DNA from: Podarcis bocagei
Lineage: Eukaryota
Assembly: GCA_964188305.1 (NCBI GenBank)
Contig: OZ076899.1
Length of the DNA stretch: 64,000 nucleotides
Reading direction: 5' to 3' (one strand)
The notes below the pieces were generated by a model. The model searched no databases. It was not told the DNA's origin and saw only the letters and a program-made list of their open reading frames with translations. Below, in pieces: positions 1 to 64,000 of the stretch (positions within the stretch are counted from its first letter, which is position 1; the number at the start of each line of letters is the position of its first letter). The translations under genes and the position numbers were made by a program.

Positions 1-1177
1 TCCTGAAAACGGTTACGTATTTTAACATGAATTACCTGAATATGCTTGTTTTTAATGCAGTTTTATGCACTGATGTGCACATTTCCTCGTAATAGAATTT
101 TTTGTACCTATTTTGTATTTTTGTACCTATTTTGGGTTGGAAAATGGCATCACAAAATTCAGAGAACTGTGTATTTGACAGATAGCTGTGTTTTTGGTTT
201 TGTACATATTGCTCTGAGAAGTTTGAATTTGGTAGTTTCTCGTGAAATTCAAAGAAAACCCAAAGTCTCCCATTGTCCCTACTCTTTAGACACCAGCGCT
301 TCCCCGATATTGTCCTCATTTCCCACATTTATGCATTCTCATTTCATTTTGGCTTAAGAGTCACTGATGGGTTTTTGGGGAGGACTTGAAGATTCCAGAT
401 GCAGGAAATGAAGAAAGAAGATGTCGAGGAGTAGGGTCGATTAATGGCTTTTAGCGATTGCCTATAAAAGCAGGTCTTTGAGGCTTTTTAGAGCAGATGC
501 CTATTGCTTTGGGGGCTCCTGGCCTCGTTGCAGAACTCTGTGCCCGAGTACGTCTGCCCAGATCTCCTCCAGCTACTCCGGTTATGATATTTAAATTGTC
601 CTTTAGATTTGCTGCGTTGGTTTGTCCCCGCAGGAAACAAATTGCTCTTGCTGATAAAACAGATTGAGCCACACGCCGGGAATGTGCTGTTCTCCTGCAC
701 ACGGCATGGAGTGAAGTGCTGGGAGATTACTCAGGCCAGAGCAGGCACAGAGACAGGCTGGGGCAGGCTGGGTTGAGGGAGGCTTACGTTTCTGGGGGGG
801 GGAGTAGGGGACTTCTCGCAACCCCCTCCCCAGCACTACTGCCACATTTGACAGACCATTTTTGTTTGTGCCAACTTCTATCGGGCAACAAATTGATAGC
901 AGACCTCTGCCATCTTAAAGTGGCCGTATATAATTTTAGGCATCGAGAATGACAACAGCACTGATTTTGGAAGAGGTGTAGGCACATTGGCAATATCAAC
1001 TGGAAGTGGGGGTGACTAGCAACCTGCCTGGGGACTCAGAAGGTCCCATCTACATGCCCTCCAACATTTCTCCGATGAAAATAGAGATGTCCTATTCCAT
1101 AATAATAATATTTTTATTATTTATAGCCCACCCATCCAACTGGGTTGCCCCAGCAGCTCTGGGTGGCTTCCAACATA

Positions 1178-1401
1178 CAGTGGTACCTCGGGTTACATAC
1201 GTTTCAGGTTACAGACGCTTCAGGTTACAGACTCCGCTAACCCAGAAATAGTACCTCGGGTTCAAACTTTGCTTCAGGATGAGAACAGAAATCGTGCTCT
1301 GGCGGCGTGGGGGCAGCAGGAGGCCACATTAGCTAAAGTGGTGCTTCAGGTTAAGAACGGACCTCCGGAATGCATTAAGATCTTAACCCGAGGTACCACT
1401 G
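1178..1401. mobile_element. Tc1/mariner (pogo/Tigger-like) MITE, family A
   Basis: TIR CAGTGGTACCTCGGGTTA...TAACCCGAGGTACCACTG, TA on both sides, internal TTCAGGTTA repeats, non-coding. Confidence 0.9.
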
Positions 1402-1451
1402 TATATAAAAACATAGTGAAACATCAAAACACTAAAAAAACCTTCGCTATA

Positions 1452-1693
1452 CAGTGGTACCTCAGGTTACATATGCTTCAGGTTACATATGCTTCAGGTT
1501 GCAGACTCCACTAAACCAGAAATAGTGCTTCAGGTTAAGAACTTTGATTCAGGATGAGAACAGAAATTGGGCTCTGGCGGCGCAGCGGCAGCAGGAGACC
1601 CCATTAGCTAAAGTGGTACCTCAGGTTAAGAACAGTTTCAGGTTAAGTATGGACCTCCGGAACGAATTAAGTACTTAACCTGAGGTACCACTG
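1452..1693. mobile_element. Tc1/mariner MITE, family A
   Basis: TIR CAGTGGTACCTCAGGTTA...TAACCTGAGGTACCACTG, TA TSD, homologous to 1178-1401. Confidence 0.9.
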
Positions 1694-1729
1694 TACACGG
1701 CTGCCTTCTGATGACTTCTAAAGGTTGTA

Positions 1730-1970
1730 CAGTCAAACCTTGGTCGGCGAACGTAATCCATTCCAGAAGACTGTTTGACTCCCAAAATGTTTGACAACCA
1801 AGGCGTGGCTTCCGATTGGTTGCAAGAGCTTCTTGCACTCAAGCAGAAGCTGTGTTGGATGTTTGAGTTCCAAGGAACGTTCAAAAACTGGTGTATTTAC
1901 TTCCGGGTTTTTGTCATTTGGGAACTGAAATGATTGAAAATGGAGCCGTTTGAGAACTGAGGTTTGACTG
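1730..1970. mobile_element. Tc1/mariner MITE, family B
   Basis: TIR CAGTCAAACCT...AGGTTTGACTG flanked by TA. Confidence 0.85.
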
Positions 1971-2300
1971 TATAGCTACTTATCTTCTTGGCTTGGGGGG
2001 TCACATAATCCATACCCTCCAACATTTCTCTGATGAAAATAGGGACATCCTACCATGCCCTCCAACATTTCTCCATTGGAAATAGAGACATGCTAAGGAA
2101 AAGGAGGACATAGCAGGATCAAATCACAAACCAGGACAGCTTCTGTAAATCCGGGACTGTCCCTGGAAAATAGGGACATTTGGAGAGTCTGCATCTGCCC
2201 TCACCCAATATAACCTCTGATTCCACAAAGTTCCCTTATTATGCTCCTCAGATCTGTTCCCTTGCATGATGTGAAACAAAGGTTGTTTAATACTTGCTAT

Positions 2301-2480
2301 ATAGGAGCATAGGAAGGTGGCTTATATTGAGCCAGATCTTCCATCTATCTAGCTCAGTATTGCCCACAATGACTGGCTTCTGCTCTCTAGAGTTTCAGAC
2401 GGGGAGTCTTCCCCAGTCATACCTGGAGATGCCAAGGATGGAACTTGAAACCTTCTGCATGTAAGGCAGATGTTCTACCA
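2301..2480 (-). mobile_element. tRNA-derived SINE with CR1-like (CCTATG) tail, degenerate
   Basis: Reverse strand reads tRNA-like head (TGGTAGAACATCTG...CAGAAGG...GTTC) then a body shared with many copies in this window, ending in CCTATGCTCCTAT. Boundaries approximate. Confidence 0.65.
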
Positions 2481-2844
2481 GATCTGCAGGGTGCCATACG
2501 AGATAACACTGCCTTATCCAAACCCAGTGCACTGATACATTTAGCATAATATTAACTCATGTTATGGGCCTTGCTCCTCATGCATATTTTCTAGTGTATC
2601 TCCCCCCCCCCTCCGGTGCCCCAACAGTATAGGGTGAAGGGAAGGATAATATTACTTTTGCCAAAGGTCTCCCTAGGAGCTTCCATTGTGCAAGTTCTTT
2701 GTGCATGCAGTATGGGCTTGTGCAGTGGCCTGGAATTTTTCAAAAAATGCTGGGAGGTTTTGAGATGACCTAAGGGAACTGCATAAATTGGCAATCTTTC
2801 ATCTCTTAGGGTCTTGCTTTGGGTGTCTGGTGAAATGGAGTCCT

Positions 2845-2892
2845 ATTCATTCATTCATTCATTCATTCATTCATTCATTCATTCATTCATTC
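2845..2892. repeat. (ATTC)n microsatellite
   Basis: Direct observation. Confidence 0.95.
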
Positions 2893-3124
2893 AAACTTAC
2901 TCTGCCTTTTAGTCAAATTATCTCCAAGACTCACAACAGATTAAAAAGCACAATAATAAAACACAAAGCAATTAAGAAAACTGAAATCTGAAGTAGAACA
3001 GCATTTGCTTAATAACTACTGCAACTGTATTCCAATACAAAATGTTACGCAGTGTTTAAAGAACAACGACATAAGCAGCCATCACCACCACAACAGTAGT
3101 TGCCAAGCAAACACATTTGGAGAA

Positions 3125-3166
<42 letters not shown>

Positions 3167-3318
3167 TCTGGGTGGCTTCCACAGAGACCAAAAATACACT
3201 AAAATGTCACACATTAAAAACTTCCCTGAACAGGGCTGCCTTAAGATGTCTTCTGAATGTCAGGTAGTTGTTTATTGCTTTGACATCTGATGGGAGGGCA
3301 TTCCACAGGGCGGGCGCC
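3125..3318 (-). mobile_element. L2-type LINE 3' fragment with (AAT)n tail
   Basis: (ATT)n run followed by CTCTGGGTGGCTT...CAGGGCTGCCTT...GGGAGGGCATTCCACAGG. Reverse strand resembles the L2 ORF2 end (LWNALP motif). Confidence 0.65.
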
Positions 3319-4810
3319 TGTGGTGGAAGATGCGGTGGAAGATGTTCCACTGTCAAGTTCCTTGGTTTTGTGTATTTTTATCCCCAGTATGGTGGTCATC
3401 TACACCCTGTTGACTGGATGTTTGGATACGATTGGGTGCCATTTTGAATCAAGATGGTGGATTGAACTTTTCAAAGCTCTGCTGATTGGTAACTGAATTT
3501 TGCATTCTGGTTCCTGAGATCAAGGAGCAGGTTTTCATCTGTTTTTGAATATAGTTGGATACAAATTTGAATCAAGATGGTGGACTGAACCTTTTAAAAT
3601 GGCACTGATTTTAACTATTAATTTCAAAGCTGCACTTAATTTTTTGTTTCTTAGAATTCCCAAGCAATGCTGGGCATGAGGGTAGTAATAAAATCCTAAT
3701 ATTGGGGCTTTCTTTCTTTGTTTCTCTCTTTGTTTGTTTTTGCCAAGAAGTTCTTCTAGTCAGCTGGGCCCCTGCAGCAATGATATACAAAATTATCTTA
3801 GTAATTTTGCCCTTTTCTCTCCCTTCAGATATATAGTCTCAGAATGCCAAATGTCCTTTCTTTCCTGAAGCAGCTGACGAGACTAAACGAGCACCTCCTA
3901 TGCGCCCTTTTTATCCTCTTTCTCATTATTTTATCAAACAATGCCGTGCTGGTTCTACCTCATCCGCTTTTCCAAACACAGCCAAGTCTTGGCTAAAAAC
4001 AAAACATTTTGATGGGTGCAAAACTGAAGCAAAATGTGTGGTGGTGTCTGCACAGTTTCAGAGAGCTGTTGCCCTAGAACACCACAGGTATGGCATGCGC
4101 AGAAGCAAAAGGGAACATGCCATTCACTTGCATAAAAGCTGAGGACTTCTTGTCAGAGATGTTTGTATTTTTTGCTCTGTGTTGGAACCTTCCCACATTC
4201 GTTCTGCCACCCACACCACTCCTTCTTTCACATGTGCCTATGCCACTGGAGTTGTAAACTCTACAGGCCTAAATCTAGTGTCTGCAAGATTTATGTATAT
4301 TATGTTCTTATTGATTTGTTGGTCATCTACCATAGGATGGTCTCCAGGCAACTTGCAATCTAGTTTAAAAACTTCTCAAATTCCATCAAATGTCCAGCTG
4401 AAGTGGGAAAGTGTAGATATAGATGTCAAAGTTTATACAAAAGTAGGTGTTGGTATAGGTATAAATCCAGGGTGGGGAACCAAGTCGATTCTAAGGGCCA
4501 CATTCCTTATGAGGAACTATCCAATGACCATATACCAGTGGTAGGTAGGATTAGAGCCAAAATCAAGCAGAGCAAGGAGTGTAAATTTTACTGGTGCATA
4601 GTATGCAAGTTTCTACACAAACACACACACCTACACCTCTATCAACCATCTTGGCAAGCAAGTGGCATTATCAGAGTTCAAGGACACATTTCAGCCAGGC
4701 AAATGGCTTGGGAAGAAGGGGTGTGACTAGGAAGAGTCCTGGGGGCCAGATAGAGAGGCCTAGAGAGTCGCATGCAACCAACAGGCCTGAGACCCACCTA
4801 GTATGGATTG

Positions 4811-5131
4811 TGTTATGTATTCAGTGGTCTGTGTTTGCCTGAGCTTGAGTCTGGGCTAAGGACTCTGAGCTCCTGTGTTCTGATTCGATACATGATATCC
4901 AATGACAGAACATTTCAGGATTTGGGCCTCTGCCATTGGCCCTTCAACTCTGAGTCATGATTCGCAGCTTGGAAGTTTAGACAGCCAACCGTGTTGGGAG
5001 TGGGAGTGGCCCGGGCCTTGAGAAATGTATATAAGCAGTTGCTTTGCCCCTGTTGTCCAGTTCTGTTAGTTCAATAAAGGTTCTTGCTGTTCTTGCTGTG
5101 TCTTGCCTCGTGGGAACCAACCTACACTTCT
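4811..5131 (+). mobile_element. Solo LTR (family distinct from the TGTCAGG family)
   Basis: Starts TGTTATG, TATATAA at 5028-5034, AATAAA at 5073-5078, flanked by 5-bp direct repeat GATTG (4806-4810 / 5132-5136). The 3' terminal CA is degenerate. Confidence 0.6.
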
Positions 5132-6464
5132 GATTGAATGCAGGATTTTAAGGAAGGGATTCCTTCCACTTTTCTCTGTCATTTCCCTTTAACGTTTTTC
5201 CTGCATGCCATTGATGAGCTTGAGGAAAGGCTTGTAGGTGCCCCTGCTTCAGAGCCCAGATATCCCCATGTTTGGTTTCAGGACGGAGTGCCAAGGCGTT
5301 TTGGCAGGGGGTGGGGGCCAGGAGGGAGATCTCATGCTGCATCTGTTTTGTAGGTCGAGAGAGGTCATTGCCATCTAGGGCTGTCAGTCTGGTGTCACCG
5401 AGCTGAATAACATTAAGTTGGACAAGAATGTCTCCCGTCAGTTTCCTTGCCTTTTCCAGCCTTCTGTAACTCTTTACAGCTTCTCCTTCTTTGCTGCATA
5501 AGCAGTTAGTTCAGTTTTTAAAATTATTATCGAGAGAGGGAGGGGGAATATACAGTATAAAATATATCGCAATTCCACTTTTTACACCAGAACAGTAGAT
5601 TTGCTCTATTTAACTATACCTACTTACCTGGAAGTAACCCTATTAAACTCAATGGGGCTTACTTCTGAGTAGATTTGTAGCCAACAGTAAAGTTGTCTGC
5701 AAATGCTGAGCTAGGCTTCTCTGAGAAGGCCCTGTTACGAGACTTTTAGGACTGAGCTGTGCAGCAGCTCAGACGTACTAAAAAGTTTTAGTTATTTTAC
5801 AAATCAGAGCAGTAGTGGTGGGTTGTGTGTTTTTTTAATCTTTTTTTTTAAAAAATGGATTTGCTTAAGCTGCTTTGCAGTCTCTGTTAAAGCTTGTTTG
5901 TGGAACTTTATAGATCAAGTGGGTTGCAACCTAGCTAAGTTTCACAAGTGAGAATTTTGCAAGAAGGTTTAAATACACTTGAGAGTGACTATGAATGCTT
6001 GGAGATGAAAATAATGGCATTGTTCAGCACTATCTTTCTATATGAACTCAGTGAATCCCTGCCTAGGTTCCTGGATATGCCTGGTGCGGTTCTGCTCACC
6101 CAGGAATGCTCAAAAGGCACAACTGATTTTTGAGAGCAAGGTCCATACCTCAGTGACAGAGCATGCAGAAGGTCCCAGATTCTTTTCACTTTTTTTGGAT
6201 AATAATTTTTATTAGTTTATAATATTCCAATAGTAGCCTCATTATAACAGTGCCAAATTATAATACAATTACTAATACCTATCATTCAGATGCCAGATTT
6301 TATAATTTAGGTGCCCCCCACGTGCTACAATTGATGGCTTGATGATTTACTTTATTTCCACATTCCAAAATCTTACTAATTTCAATTACACTCCAGTCAA
6401 AATAACAATCCTTTGTACAACAGCTGCAATATTAATGACTTCCATTCGTATTGACACATTAAAT

Positions 6465-7053
6465 CAATGCTATTTTTCGGGGGGGGGATGCAGGGACGCA
6501 TATCCCTAAACATTTTGTGAATCTAATGGGAGAAGAAACTTTTTTTTAAAAAAAATAGTTTCTTCTTTAGAACGGTGAATTGTCAGTTCTGTTGCTACCC
6601 CCATTGGCAGCCTCATTTTTTGTCTCAGTGTTTTCTGAGTCTCAGACAGAAGCGAGTATTTAATGTCTGAAGTAGGAGTTGGAATCTAGCACTGTGATTG
6701 GTCAGTTTCATTGTTACCACCTCTGATGGCGGCTTCCTTTCCTTTCCCAGTGTTTCTTGAGTCTTAGATGAAAGCGAGCGTTTAATGTGTGAAGCAGTGT
6801 GGAATGTGGATGTGTGGTGTTTTACTGATGAAGGTTTGGCCTCATTGAGGGGGCAGTATTTCTTTCTTTCATTCAGTCATTTATTGAATTTATATACCAC
6901 CCCATACCTGGAAGTCTCAGGGTGGTTCACAAAAAAGATTTCAATATTTCAGTATGAGTATTTATTTTTCCAAATTTGAACTATAAAATGGTGATTTTCT
7001 TGAGTCTAAATGAGAGTACCCCTAAACACTTTATTTTAGAAAAAAAAGTACTG
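6465..7053. mobile_element. hAT-type non-autonomous element
   Basis: Imperfect TIR CAATGCTATTTTT / AAAAAAAGTACTG and perfect 8-bp TSD CATTAAAT (6457-6464 / 7054-7061). Confidence 0.8.
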
Positions 7054-7291
7054 CATTAAATGATTTAAAGAACTACAGGTGAAGCATTCAAACTATATCA
7101 TTAGAAGGTTCAATCCCTGGCATATCTAAGCAGAGCTGGGGGTGACTTCTGGCTGAAACCCTGAAGAGGTGCTGCCTGTCAGAGTAGGATGCAGCATGGT
7201 CACTTAAGAGTGTGATCTGCATAGTGGCTGATTCAATTTCAATAGATAGTCTTAAAGAAACCACCCCTGCTTCAGCTTTCTCTCTGCAGTA

Positions 7292-7713
7292 CAGTGGTAC
7301 CTCGGGTTAAGTACTTCTTCCTGCCTCTCCTTGCTGCCTGATGCCCTGGTCCATGCAACCCTTCTGTAGCAATCTGCACTCGCCTCAACACTACAGGAGG
7401 ACTTTTTGATCATCCAGTATCAAAAACCCAATTTATTTTCAAGAGAAGACCTACCTCTGATTAAAATAATGCAGTGGTACCTTGGGTTAAGTACTTACTT
7501 CGTTCCGGAGGTCCATACTTTACCTGAAACTGTTCTTAACCTGAAGCACCACTTTAGCTAACAGGGCCTCCTGCTGCTGCCATGCTGCCAGAGCACAATT
7601 TCTGTTCTCATCCTGAAGCAAAGTTCTTAACCCAAGGTAATATTTCTGGGTTAGCGGAGTCTGTAACCTGAAGCATCTGTAACGTGAAGCGTATGTAACC
7701 CAAGGTACCACTG
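7292..7713. mobile_element. Composite family-A MITE carrying captured DNA (Pack-TIR-like)
   Basis: Outer TIR 7292-7316, 158-bp cargo 7314-7471 (about 96% identical, inverted, to 58061-58218), then a full MITE 7472-7713. TA at 7290-7291 and 7714-7715. Confidence 0.88.
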
Positions 7714-8277
7714 TATAAGGTTAACATAGTTCCCAGTGGGGTAGAACATTTCCTTTGCATGCATAGAGTTCCAGGTCCAATCACTGGCAGACCTTGGGGT
7801 GTCAAATTTCAGAGGCTCCCTGTGCAACAACACCAACATTTGGCACACTCTGCTTCCCATGCCCCATTCTAAAGCATAGTTGGGCATCCTCTGCAGTGCC
7901 CCTAGGCTCAATGCCCAATATGACCAAACTGGTTGCACTCCCCTAAATCTCCCTCTGGTCCAATCCTTGGCAGCTTCAGGTAGGGCTGGGAGGCCAATGG
8001 CCTGACTCAGCATAAGGCAGCTTTCTTTGTTCCTAGGTGCTCTTCTGGGCTGCTCATGCATCCACTATGTCGGATCACTTTATGCATATTTTTCAAGTTT
8101 GCATTCCCCCCCCCCCTTATGGGCTACCAACATTTGTATCAATGTACATGTGCATCAGTTTAATCTCAGAACAAACACACCCAAAATGGAAGCTGGAGGA
8201 GAATGCACCCAGCTTCTATTTGCGGCTGCAGTCCTAGCAATGTCTACTCAGAATTAAGTCCTAATTAATTCAGTGGG

Positions 8278-8616
8278 TGGCGCTGTGGGTTAAACCACAG
8301 AGCCTAGGACTTGCCGATCAGAAGGTCGGCAGTTTGAATCCCTGCGACGGGGTGAGCTCCCGTTGCTCGGTCCCTGCTCCTGCCAACCTAGCAGTTCAAA
8401 AGCACATCAAAGTGCAAGCAGATAAATAGGTACCGCTCCGGCAGGAAGGTAAACGGCGTTTCCGTGCACTGCTCTGGTTCGTCAGAAGTGGCTTAGTCAT
8501 GCTGGCCACATGACCCGGAAGCTGTACATCGGCTCCCTTGACCAACAAAGCGAGATGAGCACCGCAACCCCAGAGTCAGCCACAACTGGACCTAATGGTC
8601 AGGGGTCCCTTTACCT
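8278..8616 (+). mobile_element. Sauria SINE (Squam1 type)
   Basis: tRNA-like head, characteristic ...GGCCACATGACCCGGAAGCTG... body, ACCTTT tail, 13-bp TSD TTAATTCAGTGGG (8265-8277 / 8617-8629). Inserted in a short palindromic GGCTGCA...TGCAGCC element (8224-8666). Confidence 0.9.
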
Positions 8617-9344
8617 TTAATTCAGTGGGGCTTCCTCACAGGTAAGTAGGATTAGGATTGCAGCCCAAGGCTTATGTGTGCCCCCTGATGGAGATGTCTG
8701 TAAGGTGTTCTGCCACTGAGCTGCCTCCCCAGCCCATGTTTTGCCTATAACTTTCTCTATGCATCAGATCTTAGGATCAAACGGTTGAATTTTCAGCTGC
8801 GGCCACTGATACTCTGTGAATATCAGCTTGGAGAGCTAAAATGATACTTGTTGGTGTTTTCTCTCTTTTATTTCTTTTTTTCAAAAAAGGCATTGCCGAA
8901 AGCGTTCCAGAATAGGAACCTATAATGCTCAAGGAAATTTCTCATTTTAGCAGGTGGCCGGAGGGCGAACACAATATCCTTTCAATATTGCAGAGTATCA
9001 GGCTCTCGCACACTCTGCGCTTACTCCCACATCCATCTCCCTTTGGCAGCTTAAACTCACTAAAGATGACTTAGCACATGAAGGATGCATGAGGATTGAA
9101 CCCTAATCAGATCATTACCACACTAAGGCTGGGAGAATAATTTCCAATCCAGAGCTGCCGCTTCTTTTGCCAACTCGTATTTATTTTAAAATAGATATTT
9201 ATTCATTCATTCCCTCTTTTGAGGAGGAGGGGAGATCTTGGTGGAGAGGAAGAGATGGCAGACAAAGAAGAAAGGTTGGCTTTATGTCCTGTCCATCTTA
9301 TCCATCTGTCTGTCTGTCTGTCTGTTTGTCTAGCTAGCTATCAA

Positions 9345-9932
9345 AAGACCATATCAGACCAAGGGACGTTGTAGTGCAGTGACCATGTTGCTACAGTGGC
9401 TAATGAGATGCAACTGGGAAGTCCACAAGCAGGACATTAGTACAGCATCATTTCTCCTCGTTATCCCCAGCAACTGGTGTTTATGAGAGGGGTGCTTCCT
9501 CCAAAAATGGAGGCAAAACAAAGCCATCACGACCGGCTGTTACTGATAGCCTTATGCTCCTCAAATTTGTCTAATCCCCACTCGGCGACCATCAGCATCT
9601 CTTGTGGGAACAAACTGCATAGTTCAACTATGCACTGTGTGAAGAAGTACTTTCTTTTGTGCACCCTAAATCTTTCAGCTGTCAGCTTTGTTGGATGCCC
9701 CTGAGTTCAAATAAGATAGAGGAAAAAAGCCTCTTTCTATCCATTTTCTCTACATCATGCATAATTGCATACACTTCTGCCATGTCACCTTTTACTCACC
9801 TTTTCTCAAAACTGAAAACGACCCAAATGCTGTAAGATTTCTTTATTCCCTTGATCATTTTAGTTGCCCATTTCTTAACTTTTTCCATCTCCACAATATC
9901 CTAACTAGAGGTGAGGTGAGCAGAACTGGATA

Positions 9933-9933
<1 letters not shown>
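9345..9933 (-). mobile_element. CR1 LINE 3' fragment, degenerate
   Basis: Reverse strand matches the CR1 ORF2 C-terminus (KYFFTQ..VELW-like) and a 3' UTR shared with 59770-60093. Boundaries approximate. Confidence 0.7.

Positions 9934-9934
<1 letters not shown>

Positions 9935-9983
<49 letters not shown>
9935..9983. repeat. (ATT)n microsatellite
   Basis: Direct observation. Confidence 0.95.
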
Positions 9984-9984
<1 letters not shown>

Positions 9985-10814
9985 ATATCAATCAACTCTT
10001 ACTAATTCCTGAACTTGGATCTGCCGTTCATCCTATATCCTATTGAGGCTCAAAAGGTTAGAGCTCCAACAGAGTTAGCCAACATGGTGCCCTCCAGAAC
10101 TTATGGACTACAATGCCCATCATCCCTTTAGCTGTGCTGATTGGGACAGATGTAAGTTGTGGACCAGAACACCCCAATGTCACCACATTGGCTTCCCCTG
10201 GCTTAGAGCTCCTATGTTTTCCTGGGAGTGGTTCCCCGCATTGCTGTAAGTGCGGGAATTATGGGTGTCATTTGAGATCTACATTCCACTTCTGAGATGC
10301 TAAAGAAAGAAGGCAAAACAGTCTCCATTGTGTTAAAATAGAGACAAATGGTAGTGGCTACAGCAAGAGAAAGATAAATAGACAAGTAGTCACTTGCTTA
10401 GATAAATAGGTTCTGCATGTAAACACTTAGACAGATACTGTAGATAATTATGTAGATAGATGGCTGCTTAGGCTAGTAAATAGAGAGGAATAATGACGGC
10501 ACGCAGGAGCAGGAAGGCAGCACGGTAGAGCTATGCCTCTGCTCTCTTTTCTTGCAAAGGCTAATCTCCATTAGCTCCAGATCTCACAACTGTTTTTCTT
10601 TGTGCAGAATTTTAGAACACATATGGTTTGTGTGCATGCCTGGACTTGTGCATCTTCTTTGGCATTTAATGGGTAGCTATTGAACCAGAAGTCTGGGAGT
10701 CCTCAGCACCATCTCTGAGACCAGTTTTGTCTTCTCAGGCAGAGAGACTGCTGGGCAGCAAGGTGGGTGGCAACACGGCAGAATCCCTAATTTGTCCCAA
10801 TTGTCCACTGCTAG

Positions 10815-11308
10815 GGTCAGGCTTTTGGGGATCAGATCCCTCCCATGGTGGCAGCCCAGCATCAGAGCAACAATAAAAGTTCTTACCAAGCCATTTATTC
10901 AGTAATTCACAGAGAATGATGAAGAAATGCAGCCTTCCCTAATAATGGTGTTGCTCCAAGTAAAGTCCCACCTCCCTATGTCTCCCCTATTCGATGGCAC
11001 CCCTGCATTGGTTAATCTGAACTTTCTGCCTCTGAGCTCTCTGTTCTAATACCCGCCTGGTCCTGGGGTGTGTGTGTGTCAGGAATGCTTTCCAAGGACA
11101 CTGAGTCTGTCAGCTGTCTCTCCCCTGGTGCTGCTGCTTCTTCCTGCTGTTCCTCTTCCAATATTTCCCAGCTTCTGCCCTCTGCAGCCTCTGAACTATA
11201 CCCTTCTGCAAACCACTGTGCTAAATCTATACTGTCCTCCTGTTCTTGGGAAGGTTCAGAAGGAGCGGAGACAGTCCCCACCATTCCTCCTCAGTCCAGC
11301 CCCTGACA
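10815..11308 (-). mobile_element. Solo LTR, TGTCAGG...CCTGACA family (Gypsy-like), with internal ORF 11284-11012
   Basis: Termini GGTCAGG (degenerate)...CCTGACA, 5-bp TSD GCTAG/GCCAG, AATAAA on the minus strand near 10895, homologous to 29848-30322 and 39401-39906. Confidence 0.8.
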
Positions 11309-11371
11309 GCCAGGAACATACACTCTGGATTGCACTCACCTGCCAACTGGACAGAGAGCCTGGAGAGAGGG

Positions 11372-11790
11372 GTGGGGGTGGAATCTCTATAGACTATGGA
11401 CTATTTCCCATCCCCAACCCTCAAGTCTGCCCTGATGCTGCACCAGGTACCCAGGTGGGCACAGCTGAGTGAGATCAACTACACTCTGCTCACCCACCCA
11501 GGCCATAGTGATACAGACCAGATCAGCCTCCTCATCCATATTCAGATCATGGATGAGAGAGGTCTTCCTCAGAGCGGACCTAATGTTCAGCAAAAGCAGC
11601 TGCAGACCAGAGTTGTAGGGCAACTACAGTCCCCCAGGTTAGAGGAGGGGCTGACACACGACACAGTCACTAACTGCCTGTGCCATGTGCTCCTTACCTG
11701 GGCTGCCCCATCATACTTCCCCCTACCCTGAACTCCCTGCTTTCTCCAGCTCCTCTCCTTCCAGACACATCTCCCCTCCCTCAGTAAAAG
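11372..11790 (-). mobile_element. L2/CR1-clade LINE ORF2 N-terminal (APE endonuclease) remnant
   Basis: ORF 11623-11387 gives LLLLNIRSALRKTSLIHDLNMDEEADLVCITMAWVGEQ...LCPPGYLVQHQGR, matching APE motifs (LxNARS, ADLxCITETW, GY...R..GRGGGV) in decayed form. Confidence 0.8.
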
Positions 11791-11795
11791 CAGAC

Positions 11796-12155
11796 TAAAG
11801 GTAAAGGGACCCCTGACCATTAGGTCCAGTCGTGACCAACTCTGGGGTTGCGGCGCTCATCTCGCTTTATTGGTCGAGGGAACCGGCATACAGCTTCCGG
11901 GTCATGTGGCCAGCATGACTAAGCCGCTTCTGGCGAACCAGAGCAGCACACAGAAACGCCATTTACCTTCCCGCCGGAGTGGTACCTATTTATCTACTTG
12001 CACTTTAACGTGCTTTTGAACTGCTAGGTGGGCAGGAGCAGGGACCGAGCAATGGGAGCTCACCCCATCACGGGGATTTGAATCGCCAACCTTCTGATCA
12101 GCAAGTCCTAGGCTCTGTGGTTTAACCCACAGCTCCACCCGCTCCACCCCCCCCA
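11796..12155 (-). mobile_element. Sauria SINE
   Basis: Reverse complement of the 8278-8616 family, TAAAGGTAAAGG tail, probable TSD AAAAGCAGAC/AAAAACAGAC. Confidence 0.9.
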
Positions 12156-14164
12156 AAAAACAGACCACCTCCACACAAATCAAAAACACTTAAAACAGTT
12201 AAAATAATTGTTGGAGTAGCTGTCTCTGCTTTATAGCTGGTTCTGCAGGCAGGAGGTATACATGGCCTGCAGGTGCAGAGGTCACAATGCATTACAGGGG
12301 GTTAGACCACATGATCCTTGGGATCATGGTTCTGATCCAGCTCTATGGTTCTGTACTGCTCTCAGCTGCTGGGGTTGACTTCCCTGATGGTGAGAGGTTC
12401 AGCAGGAGGGAGTGGGTAGCTGTGGATGGTGAGAGGATTCAAGTCCCCTCTCTTACCCCTTCTCTCCCCTTTGCACCTGCTTGCCACAAACTTCAGTCCC
12501 TTGGTTCCTGGACCTTTCAAATGAATGAAAGGATGGGGAAAGAATGATAGCTTGCAGTTAAATGCTGTTGCTACACATAAATCTAGTGATTACTGCACCT
12601 AATGCTAGAAGGGTCCATAGCAGGCATGCATAACTTCTGTCCAACCAGAATGTTTGTGCTGTGTACTTTTTTCCTATTTCGTTCAGGTGGCTTCCCATAC
12701 TCCCTATCTTGTGTGTATTTGATCACAGATAGCACGTTCCCAGCCATTCGGGTTTGGGGCTTTTTTGTTGATGCAAGAGCTTTGAATAACCAACGAGGAG
12801 AATGAAGAACCTAGTTAAACAAAAGTAACATTTATTCAAGTAAAAGAGAAGATAAATCCAGGCTAATGAAAAAGAAAGAAAGAGAAAATAGGCTGAGATC
12901 TCCTGCAAAATTCCACTCTGCCTTCTGCTAGTGACTCTCCATCCAGAATTACTGTAGGTCTGCTGTTTGGTACAAGATGAGTTTGCAGGCTTCCATCTAA
13001 TATATTTTTCTGCACTAATGGAGTCACTCAAGACTCTCTTTGTTAATCCCAAGCATCTACTGAGCCATGGAGAATAAGCTCTTATCCTGCCCATAGGGGT
13101 ATGACAACTTCACACGCAAAATAAAAATTTAAAAACCTACCGAATTCCTAAACAGCACAGTCAGCAAAAAAACAACCCGAAACAGGTCCTCTGCCTGACC
13201 CTCTAAATGGAAGGTTTAGGTGCTCCAAAGAAGCATCTGGTAAATTGCCTTTTTACATTCCAAATATTGCAGTCATCCGGTTCCGACTGAAATATGTTAA
13301 TATTGCAGGACTCCCCCACATTGCTTGGAAGCCATCCTCCATCTCGACTCTGTAAATGAATGGTAAAATGAAATGAAATGCTGTAAAACAGTTTGTTCCC
13401 ATCCTGCTAAGAGGCAGATGCCGTCTTCATGCCTTCCCCTTTATGCCGATTTTGGCAGGGAAAGGAATGGACCGTGCAGCCTCCGCTGCAGATGAGGGGA
13501 GGAAATGATGGCCTTCCCCATTGCTGCTATCGAATGGATATATCTCATGATGTTCACGTGCATTGCACTATCCCATGCTCCCAGTCCCTTGCTGTTTTCA
13601 GAAACTTGTTTTCTAAAAATACTGTGTCCTCTCCAGGTGCTCCTTCCTCCTCTGTTGCTCATAATCCCCTTCCAAAATTGGGTCTGCATCATTTCCTACC
13701 ACTGCTTCTAATCAGCAAGAAGCAGGAGGAAACCAACTGAACTTTGCACTTCTTAATGAAGCAGCAGGAATGGCTGAGCTCCGCCCCGTGTTGTGGAACT
13801 GAAGCCTCTCTTGGGAGGTCATTTTCTCCAGAACTACTCCATGTGGTGAGCTGCATAGCTGCAACCTATCAAGGAGCAAACCTCCTGGACCTAGCTTGGC
13901 TCCACCCACACAGCCTGGGCATTGGCTCCTCCTGAGGAGGAAGAAGAAAAAGAGAGCTGTGGTGTGGCTTGTGTTTCTAGTCTTGCTCTTTGATCCTACC
14001 TCCTCTGAGCCTAATTTCCCTTCTGTCCTGGCTACCACATCCCAGCTCTTGATTCATTGTAGACTGTTTCCTGCAGCCCAGCCCTGACATGAAGGAGTAA
14101 TGTGGCAGGGGATTAACCTAGCACTCGTGGGGGCTGGTCCATTTGGTCAAATGATGGCACTGCC

Positions 14165-14628
14165 TGTCAGGCTTCAGGGAGTCTGATCCCTTCCCCCTCA
14201 CAGCAAGCTGCCAGTAATAGACAGACAAGAAGTTCTTACCATTGTAATTTGTTCAACGTTCATAGAGAGAGAGGACCGCTGCATCTCAGGTTAATGGCGT
14301 TTCTCCAAGTACTCTCCCCGCCCTTCCCTTCACAGTCGCCAACAGCACCCCCCCCCCCATTACAGTGGCTGCTTCAGGCCATTTGCCTCTTAGCTTTCTG
14401 CTCTCTCACTTTCACTGCTCACCAGGTTCTGGGAGAAGGGGGGTCTGGAATGCTCTCTAATGATAACGTGTCAGCCAGCTGTTCTGGCACCGCTTCTCCC
14501 CCCCTTCTCCCATTATCTCCCAGCTTTGTCCCTCATCTGTCTCAGACCCACGGCCTTCTGCAAACCACTGTTGTAAATCTATTCTGTCTTCCCCTTCTCT
14601 GGGAACCATTCCTCCTCAGTCCAGTCCC
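14165..14628 (-). mobile_element. Solo LTR, TGTCAGG family (divergent subfamily), one end interrupted
   Basis: TGTCAGG at 14165 and homology to the other three copies up to CAGTCCAGTCCC (~14628). A GC-rich insert (~14629-14960) follows. Confidence 0.7.
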
Positions 14629-15698
14629 AAGGGGGGAGTGGTGCAGAGGGTGTCCTCCCAGGCATGGGATAGCCACTCAGGTGCCCAGAGTGGTGTGTGC
14701 GCCCTGCAGCCAGGGACGGAGCGAGCCACCCATGGGGGCAGAGCAAGCAGCCCATGGCAGACATGGCCACCTGCCTACAACTCCCAAGCCTCCCCCAAGC
14801 TGTCAAAACAAAGGGGGGAGGGGGAATGTCACCAGCAAAGTGGTGCAGCTCGCCCCTTACCCAGATAGCTCAGGGTAGGCTTGGGAATCACAGGTGGGTG
14901 GCACGCCGAATGTCACCCCCCTCAGTGAGGGCACCCGGGGGTCCACCCCCCCTACATCACTGACTGCCCCACCACCCTCTGTCTGCCCTCAGCCAGCCCC
15001 CACACCTGCTTAAACCCCATCAGAGAGTGGCCCTGGCTCCACCTATGGGCTCCAGCCACCACATCCTAGCACCAGCGCTGCCTTTAATTCATTCAGGTTC
15101 TGGTACTGTGGCTACAGGTCTTGCTAGAATTGAGCTGTGGGCATTTGTTAGTAAAGAGCTGGGAACCAGGAAGCCAGGTTCCAGGAACAAAGCATAAGGG
15201 GAGGAGTAAGAGCCAATGGGACCTAGCTGTTCAGGCAAGTTTTCAATTCAACAGGAAGTTTTTCATGACACTTCCTGTCCAGGAAGGCTCAATAGCCAGC
15301 TTGGGTGGGCTGTGCCAATCCAGAGATTAACTCTTTGCCAGGAAGGTCCTCCAAGCAGCTCCACAAACTCATCACATGAAGCACCTGAACACAGAGCAGT
15401 TCCTTGTTCTAGCCCTGGCAGCTTCTGATTGGTGGTCATGTCTGTGCTGAGGAATCGTGGCCTTCAGCTTGAAAAAGGTTCCCCACCCCTAGTCAAAAGC
15501 CATTAGTTGTCTCCATGAAACTGGGAGTGAACCCCACAAGTCTTAAGATGCATTGTATGTGAAGTTGGGATGGCAGTATCTGCCATTTTTTGTGTTCTTG
15601 GTTTCTCATTTTTCCAAGGAGTTCACATTTTGCAGCTATCTGCGAAAACACAATAATACTAATTTCTGCATATAATTCATCAGCATTTCAGTGTAAAT

Positions 15699-15699
<1 letters not shown>

Positions 15700-15749
<50 letters not shown>
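15700..15749. repeat. (AAT)n microsatellite (tail of an L2-like fragment)
   Basis: Direct observation. Followed by the CCCACC...CTCTGAGTGGCT motif seen at other L2 tails here. Confidence 0.9.
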
Positions 15750-15750
<1 letters not shown>

Positions 15751-17267
15751 CCCCACCCACCTGGCTGGTTTTTCCCAGTCACTCTGAGTGGCTGCAAATC
15801 AAATATTAAAAAACACAATACACCATTAAACATTTAAAACTTCCCTAAATAGGGCTCTGTTTTCTAGTAAAGGCATATTTATATGCAGTTTTGACTAATT
15901 TTCACAAATTGGCAAAAATGGTGTAATATAATGAATTGATGTATGCTATTTTCACTAATATCTTCATTTTAATACACACTTTCCCATAATATATGCATTT
16001 TTGTAAACATTGGTTGTGAACTGCATTGCAAAATTCAGATAAATGTGAATTTTGAATGCGATCTGTGTTTTGGTTCGCATATTGTTTCTGGAAGTTTGAA
16101 TTTGATTGATTCAGCTTTAAATGCATACTGTATCACATTTCTCATCCATCCCTAGTGCGGAGTACATTTTGTTTGTTTTGGAACTGCATTCGGCTGCCCT
16201 GGGTAACTCCAAACTCTAGTTTTAATGCAGTGTGTGTGTTCAATCAGAGGAGAATTGTTGCTGGTTATGAGTGCAGTCACGTTGATTATCATGATGGGTC
16301 TCCCTGGGAGGTGTGGCATTGGTGTAGTACTTGCTTATGGATTTATCCAGTGGTGAAATTGGTTAATTTTAGGCTCTGGCCTCTATTTCGATGGTAATGT
16401 GTATTGCACCCTTTTTTCCAAAATGTGATAACCCGGCCCTATTACATTGTCTGTGATGGGGAGCTCCTGATCATTCAACTCAATAGGGCTCTGGACTTCT
16501 GCCCCAAAGTCCTGCTCTGGTGGCACAACTGCTAGTTCGGTTCTTTATACTTGGCCTGACACAATGCCTTCTCTGGGCGTTTAGTAACAGATTTATGTGA
16601 TTACACTTCTTATTCAGACCCTGGAGTAACTGTCCTTAATTAAATTTGGATTCCTCCTCCTCTTCAACTCCCTACCTTCTAATCACCCACTTGAATGTTA
16701 AATTGTTTACTGAGAGCACAGCATTGTATTCAGAGAGCTTATAATGGACATATCGGTGAGAGTGGTTTCTCCATTTCTTCTAACAGGAATCCTGGAGAGC
16801 TGCTGCCAGTTAGTGTCAACAGCACTAGGCTAGATGGGGCCAGTGGTCTGACTCTGGGTAAGGCTGCTTCCTATGCCCACCCCACCAAGCCACCCTATAG
16901 CTCCCAGCAGTGCCCTGCTCCAGATCAGGTTGATCTGCCATATGCAACCCAAGATCTGTCTCTGAAGCAATCTACGGGCAGGGGTAGGTTTTTTGTTTTA
17001 AAAAAACAATCTTAACATATAGTCGGAAGGGGATGAGGAAAGGAGGACATGCTTCACCTCCTTCTCCTGACATAGATTAGGTGGAGTTCAATCCAGTGGT
17101 GTGTTGCTCCTTCTTTCAGCAGCTTCCCAGCATGTAAAGGAAGCCACTTGCGACGGAGCAGGGACTGGCACCACACAGGATCAGATCTTCCTCTTTACCA
17201 GCTGCTATGAGGAGGATCTGATCCTGTGGGGTGTTGCTTCTTCAGAAGAGGCTTCCCTTAACACAGC

Positions 17268-17560
17268 AGAAGAAGAAGAAGAAGAAGAAGAAGAAGAAGA
17301 AGAAGAAGAAGAAGAAGAAGAAGAAGAAGAAGAATTTGATATCCCGCTTTATCACTACCAGAAGGAGTCTCAAAGCGGCTAACATTCTCCTTTCCCTTCC
17401 TCCCCCACAACAAACACTCTGTGAGGTGAGTGGGGCTGAGAGACTTCAGAGAAGTGTGATTGGCCCAAGGTCACCCAGCAGCTGCATGTGGAGGAGCGGA
17501 GACGCGAACCCGGTTTCCCAGATTACGAGTCTACCGCTCTTAACCACTACACCACACTGG
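17268..17560 (-). mobile_element. CORE-SINE, Squam3 (Ther1/MIR-derived) type, with (CTT)n tail
   Basis: tRNA head (TGGTGTAGTGG A-box, GGTTCGCGTC B-box), CORE motif GGGTGACCTTGGGCCA, L2-like end, long (AAG)n at 17268-17333. Near-identical to 20644-20905 and 52360-52646. Confidence 0.88.
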
Positions 17561-18769
17561 TTACAAAGGAGCAACAATTGGCACTGTTCAAGGTGTTACG
17601 ATTCATGCATTGTTTCAGGAAGTATGCATTAGGCAGATGCACATCAACATCCAGACTGAACCCAAAGTTCTCCCCATCGCTACTTGACTCTGCTTCTTAT
17701 TGTTCCTCATTACTGGGAACATTCTACATTTATATTATTTCTCTTGGGGGGGGGGAGTTGCTTTGCTTCTCCATTCACTGTTGCTGCTGCATCTCAGTCG
17801 TTAAACCTTTTCCCCGACTCAGAAAGCAGGTGTGAATTTGCCAAAGACAGAAAAGCTTCTGTAATGAGGAACTGCTTGAGAAATCCTGCTTGGGGCAGAT
17901 CCTATTCTCAAAGCACTATGTTTAAACCAGGTGTGGCGTGTGTTTTGCTTTGTTCTTAATCTCGTTTTCAGTTGGCCATCTGATCTTTCAGATAAACTCT
18001 CCTGTCTGACCTGTGAATTAACTCAAACTCATATCTGTAAAGTCTCTCTGGTCTCGAAAGGCTGACTGTAAACAAGCTTTGGATACACATTCACATTGCC
18101 TACAAGATATTGATGGAGCCTGCACTTTTCTTCAATCAGCAAATACAAACAGGTGGATCAGTAACTTGGAATCCTTGCTGCTTAAGTGCCTCTGAAAGAG
18201 CTCTGTCAGTTTCATTTTCTCCCTGTTTCTCATTTTTGCCAATCTTAAGTTCAGATCTCCACATTTTCATGTTTGTGATTTAAAACAAAAATTCTCATGA
18301 AAGTTCGTCAGCATTTTTGTGCAAATTTCTCCTAATATACACATTTTTGTATGCAACTTTGCATTTTATCTCTTTTCTGCCTTTCCATGCTCAAGGTGCC
18401 TTGCAACATGAAAAGATTCACATTACAAAAATATAACAAAAACAATAAATAAAAACACCCCAATAAGTTTCTTTCTTTTTTTTGTAATAAAGATGATGTT
18501 GATGATGATGATGATAATAAATTTTATAAATTTTATTAATATTATTTATGTAAATCCCTTCATGTTGTAAGCCACCTTGAGCAATAAATTTTTAAAAATC
18601 TCAATAAGCACGCAATAAAATAAAGCATTCCCCACATAAGTCACAATAAGCTCTAATCATAAAGATGAAAAAAATAAATACCGAAAAACAGCAAAAATTA
18701 AAATTCGTCCACAACATAAACCCCTAAACAATACCCCACCCCAAGAGACTCTAGGCTTCCTGAGGAGCA

Positions 18770-19855
18770 GTCCTAAAAAAGATTGGACAACTGGGCCAAA
18801 ACTAATAAAATGAATTTCAATAGAGACATATGTAAGGTTCTACACAAGCAGGAAGAACCAGCTGCACAAATAGAAGATGGGGGATCTCCGGCTTGCCAGT
18901 AGTACATGTATAAAGGATCTAGGAGTCTTAGTAGATCACAAGCTTAACATGAGTATACAGTAAAAGTTAATGCTATTCTAGGCTGTATCAACCAAAGTGG
19001 AGTGTCATGATCAAGGGAAGTAATAAAGGTAAAGGGTAACCGTTAGGTCCAGTCATGACCATCTCTGGGGTTGTGGCGCTCATCTCGCTTTATTGGCTGA
19101 GGGAGCCGGCGTGCAGCTTCAGGTCATGTGGCCAGCATGACTAAGCCGCTTCTGGCGAACCAGAGCAGAGCACTGAAATGCCGTTTACCTTCCCGCTATT
19201 TATCTACTTGCAGTTTGACGTGCTTTCAAACTGCTAGGTTGGCAGGAGCAGGGACCGAGCAATGGGAGCTCACCCCATTGCGGGGATTCAAACCACCGAC
19301 CTTCTGATCAGCAAGTCCTAGGCTCTGTGGTTTAATCCACAGTGCCACCCGCATCCCCAATGGAAGTAATAGTCCCGCTCTATTCTACCTTAGTCAGACC
19401 ACACCTGGAGTACTGTGTCCAGTTCTGGGCACCACAGTTTAAGGAGGATGTTGACAGCCGGAACGTGTGCAGAGGAGGGTGACCAAGAGGAATGCCCTAT
19501 GAGGAACAGTTGAGGGAGTTGGATATGTTTGGTCTGGAAAAGAGGAGACTGAGAGGAGATATGAGAGCCATCTTCAAATATCTAAAGGGCTGTCACATGT
19601 AAGATGGAACAAGCTAGTTTCCCTCTGCTCTGGAGGATAGGACTAAACATCAAGAAGAACTTTCTGATGGTAAGAGCTGTTAGACAATGGAAAGGACTCT
19701 CTTGGGAGGTGGTGGACTCTCCTTCCTTGGGGATTTTTAAACAAAGGTTGGATGGCCATTTGTCATGGATGCTTTAGTTGAGATTCCTGCTTTGCAGGGG
19801 TTGGACTAGATTACTCAGGGGTCACTTCCATCTCTACAATTCTATGATTCTATGA
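18770..19855 (+). mobile_element. CR1 LINE 3' portion, interrupted by a Sauria SINE
   Basis: CR1 ORF2 motifs ([13 protein letters not shown] from TTAGTCAGACCACACCTGGAGTACTGTGTCCAGTTCTGG) and terminal (ATTCTATG)n repeat. 5' boundary approximate. Confidence 0.9.
19026..19357 (-). mobile_element. Sauria SINE nested in CR1
   Basis: Same family as 8278-8616, 14-bp TSD CAAGGGAAGTAATA / CAATGGAAGTAATA (19012-19025 / 19358-19371). Confidence 0.92.
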
Positions 19856-20453
19856 AATTGATGTCCGTGTTCCCTACTGACCTCGCCAGGGAGCCAAACA
19901 CCTGCAGGAATAAGTGCAAACCAAATTGTTTTAGAACGTGAAATCCCAAACCCCAGAAGGAATCAATCATTTTATATTCTGGATCTGTGCCTCCTGACTG
20001 ATGTATCTGAATTACAGATTGGCTGGCAGCGGTGGCATGGTGGAATCCATTTAAATGAATAGCTCTCTAATTTATTAAATGGGTTATATAGGCTGGCAGT
20101 ACTGGCACTGTATCAAATTCTTGGAGAAGCAGCTGATTTCCTCTCTGCCCCTTCAAGCACCTTCCCCTTTGCTCCTTTGCATTTTTTATTTCCTCTCCTG
20201 CAAAATGTATTTGGGGAGGCAGAAGGGATGAGAAGGTAGCTCTCTTGGAAACATGTGCAGGTGCTGGATACTTTGTGAGTCCATACTTGTTCCTCAAATT
20301 AGCTCCATAGTAGTATTTTGCTTTGAGGTCCACCTGTGAAGTCTCTCTTCTTTGCCAGTTAGCTGGGGGAAGGAAAGGAATAGGGTAGAGCAAGTTATTT
20401 CTTTTCTTTGGACCAATGCATATTAGAAAGCAAGGAGCCTCTTCAGCTACAGA

Positions 20454-20601
20454 TGGGGATGAGGGAGAGATTGGGTTCAGTTTGCATTTAAAAGTGAACA
20501 TACCCAGTTCATGCATTCTGAAACAATATGCATACAGCCATCCTTTGGCCTTTGCACTTTCCCAAATTTTTCAATGCAGTTCTCCACCCAAGCCATGTGT
20601 A

Positions 20602-20645
<44 letters not shown>

Positions 20646-21285
20646 GAAGAAGAAGAAGAAGAAGAAGAGTTTGGATTTGATATCCCGCCTTTCACTCCCC
20701 TTCAGGAGTCTCAAAGCGGCTAACATTCTCCTTTCCCTTCCTCCCCCACAACAAACACTCTGTGAGGTGAGTGGGGCTGAGAGACTTCACAGAAGTGTGA
20801 CTGGCCCAAGGTCACCCAGCAGCTGCATGTGGAGGAGCGGAGACGCGAACCCGGTTTCCCAGATTACGTGACTACCGCTCTTAACCACTACACCACACTG
20901 GCTCCTATAATAATAATAATAATAATAATTTTTACCTGACCCTTCCCAGCCAGGACTGGGCTCAGGGCGGCTAACATCAAAGTATGATATATTAAAAACA
21001 TAAATTATAACTGGGTTAAAATATGCATAGAACTGCATCCCTTTAGCGAAAATAACGTAAAAGTGCATTATGTTAGGGAACATTATCTTGCAAAGTATGT
21101 ATTTTAGGCAAAATTGCATAGAAAATGTTTATATTAAGGCAAATTTGCACAAAAAATCTGTGCATTATCATCAGTTCTTAAAAAAAGAAATGCCAAACGG
21201 ATATGAAAATGTGGAAAACTAAAATTAAGATTTGTAATACCAAAAAACTGAAAGAAACCATAATTGACAGATTGACCTATTCCTA
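20454..21285. mobile_element. hAT-type MITE (TAGGGATG TIR family) interrupted by (AAT)n, a Squam3-type SINE and an L2 tail
   Basis: Ends TGGGGATG...TATTCCTA, imperfect 8-bp TSD GCTACAGA/GCTGAAGA, body homologous to 30656-31078. Confidence 0.6.
20644..20905 (-). mobile_element. CORE-SINE, Squam3 type
   Basis: Full-length, CpG-intact copy with (AAG)n tail, flanked on both sides by (AAT)n. Confidence 0.88.
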
Positions 21286-21737
21286 GCTGAAGAACACCTA
21301 TACAACTCTGGCACTTCCAAAGCAAGCAAGCAAACAACCTCAAAACCTCCATCAGCTCATCTGTCTAGGGACAAATGAATCAGACTGTTGCCATTTTGTG
21401 GGTGGGAGTCAATCATATAACGAGCCAAATTTAGGTTGCACAATTAAAGTGGATTTGGTGCTCTGGTATAAAAAACCCCAAACCCACTTAATCCAGCCCT
21501 CCCCTCCAAAATCAGACCTTTTTTATTGTAGGAAAGTGGTGAGGAGATGCACTGGAAAGTGTGAGAGAACAACTACTTGGCACGACATTGTTCAGCCTCC
21601 ATGCGAACAAATCAGGATGATCTGGAAGTGAACCTAGTCTGCTTCAAGTCTGTGTCCCTTTTCTGCATCCTCAGCCAAAAGTCTATTCTATTGCATTTCC
21701 TTTTTTAAAAAATTGAAAAATCCACATGGACAAAATA

Positions 21738-21738
<1 letters not shown>

Positions 21739-21778
<40 letters not shown>
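21739..21778. repeat. (CA)n microsatellite
   Basis: Direct observation. Confidence 0.95.
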
Positions 21779-21780
<2 letters not shown>

Positions 21781-24700
21781 CATTCTAAGTGTGCGTCACA
21801 CATATATGTTGGAACATATGTTGAAACATTGGGGAATGTGCAAAACCCGAGTTATAACTAAGTTTCAGTTTTCACATATTATGAAATACCTTGTCCCATG
21901 AAGACCCCTCTCTACCTATCTACCTCTAGTTTGTGAATACTGTATTATTGTTATTGTTACTGTTATTATTGTAGACTTTTAGATTGCCTTGTAGGTAAGG
22001 TTTTATCTGACACTTTTGCATTATCTACTAGCCGGGCCTCTCCCGTGTTCCTCTGTTTAACATTGTTTTATTCTGACGCTGTGATTCCAATTATAGTGTG
22101 CTGCCCTGAGTATTGCATACATGTTTAAAGGGTGGGGGTAAAACCACTTATATTAACCTGGGAGGTATGGAGGCAGGGATCAGATCAATTCATATGGGGA
22201 TTCACAGAAGCTAGGTTCCTCAAGCATACCTACATCCATCTTGTCCAGTTCTCTGCAATGTTTCCAGTTTGAAGCTATTTGGAGGCATATCACTTGCAAT
22301 GGTCTGGGCAGAAATCACTCAACCCTTTATGCGTGCACTTTCAGTAATTGTAGCGTGGCTGTTATGCAGATGTACAGAAGTGTGTGAGATTGACAGATGG
22401 GGGCATTGTGTTTGCATACAAAAGCCTTATAACAGTGTATGTGGAACAGCAAGTTTAGATACATAAACAATAATTTTAACTGCATTTGCTTAAAATTCGA
22501 TCAGTCTGCAAACGCACATAGGTTCCTCTCCAGAAGCAAATGGGGAGCATAACAGGATAGTTCTCTCTCATAATTCTATGTAAAATATAGCTTTTAACTA
22601 GTAATGGGGTGGAAAACTGAGTGTTTTTAACATAGAAGAAGTGAAAGAGTAAATTGCCCTTATGTTACAGTTTTCAAGGGCATGAGCTAGATTTTTAAAA
22701 AATCTTTCTTTTAAATCCTCCTATGGATTCTGCCTGTTGGATTTCCCCCACCCCTTTTCCATGCATGCCTTTTCATTTGTAATTTTGATGGGAAATTATA
22801 AACCAGAATGGGGACAGGGAAATGAATGCCTTGTAATGACAGCTGAATACCGAGCTGTCTTCAGAGTCTCATAAATCAGAAAACTTTCTGTGGTTGGGGG
22901 GAGAAGTATGCCCCACAGGAATCAAAGAGTTTCCAGTTACGGGTGGAAGGGGCAAGTCTGTTGGGCTTTAGGGTGTCTCTCCTCGCAAGGAGACTGTCCT
23001 GATGTCAGCATTAAGCGATGAGGCTTTAAGATAGCCTTGTCAGGGTAATTGATCTTGAGTCATTGCCTTTCCTGTCAGGGCCGTCTGTCTCCTTACCCAC
23101 AATCCCCATCACTTTGACAACCTGTCAGGAGTATGGGACTTGGCCCAGTTTTGCCTTCATCCAATAACATTATGAAATTGATACCGACACTTCCATTGGC
23201 ACTAATTTCTGTAAGATATTGGCGCCAAAGGACGAGTGATTTACTTCCATGGCAGTTTTGACTTCCATGTAGGTCGAGATGGCTGGAGATCAACTGTTGT
23301 GGGGCTAAGCAGAAGGCGAAGAGCCATGAAAAGGAGGGTAAGGGACCATTTTCCATAACGTGAGGCCTTTTCAGGAGGAAACATTGTTTGATGGAATGAT
23401 AAAGGGAGCATTCTCCCCACAACCATTGTGAGAGAGGGAGAGGGAGGGAGGTTCCATCTATACTATACGGTATCATAATGTAAACAGTCAGGGCTTCTCC
23501 CAAAGCATTGGGGAACTGTAGTTTGTTAAGGGGGCTGAGAGTTGTTAGGAGATCCCTGTTCCAATAGAGGTGCACTTGGATGCATTGCGCCGTGACACAA
23601 CCTTAAGAGTTTGGCTCGATGCCCTGCTCTGTAGCATGCTTTGCATAATAATTAATTCCGGAGCTTTGATTTAACTTGCATATGCAATACAATATCTAAT
23701 CTATACTTTCCCCGGCTCAGGGGCAAGTACACCTTGGCACCCAGAATTAGGCAGAGTTCCTGACACAGCATTGCTGGAGTTGAAATGTGTGTGCCGAACA
23801 ACCTCTGCTCCAGGGCAGCTTGGTATGTGATCAGAAGCAATGGGGTTTGGTTGAAACGTTTATCAGTTTGTCACAGTCTTGCTCAGTCATGGCTTGGGGC
23901 CAAAAGAAGAAGGTATAAATCATGCAAGACTGAAGAGAGGCTGTGTGTGGGTTTGTGTTTTCAGTTCTGAGCACCCACCTCAAATTCAGAGGACCCTCTT
24001 GTTTTGATGGTCTGATGGGGAAAGTCAAAGGTTGCCCCTCCAGCTTCTGCTGCCTCCCCTCCCCCAATCCAACAATGTCAACTGATTAGCTAGGTCCATG
24101 TGCTGCATTGAACTACTGGGTTTTGGAGCCAAATGTAGCTAAAAAATAATAGGCATGTCTTGAGTGCCTTGAGGGCTGAAATTGGGACCTCTGGGAGTTG
24201 AGCACTTGCTCCTTACTATGGTACCCCATAGCTGGTCACAGGAAGGGAATTCCTGACATCTCAGTGCCAATAGGCTGAAACCTCTCAGCTGCACCTTCCA
24301 AGCCCAGACAACAGCTGATCGCAAGGAACCAAACACTTTGCATAGCCTTGCAACTATGTCACAAGTTGTGCCATCCCTAAAACTGCATATAGAAAGGAGC
24401 CTTAGGTGGGAAGCAGTGGCTTTCCTAAGGCTCCTAAGTGAGACCAAGGGTGAAAGTGTTCAGTGTTTCCTCCACTGCCTTTTAAAGTGAATCATTATGA
24501 ATATGCATGCAAACGAACATAGACATTGGAATTAGCAAAGAGTATCTGTGCACCAAGGGGCAAGAAGGTCTGGATTAGTTTAGCAGGATTAGCATAGCCA
24601 AAGGATTTTCATTTCTGGCTTTGCTCAATGGCCTTTAGCAACTCATTGTTCTATTGTTCTGGGAGATTCTTGCAAAAACGGGGGGGGGGGATCACAATCA

Positions 24701-26065
24701 TCTCATTTGAACAATCGAAAGCATGATCAGTAGTACTCTGTATATATGTATATAGCTATACGGGAGGGAGAGGTCAACGTATCTTCACATGTTCATGATC
24801 AGACAAATGCTAACTCTGGTATGCGCATGTGCAAATGGAAGAGACAGAGAGAGCTGCAGTATATAAAATACACCTTATGACCACAAGAGATTAGAAAGCT
24901 GATATGGTGTTATTCCGATTGATTTTGCTGTTGTATTTATACCTGAAGGTAAAGAGCAGACACACTGGAAATCAATTGGCCCCGTCCTCTGTCCCCACTC
25001 CCTCTGCGGCACCGTTTGAATGAAATGCTTATATCATTTTTATGGTGTGTCTCTGATAGAGATGAGTGAGTCAAGAGATTAATAGGCACCACTGAGGTAT
25101 TTGCCCAGCAACTGCTCATCTCTGGCACCATAAAGCACATGGTTCTAGAGTTCAAGGTGCCCTCGAGGCGGCGGTTTGGGGACTTAGCTGGAAAAGCAGG
25201 AGGTGAATTCAGGGCAGAAGGAAGGGAGGAAGCAGAAACCTGACGTGTTGGGCTCTAGGCAGTGCAAACTACCTGAGAGATAATAGAACAGAGTCCTATA
25301 GATGATGCTGTTCAATGCATGACAGTGATGCAACTTTGACTGCAATAAAACTTGGAAATCCAACAAGAGATATTCATAGTAATTACCCTGGAATGGAACG
25401 AGTATAATAATTGGTAGATGATTCCACTACAGATTGAGCTGATGAATTCACTAGGGTGACTTAGTCATGCTGCAAGTGAAAGGCTGGCTTTGTTATGAGG
25501 ATGGGCTTTGACTGCAGAAAGGTGCAAGGTGAGAAATTAGGATTTAGTTTAAGGTTAGCTGCCTTAAACTAGGTCAGATTGTGCTTCTATCTGGGTGGGA
25601 AGCATTCCCTTGAGGGAAAGGGGCACATGGACCAGTGGTTGGCAGGGCCACAGCCATCACCTACACATGCTTACCTATGTGCTATAGAACCATGTGTGCA
25701 TACACTTGGGAGGCGGTAATGCTTCTGAATACCAGTTGCTGGAAACATCAGAAAGGGAGTGTTCTGCCAGTGGGTATCCCACAGGCATCTGTTTGACCAT
25801 TGTGAGAACAGGGTGCAAGGCTAGACGGACCATTGGTGGGATCCAGCAGCCCTCCTCATGGCCTAGCTCTCCTATTCATCCATAACCCCAAATTCACACC
25901 CTGCTCCTACACACCACTTGCAACAATGCAACTTGCTTGGCTTCCATGCTGTGCAATGAAAAAAGGGGTCCCTTTGGCAGAAGAGACTAAGTGGTGGAGC
26001 ACATGCTTTGCATGCAAACATTCCCCACCATCTCCAAGCAGGGCTGGGAAAGGATTTCTGCCTGA

Positions 26066-26343
26066 CAGCGATGTAGCTAGCCACTCAGGAGGAGGCAGTG
26101 ACTACAGGGGTCTGCCTGCTGCCTCCCCCTCAGCTGCAGGGTGGTTGGGGGGGAATGTGGTGGGTGGACGTGAGCCCCACGCTGCCCTTTCGGGTGGTGC
26201 AGTGCCTGCAGGTGCCTGAACCACCACGTCACACCCAGGAGAGACGCATGGCTCAGGCACACTGCAGGCCCCCTGGTAAGTGCTACCCCCTGGGTGAGTG
26301 GTACCCCACCCCCAGCCCCCTGCCTCCCCTAGCTATGCTCCTG
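26066..26343. mobile_element. hAT-type MITE nested in a tRNA-derived SINE
   Basis: Imperfect TIR CAGCGATGTAGCTAG / CTAGCTATGCTCCTG, perfect 8-bp TSD CTGCCTGA (26058-26065 / 26344-26351). Confidence 0.8.
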
Positions 26344-29300
26344 CTGCCTGAAACTCTGGAGAGCTGTTGTGAGTCTATGCAGGCAGTACTGATCTCCACA
26401 GACTGTATCTTAGGATAAGGCAACTCCCTGTCCTCTCGCCGCATGAAAACACAACAAACTGCCCCGCGGAGGGAGATTTTTTTCAATCAGCATCTTACTT
26501 TACTTCCCTGCTGCATGGTGAGAAAGGAGCTCCCTTTGTTTCTGCACAGCATGGAAACTCAGTCACACACCCTCTCACCCACTGCTGAACTGTAATTGCT
26601 AATCAGCCAAGCAGTGTGCAAGGGCAAGGGATGTATCACAGCCAAGGGAAGCTTATGCCTCCTTCCCACAGACTCCCTACCTCACATGCTTTTCAGCTGA
26701 TTGGATATCACAGCTCAGCAGCAAGGAAAAGAAGGCCAAGGTGAGAGCAGTGAGGCTTGGGAAGAGACTGATGAGCTAGATAGGGAGAGACCTGCAGGCA
26801 GCAACGCCAGAGTCTCAAGCAGGTATCTTTCACACCACTTGCTATCTGATCTTTTGAAACTTGAGATGCCACTGATTAAAGCTGGAACCCCCTGTTTGCT
26901 ACTGTAGAGCTGCTGATCTGTCATAGACCTATTGACCTATGATATGATCCCTGGTATCCAGTGAAAATGATACCTGGCAGCTGCCATGGCTCCATACCAG
27001 GTGTCTTCAGGTGCAAAGTCCTCCTGTGACAGTGACCCCAAGGAGGAGATTGATAAATTTCTGGATCCTCCCATGTGAATCTGCTGCATCAAATCCTTTT
27101 ACATCACTCTGCCAGTGGATTCTGTTGAATGGACCACAGTTTCACTGATGGCTGTCCCCACAGCTTAAAATGCCTCCTCCAATGAATAGCCAATGGCTGC
27201 AAATGAAAACAACCACATCCACAACACCGGCTCTTTAACTGGACAGTTGTAGCACTCACAGTTGGGGTTTCCATCTTGACTATCCAGCCCAGACTATAAA
27301 GCTCTACCAGTCGCTCCACAAATCTGCTGTGTGTTTTCTGCCTCAGCTACAGGGCCACCAGCTGTGGTCCTGAACAAGCACCTTGATCCCTATCCAAGGT
27401 CCTGAATGTGCCTTGCCTTGCTTGTCAGTGTTTGCATAACCCTTACGAACCATCAAAGGCCCTTATACTCTGTCTTGATTGCCAAGGGCACTTCTGGTGG
27501 TTCCCCATTGGCCAGGCTGCTAGGGATGATGGGAGTTGTATTTCAGCAACATCTGAAGGGCCAAAGGTTCCCCACTCCTGACCTATAGCAAGCTATCTTG
27601 TGCTTTGTTCATAGAGAGCCTGACATTTTGATGTTGGCTGAAACCGTTTCTAAGATTGCATGCCAAAATGAAGAGCAGAGAAACTTATGCACCCTGGGTA
27701 TCTTTGTGTAGCAATGAAGTTCACAGACTCTTGCATTCAGCAACGATGCAATGGAATGGCCATATGTCAAACCAGGGTCTGAATTGGCTGTCTAAGCAGC
27801 TAAAGGATGTGTAGGGAATAAATCTGGTTAATCTGGATATTTTCAGTTGAACAAATAGAGATCTTTATTATTTAGCCAAAGGCCATCACCAAGTCACACA
27901 ATGATACACTTTTTTAAATGGTTCATCACTCGAAAATTGATTAAAACAAACAAATAACTTAATCCATTGCAATGTCCAATATCTTTTACGATGGTCATAA
28001 TAAACTACGGTATAAGGCTTACTAGAAAGGAGAAAAGAGGATCTTTTCATTTACACCTTAATTCAGCAACAGAGTTTGACAGTCTCCTACTTGCTGGCAT
28101 TCTCCCCCAATCTTCATTATTGATTTGCCAATATGGCATTTGATTGGTACATATCTGCCTGCTGGTGCCTGCAAAGTACCAGTTCCTTTTTCTTCTGAAA
28201 CTAGTCTGGAAATAAGCATTCTATTGTAGCCAACAAATAGGTGACATTCTGTGCTTGGCTGTGATGAAGAGCCCTTCTCAATTTAGTGAGTTTGTACTAC
28301 CGGTTGTCCATACTGACACCAGCACTCCTCTAGGGGAATCCCAATAGGATATTTTCCAGGGTGGACAGAGAGTGGTTACCTCCATCTTTAGCTCACTGTC
28401 TGTCAATCTTCTTATGCCATCTACAACAAAGATATCAAAGGGTGGTGAGAAAATGAGGGGGGGAAACAAAGATTAAAGGCACAAGAGACAATGCTAATTT
28501 CTACCTGCCTCTCCATTCGGACTGGAGGCTTGTAAGGCAGGAGGCCAACATTAGATGGAGCCAGAGTCAATGACAAGTGAAGCCAACTAATTTTCATTTT
28601 GTCTCCAAAAGCAAAACACTACAAGTGGAACACTGAGACTAAGGAGAAGGAAGCTGACAGGCAGGGTCAACCTCTGGATAGGTTATAAGAAGGAAGACAG
28701 ACAGGTTTGAGGCTGGTGGAGGAAAGACTGAGAAATGGTGAGGTGATACCCTGTTTGCCCTTATGAACCCTTCCCTTCTCACAGCAGAAAAGAGGGAGCA
28801 GAAGCCACCCTGTTATTGGAGAAGTGTCCTTTTGTACTTGGAAGGGAGGAGGAAAAAAGAGTTGTTGGCCATCCTCCTCCAGTTGAGTCCTTCCAAGAAA
28901 GCCATTGGTGTCTCCAGTCGGGTCTCTGGCTTTCAGATAAGCAAGTGGAAGCTTGGCTTCTGGCCCAAGTCTGCCAATAAAAATTAAGAAATTGATTTCC
29001 CTTTGTTTGCCTGACAGGATGAAGGCTCTTTTTATGAGATAGTAAATGCAATCCATCTCTGAGCACAGCCAGATTTTTAATTGTATTTGTTGTGCTTTCA
29101 CTTACTCTGTTTTATGAGTTGCAGTTTCTATCCTTGCTGCCTTAGAAAGCTCACCCTTGAGGAATGAGAGAGGGCTTGATTTCAAAACAGCAAAAGGTTG
29201 GGATTTAACAAGAGCTGATGGCTGAGTCAAAGGCTTTTTATTTTTGTCAATGAACTATTTGCCTTTTAACCAATGGATAGATTACTTAGTTGACAGCATG

Positions 29301-29847
29301 GAAATAATTTTGGACATTTGTGGAAATGCCATATGTATTATTTGTAGATGATGAGCTAAGCATTGCCATTTGATGAATGGAATTTATCACTTATTCTCTG
29401 AAGGGAAAGCCTTCTGTATCATTTAATTTCCCAGTCTCTATTAGACAAACACACTGGAACTAAAGAAGCCCCCAAAAGATGGAGAAATGTGCCCTTAACT
29501 CAGAAAACTCCCTGTTAAAATTTGACCTTCTGGAGCAAAGCGACATATAAGAGCCAGGGAAGGCTGGTGGTTTGGAAACAGCCTTGGGGCAAATTATGAA
29601 ATGATAGGAGAAGTGGTAGAAATGTTGTATACTGATTTGCTGGAAATATTGTATATGGATTTGTTCCCATTTTGAAGAAAAGCAGCACATACCATTCAAT
29701 ACATAGAAATAGATATGCACACACATTCATAGAAACAAGGGAAGTTGCCTTATACTGACTCATATCATTGGCTGATCACTGCAGCATTGCCTACACTGAC
29801 TGGCAGAAGCTCTCCAGGTTTCAAACAGGGGTCTCTCCCCAGATATT

Positions 29848-30322
29848 GTCAGGCTCAGGGAATTGGATCCCTCCCATGGTGGCAGCCCAGAATCAGAGAA
29901 ACGATAAAAGTTCTTACCAAGCAATTTATTCAATAATTTACAGAGAACAATGAAGGAATACAGCCTTCCTAATAATGGTGTTGCTCCAAGTGAAGTCCCA
30001 TCCCCTTACATCTCCCCTATTCGACATTACTCCTGCATTGGTTAATCTGAGCTTTCTGTCTCTGAGTTATCCATTCTAATACCCTCAATGCTTGCCTGGT
30101 TCTGGGGGGGGGGGCAGGAATATGCTTTCCAAGGGCACTGAGTCTGTCAGCTGTCTCTCCCCTGGTGCTTCTCCTCCTTCCTGCTGCCACCCCCAGTTTC
30201 TCCACTCTGCAGCCTCTGAACTATGCCCTTCTGCAAACCACTGTTCTAAATCTATACAGTCCTCCTGTTCTTAGGAAGAGGAGGGCGGCCCCTAACATTC
30301 CTCTTCAGTCCAGTCCCTGACA
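29848..30322 (-). mobile_element. Solo LTR, TGTCAGG...CCTGACA family
   Basis: Perfect TGTCAGG/CCTGACA ends, perfect 5-bp TSD GATAT (29843-29847 / 30323-30327). Lies within a tRNA-SINE (~29725-30498). Confidence 0.88.
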
Positions 30323-30655
30323 GATATTTATTTTGGCAATTTATATACCACTGGATTTATAGTCATCTGTACAGGTGTACAGAAATCTCAAGACAATAGA
30401 GCTTAAAAGAGTTAAAACTGAATTTATATGGAGATGCCAGGGATTGAACCTGGGACCTTCTGCATGCAATGTAGTTGTCCTACCACTGAGCTTTGGCTCC
30501 CCCCCCCAAAAAAAAAAATTGCTTATAATTGCACTATACTGAAAGTAGGGGTGCTTTAGGATGAGCACAATCATACCACCTTGATGTTTAAGGTTGGAGG
30601 GTTAGGTTGGCACATAGGTGGCACAACACTCTCATTTGTTTTTGCCACAAGAGGC

Positions 30656-31078
30656 TGGGGATAGGGGAACAACTCAGTTTCCATTTAAAGGTGAATCCAC
30701 CTAATTTCCAAAACAATCTGCAAACCAAAACTCAACCACCCTTTGAAATTCACACTTTGCCAGACTTTGCAAAGAAGGTCTACTGCCAGGTGATTTGTTA
30801 GGGGGGAAAATCCATATGCTACAGAAAAATGTGCATATAAATGTATATATTTGTGGTGGGGGGAGCGAAACAAAATGCACCGTAGCAGGGGAAATTGTGC
30901 AACAAAAATGTGTATATTAGGCAAAACTGCTTAGACAAATGTCCATAGCAGGAGAAATGCAGGTGAATTTTCATGAGGTTTTTTTTAATAACAAACTGAT
31001 GTGGAAATATGGGGAACTGAACTTATGATTGAGGGGGGGGGTGAGAGAAATCAAAACTGACCTATTCCCCCATCCCTA
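30656..31078. mobile_element. hAT-type MITE (TAGGGATG TIR family)
   Basis: Ends TGGGGATAGG...CCCATCCCTA, perfect 8-bp TSD CAAGAGGC. Related degenerate copies at about 1-275, 15860-16155, 18200-18360, 56755-57000 and 60470-60680. Confidence 0.8.
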
Positions 31079-31786
31079 CAAGAGGCTAACAGCTGTTCCT
31101 GTGGAAGGCTGTTCTTTCTGCTGCTAGGTTTTTGGTGTGTGTTGGATCTATATGTTTTTATTGACTTAATTTTGCTGTTTTGAAATGCAAGTTAGACAGG
31201 AGAAGGGTGGGGGAGCCATAGCTTAAATAAATACATAAATAACCTATAGTTCTACCCTGTGGGATGGAGAGGGAGAGGGAGAGAGAAAGGCATACAAATT
31301 CAGCCAGTGAATTAGAATCTCTGCTTGGCTTTCATTGATCCATGGCATTGATGCAGACACCCAGACCTGCCCCTGGCTGGATGAATGATGCTAAAAATCA
31401 GCCAGTGTGATGGAATGGTAAACAGGGTTACAGAGCACCAGTAGGAGCTCCTTAGAGATGAGTTAGCTAGGGGAGAGGGAAGCGAGTTGTAGGATTGCGT
31501 GAGGGCAGCTGATGCTAAAGGAGAGAGTCGGGAAGATTGTCAGAGCACATGAGGAGTGCGGTGGCAGAGGGGGCTATTGGAGGGAGGCTTTCAGAAACAT
31601 CTGCTCCCAAGAGGATTCCAACCGTGTGGATCACCTGGATTTGCAGGAGATAGGTGTCAAAAACTGAGACAGAGATTGACACTTCCTGTCAGGGCGCTTG
31701 TCAGCTCAGCTGAGTGCAAACTCTCTGGCAATGAGAAGTAGTCCAGCTTAAGCTGTTTCTGATAGTCTTTCATTGTGTTTCTTTGT

Positions 31787-31790
<4 letters not shown>

Positions 31791-31850
<60 letters not shown>

Positions 31851-31862
31851 TGTATGTGTGTG
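31791..31862. repeat. (TC)n(TG)n compound microsatellite
   Basis: Direct observation. Confidence 0.95.
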
Positions 31863-32042
31863 TTATCTCAGGGATGTGGAACCACAGGCCTGTGAACCAA
31901 ATGTGGTCTTCCAGCCCCCTTTAAATGGCTTCCAGGACTCTGGCTCTGCTCTTCACCTTCCTTCGGTGTTTTCTTTGCCCACAGCTAGAATGTATCTCCG
32001 AACTGTGAAAATATCTCTTGTTTGCCTGGGTTTGGGCTGCAG

Positions 32043-32045
<3 letters not shown>

Positions 32046-32130
<85 letters not shown>
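32046..32130. repeat. (TC)n(TG)n compound microsatellite
   Basis: Direct observation. Confidence 0.95.
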
Positions 32131-32135
<5 letters not shown>

Positions 32136-32181
32136 AAACCTTTGGCTTTTGTGTTACTGGAATTTAGCCTACTGTGCACAA

Positions 32182-32327
32182 GGTGGCATCAGTCAGCAGA
32201 GCATGGGACTCTTAATCTCGGGCTCATGAGTTTGAGTCCCACATTGGGCAAACGATTCCTGCATTTCAAGGGGTTGGACTAGATGACCTTTGTTTCCCCT
32301 TCCAACACTACAATTCCATTCTCTATG
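32182..32327 (+). mobile_element. SINE with tRNA-Lys-like head and CR1 3' tail
   Basis: AGAGCATGGGACTCTTAATCTC...GAGTTTGAGTCCCACATTGGGC (tRNA-Lys-like) fused to GGGGTTGGACTAGATGACC...TTCCAAC, the same tail as the CR1 end at 19795-19855. Confidence 0.7.
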
Positions 32328-34319
32328 TGCAAATATAAGAGACAAGGCTACCCACTTTTGACCCAGTCCCATTGACCACTAGATGTTTCTCCCTCCTCGG
32401 ACACTGCCTATAAAAGAATGTGGGCCTTGGTATACTAAAGGTTGTCTACCCTAGATTTATCTAGTTCTGTTATGGGGAACCTTTGGCTCTCCAGATGTTG
32501 CTGAATTACAACTTCCATCACCCCTGAGTTGCAACTCCCTTCAGCCACAGTCAGTCAGCCATGGGTTAGGGATGATTGAAGTGGCAGTCCAGCAACATCT
32601 GTGGTTGTGGATCCCTCCCATGGACTGGGTTATTCCATTGGGAATGTGGGTTTGGAACATACAGACTCCATATGTCCCAGCTTTTCAGTGTCCTTATCTG
32701 CTGGACTGTGGCTGTGATCAGGCCTGGTATGGGTTATCCTCTGGTGCCACAGGACTCATAGATAGGGGTGGCCTCTCTGAGTTGGAATTGGGGTTCAGAC
32801 TGCTACCCGTGTTGGGGACCCTGACAAGTGCCTCCAGCACCACTAAACTAATACATCTGGTCATCACCTCCATGTCCAAATCAGAGCATCAGAGCCCAGA
32901 CTATTGCTCTGGGCAGAAGTCCTAAAAAAACCTCCCACCCATGCATCCCTGAGTCTTCCTTCACGTTTATCCATCTGTGAACCTTTACCCACCTGCCTGA
33001 TTACCTTGCAACTACAGTGGCAGAAGGAAGGCGACTCTCTCTCTAAAGTCCTCTAATTCCTGGCACCACTAAGGCAAGCACTAGTGTGATGGGGTCTGTG
33101 TGACAGGTCACCAGCCTTGACTTTTGGATCAGCAGGAGCAAACAAGGTACATTGGGAGGAGTGGGTTGGTGATTTGCAGGTCAGGAGATTGGAGGCAAAC
33201 ATGTCATTCATGTCGGTGTAAAGGAAGAATTGAGTTCTTCTCTGGCTCAGATTGAAATTTGGGGCACAGAAGAACTGAAGGAGAAGATAATGTGCTCCTT
33301 GTCTTGGAGGCCACCTTTAAGAGTCCCATGAAAATGTCAATACAGACTCCCCCTTCATCACAACTCATTGCCTGCTGGCATGATCAGTGTTTTGCAAGTC
33401 TATAATGAAAGCTTGCTTAGTTTGGAAACAGCTTGTTTCCTCCTTACTTGTGGAGAAAACAGGAGCATCATAAGGATTATCAGTGCAATCTTGTGGCAGG
33501 GATCAGTTTCCTCGGCATGCTGTCTGCCATTAATGTCTTTGGTGCTGACTGCAACTTAGGCCAAGAAGCAGTGACAGAACAGAACAACACAAACCTGTCA
33601 AACTGAGTTTACAATGAGTGTGTGTGTGTGTGTGTGTGTGTGTAGTAAAGACTTCTTCCTAGCAAGTAAAACACCTGTCAGGGCTGCCAGGAGTCCTGCT
33701 AATTACACAGCAACTTTATTATGTCCCACTTGGAAGAACAAACAATACTTGAAGTCTTGAAAAATGAACAGGCTTCCCCCTCCTTTTTTTAATAATAAAA
33801 AAACAGATTAATGCATTCAGAGCGTGCATTCTCTGGATGCTCTCTGAAGCACCAAGAGACTCGAATGACTTGAAGAATCTCCTCTTTGTTACTCGTGTTC
33901 CATAATAAAGTAATTGTGCAATTAGAAATAGATTAGCGACAGGAGAGAGATCTCCCCCCTCCTTCGCTGGCTCAGGTAAAAGACAGGCTTTTTGAATGCA
34001 TTTGAAGTGTGCTTGCAGCAGCTTTTCCTCATCTTGCATTGACCTTCTGTTAGCCCCTGGCAGCTTCGACAAAACAGAAGAGAAACTTCTCTAAGCGCAG
34101 ATTTTTCTTCCCTCTGTTATATGAATAAATTTGCTGCTCTTTGATTAGGACGCTGAGGAGTGTGTCGATTTTTCTTCTACTACTTCTGAGCTCAGTGATA
34201 GATTCCTGTGTTTTCTCCTTACACCATTGGTTGCCAGTGTGGCACCCGCATGCGCCAGTGTTCCTTCCTGCACCCACGAAAGCTCTCAGTAATTTTTTTT
34301 AAATTGCATTTCGTATCCC

Positions 34320-34505
34320 ACCTTTTTATCCAAGCAACTAAAAGTGTCATACATAGTCCCCCCCACACCTTCTCACTGAATACCATAACAGTCCTGTGAG
34401 GTAGGCTAGGCTAAGAGGCAGTGGCTGCTCCAAGGTCACCCAGTGAGCTTCATGGCTGAGTGGGAATTTTGAAGTCTGGTCTCCCAGGTCCTAGTCCGAC
34501 ACTCC
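34320..34505 (-). mobile_element. Old degenerate CORE-SINE (MIR/Squam3-like)
   Basis: CTGTGAGGTAGG...CCAAGGTCACCCAG...GTCTCCCAGGTCCTAGTCC. Similar old copies at ~42700-42900 and ~55860-56020. Confidence 0.6.
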
Positions 34506-35005
34506 AATATCTCCTCAAAAGACCACAAGGCCTGAGAGGCACTATGTTCTTCCTGCTCCGTACCAGTTTGTACTGGCTCAGCCTCCTGCAGTGGACAGTC
34601 CCCTTTCAACATGACCACATGTCTTGGGATGCAAACATTTGGCACCCACTCATGTTGGAGAGGTACAAAGAGCTTCTCTTTGTGAGCAGGTGTAGTGATG
34701 ATGGCTGATGTAGATGCCTTTCCCCCCACTGATGGCATAGTGGATGCTAGGGGAAGAGCATGCCCACTCCGCTTTTAGGAAACTTATATAATCTCTTAAA
34801 GGCATTGAGAAACTGAACCAAATCCAGTAGGTCACAGGTTGAAAATGCAAGCAAACAGATAGTTCTGAGGCATGCAGAAAACTCATAAAACAGGATGCAG
34901 TCCCCTGTAATGACTGGCTCCGAAATGAACCACCCTGAAAGGATATCAGAGAAATTGGGAACATACTCTTCTGTTTTCTTCATGGCTTACTGTGTTTGTT
35001 TCTAG

Positions 35006-35194
35006 GTCCTGTGGCTGTGATCAGTGGGGAAGAAGATTCTGCCAGCCCCCTTCATCACATCAATCATGGCATCACCACACCTTCGTCGTTGGACGCTGGC
35101 CCGGACACAGTGGTGATTGGCATGACCCGTATCCCTGTCATTGAGAACCCACAATACTTCCGTCAAGGTCACAATTGCCACAAGCCAGACACAT
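35006..35194 (+). CDS. NTRK3: NTRK3 (TrkC) internal coding exon, juxtamembrane region with NPQY Shc/FRS2-binding motif (equivalent to human exon 14)
   Basis: Translates (G)[62 protein letters not shown], which I recognise as TrkC. Acceptor tgtttgtttctAG|GT (AG at 35004-35005), donor ACAT|GTAAGT at 35195. 189 bp, phase 1-1. Confidence 0.97.
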
Positions 35195-38100
35195 GTAAGT
35201 GTGCTTTCAATGTTTGCCTATGTATGATGAGGTGAAGACAGGGTGAGCAAGCCAGGGGAAAGTGAATTGAGGAGTATGAAATGAAGATGCATCAGGGGCA
35301 GAGAGGGTGGAGAGCGGGTCTTGTATGGTCCAGAAACCAGAAGTGAATCTTGTGCCCCCAAAATCACAACATACACCATCCACCTAATCACTTCCTCTAG
35401 ACATGACACCAAATTTTGAGAATCTCATCTGCCTTTGAGCATTATATAGAAGACTTCCATGAAAAGAGGAAGGTAAATAAAGGATATGGTGCCATGAGAA
35501 GCTTCCACCTTTCACTTTCTATAGGCTTCTCCATGGTTGTGGCACCAGGACTGTCCTATTAAACAGCAGACACCGCCTAGAGAGGGGGAAGAGACCATTA
35601 GTCAATACATTTCCTGTGCTATGATTGTGTATAGAGATACAAAGGCAAGAAGTGAACCACTGGCAATAGCAAAATCGGTAATGAACGCTTATATATACCT
35701 GGACAGAGGATGAGGCTTCATATTGTGCTGACAGTGCAGAGAGTCCAAAATAGCTTGAAAGAACTAGTTTCTGAAACACTATTCACAGTTGGCACAGACT
35801 CTAATCTTAAAGACTGCTGAAACAAAGAACTGGAGCAGAGTGCCTGTGATCTGCAAGTATTTGAGCAACTTGCAGGTTTCCAGTAGGGCGATGCCCATGT
35901 TTCACTATTCTGCCTAACACAGAGCTTTTTGAAAGATTGCTCCAGATGTGGCTGAACTACAACTCCTATCATCACTGATCATTGACTGTGCTGCATAACA
36001 GAACAGGAGTCCCCCACCACTTGTAGGGCCAAACGTGATCTACAGCAACCTATTTTATGTTGGCATTACTGTATGGGGCCAAGTAACATTATCCAGTTTG
36101 CAAAGCCCTTTTGTTATTAAACCAGCTGACATGTTCATAGGGACATTACCGAAACATTCTTTGCCAGTGGTTTGCTTCTTGCCCCGTGACTCTTGTGGGA
36201 TTGCTCCTTTTTTTAATCCCAGTGAACACTGAACTCCTTCCGTTAAAATCAAGAACATCACTGGGAAATAACTCATCCTTTCCAGTTTGTCGGGGGCCCT
36301 TGTAAGAGCATCTAAGGTTGGTTGAGACATATCCTCAGCTCTGTAGATTTTCCAGAATGGCTCCAAACCAAACCATATGAAAGGTCCCACCACTTCTTCC
36401 CCACCCGTGTCATACGCTTCCCATCCATGCGCTTTGGCATCGTCTATGTTTCCTGCATCTAGTCAGGACTATGGAAGAAAACAAATCTCACCCTGTACAT
36501 GGAGGTGGGGAGTCTCAGAGGTTCAGTGGGAAAGCTCCTTGCCAATGGCTTTTCAGCTGCGCCTTCACTGTTCTATAGCTTCAAAGAGTGTGGCTTGGAA
36601 AATGCATGCTTAGGATTCTACTAGGCCAGAAGATTTAAAACTTATTAATAGACTATGCATCACAACTCTGTACATGTCTGTTCAGAAGCACGACCAGTTG
36701 AATTTAATGGGATTTACTCCCAGGTAAGTTTTTATAGGGTTGCATCCTTAGTTGGTTTAACCAGCAGATCTAATTATCATTAGGACTGTTCCAAATATTT
36801 ATCATATTAGGTGTTCAAAGGTAAAAAAATAGTAATTGCATAATGGGGACACACACACATACGCAAAGACCTTAGTTTCATCTTTGTGTAATCCTCTTTC
36901 ATGCCATTGTTACCCCTCAGTGCAACTGCATTAGTATCATCTCAACACCACCACTGACACACACCCTTCACCCTTCTTCCTCTTTCTGAACTAATGGCAT
37001 GGGCCATTCCAGCCAATTAGAGATCCTGTTGTGAATGGCAGAAAACTTCACTTTACTTTGATCAGTCAGATCCGGCTGCATGACGACATCACTGATGGCA
37101 AGTGAGGGCAATTTAAACAGAAAAGCCAACGCTTTCACAGAGAGTGTCAGAAAATCACTAATAGGCAGAAACATGCTTCAGTGCTGCTTAAAATGTTTGG
37201 GGGGGGAATGGGGTGCAGTTTCAGTTTTGCCCTGATTATAATTGGGGGATCAATTTTCATCAGAGGGGCTGGAAGATAAGGCCTGAGGCTATTCTGGTTT
37301 AGGTTTGCTTCTGTAATAAGGAATGAAAAAGAAAGTCTGAATGACAGCCTTTCCTTCTAAAACAACATGTGGTAACTTTTGTGTAAATTCTGTCACCCTT
37401 CAGCATCTCAGAAAGGCACATGAATTGAGATTTTTTTCTTGTAATAATCAACTAAAAATGCTTTAATCAGCTTGATAGCCCTACCTTTGAGATTCCATGT
37501 ATTACTAGGCAATGTCAATGCCTTACTCCTGTGTGTGTCCATCAGCCAGCCCAGAATAGTTTATTGTCTCCTTTTGTAACTAAGGACGAGTTTGCACATT
37601 CAACAAAATCAAATGTTAAAGCCATCCCTGAACTTCAGACTACAGGCTTGGGTTTATGTATTCAGATGCCTTTACTGACCTTAGCTTGAGTAACACCAAG
37701 GACAATGAAGAGGAGAATTTGAAGGCATTTACATTCTAGGTACCAGGGAATGTGAACTACATATATATGCCTCCCACTCACATTGTTATAGTTGGCAGCA
37801 CTGCCAGGGCAAGCCAGAGTGGGAAGGAGCAGGGATGGGGCAGGTCATTCTTCTTCATTTTGGATTATGGTCCGAGTTGGAGAAGAAGTTTGTGGTGGCT
37901 CAGGAGATTGGTTCAGCATCTGACCTTGAATTCTGAGAAAAGCAAATTAATATCTCAAACCATCGCTACCACCAGTTCAAATCTGAGTGGCATCATTACA
38001 CATCACAACTATTCACATGCAAATGTGCCAGAGTATGACCCTCTCCATCCTTTCCCAAGGTGCCCCTGTTAAGTTTACCAAAGAGCTCCTTTCTAGAGAG

Positions 38101-38393
38101 CATCATTACAGTTTCACTGAGCATGTTCCTCCTTCTGGGAGGGAAAACAATGCAAGTACATATAGCTGGATGTGTGAACATATTTGAAACATGGCATTCC
38201 CTATCCCCCATCCCAAACAACGCACATTAGTTGGACTCAACAATATTTGCCTTGGAGGTTTCTATCCTAAATATGCGGGGAGGGGGAGTCTCTGGAACAT
38301 GCATTCTATCATCCTTCTCAGGCCCAATTTATACTCTACTTTGATGTAAATAGGCAGGGAATTCCAAAGTACAGGTGCTGCCACACTAAAAGA

Positions 38394-38479
38394 TCTATTT
38401 CTTACAAATGCAGAACAGGTGTTTTGTGGTACCTGTAACTGTGCCACAAAACACCTGTTCTGCATTTGTAAGAAATAGA
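38394..38479. repeat. Perfect inverted repeat (36-bp arms, 14-nt spacer)
   Basis: TCTATTTCTTACAAATGCAGAACAGGTGTTTTGTGG (38394-38429) is the exact reverse complement of 38444-38479. Confidence 0.95.
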
Positions 38480-39400
38480 CGGGGACTTTCTGCGTGCAAA
38501 GCAGTTCTTCTACTGCTGGGCTATGTTTACTGGTCCTGATCTGAAATCAAGCCCTAGGGACAGACATCTCCCAATACTGGAGACATGAACCACTTTTTAG
38601 GATGAGTCTTGTCCTTGTTGCAGATTTTCCCCTCCACCCTAAGTGTGAACCAAACAGCAACACCAGCATAAATTAAGCTCTGGTTTAATTAACTAACAGC
38701 TATTGTGAGCATCATTCGTTCAGCCCATGATGGAATTTCCCCCTTGGGGTGGTCCTGTGCTTAATAGGCACTATAGCTGGAAGGAAGAGTCAAGGCCCGT
38801 AATCTGGAGCGAGTGCATCAAATGGTGGCAAGACATCACTCACCAGAGCAATGGGCTGTGTCCTCTTAATGCCACTTGGCTTTGACTTTGATTGTAATGT
38901 ATTTGTTTGGGGTCTGTTTCTACCAAGAAAGGGAGATGGTTCACACCAGGAAATGGAGGAGACGGTAGCTCAAGCAGCTCCCCCCCCCCCTTTTCTAGGT
39001 CAAAATCTTTCTCGCTCCCTTTTGCATTCCTAGAATGCACTTTAAAGAGTGCTCTCTGAACCGCAATGAGTTGGTATTTTCTTTCGCTGTCATCGGTGGC
39101 ATTTATAAAACATGCCAGCTGCCTTGCTTATGTGAATGACATTGGTTGGCTCAGTGGATTATTGTTTGCCATGAATTGGAAAGGTCCCTATAGGCCAGTC
39201 TGAGGTTTCTCGGTTGCCGGGAATCCTACAAAGAGCCAGGTGCATTGAACTGGAATAAGGCTAAGACGGTGGTGGAAGTAAACAAGCAAGCAGAGAGCTG
39301 CAGAATACAAAGTTGGAGCTACAGTCTTGAAGGCATATGATACAGTAGAAGCTAAGCCAATCTTGGTCTGGTCAGGACCTCCTGGCGAAACCTGTGTGTG

Positions 39401-39906
39401 TGTCAGGGACCGTGCTGAGGAGGGCTGCACTGAGGAGGAATGGTGGGAGACCCCCCTCCCCCTGACCCTGAATCTTCCCAGGAGAAGGAAGGCAGAAAAA
39501 ATTTAGAACAGTCGTTTGCAGAGGGGCATAGTTCAGAAGGCAGTAGCTGGGAAATACTGGATGGGGAACAACTAGCAGAAGAAACACTGGAAGAGAGAAT
39601 GTTAACTGATTCACAGTCTCTGAACAGCATCCCCACCCACCCATCCCCAAGGGCACGGAGAGCTCAGAGAGTGTTAGAACAGAAAGCGCAGAGGGTGCAA
39701 ACTCAGATTACATGACATAGGAGTGATGTAGATTAATAGGGACGGAGGAGGAGTGAGCCTTAATTGGGAGCACTGCCATTCTAGGGAGACGCTTTCTTTT
39801 CTCTCTCACTGTGTTTATTAAAGAAACTAACTGGTAAGACTTCCCTTTCATTTGATCTGCTTATTTACTGCCATGGGTGAGGAAGCCAATTCCCCGAAGC
39901 CTGACA
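39401..39906 (+). mobile_element. Solo LTR, TGTCAGG...CCTGACA family, with open 91-codon ORF 39440-39715
   Basis: TGTCAGG/CCTGACA ends, 5-bp TSD GTGTG/GTTTG, ATTAAA near 39817. Confidence 0.85.
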
Positions 39907-41030
39907 GTTTGCCAACTTGAGGTCCATGATGTAACATAGATGTAATAAAGCAAATAATCTGGGCAAGGCTGTGTAAGTTTAGCAATCTTATCATAAGGAC
40001 TAGTAACTTGAGATTTGTTTATGAAAAAGCTAAGTCACTCAGGAAAGTGACTCCTGTGGCTCAGTTCCAAATTGCACCCCCCCCCAAGCGCATTGATAAA
40101 CCAGTGTGACAGTTGATTGCTTCTTCAAATGGTTTGGCATTCGTGACCTAAGATTTATGCCAGAGAGATATCTCTAACAATAAGTGGTGTGGTAATGATT
40201 TATCCCTCCTTTAGATTTTATCTTCTTCTCTATCCCACCGTAATTGTGATCTGGCATGTTCATAATGGAGTGTTTCATATCATACCATAAACCTTCATTT
40301 GATGCCAAAAATGCTTTGTCAGTACTGTCAGCACCATGAATACGATTTCTCCACCCATTTTCCAAAGACATCCTCCTGTATCCACAACACCCTACCTGGA
40401 AAAAGAGAGTGGGTGAGTCTGAGATTTGCAGCAGAATTCTAATCATGCTTATTTGGAAATAAATCCCATGCATATCAGTGGAACTTGGTACCAACTAATA
40501 TCCTTAGAAATGCCGCCAAAGGACTGATCAATGAAAGCTGTTAAAAGAAGTATTTTGGGTGACATAATTTTGTGCATGCAGACCAGAGACCAAATCAACA
40601 GCCTCCTGTACATGCTGGTATTGGATGGATCTTTCTATTTCTGGTCAGTTTCAGTTTCACATGGGTTCATCCATAAGCTTATCCTATCCCTTTTTATTTT
40701 TATTTTTTTGAGCTGAAAACTGTTATCACAAAATCCATAGACATGTAAAAGGAATGTAAGACGAACTCAACTGAGTCAGACCAAAGGCACCACATTCTCA
40801 CAATGGCCAACCAATTGTCTGTGGGAAGCCCATAAGCTGGCTTTATGCAAATATATGTAGGTTTAATCAATTAGCTGATTAATTGGCAAAGAATTCTGCA
40901 ATTGGGTGACAGTCCTTATCACAATACTGAAAATAACAAATGGTAGAAAAGGACAGCGTTTGCTTTTTGTTCAAGTCAATGGAAGCTAAGTCATGTCAGC
41001 CTTCAGAGCTGTCTGCCAGATGGTTTGGAC

Positions 41031-41166
41031 CAGGCATAGGCAAACTCAGCTCTCCAGATATTTTGGGACTACAATTTCCACCATCCCTGACCACTGGTCT
41101 TGTTAGCTAGGAATGATGGGACTTGTAGTTCCAAAACTTCTGGAGGGCTGAGTTTGCCTATGCCTG
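41031..41166. mobile_element. hAT (Charlie-like) palindromic MITE, 136 bp
   Basis: TIR CAGGCATAGGCAAACTCAGC, perfect 8-bp TSD GTTTGGAC. Confidence 0.9.
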
Positions 41167-44100
41167 GTTTGGACTGTAATGCCAATCAGCACGGCCATAC
41201 CAGCAGGGGCTGATGGGAGTTATAGTCCAAAACAACTGGAAGGCATTGGGTGGGTGAAATCAGAACAAAGTAGAGGGGAGCCCATTGTTTTCAGAACTTT
41301 CTTCTACTTTTCCACCTCCTTCCCTTGGCACTGCAGCCTGGCTAGTCTACACAGCCAGTCCTTTTTTGATGAAGTCCATGCCGACACAGGTTACTGATTT
41401 GAAATGGTGGGGTGGAGTGTGAGAGAGAGAGAGAACTGTATATGCTTAATGCACTATTAATAGTACATTGGCATGATATAGATTTCTGTCACTTTCTATA
41501 CTAATAGACATTGCTTATCACTTTGCAGGGAAAGGGGAGGGGGAAATGACGGATGTTTATTCTAAGCTACTTGGTTCGGTCTAATAGAATGGCTGATGAA
41601 ATGCAGAAAATCATAGTATCATCAAATCGGCTTCCTGCTACCTCTGAAGCTGGGATGCCTTGTTATGGGCTACAAGACCTGGCTGTTATTTCTTGTTAAT
41701 GAAAAAAAAGTCAAATAGTGTTTTAGGGCATCAGCAATGTGCCTTTGTCCTGTGGCTTGGTGATCTAGTTCAGAACTTTTTGCCAAAGGCTGAATCTCAT
41801 TACTGCGCTAGGATCCTGTGAAGGGGGTTGGGTGGGGGGCGGCAGCACATGCCCACTCAGAAAGGATCCAAACTGGGCTATAATATCTAAGTGGAGTTTC
41901 CAGGAGTTACAGTCTGAAAAACCCAAGGGATTCCTGACTTTTCAGTGGGCTACTCGAGAGCGATTCATGAGACTTTTTATTGCATGACAGTTGAACAACT
42001 TATATCGGGGATGGCAGCTTGTGTCAAACTATATCATCACCATCGTTTGAGCTATTTATATATTGCTTAATCATCATAATTTCTAAGTGGGGTACATAGT
42101 TTATTTTATTGTTTAATCATACAGTGGCTAAAATCAATTAAAATTGATCATAAATGCTGAGAACTTCCTCAAAATGCTTGCTGGAATATAAAAGTATTTG
42201 CCAAGTCCCTGAGCTGAACTTCAACAGGGAGTGAGCCTGCCTAATCTCAGCTAGGAGGCCGTTCCACAGAATCTGGCTCAAGCCAAAGGGGACCACTAAC
42301 AGAAGACTACCCCTCAGATCAGGCAGGGATATAAGGAATCAGGCAGCCCTTAAGATATCCTGGACCCAAGTTATTAAGGACCTTGCAAGTTAGTACAAGA
42401 ACTTTTAACCTGGCCAAGTAGCAGATGGGCAGCCAAGTGTAAGCTTTTAAGCACCAGTGTTATGTGCCAGCTATAAGTACCAAGAAACTGACTGTGCAGA
42501 ATCATTTATGCAATCTTCTAGGAACACAGGGAGCTGGTGTATAGCAAGCCAGAACTTTCATCCATCTAGCTTAGTATTATCTACACTAACCAACAGCAGT
42601 TCTCCGCTGTTTCAGCTGGGAGGTTTGGTGATTGAACTGTGGCCCCCTGGCATGTGACGTGTATGCTCCAGCATGCAGGCATGGTCCTGCTATTGTGTTA
42701 ATACCACTGCCCTTCTTCAAAGGGATCTCAGGGCAGCACATCTCCTTTCCTCCGATGTTGTAACCTCCCATAACTTCCTGTGAGGTAGGTTAGGTTGAGA
42801 GATGGTTTCTGACCTTTGGCTCTTCAGTGACCTTCATAACTTAGAGGTGATTTGAGTTGAACCCAGGTCTTTCTTATTCTAGTCCTAACCACTAGGCGAT
42901 GTTGCCACACCTGCAGGAGCATACTTCAATCAGATTTTCTCAAGCCTTCTGCATCCCATCTGTCCCAGCCAGCTTGGAGAGTGGTCATAAACAATGAGTG
43001 CTGAAGTCCAAAACGCTGGGAATGACACCAGGTTGGGGAAGACTAATCTGAATATTCATGCCTGTTCTCCATCTTAAGAGCCTTATCTGAATTTCCTTAT
43101 TTTCTTTAGTGATCCTTCTTAAGATTATGCAAGGAGACTCAGAAAAAGAAGAAAATGAGTAAAGAGGAGAAAGAAGCCACTCATTTTCTAGACAAGGTGA
43201 TTAGCAAGTTCACTAGCGCTCCACTGAGGCACTATTTAGGGGAACTCAAGTCTCTGCTTAAGATTGTAAGAGACTCCCGTTCTCTTACAATCAGTTTATA
43301 GGTAATTGAAAAGCCCCCCCCCTCTTTTCAGTGATGTGATGTTGTCTGATTATAGTAGAAACACCTGGCAAGCTTGCTGTTTTATTAATCCCATATGGCA
43401 AAACATGCATGGAATTCTGAGGTTTAGAGAGCTTTGCAAAGAAAATATTGTTCGTTACAGGCATTTTCATTTATTCATGGCACATGAAGTTCGATGCCAT
43501 CCTGTTCTGAGCAAGTGGCAAGCTCCATTGCAGACAAGAGGTTAGGGTGCACCACCCACCTCACATGCCATGACTGATTTGGGGAGGGGGGGTTCCTACA
43601 AATACTCTGTTAGGGATGTACACCTGCAACAAGATTCAACTTGCAATAGAGTACCTTAGAGAAGCAGTCCGATCTGTTTCAGAGTCACCATGTCTTTCCA
43701 ATTTGACTTGTTATTTGGGAATGAATTAGATCTTTTTTAAAAAAGGAAAAAGGAAAAGAAGAGCTCCGTTTTCTCCCATTCACTATAATGGAGGAATATA
43801 AAAATAGCTAAAACTTGTTTTACCTTTTCACAGAAGCTGATGGAATTTGCAGGCATAGCAACCTCTCCAGTGTGGGTTAAGCCTGCCAAACTGTAGGCAG
43901 ATACAGCCAGGGATTTTCACGCAGGGTGCCTTGATAGTTTGTTTTTGCTTAAAAAAAAAAACTCCAAAAAGTCTGTAACTTTTTCATTTCCTGCCAGAAT
44001 TCAGTACACTTTTCAGGCACAGTAATCCCTCATGAGAGAATGAAGCCTGCCAAATTTCAGAACAATGGCTGCAGCATTTCTTCTGCAAAGGCAGACTTTA

Positions 44101-45241
44101 TTGTTTTGGGGTGAATACAACAGGAATCAGGATGGGGGCAGAGGGGGGGGCGTTGGGATGGAAAAATGAGCACTGGGAAGGTAATGCATTGTATAGAAAA
44201 CACTATGGGAAATACTAGAATGGGAAAATGTTAGTCCCAGCAAATACCCTGTTATCCGAAGGGTCAGTTGTGGTGGGGATGACCTTCTGAACAACAGACA
44301 CCCTATGGATTTTGAAAGAGATGGCCTCTTTGCTGTGGGAGAGAAAGCTCTCTCCATTGACCTGCATATAGGAAGGCATAGATCCACATGAAAAACAAAG
44401 ATTTTATCCTCAGTCTAAATCCCTGAGATTGAAGTACCCCAAAAAAAGAATTCACTGTTATTCTTAATTCATTCATGCCCGAGATACCAGAAGCCAAAAC
44501 TTGTCCTCTCTTTGCTCCTAGACTTGACCAACAAAATGAAAGACGTCACTTCACTTTCTGCCTTATTGAGATCTGGGCATTTCCCGTCAGCTTGGTTGTT
44601 GTTGTTGTTTTGGGGGAAGGGTGGTTGCAATTTTTTGGGACACCTGAGGCTTCAAAGCAACTCTAAAGTTAGGGAGTCCCTAAATAGACCTGAGTGCAAC
44701 ACCACTCTCTTTGCTTATGTTGCCCAGCAACTGGTTTTCAGAGGTAACCTGCCTCTGACAGTGGAGAGAGAACATAGTCATCATGGCAGCCTTATCCGCC
44801 ATGAGAGTTTATCATTCAGAATCTGCCACTGCATCCCTAGGGAAGCAGTGGGTCGTGGACTCTTATTACAAGCGCTGGTGGCCCACTGTACATGCCTTGA
44901 GGCCAGGTCTTTTGTGGCGACATCCTCCACTTCAGCAAGAGAGCCAGGCTCTCCATGTGGGCGTAGCAGACGTCCTTCCAACAAGCATTTTAACGACCTC
45001 ATTTATTACATACTGCCCTGGCATAATTGCATATTGCAAGTTAGTAATTACACATATTCACACTAATCGAGTAATTAAATATAATTATATAAGAACTGTA
45101 AATACATGGCAATCCACACACACACTTTCCAGGGAGGAAACCCTTCTGCATAATATAGGATTTTATTTCATATAGATAAATTGATAGTTTATCCACATGG
45201 CATGTCAACTTTCTGTTAAAATACTGGCTGGATTGGGATAT

Positions 45242-45405
45242 TAGGAAGCTGCTGTATACTGAGTCAGACCATTGGTCTATCTATTTCAATTTTGTCTACT
45301 CTGACTGGCAGAAGCTCTTCAGGGTTCTCTCCCAGACCTGCCAGAAAATGCGAGGTATTGAAACTAGGACGTTCTGCATGCATAGCAAATGCTCTACCAC
45401 TGAGC
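45242..45405 (-). mobile_element. tRNA-derived SINE with CR1-like tail
   Basis: Same family as 2301-2480. Reverse strand begins AGCTCAGTGGTAGAGCATTTGC. Other copies near 42530-42680, 48540-48705, 50638-51057 and 58790-58965. Confidence 0.7.
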
Positions 45406-47168
45406 TTGTCATTGAGAGGGTTTTGCCCAAGTGCTGAGGTCCAAAGAAATATAAGTGCCTTGGACATGAAGCAGGCAGATAGCCTGTAGGCTGAGGTTCG
45501 GCAGACTGAAGACCAGTAGTTTGGTGGTACAGAAGACAGACTAGGTTGCCTCCTTGTCAGACCTTCAGGAAGCTTGCAGACAGACCATATTGGGGGTCTG
45601 ATTCTGGGGCATAAGCAGGCTGAGGTCCAGAGTCAAATGACATTGCCAAGGAGAGCCTGTTAGGGTCAAGTTTCAGATCAGGCAAAGAAGAACCAAGGAA
45701 TGGAGCCAGGAGATATGGCAGACAAATTCTGGATCAGTAGGACTAGAAAAGAAGGAAATCTTATTTTTCAACACAATGCTCACAATTATGTAAACCTAGC
45801 CATGCCTCCTCAGCTTATCTGCTGCAGCTGAATTGATGAACCTTGTAAGAGTGGCATTGCAGCATGGGGTGGATAAGGTGATTAAGTCCTTCAGCTTGCA
45901 AGCTGCGTTCATGGTTCAGGGAGTAAGATGCCTGACTCCTGCTGCCTGGATTCATAATTTGAGTCACCTGATGCCTCACACTCCTTCAGCAACAGGTCAT
46001 CCTAAGTGAAGGAAGGCAACTCATGGCAGAGTTTTCAAGACAGTGGCATCAGATTGGTTTCATATGAAGTCACCTGCTGGAAAGATTTTAGGATGTGGTA
46101 TTGATGCACCGTCAGTAAATGCCTGTAATTCATTCGTCTAGCAAGTAGCTCCAATGACATAAAAAAAACAGTGGCTCATCATACTTGGCATCCCAATGAC
46201 ATATGGCATTTATTTATTTTGGAGGTACTGCATGGGGTTCAGGGCTGTTGCTAACTCCTAGTCTCTAGCTGCATTGATGTGATGACCCTAGTTGGGATAT
46301 CTGATTCCAGATTTCCTCCTATGTTCATTAAAAAAAAAATCATCATGTACAAGTTATAAACCCTAATAAAAATGATGAACAAAATACTACAAAAAGACCA
46401 GACATGTCATAGGGGGACACATATCCATTCTCTTTATTTGTCAACAAAATTGGAAGATATGATGAGACAACTGTTCTTAGAAACATTAAGATGTCCATAT
46501 TTTCTCCATTGGTAGCACTGAAGAGTCTTGCAGGTTAGTTGTATTGGTATAAATGATCAACTCTGATCATACAATATAAAAATGTTATGGATTTTCTAAG
46601 CCTCTGGAAATCTACATATTTTTTTGTGTGTGTGTGATACCACAGATATATTCGCAGGCTTTGCAAAGCTTCCATTTTTGTTCCAGAGATACCCTAGCTG
46701 CTGCTAACATCCATATAACCAGTTCTTTAGTATTCACGTACTTAGAAGTCTCTCTTCTGATATGCCAGGTGTACTACAGTCCCTGTTTGCCAACACACAG
46801 GTGTGTTACTTACTGCCTACAGCCAGGAGGTTGGGATCTGAGGTTCTGCCTCGTTGGCTCCTGTTTTCCTTTCACAAGTATTCATTGCAAGCATTTATAT
46901 CAACAATACAGATCAAAGGAAGCTAAGTGTAGCCCGCAAATGACTAAAGCTGACAGCACAGCGGTGCCTGGTGATGTTGCAGCAGGGATCAACCACACTC
47001 CTGGGTGCGGAGAGCCCATTTCCATTAGAAAACAAACCACTCAATTAGTTGAAACTCCCTGATGGGGAAACTGGCATTCATCTGTTAAGTGAAGAAATAA
47101 TGCTAATTGGAGCATTGGGTGCTGATGAGCTTGCCTTCTCTGCTAGAGTCTGCTCCCAGTGGCTAGTT

Positions 47169-47304
47169 CAGTGTTTCCCAAACTTGGGTCTCCAGCTGTT
47201 TTTGGACTACAGTTCCCATAATCCCTGACCACTGGTCCTGCTAGCTAGGGTTGATGGGAGTTGTAGTCCAAAAAGAGCTGGAGACCCAAGTTTAGGAAAC
47301 ACTG
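47169..47304. mobile_element. hAT (Charlie-like) palindromic MITE, 136 bp
   Basis: TIR CAGTGTTTCCCAAACTTGGGTCTCCAGCT, 8-bp TSD GGCTAGTT/GGCTATTT, same core as 41031-41166. Confidence 0.9.
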
Positions 47305-48056
47305 GGCTATTTCAATTGGGGGTTAGAGAGGCAGACTTCAACCCTCACATGCAGACAAACAAATCTGGCTCTCCCAATTCTCTGCTGGTCCAGTGAGGCA
47401 TTGACACCAAGATGTGCTTATCAATCAAGTCTAGTGTCTGCATCGGACACTGTTGGGACATCTGCTAAGGCTCCAGATCTCCAGCAGCAGAATTCACCAC
47501 TAAAATATTCTCTAGCTGCCCTTCAAAACTAATTCTCCAATTGATGTTGAGAGGTTAGTGGAATACCAGTTGATGGAAACTGCAGAAGGGGAGAGTGCTC
47601 TTGGGCCCAGGTCCTGTTTGTGGCCTTCCCACATGCATATGGTGGACCACTGTGGGAACTGGATGCTTGACTAGAAGGGTCATTGACATGATCCAGCAGG
47701 CACTTCTCATATTCTTAGGTTTCCAGTTTAATTTCCAACAATACCCTAGCATAGCATCACTCCATCACCAGACTTGGTGCAAAATTAAAACGGCAGCTGT
47801 CTCACAGTGATCACCTGCTGTTGTCACCCAACATCAAGTAAGCCTGCGTTGACATAGGAGCAGAGACAGCAGAGGGCACTCTGCAGAGTGCCCCTCTAAC
47901 CCTGGAGCTGTTGCCAGTCAAGAGGACCTCATCTAACGACCATTTCCGTATCATAGTTGGTCTTCCATCAAGTATGTAAACATGAGGAGAACCATCTATG
48001 CCACCTTGAGACCCTTGGAATATAAAGTTGGTATGTAAAGGCAAATAAAATTATAT

Positions 48057-48059
<3 letters not shown>

Positions 48060-48098
<39 letters not shown>
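48060..48098. repeat. (CA)n microsatellite
   Basis: Direct observation. Confidence 0.95.
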
Positions 48099-48101
<3 letters not shown>

Positions 48102-49222
48102 GAATAAAATGAGATTAGTGGTAGCAAGCAAAATACAGGTTGACCTGCTATTACCAATCTTGCCACCCAAAGGGTGATCTCGGGAACACTCTTAGTGCAC
48201 CCGGTAAGAAAATGACTTGAATACAGAAAGTTGCCCAGTTATCCAAAGAGTGTGTGTGTGTGAGAAAGATGTGTGTGTGTGCGCGCACTTTCACAGGCAT
48301 CTGGTTGACCATTGTGAGAACAGGATCTTGGACTAGATTGGCCACTGACCTGATCCAGCCGACTCTTATTATGTTCTTATAAAATGGAAGGGGGGGGAGC
48401 AAAAAGTGGGATAATTAGAACAGACTCAATCATGTCTGCCTTCAAAAGGTAGGGTGGTTATAGGTCTGCCTGAAAATAAGTAGGATGGGATCCCACCCGA
48501 CACTGAGCACTTAAACTTCATTTTATCAAATCACATTATTGATCCATATAGCTCTGTCCATTCCATGGTGCTACCTAGCAACTAGACGTGGCTCTCCAGG
48601 GTTTCAGACAGAGAATTTTCTCGGCCCTATCTAGAGATGCAAGAGATTGAATCTGAGATCTTTTGCCTGCAAAGGATGTTCTCTGCTACTCAGCTATGTC
48701 CCCTCCCTAGAACTGTGAGTCATATGTGTGTCCTGCAACAGTAGCCTTTGATCTTTCCAAACCAATGACCCACTGCAACATGAGACCCACTTTTAATTGT
48801 CTGTGCCCTTCTCCTCTCTCAAGGAATATCTGCCTTCTCACTGGGTACCCTTTGGAGCTGTAGTTCAGTGAGAGGGGGAAGGAAGCTTTTTAACAAATGA
48901 TTTTTAGCACCTGCATCAAACTACAATTCCCAGGATATGGGGGGGGGAGGAAACAATGACCTTTAAATCAGTATAGATCAGTTATAAATTGCTAATGTAA
49001 ACCTCCTGTCACTGTCTTTCTCTTTCATTTCATTTCATTCCATTTATTAGACTTATTAGTCACTTGTCACACGAAGGTCTCCAAGCGACTTACAGTTGTT
49101 GTTGTTGTAGTAGTAGTAGTAGTAATACCATAAGGGGGAAAGTGAGGAGTCATATAATGTATTAATATTTCATATAACATAACATCCATTAAAAAAATAC
49201 TCAAATAATAAGCAAACCAGTA

Positions 49223-49464
49223 CAGAGGAACCTTGGTTTGCGAGCGTCTTGGAAGCCGAACCATTTGGAACCTGAATGCCAAAAACCCGGAAGTAACTGC
49301 TTCCGTTTTTGAATGTGTCTTGGAAGTTGAACAGCTTCCGAGGCACGTTTTTCATTTTTTCCCCATTGACTTTGCAGCCAGCCCACTGATCCTCGGTTTT
49401 CAAACGTTTTGGAAGTTGAACGCTCTTCCAGAACGGATTACGTTCGAAAACTGAGATTCTACTG
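49223..49464. mobile_element. Tc1/mariner MITE related to family B
   Basis: Imperfect TIR CAGAGGAACCTTGGTTT / AAACTGAGATTCTACTG, TA on both sides. Confidence 0.75.
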
Positions 49465-50171
49465 TACTCTGATCCACTGATTAATAAATAAACCAAAGTA
49501 AACGAAACCTCTACCTCCCCTTACTCCAACCAACAATTTCCCCCCTTCAACCTCCCCAACCCTCCCCAAAGTCAGTGTTGGGTGGGGCCAGCATCTCTCC
49601 TCTCCCTTCAGAGGGGATTAGTAGCACAGCAAGGCAGAAAGATGGTAACAAACACTTTTACCAGCTTTGCAGTTGACCCGGCTCCTGCTGTTCTCCTGCT
49701 GCTGGTGGGGGCGCAGAACGAATGATTGCCTGCCTGGGAATTTATCTTCCCACCTGATGTCAAGGCCAGCTGTTGCAAATCTTTCCCTGCCATCCCCCCC
49801 CCCACTTTCCTCTTCAAAGACACTGATGCGACCTTAGGTTAGGTCCCAGCATGCTACTTGAAGACAAGTGTTCTACAACTTATACCAAACATCCTTTGTG
49901 ATGCTCAGGGATTACATGGTGTGGTGCAGTCAGCTGATGCTACTGTCTGGACAGCGGTCTTACATGAGAAGTGTAGGGAGTGGATGGGTCCTCTTTGGAT
50001 GGTAATTGTTTGTTTCTTCATTCACGTCAAAATGTGATCAGTCAACCCTGATTCAGACCCTTCTGCTCATTGTGCTGAGTGAGGCCTGGACTGTTGTCCT
50101 GAAGACCAGGCGGCAACAGGTGCTCTAGGGATCCTGAACAGATAAGTTGAGGTGAAAGCATCCTCTCCAGA

Positions 50172-50573
50172 TAGGGATGGAAGAGCCTGTCTATTTCAAT
50201 TCTCCACGTTCCTTCAGCAATTTGAATTTTTAAAAAGACCCATGAAAATTCTTCAGTGTTAATTTAATGCAAATTTCTTCTAATAGACCCATTCTTATCT
50301 CAAGTTTTGACTAACGTACGTATTTTTGCAAGTAAGAGCTCCTAATAACATGCATTTTTCTATGTAAGTTTCATTTTAAAAAAATCATTTGCATGCATAT
50401 TTTCTCCTAATAGATGCATTTTTGTAAATATTGGTTGGTTGGAGAACTGCACCGCAAAATTCAAATAAGTGCAAATTTCAAAGGGTGTCTGTGTATCAGT
50501 TCTCATACTGTTTCAGAAAATGCAGGTTTTATCAATTCAGCTTTAAATGAATGGATTTTCTCCCTCATCCCTA
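50172..50573. mobile_element. hAT-type MITE (TAGGGATG TIR family)
   Basis: TAGGGATG...CATCCCTA ends, body homologous (inverted) to 30656-31078. Confidence 0.75.
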
Positions 50574-52079
50574 TCTGGAGGTAATAAATAAATAAATTTT
50601 AATTTTTTTTGTTTTTGTTTCTCTGAGTGTTGTGAATGTAGGAAGCTGCTTTGCACCAGCTCAGACCATTGGTCCACTTAGCTCGCTATTGTCAGTGCTG
50701 ACTGCCAGGAGTTCTCTAGGGTTGAACCTTGGACCTTCTGCATTCAAAGCACATGTCTCTACCACAGACCTACGGCCCTTTCCTGAACTGTGGGAGCCAA
50801 GCATAGGTTTAGCATCTACACAGTCTTCACTAACTGCCTGTGGCTCTTCAGGATTTCAGACAGGAGCCTTTTCCACCTCTTTGTGGAGGTGCTAAGATTG
50901 AATATGGGACCTTCTGAATGCTCTACCACTGTGCTACAGTTCTTGACTAGGAACACAGGAAACTGCCATATCCTAAGTCATTGAACCTTGTTAACAATGA
51001 CTGGCAGCAGATCTCCAGCATTTCAGACTGGAGGCATCCCCAGCTGTACCTGGAGATCTAGAACCATAGGATTATAGAGTTGCAAGGGACCCCATGGGTC
51101 ATCTAGATCAACCCCCCTGCAACATAGGAATCTCATCCAAACTCTGCTTAACCCTGGGGCCTCTTGCATGCAAGTTCTCATCCCCAGATGACTCAATCAA
51201 AGGTGACTTTATCAAGATAGGTGTTTCCCTTCCACCACAGGTCATCCCCTTTCCTTTTCATTTTCATGAGATTGGACTGATCTTTCCGTACCAGCAAAGC
51301 AAAGCAAAGGAGTGAAAGGTAGACAAGTGTGGAGGTGGAAAGTAGCCGGGTGGGGAAGCTGGGAGCTCAAGACTAATAAAGAAATTACTAGCGTACTACA
51401 TTATGAATTGGATGAATTTTTAATAGCCGGGAATGTGGTTGATTTATAATGCATCAGTCCTAGCCTCCAGAGCCCGTTGCTGCTTAATAAATAAATGACA
51501 GGCCCCTTGTATTAAAAGTATCCGTCATCTTACATCACTGCCATGCAATTTATGGTGGAGTATCAAGGGCTGGATGGAGCATCCCTGCAGAGCAGACAAG
51601 CACCACCTGAGCAGGGAGAAAAGAAAGAGGAATAGATTCCCCCCACTGCTGTCTGGGCTCCTTATGGCCAGACGCTGGTGCAATTTGGGCTGGCTGGCTG
51701 ATGCAGGAAATAATGCCTTTCCACTCTTCCCTGTTTGGGCCACTACATGGGTCTGTGATGATTTGGGCTCACGATGGTATTGGGAAGTTTATACATGATT
51801 CTGTCCGCAAAAGATTTGGGATACGGATAAGAACATGAAAGGAGGCTCTTGGATCAAGCCAGTGGCTCATCCAGTCCAGCATCCTTTGCTCACAGTGGCC
51901 AACCAGATGCCTGTGGGGAAACTCACAAGCAGGATCTCAGCACAAGAAAATTCGTCCTCCTGTGGTCTCTAGCAAGTGATAATGCTGTATTGTGTTTTCA
52001 ATATTCGGTTGGGAGCTGCCCAGAGTGGCTAGGGAAACCCAGCCAGATGGGCGGGGAATAATTAATAAATAATAAATTA

Positions 52080-52131
<52 letters not shown>

Positions 52132-52133
<2 letters not shown>

Positions 52134-52256
52134 AAAAATTCCTTCCAGTAGCACCTTAAAGACCAACTAAGTTAGTTCTTGGTATGAGCTTCCGTGTGCA
52201 TGCACACTTCTTCAGATACACTGAAACAGAAGTTGCCAGACCCTTCTATATAGTGA
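52132..52256 (-). mobile_element. Penelope-like element terminal (pLTR) fragment
   Basis: GTAGCACCTTAAAGACCAAC...ATGAGCTT(C)CGTG...CACTTCTTCAGAT resembles reptile Penelope/Neptune termini. Embedded in (ATT)n. Confidence 0.7.
52182..52219 (-). ncRNA. Minimal type I hammerhead ribozyme motif (core-mutated, GAAA>GGAA)
   Basis: Minus strand reads GUAU-CUGAAGA-A-GUGUGC-AU-GCACAC-GGAA-GCUC-AUAC: stem I GUAU/AUAC, core CUGANGA, stem II, palindromic stem III stub and a CUC cleavage triplet. Confidence 0.7.
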
Positions 52257-52312
52257 TTATTATTAGTAATAATAATTAATAATTAATAATTAATTAATTA
52301 TTTGTTTATTTG

Positions 52313-52359
<47 letters not shown>

Positions 52360-52360
<1 letters not shown>

Positions 52361-52646
52361 GGTGTAGTGGTTAAGAGCGGTAGTCTCGTAATCTGGGGAA
52401 CCGGGTTCGCTTCCCTGCTCCTCCACATGCAGCTGCCTGGTGACCTTGGGCCAGTCACACTTCTTTGAAGTCTCTCAGCCCCACTCACCTCACAGAGTGT
52501 TTGTTGTGGGGGAGGAAGGGAAAGGAGAATGTTAGCTGCTTTGAGACTCCTTAAAGGGAGTGAAAGGCGGGATATCAAATCCAAACTCCTCCTCCTCCTC
52601 CTCTTCTTCTTCTTCTTCTTCTTCTTCTTCTTCTTCTTCTTCTTCT
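52360..52646 (+). mobile_element. CORE-SINE, Squam3 type
   Basis: Near-identical to the 17.3-kb and 20.7-kb copies, (CCT)n(CTT)n tail, directly preceded by (ATT)n. Confidence 0.88.
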
Positions 52647-55288
52647 ATAGAAGCATTACTACCTCTGCCCATGGAGGCATAGAGGCAGGGCATAGCCATC
52701 AGTAGCCCTATCCTCCATTAATTTGTCTAATACTCGGTTAAAGCCATCCAAGTTTATGGCCATCACTGTCTCCTGTGGGAGAGTTCTATAGTTTAAATAT
52801 GCACTATTTGAAAAAGTACTTTCTACTATTCTGAAACTTCCAATATTCAGTTTGTAGTGTCCATGAGTTCTAGTGGTACGAGAGGGGGGAGAAAACTCTT
52901 TTCTCTATCTGTTTTCTCCACATCATGAATGATTTTATAAGCTTCTATCATGTCACCTATTACTTCCCTTTTCTCTAAATTAGAAAGCCCCAGATATTGT
53001 TTCATTTACAATTTGATCTGGTCCTGCAGCTTCCTGCTGAAATCCTGTAACTTTTCATGCCACAAATATCCCATGGGGAAAGGGGTTGTCCCTCTTTTGT
53101 TGTGCCATAGTATGAAAGTGTCCTTCTAGACAATAATAATGTGGTAACCTTGGGAAAGTGTTGCAGAATGAATAATAAAAAGGAAAGGTATATGGATGGC
53201 CCAGTATAATTCTGCCCATAGTGCATTATTATTGTGTCAATGGCATGTTGCAGAACACACCAACCAAAAAACACCAAAACCTTGGAGGGGTCTAAGCATC
53301 TCAAAACACAGGACCTAGCAAGGAGAGCCAGTGTGTGTGTGTGTGTGCGTGTGCACGCGCATTAGTTGTAGCTCAACCAGCCATGCTGGCCATAATGTCT
53401 GTAGGTTCCCATATCAGAGGCAACATGCCTTATCCTCCATGATTTCTCTTACTCACGATAGTGGCTTTATGGAGTGAGATGATGGGATGGAATGCAACAG
53501 TGGCCATTGCCCTGCCTTCCTCTAGACTCCTGTCACATGGAGACAGCACATAGGCTGGGCACTTGCGCATTACCCAGAAAGAAGGAAAAAGCATCACCCT
53601 AAAAGAGAAGGAATGCATCACCCAAAAGGAGAACAACAATTTGCATAACATTTGCACATGCTTGTGTATATCTGTAGATGCAGACATAGAAATAGCTGCT
53701 GAAACGGAAATGCAAAACATCTCACTGTACTGAGATGTAGTGACCTGTGTGCTTCCTCAGTTGGCTGTCCAGGTGGGAATGGTTGACATACACTTTCAAG
53801 GCTCCTGATCTCCCTTCTCATGGTTCTTTATCTGTAAGACAGGCTTAGACTAGAGAGTCCTTCAAGTAGAGGACTGTATTTTTTAACACAGGCAATATGG
53901 CCACCCTAACAGCACATGACACTATGGACATGCATAATATGCACTCTTTAGCGGAGGAAATAATTTGCAACACATACTGTACCAGGATGTATCCAATGCT
54001 AGCCCTACTTGGAGTAGACCCCACTGAAGTTAACAAACATGACCAAACAGGGTCCATTAATTTCAACATTTCTACTCTGAGTAGAACTTAGCTGGATACA
54101 AGTCAACAGTGAGTTTCCATTCCTCCACCCATCCACCATTGTGAATGGAAGCCTTTCTGAATTGCTCTATGATAGATCGCACAGAAGAACTATAAAGAAA
54201 TCTACATTTTTTTCCTGCTGTCTCCCTTCTTTCTGTTGCTGTTTCCGTGGGTGGGTGAACTGTGGTGACTCCATGGGACTCGCAGTTCAGTGGACAGCCA
54301 AAATGGATGCTTGGAGGGGAGGGGAGGGCATTGCCTTATTTATTACATCTCTCAGTGGTAGCATAAATAATATGCTTAATAGATATGGGCCTTATGAATA
54401 ATACAAAAGCCTGTATCTAAGCAATTGCAAAGCTTTTCTTATACATTGGATCTCCAGTGTCAAAGACTATTAATGATCTTCTCTATCTCTTCCTCTGCTG
54501 AGGGCAATTACAGAATCCGGGGATGGAAGGACTTGATGCAGTGGGGGATACAGATACATCGTGGGAGCGGGGGCACTAATGTGCTATTCAATCACTGTTT
54601 GCTCTGGGAAATTTCAGTGAGGAAGGAGATATCACTTGCATTTTGCTAATTTTTGCCTCTGCCCTCCCTGGGTCTTCTAAAATGGTATGTGATTGCAAGC
54701 AGTTCATTTAGCCCATTTAATGTGCATGCCGAGTCGTGAGTGATGCATTAATTAGAGCTAACAATTCAGGATGTTTCCTTCCTTCCAAGCCTGTTAATTC
54801 TGTTGAAACAGGTGATACATATTTCTGAGTAGATTCATGTCATATGAATTGTGCATCTCAAGTAGAGACGCCCTGAATATTATCCACCTTTGATTTTTTT
54901 TTTGGGGGGGGGGGGCTGGATCGAGTCTGGATATTTTGGTATGGTAGATTTCCTTTTGTCTCTTAAAGAACACTTTGATTTGTTTTATATTCTCTTCTGG
55001 AATTATTTGATGCCACTGAGTTCCCTAACTGCAGCTTCTTCAATGCCATTTCAGCATGTTCTGGTTGCCTTTACTTTCTCTTTCCAGGATTTGTCATGCA
55101 TGAGATCCTACCCTATCAGGGATCAAGTCGTGATACACTGTAGCCAATCAGTTTTAGCTGTGTGATAATCTCAGAGAAGGGAGCATAAATGAGTTAGTGA
55201 AACACATATTAAATGGTTCCAAATTATTGGCAAAGGAGGATGTATTTTGAGCCAAAGCTATGAATGCAACACTGCGAATAGTTTAGAG

Positions 55289-55576
55289 CAGGGGTCAGCA
55301 AGGTTTATCTTGCCTGGGCTGGATCGGTCCCGTGGAGATCCCTCTGTGGGCCAGATCGTGCACACGCCCATGATTTTGGGCATCTGTGCAGATGCAATTT
55401 TCGGCGCATGCACAGACGCAGATGCTATGGTGCCGCGGAAGCAAGTCCCTGTGCTGTGCTGTGCCAGTTTAGTGCAGCACGCGAGTGGGCAACTCGGTTC
55501 GGGGATGTCTCATGGGCTAGTCAAACGACCTCCGTGGGACACTTCCTGCCCATGGGCCTTAGGTTGCTGACCCTTG
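55289..55576. mobile_element. hAT (Charlie-like) non-autonomous element
   Basis: TIR CAGGGGTCAGCAA / TTGCTGACCCTTG, perfect 8-bp TSD GTTTAGAG. Confidence 0.88.
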
Positions 55577-57373
55577 GTTTAGAGTCTTCTCTTGTTCTGT
55601 AGAGAAAGAACCAGGTTTATAGACTGGGTGAAAGTGTATTTGTGGCCCTGTTGGATTCACAACTCCCATCAGCCTAAGTCAGTAGCCAGTATCTGGAGCT
55701 CCCCAGGTTCCCTACCCAAGCTGTACACATTTCCCTGAAAATAATTTCCCTTGAACTCTCTGGGACCCACTTCTGAGTAAGACATGTATAGGATTGTACT
55801 GTGAGGTTGAGTCCTAGACACAATTCCTTACAAGTCCCATCAAACTTGAGGTGGCACACATAGCTCTACTCCTTTCCATTTTATCCTCGCAACAATTTTG
55901 TGGGATAGGCTAAGCTGAGAGACAGTGACTGGTCACCAGAAAGCTTTGTGGCTGAGTGGAAGTTTGAACCCTGGTCTCCCAAGTGTTATTCCAGTACTCT
56001 AACCACTACACCACACTGGCTCCCTGAGATGCCCCTCTCCTGTAAAATACATTCTGACTGCTTCCATTCCAGCTGCAATGCACCAAAGTATCTTGGAATT
56101 AATGGAACTGTCTTGGAACTTTTTGTTGGTATGAGGTCCTCCTCTTCTTTTTTCACCATTTTTTAAAAAATTCCCAGACTCTGCAACTCGAACCATGACT
56201 TGAGTTGTAAATCTCCTGTGTTATTCTTTAAAAAAAAATCCCCCCTGCTCTCTGCCATGTTCCTGCCTTGTGGACTTTTTGCTTCTTCCTCCTCGGACTC
56301 CTTCGGGATGGGAATTGGGGAGGAGACGATTCCCGCCCACTCAGAAGAGCTCTAAATCCTGCCTGGGAGGCTGGTGCCAAGAAAATGACACATCAAGGCA
56401 GAGGAGGCTGCTTGGATACAGATATTCCTGGACCACAGCATTTTAAAGTCCTTGTTAAGTTACTATTGATCTACAGCAACTTAGTCAGGATGGGGTGTGT
56501 AAGAGAGAGACTTAAATGTGGTCTCTTGGGAGCGGCTGTCAGGACCTTTTTCAGTGTTTAAGGCTGCATTCTCATGCAGGAAAGTTGTCAGTGGCCACAT
56601 ACTGGTGGCAGTGGGTTGGGCTAAAGCAAAAGTGGGTGGAGCCAAAGCAAATGGTGGGTGGAACATTCCTTCTCTTTCTCTTTCTCTCTTTTTCTCTGAG
56701 GGCAGAGTACACTAAAGGATGAGTACAACTGCCTGCCCACCTGTATCCTATACATAGGGATGGGGGTGAAATTTGATTCTATTTACCTTTAAAGGCAAAT
56801 CACCCTAATTCACATTTTGTGAAAGAGCATGTAAACCAAAATACGGTCATCCTTCTAAATTTTCACTTTTCCAAATTATGTAAGGCAGCTGTCCAACAAA
56901 ATAATGTGCACAAAAAATGTAGACATTGGTTAAAACGTGCCTACAAATGCATATATGGGTGAAAATAACATACAGAAATGGCATTCTATTGGGGAAAATG
57001 CCTTGTTTATGGAGCATTCATCCTGATTTTTTTTGCAGAGATATTAGATGATGCCAGGTATTTAATGAGCATTCATTCTGAAATATATGCAGGGAGTTTA
57101 GATGCTGCTGCACCAAGCAAGATGTATCCCACACTTTCCAGTGCATGTCCAGTGCATGTCCCCATCATTTACTGCAAAAGTCCAATGTTTGGGGGAAAAT
57201 AGATTTTGTTGTGTGAAAAGGCCCCAGTGCCGTACACTAAGATAGATCACTGGTACATCCTGCTCAGCCTTGAGCATTCTGGGAAGGCACAGGGTCAGCA
57301 CTTCTGAGCTGAGCAGTTTCCTACTTTAGACCTCTGTTGAATCTCAGCATCCAGAACATTTGTTTCCTTTGCT

Positions 57374-57452
57374 TTCTTCTTCTTCTTCTTCTTCTTCTTC
57401 TTCTTCTTCTTCTTCTTCTTCTTCTTCTTCTTCTTCTTCTTCTTCTTCTTCT
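57374..57452. repeat. (CTT)n microsatellite
   Basis: Direct observation. No SINE body adjacent. Confidence 0.95.
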
Positions 57453-57834
57453 CTCTGTGTGTAATTGCTGCATTAAAAGAAATAATTCTCTTTCCTTCTC
57501 CGCAAAGTGCAAACACACTGTATGTTCACAATGGGGCCATAATGGCCTAATTCAATTATTGAGGGTCACGTTCCATGTACTGCTGTCTGATTTTCTTGTC
57601 AATCAATACAAACTTCATTTTAAAAAGCAAGCAAGTGTTGAGGGATATAGGGGGGTGGAGATGTTGTGGAAGGTTGAAGCCCAGCAGTTATGTAAGGTCT
57701 GCAGGACTTGTCTTTTGCTATTTGTAGCAAGTTCCCACACACACCCACTGAAGTTATGTGGAACACCTGGAAACAAGACAGTCTTGCTGCAAATGGTAAA
57801 CTGAAGACAAGTAAGAATCATAGATCCCACTGTA

Positions 57835-58060
57835 CAGTGGTACCTTGGGTTACATACGCTTCAGGTTACAGACTCCGCTAACCCAGAAATAGTACCTCAG
57901 GTTAAGAACTTTGCTTCAGGATGAGAACAGAAATCGTGATCCGGCAGCGCGGCAGCAGCAGGAGGCCCCATTAGCTAAAGTGGTGCTTCAGGTTAAGAAC
58001 AGTTTCAGGTTAAGAATGGACCTCCAGAATGAATTAAGTACTTAACCCAAGGTACCACTG
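57835..58060. mobile_element. Tc1/mariner MITE, family A (probable donor locus of the DNA captured at 7314-7471)
   Basis: TIR CAGTGGTACCTTGGGTTA...TAACCCAAGGTACCACTG, TA TSD. Confidence 0.9.
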
Positions 58061-59769
58061 TATTATTTTAATCAGAAGTAGGTCTTCTCTTGAAAATAAA
58101 TTGGGTTTATGATACTGGATGATCAAAAAGTCCTCCTGTAGTGTTGAGGCGACTGCAGATTGCTACAGAAGGGTTGCATGGGCCAGGGCATCAGGCAGCA
58201 AGGAGAGGCAGGACGAAGAGGCAGCCATCAGATAAGATAACCCAACAAAAAGTATACCTAGCCTACAGCTGCATCTAACTAGGAGAAGGTACCATCCCTG
58301 AAGCAACAACTCACATATAACAGCTGTTGCGTGGAGGCACTGATCCTGTGCGGTGCAGGGTGTTGTTTTGCAAATGGATTTCCCAAGAGGAAAGCCACTT
58401 ATGAATCAGCACCCTGCGATACTGAAACATTCATGCAACAGCTGTTTAATCCTGTAGAGCCCAGCGGCTTCCCAGCAGAGGAGCCACTTGCAAAGGAGCA
58501 CCCCACAGAATTCATCCCTCTGCTCTCAAATGGGAAGCAGGGAAGGCGACACAGCATCGCCTTCCCATGCTCCCTTGTGGCCACATGTTTCATTAGGTTT
58601 TGCTTTTTAAAAATAAATAAATAACTAATTAAACTTTAGCTCCACTAATTCAGGACTGGTTCCAGGGGAGGTGGGTCCTCAGGCTGGCTCAGTGTGGATT
58701 GGCCTAATTGCCTCCCTCCTGGATCAGGGCCAAGGGGCAGATTGGGTGGAGGCTATGTGCTGCCCTGCAGGGAAGGTGTAAAGCTGCCTTATCTTGAGTC
58801 TGACCATGGATCTATCTGGCTCCAAACTGTCTCCTCTGACTGGTGCTCCGAACTTCCAGACAAAATCGCTTTCCCAACTTCAATTCCTGACATATTTTAT
58901 TTTGGCTGAACATGCCAGACTTGAACTTGGAGCCTTCTCTGTGTGGAACATGTGCTCTGTACCACAAAGCACCATGACCTCCTCAGATGGAACACAGACC
59001 GCTTGAGGAGGTCCTTTATACCAACCTTTATCAACCTTGTTCTCCATCAGATGTTTTGGACCACGACTTCCATCAGCCCCAGTCAGCACAGCTGGCGGTC
59101 CGAAACATCTGATGGAGAACAAGGTTGGCAATTTCCTGCCCCATGGTAGAACAGCTCATTTTCCATTCCCGTTCCCTGCCTGAATACAGGCCCTGAATCA
59201 AGAGGAAGGTTCAGGCATCTTGAAATTGTTTCAGAACAAGGTTAGCCCCCACCCCACATCCTCATATGGAAACCAGCTAAGTGCAAAGATCAATGTATTC
59301 ACCGCTGAACATTTCCTGGAGAAACATTGCATCCTCCCTCATTTACTTGATTATCTTGAGGGTGAATCAATCAAAGGAATGGCAATGCATGTTGCACAGG
59401 CTACAACCCTGTGGGTGTCCATTAGAGGGCTATCTGCCCAGTGATAATGGAACTGCTGATTAACAAGCATGCAGCGCTGTGGCTTGGGCATTTATTTGTT
59501 TCAAGGAGAAGAACTGCTGCTCGATGACAGTCCAGCATTTAGCAGCTGGTTTGTTAGCATCCTGCTGTCCTGAATGCTTCACATAACTCACTCAGATGGT
59601 GCCGACATTGTTGGTCCATCCATCCATCTCCTGACTTTCTTGCAAAAGGCAACGGTCTGGGAATTTGGTTGAGAACGTGATCTAATTTGGGAGACAGAGA
59701 GAGAAAGTTTCCTTGCATTTGTTACTGAGGCCTGGAACTGCTACAGCCACTGTGATGCTCTCCAGAAGT

Positions 59770-60093
59770 AGTGGGTGCACTGTTAAATTGTGGAACCTGC
59801 TCACACAGGAGGTATTGATGGCCACCAACTTGGATGGCTGTAAAGGAGAACTAGACAAATTCACGGAGGAGAAAGTTGCAGCCGTGATGGTGATGCTCTG
59901 CCTCCACAGTCCGAAGCAATAGTGCTTCTTCTAAATATACCAGTTGCTGGAATCCTCAGGAGGGGAGAATGCTCTTGTGTTCGGGCCTCACTTGCTGGTT
60001 TCCCACAGGCATCTGGTTGGCCACTGTGACAACAGGATGTTGGACCAGATGGGCCATTGGCCTGATTTAATAGGCTCTTCTTGTGCTTTTATG
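59770..60093 (+). mobile_element. CR1 LINE 3' end
   Basis: Encodes TVKLWNLLTQEVLMATNLDGCKGELDKFTEEK (CR1 ORF2 C-terminus) followed by the CR1 3' UTR. Confidence 0.85.
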
Positions 60094-61439
60094 AACAACA
60101 GTTCCCATCAGCCTCTTCGAGAATGGCCAGTAGCTAGGGATGGTGGGAGATGTAGAACAAAGCATCTCAAGAGCTCCCCATTGGCTGTTCCTGAAATAGT
60201 GGGTCTGTTGACCAGGGAAGGACAGAAATTTATCTTCAGGTATATTTATATGAGACCTATCCAGAGACTGCATTGTTTGCCAATCATATTATTAATTGAT
60301 TGAATGAATGAATGAATTAGCTGCCCTTCACTAGCAGGTCCCAAGGTAGGTTACAGCAATTTATAATTTAAAAATTCAGAATAAATCAGACTACAACCAC
60401 ACGTCTCAGGTGTCAAAGGCCAGGGTAAAAGGCGCACCTTCAGCATTTGCCAAAAGCTGTACACTCCATGTTATTTCCACAAATATATGCATTTCATGCA
60501 CACTTTGCCCTAGTATATGCATTTTTGTACACATTATTAGCATTGCAGAATTCAGATAAGTGCACATTTTGAAGGACGTCTATGTTTTGGTCCACATACT
60601 GTTTTGGAAAATGCAAATCAGGGAAGTTTGCCTTGAAATGTGAACTAAATCAACCCCCCCCCCCAACTCCCCATTCCCAAACTAATCTTCATGGATCAAC
60701 TGGAAGGGGACTATGAGAGTGTGGAGTTTGTGAGAGTGTGGAGTACCCACACCCACCACTGACATGTGGACCCCAGGGGGCTTGATGAAAAGTGATTGTT
60801 AATGCCCTCCCCTTGTAAAAATTCCCATAATGTCTGAACATAGCTGTTCTTTGGCTGTCTTCCTCTGTATTATTTGATATCCATTCCATCCTGGCTTTTG
60901 CAAACGTCTTGGCTAGACATGAAATTCTCTTGTATTCTCCCTGGACATTTATGCTGGGTGGCCCATATGTGTGGGTAAAGGAGTTCTCCCCTTCCGTGAC
61001 CTCCTGCACACCCCTGGCTTGGGTCTAGTGAAAAGCGTGATGGATTGGCCTGACATCCTTGGCAAAGTTTCTTGGCCCTGTGATGGGAGGTCTCGGCACA
61101 CTGTGGGAAGATATACTCCTTTTGCTCCCGCAGAAGAACATGTCAGGGTCGCAATGACTGACAGGAAGCTGCCAACTTAGCACTGCTGCAGTTCAGCTTA
61201 TTTTGGGTCTTGATTAAGCCTCCCTCCTAGAAATGATTCTTCATCTCCCCACCTCCCCTCTTGCTCTAGTAAATGCTCCCCCTCCCTCACTTTTGTTCTG
61301 GGTCTTTACACAGGGCAGTGGTTGGGGGAGTGATGGAAATATTTAGGATCTATGTCCTTTCCAATCTATCAGACCGCAGCATTTAGCACTTTGGAATCAT
61401 TCCATTCCGTTAAAGTATGCCAGAAAAAACAGACGTGTG

Positions 61440-63277
61440 GAGGGACTTCCGGGTTGGCGCGATCGGGAAATGGCGGATTCCCTCCGAGCTCCGGAGGGAA
61501 TCGGCTCAGCGGTGGATGGGTCTTTGCCGTGCCGGCGACACGGGGACCCTTAAAAACCGCAGGTGCGGAAGCCTGCGGACTGAAGACTCGGCGGGTGCCT
61601 TAAGCGCCCCCCCTGATTCGCAATGAGCCTTTTTAAAGGCTACGGAGGGGATACAGGGGACGGCGTGGCACTGAGAGTCGACCGCTACCGCTGCTGAGCG
61701 AAGCCGCGAGCCATAACCGGAGAGCGCTGACTTCCTTCCTTGAAATTCGGACTGAAAAAAGAACCCGTGAGTAATTTGGAACTGAACTTTAAAACTTTTA
61801 CCTTTTGAATTTGAGACGACCGGGGGGTGTGCTAAAAGGAAGTCCCCACACCCCCCCTTGCAGACGATCCAGAGCAAAGAAATAAGAACTAAGCTGGAGT
61901 GCCTACCCTGTAAAGGGTGAGTCTTAAAAAGTCAGTAACTTCCAAGATTTAGAAAGGTAAATTTGAGCAGGAGAGTGGAGTGTTGGAAGAGTCTTTGTTT
62001 TGTGGTAAACAACCCTCCCTCCCGGGCCCGGGAGCGACCTGATTTGGAGTCTGTATAGAGGAGCAGAATTTGACAGCTGTCAAAAGCTGTCAAATGGACT
62101 ATTAATAGTGAAAAAAAATTGCTGTTTAAGACCTCTCCGGATTAAAAGGAGTTACAATTGAACTAAAATTTTGAGAAACAAAGAAACAATAATAGGACAG
62201 AGGATTGTTGGAGAAAAGGTTACTCAGTAACCAGATTCCCTCTAGGGGGAATTCTGTGGAATTACAATGGCTGTGGGTGGAAAGATACTGAGAGAAATCG
62301 AAAGAATGTTCTCACTGGTGGGAACCCTACAGGAGCAGACTACAGCTATGAGTAAACAATTGACGACCTTGGATTTGGAAACAAGTAGTTCTGCTGAAAG
62401 TAATGAGGGCCTGAGTGAGAAAGAACCCACAGCTGAATTTGAAACAATAAACAAAGAAGAGGAGAAGACAAAACAAGAAAGAGAACAAGTTATCTGGGAA
62501 AGTACTAACCAGAAGCCGGCATCTGGAGAACACAAGCAAGGAGACTATTGGATTAAATCCACTTTAAGCCTACGAAAGATACAGAAGATGAAAGTGGAGG
62601 CCCTGGGACTTTATGGAATTCAGGAGCTCGAAATAAAGAAGTACAATTGGGGCCTCCACATAGACTTTGATTTTGACTATCAGCAAGACTTAGGCCTTGT
62701 GGAAATTCCTCAGCAGTTGCCTTTAAATATGGGAAGAGACTATGGACTGATTGGATTGATTGTTAAGGAAATCTTTCGAGACTCGATGATAGACAAAAAG
62801 GACTACCAACAAAACCGGCGGAGAGGGACTAAAAGAGAATTGAGAGCCTCGGATATCCGGAATCCAGGCTAAAAACTGTTAATTTGGACATGTCTTGGGA
62901 AAGGACGCAAAGCGGGGAGGGGAGGGAGGGAAGTATCAAATTTAAACAACACTCAAGACCAGGGGGTTTAGTATTAAGAAAATTATGTAAGAAAAAAATG
63001 AGAAATCGAGGGAAGAGAATTGGGGTCCAACTTAGGGAAAATTTATTTTTGTTTATTATAAAAGGACTAACATTAAGATGGAAGAAATGCCAACTTGCTG
63101 ACATAAGTTTGGGAATAGGGATGCAGGGGAGGGTGTGGGGGGAAGTCAAGGACTAGGGTTAGAAAATAAGATTTTCGGGAACTATCCATGTTTGTTGTTT
63201 TTTATGTTTGTTTTGGTGTGTTGTTTGTGTTTATATAAAATGTGAAAACCCAATAAAAATATTTAAAAAAAAAAAAA
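61440..63277 (+). mobile_element. Young non-autonomous poly(A) retroelement, L1-derived / HAL1-like
   Basis: Perfect 18-bp TSD AGAAAAAACAGACGTGTG (61422-61439 / 63278-63295), AATAAA at 63252-63257 plus A-tail, CpG-rich 5' end with AAATGGCGG (YY1-like), no RT or endonuclease coding. Confidence 0.88.
62267..62872 (+). CDS. 201-aa ORF inside the retroelement; possibly a diverged L1 ORF1p-like protein
   Basis: Uninterrupted ORF with strong Kozak context (ACAATGG), N-terminal heptad-like segment and a basic C-terminus. Similarity to ORF1p is by eye only. Confidence 0.45.
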   Translation: MAVGGKILREIERMFSLVGTLQEQTTAMSKQLTTLDLETSSSAESNEGLSEKEPTAEFETINKEEEKTKQEREQVIWESTNQKPASGEHKQGDYWIKSTLSLRKIQKMKVEALGLYGIQELEIKKYNWGLHIDFDFDYQQDLGLVEIPQQLPLNMGRDYGLIGLIVKEIFRDSMIDKKDYQQNRRRGTKRELRASDIRNPG

Positions 63278-64000
63278 AGAAAAAACAGACGTGTGATCCC
63301 AGCTAATAGAGGAATGTCTCGTATTTAACAGGGAAACAGCAGGGTTCTGATAGGTGGAGGAAAGGGCTCCTGTGGAAAGTTTAATGATTCCAACATTAAA
63401 GATCCCATGATCATAATATGGAAATCTCAGAGGGGTGGGGGTGGGGAATTGGATTGACTTCTTTTTTTATTTGCTTTTCATCCCTATTCATTAATGGCCA
63501 CCCCATAACCAAGGTCCTCAAGCAATGAAAGTGAGTGGTAAATTCATGTTTGTCAAACAGAGGCTGCATACACACTGCATTTTACTCTAGAATCAATGGA
63601 GACTGAGTACTTGTTTGTTTGTTTTTTCCTGTGTAGCCCATGCACAGTCTAGAGAAATCAGATATTTTTTGCCTCTGAAAAATGCTTCTTCAGAAACAGG
63701 TTTCATTCTGAAAATAAGAAGCTCAGTGCAGGTTCATTCTGCATTATCATGCAGTGTGTCCATTTGAAAGCAGATGTGGGTGGTCCTGGCAATGGGGTGG
63801 GATGGAGTCCATACCTGTCCAATGATGTTGTTGGTGGATTCTTATCACTTACCACTTAACAACTTACTTGTTCATTCAGCTGGGGCTTGTGCAGGGTGGA
63901 AAAGGTGTGGGTGACCTAAACAAGGGGAGGGTTTTGAAACATGTGTCGAGTAACCATGCCTACCCTTTTGGATCTCAGGATCTAGAATCAATCTAGATTG

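Follow-up and report, generated by a model that had tools for sequence, protein, structure and literature searches.

The window analysed here is a stretch of 64,000 nucleotides of Podarcis bocagei DNA, and at 7.3 kb it contains a composite element in the order TA, a 25-nt terminus, ∼153 nt of other DNA, TG, a complete 242-nt MITE and TA. The left TA target-site duplication (7290-7291), up to which a contig of organism D (record 12) matches exactly, is followed by an outer MITE terminus (7292-7316, plus strand; CAGTGGTACCTCGGGTTAAGTACTT) of the 'AAGTACTT' end type, with its outer tip towards the TA and its inner side joined to the cargo. This 25-nt family terminus occurs at six sites in the 64-kb window, compared with 0 expected, and the copy at 7292-7316 has 0 mismatches to the terminus pattern; the extra terminus with its own TA that had been reported in a preliminary description of this DNA is present as described. 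The cargo proper (7317-7469, minus strand) is a copy of host DNA at 58063-58215, or 58063-58218 when the microhomology at the junction is included, without an indel and at single-copy depth. It is followed by TG (7470-7471), which according to the alignment and the family reads was once the TA duplication of the donor MITE (58061-58062) and was carried along with the cargo. The full MITE (7472-7713, plus strand; raw depth 54,000-82,000) is inverted relative to the copy at 58 kb and starts with the same terminus as the outer one, and the right TA target-site duplication (7714-7715) closes the element. Both ends of the composite are good termini with TA duplications, in agreement with the earlier claim of intact outer TIRs.

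A self-BLASTN of the 64-kb window aligned 7314-7715 with the reverse complement of 57833-58218 (90.8% over 402 columns, E 1e-164). In a repeat search of the window the ungapped match between the two loci was 370 nt at 94%. The matching block comprises the full MITE, the MITE's TA and 156 bases of flank; at 7.3 kb it is preceded by the extra terminus, and TA lies at both outer sides. Over the cargo segment, 152 of the 158 positions of 7314-7471 are identical to 58218-58061 with no indel, and the reverse-complement relation claimed before, with about six mismatches, proved to be correct. The six substitutions lie at 7318, 7350, 7379, 7423, 7455 and 7471, and that at 7471, where 97% of family reads have A, converts the carried-over donor TA into TG. 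No further match to the cargo was found by self-BLASTN anywhere in the window, the whole window gave 0 Rfam matches to structured RNAs at the gathering score, and the cargo has no evident function.

The order at 58 kb is TA, a 226-nt MITE in the opposite orientation, TA and host DNA. The TA at the far end of this donor, or sister, MITE (57833-57834) is where the homology to 7.3 kb stops. The donor MITE itself (57835-58060, plus strand) aligns without one 15-16-nt tandem unit that is present in the other three copies in the window. On the cargo side it is followed by its TA target-site duplication (58061-58062) and then by the parental host DNA of the cargo (58063-58218, plus strand), to which contigs of three organisms align no further than 7314, beyond which they diverge. 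The alignment runs from MITE across TA into flank, and the source of the cargo does lie directly beside the MITE. After 58218 the window sequence has neither a MITE terminus nor a TA, and from 58219 onward it is unrelated to the terminus, as expected from the earlier statement that the homology at 58 kb runs into unrelated sequence. The left flank of the 58-kb MITE (CCACTG) mimics the tip of the MITE itself, forming a 14-nt palindrome (CCACTGTACAGTGG) at 57827-57840 that may reflect chance or target preference. Consequently, an empty 58-kb site aligns six letters into the element.

The homology between the two loci is a single uninterrupted block, limited by the MITE tip and TA on one side and by a 3-nt microhomology on the other. 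Homology to the terminus extends to 7316 and homology to the 58-kb flank begins at 7314, which places a CTT/AAG overlap (7314-7316) at the non-homologous junction between terminus and donor flank. The AAG microhomology in the preliminary description is this overlap, and the chance of at least 3 nt is ∼0.05. Among the short-read contigs listed, none bridges 7316/7317, because the contigs stop inside the high-copy terminus. The outer terminus came from another source: at the parent locus organisms A, C and D have no terminus, and the window sequence has no TA at this point either. The outer terminus keeps a CpG (CCTCGGG); the inner and donor termini both read CCTTGGG. This difference, at one site, fits a separate origin of the outer terminus.

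Besides the MITEs at 7.3 kb and 58 kb, the window contains copies at 1176-1403 and 1450-1695. All four copies, like the composite, have TA on either side, and their ends form inverted repeats over 18 nt, with 17 of 18 positions matching. From its TA duplication and short TIRs, the MITE is a candidate member of the Tc1/mariner superfamily (Tigger-like); no autonomous partner with a DDE (pogo-type) transposase and matching termini was found in the 64-kb window. The copies at 1176-1403 and 1450-1695 are in the same orientation, 46 nt apart, each with its own TA duplication, and that at 1176-1403 lacks a 17-nt internal stretch. The loose ends beside MITE tips are strongly A/T-rich, which suggests that the MITE inserts into AT-rich DNA. 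In a related lizard (organism B) the raw-read depth implies roughly 20,000-60,000 copies of the family.

We also compared the bodies of the MITE copies. The 7.3-kb and 58-kb MITEs differ by an indel of 15-16 nt at 7669-7684, which corresponds to the extra internal unit of ∼17 bp in the preliminary description. Both 1176-1403 and 1450-1695 carry this unit; since it is found in all three other window copies, it was the 58-kb copy that lost it. Many family reads end at the indel point, which indicates that one-unit forms are common. The use of the body difference as a case against a plain duplication proved weak. Ten of the 15 substitutions between the two bodies are CpG transitions, and with CpG decay and the loss of one tandem unit in the donor, this argument adds nothing either way. 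Non-CpG divergence was 2.2% for the MITE and 3.8% for the cargo (p = 0.37), and cargo and MITE also did not differ significantly when all substitutions were counted (p = 0.26). A gap in divergence between cargo and MITE as a sign of two events was dropped on these values. The four window copies were compared by thirds, with CpG transitions in and out. In the cargo-proximal third the 7.3-kb/58-kb pair differs by 5.6%, compared with 6.7-8.3% among unrelated copies, so that the pair is no closer, and the distal 57 nt are identical between the two. A chimeric MITE body as evidence for a switch point was abandoned, since the family is too uniform for a usable signal in the comparison by thirds.

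Contigs from three sets and reads from one raw whole-genome run of the related organisms A-D were mapped on 6714-8213 at 80% likeness. The contig sets were X1 (organism A), X7 (C) and X13 (D), and the raw run was X24 (B), in which about 1.9 billion letters were read. In the raw run the five MITE bins had depths of 54,000-82,000, the cargo core bin (7364-7413) a depth of 1.36 and the least repeated flanking bins 1.6-4.8. The two outer cargo bins were raised solely by spill-over from the terminus positions 7314-7316 and from the AT-rich flanks of other copies. Each contig set had one contig over 7379 and at least 125 to 128 over MITE positions. The cargo is present at about one copy-equivalent (about one to two copies) in the genome. 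The core depth and the one contig per assembly show that it is not a high-copy TE constituent; a cargo forming a high-copy part of a longer TE, the alternative named in the preliminary description, is not what the depths (1.36 versus 54,000-82,000) describe. At 6860-7060 and 7910-8060 the flanks of the 7.3-kb locus contain DNA of moderate to high repetition, which reaches a raw depth of ∼2,800. The repeats flanking the locus include tRNA-like SINE motifs (GGTTCAATCCCTGGCAT), also found at 2429, 30434, 45348, 48637 and 50712.

Organism D was used to decide which locus is the parent. Its contig record 12 (X13, 815 nt) aligns in two parts, 7017-7291 and 7763-8212, which are separated by 8 other letters. 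The joining of 7291 to 7763 means that neither MITE nor cargo is present at the 7.3-kb site of organism D. The left break of this contig falls exactly at the TA; the gap of 471 nt with 8 other letters is not a clean 424-nt empty site. Organism D lacks ∼39-47 nt just right of the insertion site (7716-7762), a stretch flanked by the near-repeats CATAGTTCCCAG and CATAGAGTTCCAG whose absence may be an unrelated slippage deletion, and it has an 18-nt insertion behind 7237.

The 58-kb locus in organisms A, C and D was viewed through contigs overlapping the cargo. In organism D, contig record 13 (2,138 nt) starts its match at 7314, the onset of homology to the 58-kb flank, and matches 7314-7477 only; it diverges on both sides, continues 145 nt past 7477 and contains no MITE. 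A stop at 7477 agrees exactly with an empty 58-kb site: in this direction the donor's left flank reads CAGTGG, six MITE-like letters. At 7350, organism D has only the base of the 58-kb type, and organisms A (X1) and C (X7) have both types at similar depth. The contigs of A and C that flank the 7.3-kb site end within MITE termini on both sides (records 1, 7, 17 and 22). In the A and C runs, the contig with the 7.3-kb-specific T at 7350 appears to end its alignment at 7378. This stop would fit G, and not the C of the window, at 7379 in organisms A and C, and the C at 7379 could be an error or a variant restricted to the individual that was assembled.

These results identify the 58-kb flank as ancestral host DNA and the 7.3-kb copy as derived. 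Both parts of the earlier prediction, that the donor flank should be ancestral at 58 kb and absent at 7.3 kb, are borne out by the outgroup D. The sequence of events is therefore host DNA at 58 kb, MITE insertion there and then the appearance of the composite at 7.3 kb, and both the 58-kb MITE insertion and the 7.3-kb composite arose in the interval between the divergence of D and that of A and C from each other. Since both insertions are younger than the split from D, the MITE family was active recently. Non-CpG divergence is ∼3% between the 7.3-kb and 58-kb copies and ∼4-7% between the window and the D flanks, figures that fit the proposed order of events. No plain MITE was seen at 7.3 kb: the site is empty in D and occupied in A and C, and B has too few reads.

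The data show how the locus is built and joined, that its cargo is low in copy number, and that 58 kb is the parent and 7.3 kb the derived copy. That a plain MITE was once present at 7.3 kb, and what kind of break it suffered, we infer. We believe that the composite is probably a single-copy Pack-TIR produced by templated break repair, or by replication switching, between two cis-linked sister MITEs. An ordinary MITE already present at 7.3 kb would have suffered a break or excision, and its repair would have used as template a sister MITE of this family, which lies inverted on the same chromosome at a distance of 50 kb. The new strand would have paired by MITE homology, left the sister at its 'AAGTACTT' end, crossed the TA and copied 156 bases of host flank. 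It would then have been released and joined at the 3-base CTT/AAG overlap to the other broken end, which had retained a 25-base MITE terminus. Fork stalling followed by a microhomology jump and a return via MITE homology could give the same product. In either case the product would consist of an outer terminus, host DNA, the old TA and a full MITE. Gap repair or template switching with a return by microhomology, as first proposed for this locus, is the best-fitting mechanism, and the depth and outgroup tests are favorable to it. A random template would lie within 51 kb in cis in ∼7 of 100,000 cases, given about 2-6 x 10^4 genomic copies. Such cis bias, together with microhomology at the junction, has been reported as the hallmark of animal gap filling (PMC8277862). 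There is no sign of movement of the composite, and no further cargo copies with different TSDs were found (core depth 1.36 and one contig per assembly).

We considered whether the composite could have been built at another MITE near 58 kb and then excised and pasted into the TA at 7.3 kb, by FoSTeST or a later hop. This explanation implies one move of the composite as a unit. In its favor, good termini with TA duplications form the two outer ends, organism D is without the element here, and a plain-MITE stage was not observed. The family was also active after the split from D, in which the 58-kb insertion is absent too, and the FoSTeST model is published (Tan et al. 2021). However, an extra step with no testable trace is required, and with the cargo at about one to two copies there is no surviving source composite. 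In addition, the transposed multicopy Pack-TIRs of Tan et al. are far from their parents, and the cis-proximal ones are single-copy gap fillings. That the composite reached 7.3 kb by transposition as a unit is a possibility, and we regard this particular route as unlikely.

Alternative transposition with re-replication, like that giving rise to the 'Composite Insertions' of maize Ac/fAc, is also improbable as the origin of the lizard element. The far tip of the 58-kb MITE and the 'AAGTACTT' tip of a second copy would be inserted together at 7.3 kb in S phase. Re-replication would extend for 25 nt from one tip and through the whole MITE and 158 nt of flank from the other, and would then abort, with both ends joined at CTT. 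This scheme predicts the same anatomy, namely outer tips with a TSD, TE and donor flank inside and a microhomology of 3-4 nt (PMC4270019), and it makes a prior MITE at 7.3 kb unnecessary. The copy at 1450-1695 is in the same orientation, with its 'AAGTACTT' tip facing the donor. The far tip and body fit the 58-kb copy, and the outer terminus differs at one CpG site. However, the process is documented for maize hAT elements and not for TA-inserting ones, large duplications or deletions are usual and none is visible between 1.7 and 58 kb, and more coincidences are needed than for a repair event.

The polarity might also be reversed, with 7.3 kb as the original and 58 kb as the derived copy, or the assembler might have misplaced a copy of the 58-kb flank. 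The short-read contigs listed do not bridge 7316/7317, and the gap of organism D at 7.3 kb exceeds the size of the element and could be a deletion. However, the independent A and C runs have both the T specific to 7.3 kb and the 58-kb base at 7350, and D lacks this T; the presence of the T in two independent runs argues against an assembly artefact. To the left and right of the site, the flanking contigs of A and C break off within MITE termini, and under a reversed polarity the copying would have halted by chance exactly at the edge of the terminus fragment, which would be an odd coincidence. Both explanations are very improbable.

In end-bypass transduction, the transposase would have used a terminus-like sequence 158 nt past the end of the 58-kb MITE and moved the MITE together with its flank. 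The parent directly adjoins a TE of the same family, the donor TA was carried along, and Tan et al. expected this process for TE-linked parents. However, a perfect 25-nt terminus forms the outer end of the 7.3-kb element and nothing similar is found past 58218: a global alignment of both loci has 18 mismatches over 7291-7316, and the contigs of A, C and D also depart at 7314 (records 2, 18 and 13). We therefore rejected end bypass, for which hardly any probability remains, as the cargo sequence at the parent locus is not bordered by a terminus in the window or in organisms A, C and D. Finally, an internal direct repeat of the terminus could collapse to a short form and a one-sided loss of 25 nt would give a similar picture, but the proposal that the 158 bases are a regular part of a ∼420-nt TE family, truncated at 58 kb, has the least credibility of all and was ruled out by read depth and contig counts. 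At 80% likeness the cargo core has a depth of 1.36 and the MITE one of >54,000, a single contig in each assembly covers the cargo, and in D the cargo lies within a 2.1-kb contig without a MITE.

How TIR transposons acquire host DNA was for a long time unclear. A survey of 100 animal genomes (Tan et al. 2021, Nat Commun 12:4280, PMC8277862) identified 370 Pack-TIRs, 115 of them on TcMariner. They are mostly single copy and cis-proximal with microhomology at the breakpoints, and were attributed to gap filling. The lizard composite has the structure required of a Pack-TIR, 100-5000 bp of non-TE DNA between two parts of the same TIR that each include at least 10 bp of its terminal sequence: here 153-156 nt lie between the 25-nt terminal fragment 7292-7316 and the full 242-nt copy 7472-7713. 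Its parent is unique, at least 90% identical and within the length ratio of 80-120%. The core depth of 1.36 and the one contig per assembly place it outside the mobilized, multicopy class. The claim of a Pack-TIR capture is thus supported by the structure and the unique parent, with the qualification that this parent has a TE within 100 bp. The published pipeline dropped parents with a TE within 100 bp, as a control against segmental duplication, and its authors noted the possible loss of end-bypass cases; the lizard parent, which abuts the sister MITE, would not have passed. This distance is a filter of the pipeline and not a property of the mechanism, and the extra terminus and the TSDs rule out a plain segmental duplication at this locus.

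The lizard element resembles the single-copy Pack-TIRs of Tan et al. in its unique cis-proximal parent with >90% identity, its microhomology and its single-copy product, and the TcMariner superfamily is among their commonest carriers. It differs in that its parent directly adjoins a sister copy, which was copied too together with its TA; consequently, long TE homology conceals one of the junctions, and the terminus is present twice in the product. Because TE-adjacent parents were discarded, the sub-class seen here was left unsurveyed in that study (PMC8277862). The breakpoint in the lizard is 25 nt from the tip, while theirs lean to the interior. End bypass, or flank transduction, by TIR elements has been described for P elements (cited in PMC8277862). 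It is similar in that the cargo is the immediate flank of a TE and is carried with the target-site duplication of that copy; in contrast, the outer end in the lizard is a true family terminus that is missing at the parent, and no downstream pseudo-end is available for the step that end bypass requires. The Composite Insertions of maize Ac/fAc (Zhang et al. 2014, eLife 3:e03724, PMC4270019) share outer TE termini with a TSD, TE and donor flank inside and 3-4 nt of microhomology. They are 14-23 kb in length, compared with 0.4 kb in the lizard, and superfamily and kingdom differ; no accompanying duplication or deletion is seen in the lizard case, and its outer terminus is unlike that of the donor at a CpG. 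A literature search on the terminus gave a single match, the Tigger-like MITE (pogo group, Tc1/mariner superfamily) MITE_109 of the bug Rhodnius prolixus (PMC4678618). Both share the TA duplication and the terminus start TA-CAGTGGTACCTCGG, with the first 16 letters identical. The resemblance is at the terminus only, and the rest of the lizard element is unrelated as far as seen. Nothing relevant was found in the literature on Podarcis MITEs.

Repair-mediated loading of host DNA into transposons is not a new mechanism, and the phenomenon is already described in animals as single-copy Pack-TIRs (PMC8277862); the lizard composite is a natural example of it. The locus offers donor, recipient and both junctions, together with an outgroup in which both sites are empty. 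A parent linked to a TE need not mean end bypass, as an ectopic sister copy can template the repair, with read-through into its flank. The locus is useful as a worked example and as a search pattern for a genome-wide count. Whether read-through from sister copies in cis is a regular output of this MITE family, with its tens of thousands of copies, is rather doubtful at present. If it were, composites of this kind would be a natural and datable record of the reach of the germline homology search along a vertebrate chromosome, and would represent a class of TE-mediated duplication that published surveys filtered out.

Several other repeats were observed in the window. Three copies of a ∼350-nt repeat family, ∼90% alike and one of them inverted, are located at 8272-8619, 11796-12143 and 19039-19352. 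A pair of repeats at 17363-17560 and 20704-20901 is 98% alike and has a third, inverted copy at 52360-52644; each of these three adjoins an (AAG)n tract. At 31772-32142 there are two (CT)n(GT)n compound microsatellites, 255 nt apart and with similar flanks (AGGTCTCTCT...), which suggests either a small local duplication or a repeat-borne microsatellite.

Follow-up and report, generated by a model that had tools for sequence, protein, structure and literature searches.

The peptide encoded in a family of lizard solo LTRs is probably the C-terminal tail of a Ty3/Gypsy Pol protein

We conclude, with a probability of roughly 0.87, that a peptide encoded inside a family of LTRs in Podarcis bocagei comprises the last ~110 Pol residues of a chromodomain-bearing Ty3/Gypsy element and likely acts as a disordered tether for integrase. 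Taken on its own, the tether role would fall a little short of even odds and is suggested by the position and composition of the peptide. Four copies of the LTR lie in the stretch of DNA that we analyzed (64,000 nucleotides of contig OZ076899.1, assembly GCA_964188305.1; hereafter the window). A first-pass annotation had read the LTR frame as an accessory gene with its own start codon.

The solo LTR of subfamily A (39401..39906, plus strand; "39k") runs from TGTCAGG to CCTGACA between the flanks GTGTG and GTTTG, which agree at four of five letters. Contigs from three further runs, which carry three organism labels, span its right junction, and contigs break inside the repeat. The minus strand carries two copies of subfamily B, at 10816..11308 ("11k") and 29847..30322 ("30k", with ATATC on both sides), and one of subfamily C at 14165..14628 ("14k"), which has a damaged 5' terminus and has lost its first C tract. 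The four related LTR-like elements thus lie about where the first-pass annotation had placed them, but not all termini are as it described: 14k has no 5' TGTCA and 11k ends in CCTGACC. The motifs it quoted are present in the four elements.

Within 39k, positions 39402..39715 (plus strand, like the other 39k features given here) hold the remnant of a Pol (integrase) C-terminal tail, which in 39k is interrupted at the first C tract. Its blocks are, in order, an acidic segment with EEWW, a C-rich polyproline stretch, an acidic segment with SWEI, a second proline tract, and SPR followed by basic residues. The ATG at 39440..39442, a start codon without conservation, spans the GAA-TGG (Glu-Trp) codons of the read-through frame, and the C-rich tract at 39451..39462 varies in length between copies and sets which upstream frame meets the motifs. 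From this ATG 39k has 91 open codons, and it is the only window copy open from the ATG to the basic block. The ATG frames of 11k and 14k span only part of the motifs: that of 11k (11284-11012) quits the motif frame after LESIPD, and the motif frame of 14k breaks after SWEIM. In 30k it is the read-through frame, interrupted by stops, that contains the motifs, and the ATG is off frame. The translation previously given for 30k hopped between frames, since its ATG frame reads MLGAALLFLRTGG... whereas EQEDCIDL is in frame from LTR base 2. An ATG in the motif frame was therefore confirmed for three window copies (for part of the motifs in 11k and 14k) but not for 30k, where the supposed whole-codon spacing between ATG and motifs fails.

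The coding stretch sits in the U3 part of the LTR, as had been proposed. A putative poly(A)-signal-like hexamer, ATTAAA, lies downstream on the same strand at 39817..39822 by sequence. A(A/T)TAAA hexamers occur at LTR bases 417, 410 and 393 in three of the four copies, as the first-pass annotation expected, but 14k has none. An alignment of the four window copies also revealed an octamer 3' of the hexamer that is the same in all four, TGGTAAGA (39832..39839 in 39k), which we take to be splice-donor-like; as a candidate donor it could join solo LTRs to host exons. Elsewhere the window holds dispersed repeats (1175-1695, 7314-7717, 57816-58218; 17362-17560, 20611-20901, 52360-52644) that correspond to two putative types: an inverted-repeat element with TACAGTGGTACC ends and, behind AAT/AAG microsatellites, a SINE-like element. 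A 201-codon ORF in a purine-skewed stretch (62267-62872) is presumably LINE ORF1-like.

Searches of the 1.6-Gb genome with each window element returned ~1,800-2,500 first-look candidates, overlapping between queries. Among the 40 that were scored per search, the closest relatives were 76-88% identical, and these best copies were spread over contigs C1-C17. We aligned 101 distinct copies: 30 of group A (39k type), 41 of B (11k and 30k types) and 30 of C (14k type). Both ends could be located in 66 genomic copies; in 52 of these the flanks agree at four or five of five letters, and the copies are therefore solo LTRs bordered by 5-bp duplications. Solo LTRs arise through recombination between the two LTRs of an element. 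The window itself has no Pol match anywhere in its 64 kb. The four elements are thus genuine solo LTRs from a Ty3/Gypsy family of high copy number, and on this point the first-pass annotation was right.

Evidence that the LTR frame belongs to Pol comes from copies that still adjoin an element. When we searched by pattern for a purine run preceding the LTR, we found copies behind integrase and chromodomain sequence, and a search with the integrase-chromodomain region gave 30 loci. We used the 17 with a readable junction, sister LTR families included, and left out 13: seven segmental duplicates that had lost the junction, three loci without one, one interrupted locus and two young-sister copies. 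At 10 of the 17 junctions the chromodomain tryptophan is in frame with LTR base 2 across the polypurine tract (PPT), at five spacings, each a multiple of three (114, 117 three times, 120, 129 and 132 four times). The other seven are off frame, four by one and three by two. These include the loci nearest to window types, L090 (over its length 71% identical to 39k) and L086 (77% identical to 14k), at each of which a separate break interrupts the purine-rich run ahead of the LTR. At L093, a single frame without any shift contains both the LTR motif and a Chromo match from Pfam (E 6.7e-8). Chromo matches are above the cut-off in L090, L093, L123 and L114, and the order reverse transcriptase (RT)-RNase H-integrase was found 5' of such LTRs in L120, L121, L122 and L124. 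Pol accordingly runs in frame into the LTR, and the separate gene of the first-pass annotation gives way to a Pol tail, the very result that the annotation had said would refute it.

No gag match was seen 5' in L121, L122 or L124, which suggests that these are internally deleted elements. Neighboring stretches and searches with RT, gag and a guessed primer pattern yielded no intact or two-LTR element of groups A-C and no A-C junction between 5' LTR and gag (gag in 0 of 29 primer-pattern matches). The A-C transcription start and primer site are for this reason borrowed from sister elements.

Several loci have histories of their own. In the subfamily of L292-L297 and L074, the LTR opens with a short duplication that contains both a polypurine-tract copy and another TGTCAGG; three of the seven seen are in frame. 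At C7 15.05-15.35 Mb and C2 19.75-19.82 Mb (L080-L085, L087-L089) one junction was multiplied by segmental duplication. In L120 a young-sister LTR (6647-6937) has inserted into the integrase sequence of an old element with a 39k-type LTR at its end, and in L122 an LTR-like start (4845-4947) lies directly before RT.

The ATG is a by-product of Glu-Trp codons and is incidental. It is formed by the overlap of GAA and TGG in the E-E-W-W motif of the base-2 frame, and it is missing where the Glu codon is GAG. Although 76 of the 84 copies that span both anchors (among the 101 aligned) have the ATG, the frame that joins the motif is the ATG frame in 28, the LTR-base-2 frame in 35 and the third frame in 21 (9/17/4 in A, 14/10/13 in B and 5/8/4 in C), so that agreement with the ATG is no better than chance across three frames. 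In the stretch before the ATG, 57 of 64 copies are free of stops in the read-through frame and 59 of 64 contain a stop in the ATG frame. The distance from the LTR start to the Trp preserves the frame in 61 of 64 despite differences between groups (40, 25, 28, 22). In five of nine sister junctions the acidic-Trp motif is present without an ATG and in other codons. A further subfamily has the motif without the ATG in five of six copies, and the frame crosses the C tract in all six.

These counts bear directly on the proposal that the ATG starts an independent U3 gene, similar to MMTV sag and spread as a cassette by solo LTRs. The frequency of the ATG, its agreement with part of the motifs in three window copies and two matching database proteins would fit such a gene. 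So would solo copies whose ATG frame reaches the basic block: among the 83 with a 5' end, 11 have an open frame that far, six from the ATG and five by read-through. However, only 28 of 84 copies have the ATG in the motif frame, some sisters retain the motif but lack the ATG, and Pol joins another frame. Furthermore, private changes in solo copies are neutral and include stops at the expected share (below), contrary to the view that solo LTRs scatter a selected cassette, and both database proteins look like gene calls on decayed copies. We regard an ATG-started gene as largely refuted, with next to no probability left to it.

The LTR does carry a selected coding sequence, as the first-pass annotation had supposed, and the peptide is conserved to a degree that chance would not produce. 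From pairwise distances of natural copies, taken between groups minus within and bootstrapped, net dN/dS in the read-through frame was 0.17 for A-B (0.08-0.34) and 0.16 for B-C (0.08-0.30), with 1.05-1.61 in the shifted frames. Overall it was 0.15-0.17 (95% bootstrap 0.07-0.34), compared with 0.96-1.61 in shifted frames; the A-C synonymous distance is saturated. In a non-coding control one of nine cells was clearly below 1 (A-C, 0.41). Variants found in at least four copies comprised 25 nonsynonymous and 34 synonymous changes and no stops, whereas singletons comprised 322, 83 and 23, respectively (Fisher p 2e-8). The singletons fit the neutral expectation and the shifted frames (stops 23/322; 7.5% expected). 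Variants common to many copies are thus constrained and private ones neutral, which argues that selection acted in replicating elements and ended on insertion. Purifying selection is shown along the replicating lineages, and the solo copies decay neutrally. The 8-13 codons 5' of the ATG gave no signal in the variant test, for which they are few.

Length changes bear on coding in part. After four rows with failed anchors were dropped, modal segment lengths in frame differ by threes (57/66/66, 60/63/54 and 42/42/42) and those past the stop do not (42/41/47); the exception to three-base changes is the C tract of B. Common indels come in threes in 14 of 32 cases in coding sequence versus 0 of 27 in non-coding sequence, many of them in slipping tracts. 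Indel events per group are not decisive.

Might the peptide be read-through that is simply tolerated, with the constraint imposed by DNA or RNA signals of U3? The stretch doubles as promoter DNA, and the tails of sister families vary greatly in sequence and length (100-209 aa). Yet the constraint is confined to one frame and leaves synonymous sites free to change (net dS 0.75-1.1 versus dN 0.12-0.17 in the read-through frame), common variants contain no stops, and lengths change by threes. We consider this explanation highly improbable.

The C tract of group B raises a mixed history, with a Pol tail by origin and a B master whose shifted C tract let the ATG start a short separate peptide. The commonest tract length in B (10 of 37 copies) favors the ATG frame, the common variants of B are still constrained (8 nonsynonymous, 11 synonymous) and no B-type LTR junction with Pol was found. 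Against this, B tract lengths fall about equally often in each of the three frames (14, 10 and 13), as for a slipping C run, the read-through frame 5' of the ATG is open in 25 of 27 B copies, and B queries and copies were selected by similarity to the window copies. A mixed history is in our judgment very unlikely, and a Pol tail throughout is the reading that we follow below.

Young full-length sister elements have the same arrangement in undamaged form: Pol stays open for 100-209 codons into the LTR, and the sequence and length of this extension differ greatly between families. The LTR pairs of L114, L117 and L126 are 98-99% identical, and an element on C19 (near 4.883-4.890 Mb; L185, L112) has identical 756-bp LTRs and a 5-bp duplication. 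L113 and L116 belong to the same set of very young sister chromoviruses with two LTRs, whose pairs are 98-100% identical. L114 has a 741-codon frame with matches to RNase H, integrase, SH3 and chromodomain that continues into the LTR; the best match of this sister among solved structures is Ty3 Gag-Pol (E 2e-61). The C19 element has 544 open codons and then 209 more inside the LTR. Young sisters cross the polypurine tract as Asp|Val-Arg, and their tails are ordered acidic, S/T-P, basic. The protein of a sister element shares 90% identity with a database entry labelled Podarcis muralis, and Pol proteins of that species in the database already include the sister tail.

The same sisters indicate where the tail ends. 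In all four examined, the 11 nt behind the 5' LTR are complementary to the LTR, at bases 280, 280, 355 and 610, and the Pol frame stops at LTR bases 304, 304, 379 and 631, 21-24 nt beyond the point where the self-primer begins. Because self-priming draws on the RNA's 5' end (PMC4600332), the tail would fill U3 and stop just past the inferred start site. With transcription starting ~20-25 nt before the stop, the promoter of a solo LTR would not transcribe the tail; for groups A-C this is by analogy with the sisters.

Database searches with the window peptide gave two matches, of 83 and 93 aa, among four candidates near its length, and none among 161 longer protein candidates. It had no match in solved structures at E 10, no usable match in Atlas and only below-cut-off matches in Pfam; these searches returned no homologue or structure that gives the tail a function. 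ATG ORFs called in these solo LTRs are to be annotated with caution, as Pol fossils that are neither host nor accessory genes. A wider search with sister chromodomain plus tail gave 670 matches, nearly all to the chromodomain only. Of the 150 rows listed, 64 were chosen by eye; among these, 29 showed a Gypsy signature, nine had at least 60 residues behind the match and one (P0024) had a like acidic-then-basic tail. Among the matches listed, a long acidic/basic tail occurs in few proteins, and the named ones are all from Podarcis. Raw RNA reads have little bearing on expression: six partly fitting reads, in 6-13% of four runs, all diverge from the locus, and none lie in the flanks.

We propose that the full-length RNA would be translated to Gag-Pol, with the Pol frame passing from the integrase chromodomain through the polypurine tract into the 3' LTR. 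The integrase would then end in the chromodomain plus ~110 low-complexity residues from the 3' LTR copy of U3, and by analogy with the sisters the tail would be translated only from the 3' LTR of full-length RNA. The peptide looks disordered; its short acidic-aromatic motifs and SP-preceded basic block could fit docking and nuclear import, and it may dock integrase to chromatin or aid nuclear entry. Solo LTRs would keep the tail as a fossil after LTR-LTR recombination. A broader and tentative idea, less probable than the tether role, is that the whole U3 might encode a second integrase targeting module behind the chromodomain, a vertebrate counterpart of the CR motif of plant centromeric elements. 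It would combine acidic-aromatic docking of a host factor with a phospho-switchable basic block for nuclear or nucleosome binding and would stop just behind the transcription start. A likeness of D-L-E-Q-W-F-A-E to p53 TAD2 (DDIEQWFTED, PMC3561959) was set aside as a weak lead because several sister copies have Gly or Arg in place of the Trp. The tail of this vertebrate integrase is short and was strongly selected, and it offers a lead to chromatin access and site choice. One stretch of DNA here is both promoter region and coding tail, and its thousands of solo copies allow dating.

Among known systems, MMTV sag and lentiviral nef are U3 coding sequences with their own start and transcript; the lizard frame likewise codes in U3 but is continuous with Pol. 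To our knowledge, the integrase targeting peptides of Ty1 and MLV are not LTR-encoded. The Ty1 integrase C-terminus docks Pol III AC40 (PMC10050235) and that of MLV docks BET proteins (PMC4027182). The lizard tail is similarly a short C-terminal segment that could dock a host factor, with no sequence likeness claimed.

Closer relatives are the Tf1/sushi chromoviruses, with LTR termini TGTYANR...CNTNACA (PMC3601003). The lizard TGTCAGG...CCTGACA fits, and the elements share the chromodomain at the integrase C-terminus, a short target duplication and, in the sister elements only, a self-complementary primer site. On the features tested the elements probably belong here (see also PMC6317226). The U3 of sushi is T-rich (bioRxiv 10.1101/2022.12.06.519325; PMC3601003; PMC4600332), whereas the lizard U3 is purine-rich coding sequence; an LTR-encoded Pol tail is not described for Tf1/sushi in the parts of those papers available to us.

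In the open literature (subscription papers, Repbase and Dfam aside) our searches turned up no account, for lizards or any other vertebrate, of a Pol tail that is conserved and encoded in the LTR. The beet chromoviruses Bingo1-4 and Bingo7 have the same layout, a chromodomain 5' of the PPT and an ORF that extends into the flanking LTR (PMC3605345). They form a plant clade with a type II chromodomain, and the accessible text of that paper describes neither a conserved LTR peptide nor a selection test. In group A of the CRM centromeric retrotransposons, the polyprotein extends into the 3' LTR and its conserved LTR-encoded part is a targeting domain (PMC3059260, PMC6317226). The lizard element likewise has a conserved Pol segment past the PPT inside the 3' LTR. 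In CRM, however, the CR motif replaces the chromodomain, whereas the lizard element keeps its chromodomain 5' of the PPT and adds the tail; CRM elements are centromeric and from plants, while the lizard copies lie on most large contigs of a vertebrate host. Pol running into the 3' LTR is thus already known from plant chromoviruses. What we did not see described for vertebrates in the literature searched is a conserved acidic/basic tail that fills U3 behind a chromodomain, a finding that is real but less surprising than had been claimed.

Follow-up and report, generated by a model that had tools for sequence, protein, structure and literature searches.

Protein-coding L1 parasites that lack a reverse transcriptase (RT), the HAL1 elements, are known mostly as extinct fossils of mammalian genomes, and for this reason, to our knowledge, no living system has allowed a test of the part that the HAL1 protein plays in trans-mobilisation. 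By definition, HAL1 is derived from L1 and encodes ORF1p only (PMC5753468). The insert described here lies within a 64-kb stretch of lizard DNA, the whole of which was analysed (the window). It resembles mammalian HAL1 in lacking RT, in its apparently L1-type ends, in a single open reading frame (ORF) in the ORF1 position, in its poly(A) tail and target-site duplications (TSDs), and in having amplified as a family of its own, presumably via L1 ORF2p acting in trans. The two differ in that the HAL1 protein is a recognisable ORF1p, whereas the lizard protein has no detectable Transposase_22, RRM or CTD; moreover, HAL1 is mammalian and mostly ancient, whereas the lizard family is lacertid and transcribed, and its insertion activity postdates the divergence from a close relative.

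Among lizard L1 elements, the L1_AC families of Anolis have been described (Boissinot & Sookdeo 2016, PMC5381506). The insert shares with Anolis L1 clade 1 the 5' signature GACTTCCGG...ATGGCG, and with lizard L1 a long CpG-containing 5'UTR (827 nt here, 792-1,465 nt in L1; PMC5381506), a 3'UTR of similar size with T-rich repeats (392 nt here, L1 range 194-570; PMC5381506), an A-rich sense strand, and AATAAA with poly(A). Unlike lizard L1, it contains neither ORF2 nor the ORF1p domains, measures 1.84 kb instead of about 6.4 kb, and has a wider spacing within the signature. SVA and Alu elements are comparable in their (here presumed) L1 trans-mobilisation, poly(A) tail, TSDs, high copy number and lineage-specific bursts, but they encode no protein and are of Pol III or composite origin, whereas in the lizard element a 5' end of L1 type and Pol II style is combined with a conserved ORF, and tRNA, 7SL or other Rfam matches are absent. 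Processed pseudogenes use the same L1 machinery and bear the same hallmarks; the lizard element, in contrast, is a self-propagating family with subfamilies, and the searches revealed neither a parent gene nor a homologue in the host.

With a probability of roughly 0.8, we consider that wall lizards (Podarcis and relatives) harbour a non-autonomous retroposon family of many copies that is transcribed at present, that the insert is a very young member of it and of full length, and that the family would follow the working cycle proposed below. A family that is abundant, transcribed, inserted since the split of close species and equipped with a protein unlike ORF1p is a natural experiment that bears on three questions: which properties enable a non-autonomous element to capture ORF2p, why reptile L1 lineages of small copy number tolerate parasites, and how new retroposon proteins originate.

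Structure of the insert

The retroposon is complete, non-autonomous and polyadenylated, and was read directly at 61440-63277 on the + strand (1,838 bp). It is bordered by an exact 18-bp repeat, AGAAAAAACAGACGTGTG, whose left (61422-61439) and right (63278-63295) copies are the 2 exact matches in the whole 64 kb, with 0 expected from 100 shuffles. A motif search placed the poly(A) signal AATAAA at 63252-63257 (+ strand), and the tail read at 63265-63277 (+ strand) comprises 13 A; a 14th A possibly belongs to the TSD, which is 17-18 bp long and starts with an A-run. L1-type target-primed reverse transcription has a TTTT/AA nick consensus and leaves a TSD of 7-20 bp and a 3' poly(A). The TSD of 17-18 bp at an A-run and the tail of 13-14 A agree with this process; the bottom-strand nick site, TTCT/GG or TTTC/TG, is T-rich and differs from the canonical sequence. 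The reading of the insert as a young poly(A) retroposon of full length that has no RT and entered by way of L1-type target-primed reverse transcription is supported. Further AATAAA hexamers occur inside the element, at 62446 and 62632.

Besides an ORF of 201 aa, the sense strand holds no ORF of at least 100 aa and the element is only 1.84 kb long; it therefore encodes no endonuclease or reverse transcriptase (EN/RT). An autonomous L1 was rejected, given that there is neither room nor an ORF for ORF2 (APE endonuclease, reverse transcriptase). A SINE derived from tRNA, 7SL or 5S was rejected as well, ARAGORN having found no tRNA and Rfam having given no match at E ≤ 1. Within the 64-kb window, blastn and tblastn detected neither another copy of the family nor an older fragment, and no L1 elements were found.

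At its 5' end (61440) the element starts with GAGGGACTTCCGG. The first 400 nt have a GC content of 52-63% and a CpG o/e of 1.0-1.1, versus 0.22 for the whole window, and CpG o/e together with contig depth delimits a CpG-rich module at 61440-61840 (+ strand), the presumed internal promoter. According to summed contig depth, which peaks at 190,000 (species B) and 120,000 (species A) and lies several-fold to more than 1,000-fold above that of the element body, this module is common to more abundant repeat families. A composite pattern search located the L1-type 5'-terminal signature, GACTTCCGG-N17-ATGGCG, once in the window (61444-61475, + strand; 0 expected by chance), at element bases 5-36 and hence inside the first 36 bases. 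The signature supports L1 ancestry of the 5' end as well as L1 mobilisation in trans. It includes the core ATGGCG at 61470-61475 (CCGCCATTT on the other strand), a YY1-like motif of the kind that the preliminary description had named for the 5' region; the core is present, and we take it to fit the YY1 consensus nearly but not completely. For Anolis L1 clade 1, the published consensus at the 5' extremity is GACTTCCGGTG-N8-ATGGCG (PMC5381506), and this consensus, with which the element was compared, is matched with another spacing, 17 nt versus 10 nt (7 nt longer).

The leader (5'UTR, 827 nt; 61440-62266, + strand) contains several hairpins and few upstream ATGs, 4 versus 9.5 ± 2.4 in dinucleotide shuffles (31 of 2,000 shuffles were as low). 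Palindromes are located at 61473-61505, 62016-62037 and 62068-62095, and a 10-bp stem, 61822-61831 / 61847-61856, was read from the sequence. A donor-like AGGGTGAGT is present at 61914-61922. Splicing of the leader from GTGAGT at 61767 to TTGCAG at 61858-61863 is not claimed, as no such joint is among the RNA joints listed. The 3'UTR (392 nt by direct reading; 62873-63264, + strand) is C-poor (9% C) and contains a T/G-rich tract at 63190-63234 and two G-quadruplex-type motifs, at 62914-62930 and 63111-63142, out of three on the window's + strand. Published ranges for lizard L1 3'UTR length, GC content and T-rich repeats include the values of the element, and G-rich 3'UTR tracts are reported in Anolis only for L1AC_17 and L1AC_20 (PMC5381506). 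Each of the structural features named in the preliminary description was thus encountered: the perfect 18-bp TSD, the AATAAA and A-tail, the CpG-rich 5' end, the leader with a donor-like site near 61915, the single ORF without EN/RT, and the G-rich/T-rich 3'UTR.

The 201-residue protein and its relation to ORF1p

The single ORF, identified by ORF scan and shuffles at 62267-62872 (+ strand; 201 aa plus stop), would encode a family-specific 'orphan' protein. It is longer than the longest ORF in all 1,000 dinucleotide shuffles (largest 149), its other two frames contain 16 and 14 stops, and adenine is enriched at all three of its codon positions, a trait in keeping with lizard L1. Seven 201-aa variants are known (83-85% identity), along with about ten diverged relatives of 129-215 aa that have in common an N-terminal helix and a C-terminus ending in PG-stop. 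Relatives at 25-85% identity retain the start and the PG-stop end, even though in-frame indels as long as about 25 aa occur among them, and the frames of subfamilies that are 25-46% identical remain open for 176-215 codons, with all indels in frame. In a second subfamily, the likeness to the window copy stops at the stop codon (loose ends at 62853). Along the protein, a long helix at the N-terminus is followed by an acidic linker, a middle part that varies and a basic C-terminus that is conserved, with ...ASD-x-R-x-PG-stop strictly so. An exhaustive HMMER profile search of 1.84 billion proteins or representatives returned 9 short relatives only, and a word-based protein search with the family alignment added only one fragment. 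Judged from these sequences, the ORF is real, conserved and kept across copies and subfamilies, and the conservation among copies on which the preliminary description had made its reading depend is found in relatives as distant as 25% identity. The C-terminal NPG was considered as a 2A-like skipping motif (consensus D(V/I)ExNPG) and rejected: the motif is spaced differently, its N is variable (N/D/S), and the codon after it is a stop where a proline would be required.

The same description had called the element HAL1-like and had inferred a diverged ORF1-like protein, loosely likening LGLVEIPQQLPLNMGRDY to the junction of the ORF1p RRM and CTD. As regards architecture, the comparison holds: ORF2 is absent (1,838 bp, single sense ORF), the 5' end carries the L1-type signature, and contig depth and unit-length contigs indicate a family of one structure with poly(A) and TSDs. 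As regards an ORF1p (coiled coil, RRM and CTD; Transposase_22), the protein was not recognised as one in any search. Pfam Transposase_22 matched neither the window ORF, even at E ≤ 10, nor 11 family members at E ≤ 1, and the Pfam matches DDE_Tnp_ISAZ013 (E = 0.043) and YabA were rejected as chance-level. ORF1p was absent from the matches of the HMMER profile search across 1.84 billion proteins, PDB profile searches were blank or chance-level and found no RRM or CTD, and the ESM Atlas gave no usable match for the window ORF or for the relative P0016, with low recognition scores. AlphaFold2 models obtained with a shallow and a wider alignment (mean pLDDT 35 and 47.9, respectively) showed no RRM or CTD, and the sole confident part of the model from the wider alignment was the N-terminal helix (residues 3-44, pLDDT 73-89). 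For ORF1p-like self-association, a predicted complex of three copies of residues 1-80 scored 0.21, the mark being 0.32, which speaks neither for nor against such association. Because no ORF1p is detectable, 'HAL1-like' describes the architecture of the element and not its family membership, and neither the descent of the protein from ORF1p nor the suggested RRM/CTD junction was borne out.

It is possible, and we propose it tentatively, that the 201-aa protein is unrelated to ORF1p and represents a new retroposon-encoded RNA-binding or escort protein, which would have replaced ORF1p, would help an RT-less element to compete for L1 ORF2p, and would still be active in wall lizards. If this is true, the family provides a case of a protein-coding L1 parasite with a replaced ORF1p. 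We regard it as rather unlikely that the ORF represents an L1 ORF1p, either truncated or diverged beyond recognition by these searches, and the family a strict lizard 'half-L1'; in one variant, an internal deletion would have fused the N-terminus and coiled coil of ORF1 to L1 sequence from further downstream. Such an origin is suggested by the L1-type 5' terminus, by the position of the ORF in the place of ORF1 behind a long leader, and by the confident N-terminal helix and basic C-terminus, which are reminiscent of the ORF1p coiled coil and basic regions; a fragment consisting of the coiled coil only would also escape Transposase_22. However, the RRM and CTD, for which high conservation is described across all vertebrate L1s (PMC5381506), went undetected by Pfam in 11 members and by the PDB, HMMER, ESM Atlas and AlphaFold2 analyses, and the ORF has 201 aa versus about 355 aa for lizard ORF1p.

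That the ORF does not specify a functional protein at all seems improbable. Its conserved ends would then reflect constraints at the RNA or DNA level (start context, 3' recognition) or the sampling of intact copies by gene callers, and indeed the relatives were drawn from protein databases of called ORFs, in which broken copies are invisible; the poorly conserved middle with its low-confidence prediction and the low ESM Atlas recognition scores point the same way. Against this, subfamilies at 25-46% identity keep 176-215 codons open with exclusively in-frame indels, conservation in the second subfamily ends at the stop codon, the ORF outlasts those of all shuffles while its other two frames are full of stops, and upstream ATGs are depleted in the leader.

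Copy number, age and transcription

In a DNA run from the species of the window (X2), 2 of 740 flank bases depart from the window sequence and flank depth is 26-33, whereas single contigs with 0-4 differences from the element have k-mer depths of 4,372-5,487. Comparison of contig depth with the flanks gives about 130-210 near-identical copies, contig k-mer depth being a guide to rough copy numbers only. Bin sums of contig depth at a likeness of at least 88% range from 6,000 to 190,000, and these contigs break at the repeat borders. Parts of the element were found in eight organisms from ten studies, and Logan contigs encoding 201-aa relatives measure 991-1,814 bp, about unit length. These unit-length contigs and a matching contig of 1,449 nt speak against an unrelated repeat that shares short segments. 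The element is therefore not the single copy that would have spoken against the earlier reading; depths of 4,400-5,500 versus about 26 in the flanks identify a multi-copy family. A host mRNA retrocopy (processed pseudogene) or an L1 with a unique internal deletion, both also weighed in the preliminary description, would look like the single window copy with its CpG-island-like 5' end, ORF, poly(A) and TSD, but both are highly improbable in view of near-identical copies that number in the hundreds, diverged subfamilies that occur in several species, 0 host or other homologues outside the family among 1.84 billion representatives, and the L1-type signature at element bases 5-36.

An empty orthologous site was found in a related species (X1) whose flanks are about 3.5% diverged from the window: record 1 joins 61436 to 63293 with no intervening letters and with a single TSD copy. 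The insertion postdates the split from this close relative, in agreement with the youth ascribed to it beforehand. Family contigs have a base other than that of the window copy at about a dozen sites (~0.6%), counting the best-supported differences only; this small number and the CpG o/e of about 1 in the 5' module likewise favour a recent insertion.

Single-cell RNA placed 2,215 reads on the element and 0 on its immediate flanks; these reads represent the whole family and not provably the window copy. Strand ratios reached 112:3.5, the assignment to the sense strand assuming 3'-end droplet chemistry. A portion of the reads continues into flanking sequence that is unrelated (loose ends at 61443, agreement 0.49), and part of the RNA signal is therefore read-through. 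The family is abundant and transcribed in wall lizards.

Proposed working cycle and host gene context

Since the element has no copying enzyme of its own, it most likely borrows that of LINE-1. Transcription would start at or near the first base, from the internal CpG-rich module with its lizard L1 terminal signature, and the RNA would end at the element's own AATAAA and be polyadenylated. As the element lacks an endonuclease and a reverse transcriptase, a resident L1 would supply ORF2p in trans, which would copy the poly(A) RNA into a nicked T-rich target and leave the A-tail and the 18-bp duplication. The RNA would also encode the 201-aa protein, whose frame is intact across deeply diverged subfamilies; this protein probably coats or marks its own RNA, substituting functionally for ORF1p in the competition for ORF2p. 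Four points of this cycle are inferred: that L1 drives it, that the 5' module acts as a promoter, that the protein is translated, and that it functions in an RNP.

The element is inserted in sense orientation in the intron that follows a Trk-receptor juxtamembrane exon. With this copy, the intron before the Trk kinase exons has acquired, all in sense, a poly(A) signal, sites resembling splice donors and an L1-type 5' module that resembles a promoter, and we conjecture that Trk isoform usage could be affected. The gene had been named NTRK3 in the preliminary description; the sense orientation relative to a Trk gene stands, and the exon is presumably that of TrkC rather than TrkB. It was located by a six-frame motif scan at 35006-35195 on the + strand (...IENPQYF..., with NPQYF), its splice sites read ...tttctag/GTCC and ACAT/gtaagt, and it matches a Trk juxtamembrane peptide in the PDB (2MFQ_B, E = 2.7e-8).

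Structure, copy number and age of the insertion

The element is an insert of 1,838 bp (61440-63277, +) lying between two exact copies of an 18-bp direct repeat (AGAAAAAACAGACGTGTG; 61422-61439 and 63278-63295), a sequence that occurs only these two times in the 64-kb window and is expected 0 times in shuffles. It begins with GAGGGACTTCCGG and ends with a poly(A) signal (AATAAA, 63252) followed by a run of 13-14 A. Read directly from the sequence, a leader of 827 nt precedes a single ATG ORF of 201 codons (62267-62872). The 392-nt 3'UTR, with only 9% C, has a T/G-rich tract and two G-quadruplex-type motifs, of which the + strand of the entire window contains just one more. The CpG observed/expected ratio is 1.0-1.1 in the first 400 nt, versus 0.22 for the whole window; the CpGs have therefore not decayed yet. 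Dinucleotide shuffling of the element, repeated 1,000 times, never produced an ORF as long as the 201-codon frame (shuffle maximum 149). The other two frames of this stretch contain 16 and 14 stops, and the element is too small for an endonuclease or a reverse transcriptase. The preliminary description, made from sequence alone, was thus accurate as to the target-site duplication, the poly(A) signal and tail, the CpG-rich 5' region, the ~830-bp leader, the one 201-aa ORF without EN/RT and the G-rich/T-rich 3'UTR.

The leader contains 4 ATGs, against 9.5 ± 2.4 in shuffles (as few in 31 of 2,000). It also carries three near-perfect palindromes (61473-61505, 62016-62037 and 62068-62095; e.g. GATTCCCTCCG-AGCT-CGGAGGGAATC), the one at 61473-61505 falling within the element segment of top copy number (summed depth up to 190,000). 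Many family contigs, from the window's species and from a species C, depart from this copy exactly over a leader block (61806-61869), their matching parts breaking off at 61806 on one side and at 61869 on the other. This block holds a perfect 10-bp G/C hairpin (61822-61831 / 61847-61856) and stops just past TTGCAG (61858-63), with GTGAGT (61767) upstream of it; no splice joint was seen around the block, which has the appearance of a part of the leader that can be exchanged or left out.

A check for further copies had been proposed, and public reads revealed a multi-copy family. No second copy was found within the window, and parts of the element are present in public reads of 20 runs from 10 studies and 8 coded organisms. 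In one run, X2, the flanks of the insertion differ from the window at 2 of 740 bases, and X2 therefore represents the window's species; single contigs with 0-4 differences from the element reach a depth of 4,372-5,487, against a flank k-mer depth of 26-33, so that roughly 130-210 copies carry those exact segments. At a likeness of at least 88%, the summed depth is 6,000-190,000 per bin. Although these figures are rough, they rule out a single-copy origin. The family contigs differ from this copy at about a dozen sites (~0.6%, a value resting on the sites shown, since the table includes the best-supported differences only), all of them outside the ORF except one that is partly supported.

The claim that the insertion is young was borne out by a related species (run X1), whose flanks are ~3.5% diverged from the window. 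A 1,610-nt contig of X1 joins window position 61436 directly to 63293, with 0 letters between. This junction is the orthologous empty site with one copy of the duplicated 18-mer, and the insertion is therefore younger than the split of both lineages. In X1, the element body appears as one 1,449-nt contig only (on 61816-63251, 99.2% identical to this copy), with a depth of 3.7 versus 24 for single-copy flanks; other runs from the same sample contain 0.25 and 0.00 of the element words. Rather than a genomic copy, this contig probably represents bleed-through, its source being a library made from the window's species. To the right of the insertion, 63475-64000 shows a depth of 250-820 versus ~26, and between 63604 and 63980 many contigs skip 78-364 nt, a 20-mer being repeated at 63586 and 63981; a second repeat, of moderate copy number and with variants that differ in internal length, lies here.

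Relationship to L1 and HAL1

The ends of the element were compared with Anolis L1 clade 1, for which Boissinot & Sookdeo 2016 (PMC5381506) report a consensus signature of the 5' extremity that includes ATGGCG, 5'UTRs of 792-1,465 nt, best conserved in lizards over the first ~120 bp, 3'UTRs of 194-570 nt with frequent T-rich repeats, enrichment of adenine at all codon positions, and AATAAA plus poly(A) terminating all L1s. The UTR lengths, GC content and A-richness of the element are within the published ranges. Its bases 5-36 read GACTTCCGG-N17-ATGGCG, the sole composite match in the window (0 expected by chance); this matches the published 5' signature, with a spacer 7 nt longer than in Anolis. 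No L1 was found within the window. In the window's species, the abundance of the first ~370 nt exceeds that of the body several-fold, and in the related species they reach depths up to 120,000 with the body of this subfamily essentially absent. Such a depth profile fits a promoter module common to other repeats.

A word-based protein search returned one cluster of 7 distinct 201-aa proteins, 83-85% identical to the ORF and all from Logan contigs (991-1,814 bp). Loose ends of the aligned reads show that the window's species carries and transcribes this second subfamily (end ...DVRNPG, stop TGA), whose likeness to this copy ceases at the stop codon. When 1.84 billion representatives were searched exhaustively with a HMMER profile, only 9 proteins came up, all of 129-215 aa, including an unnamed gene model of Podarcis lilfordi. 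In an alignment of 11 family proteins, conservation covers the N-terminus (MA..GK...EIERMF.LVG.LQEQ) and the C-terminal ~25 residues (KDYQQNRRRGTERDLRASDVRNPG, followed by the stop codon), and A194, S195, P200 and G201 are invariant in 11/11. Between these ends the sequence varies and contains in-frame indels of up to ~25 residues. Even in the members that share as little as 25% identity, the C-terminus reads ...A-S-(D/G)-x-x-x-P-G with the stop codon directly after, an ending common to the whole family that resembles the NPG of 2A peptides superficially and no more. Frames open over 176-215 codons in subfamilies of only 25-46% identity appear hard to explain other than by selection on the protein, although the database relatives are called ORFs only and their open-frame count is biased to intact copies.

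The suggestion that the ORF encodes a diverged ORF1-like protein found no support. The Pfam family Transposase_22 was absent from every family member tested, PDB sequence and profile searches were blank or at chance level, and an ESM Atlas search returned nothing. AlphaFold2 was confident solely for a helix (residues 3-44), and its model contained no RRM. This absence of RRM and CTD is meaningful because both are described as highly conserved across all vertebrate L1s (PMC5381506). It is possible that the ORF is a coiled-coil-only remnant of ORF1. Other origins were rejected, namely a processed pseudogene (hundreds of copies and subfamilies, no host homologue), a SINE (no tRNA, no Rfam match) and a one-off deleted L1.

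HAL1 is defined (PMC5753468) as "a non-autonomous derivative of L1" that "encodes only ORF1p", with several independent origins in mammals. The element resembles HAL1 in architecture but fails the defining ORF1p test; we class the family as a HAL1-like variant and not as a member of HAL1. The earlier HAL1-like label therefore holds for architecture and not for membership, and the earlier observation stands together with its broad interpretation, the "ORF1-like" claim being unsupported. Among the papers searched, none describes a family of this kind from lacertids or any other squamate.

Transcription, proposed mechanism and host gene

For the window's species, one RNA run (X23, raw single-cell reads) was compared; it included 2,215 reads on the element and 0 on its immediate intron flanks. 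Strand ratios over the element body were up to 112:3.5, a bias that excludes DNA carry-over. Assuming the usual 3'-end droplet chemistry, the reads are sense transcripts, and, in line with this chemistry, coverage heaps up in the few hundred bases upstream of the poly(A) site that the element itself supplies. Only 290 of the 2,215 reads are at least 99% like this copy, and some extend into unrelated flanks; the reads derive from the whole family.

We observed L1-type insertion hallmarks, amplification as a family, strand-biased transcription, an L1-type 5' signature and a conserved ORF. In the mechanism that we propose, the 5' module would act as an internal promoter carried along with the element, and a resident L1 would provide ORF2p in trans, which would copy the polyadenylated RNA into DNA at a T-rich target that has been nicked. 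Ribosome scanning of the ATG-depleted leader would allow translation of the 201-aa protein, which may act on its own RNA through a putative oligomerising helix and basic tail, aiding competition for ORF2p.

A Trk juxtamembrane exon with an NPQYF docking motif and canonical splice sites lies at 35006-35195 (+) and matches a Trk receptor peptide in the PDB (E=2.7e-8); the exon is probably that of TrkC. By its sequence, the exon fixes the strand of the host gene as +, placing the element in sense in the intron after it, as previously described for NTRK3. The effects on NTRK3 that had been proposed for the insertion are conjectural. Elsewhere in the window, a 151-aa ORF (20416-20871, +) gave a sub-threshold Pfam match to PRC2_EED_ins (E=4.7e-5, 23.9 bits versus a cutoff of 27), which may be a low-complexity match.
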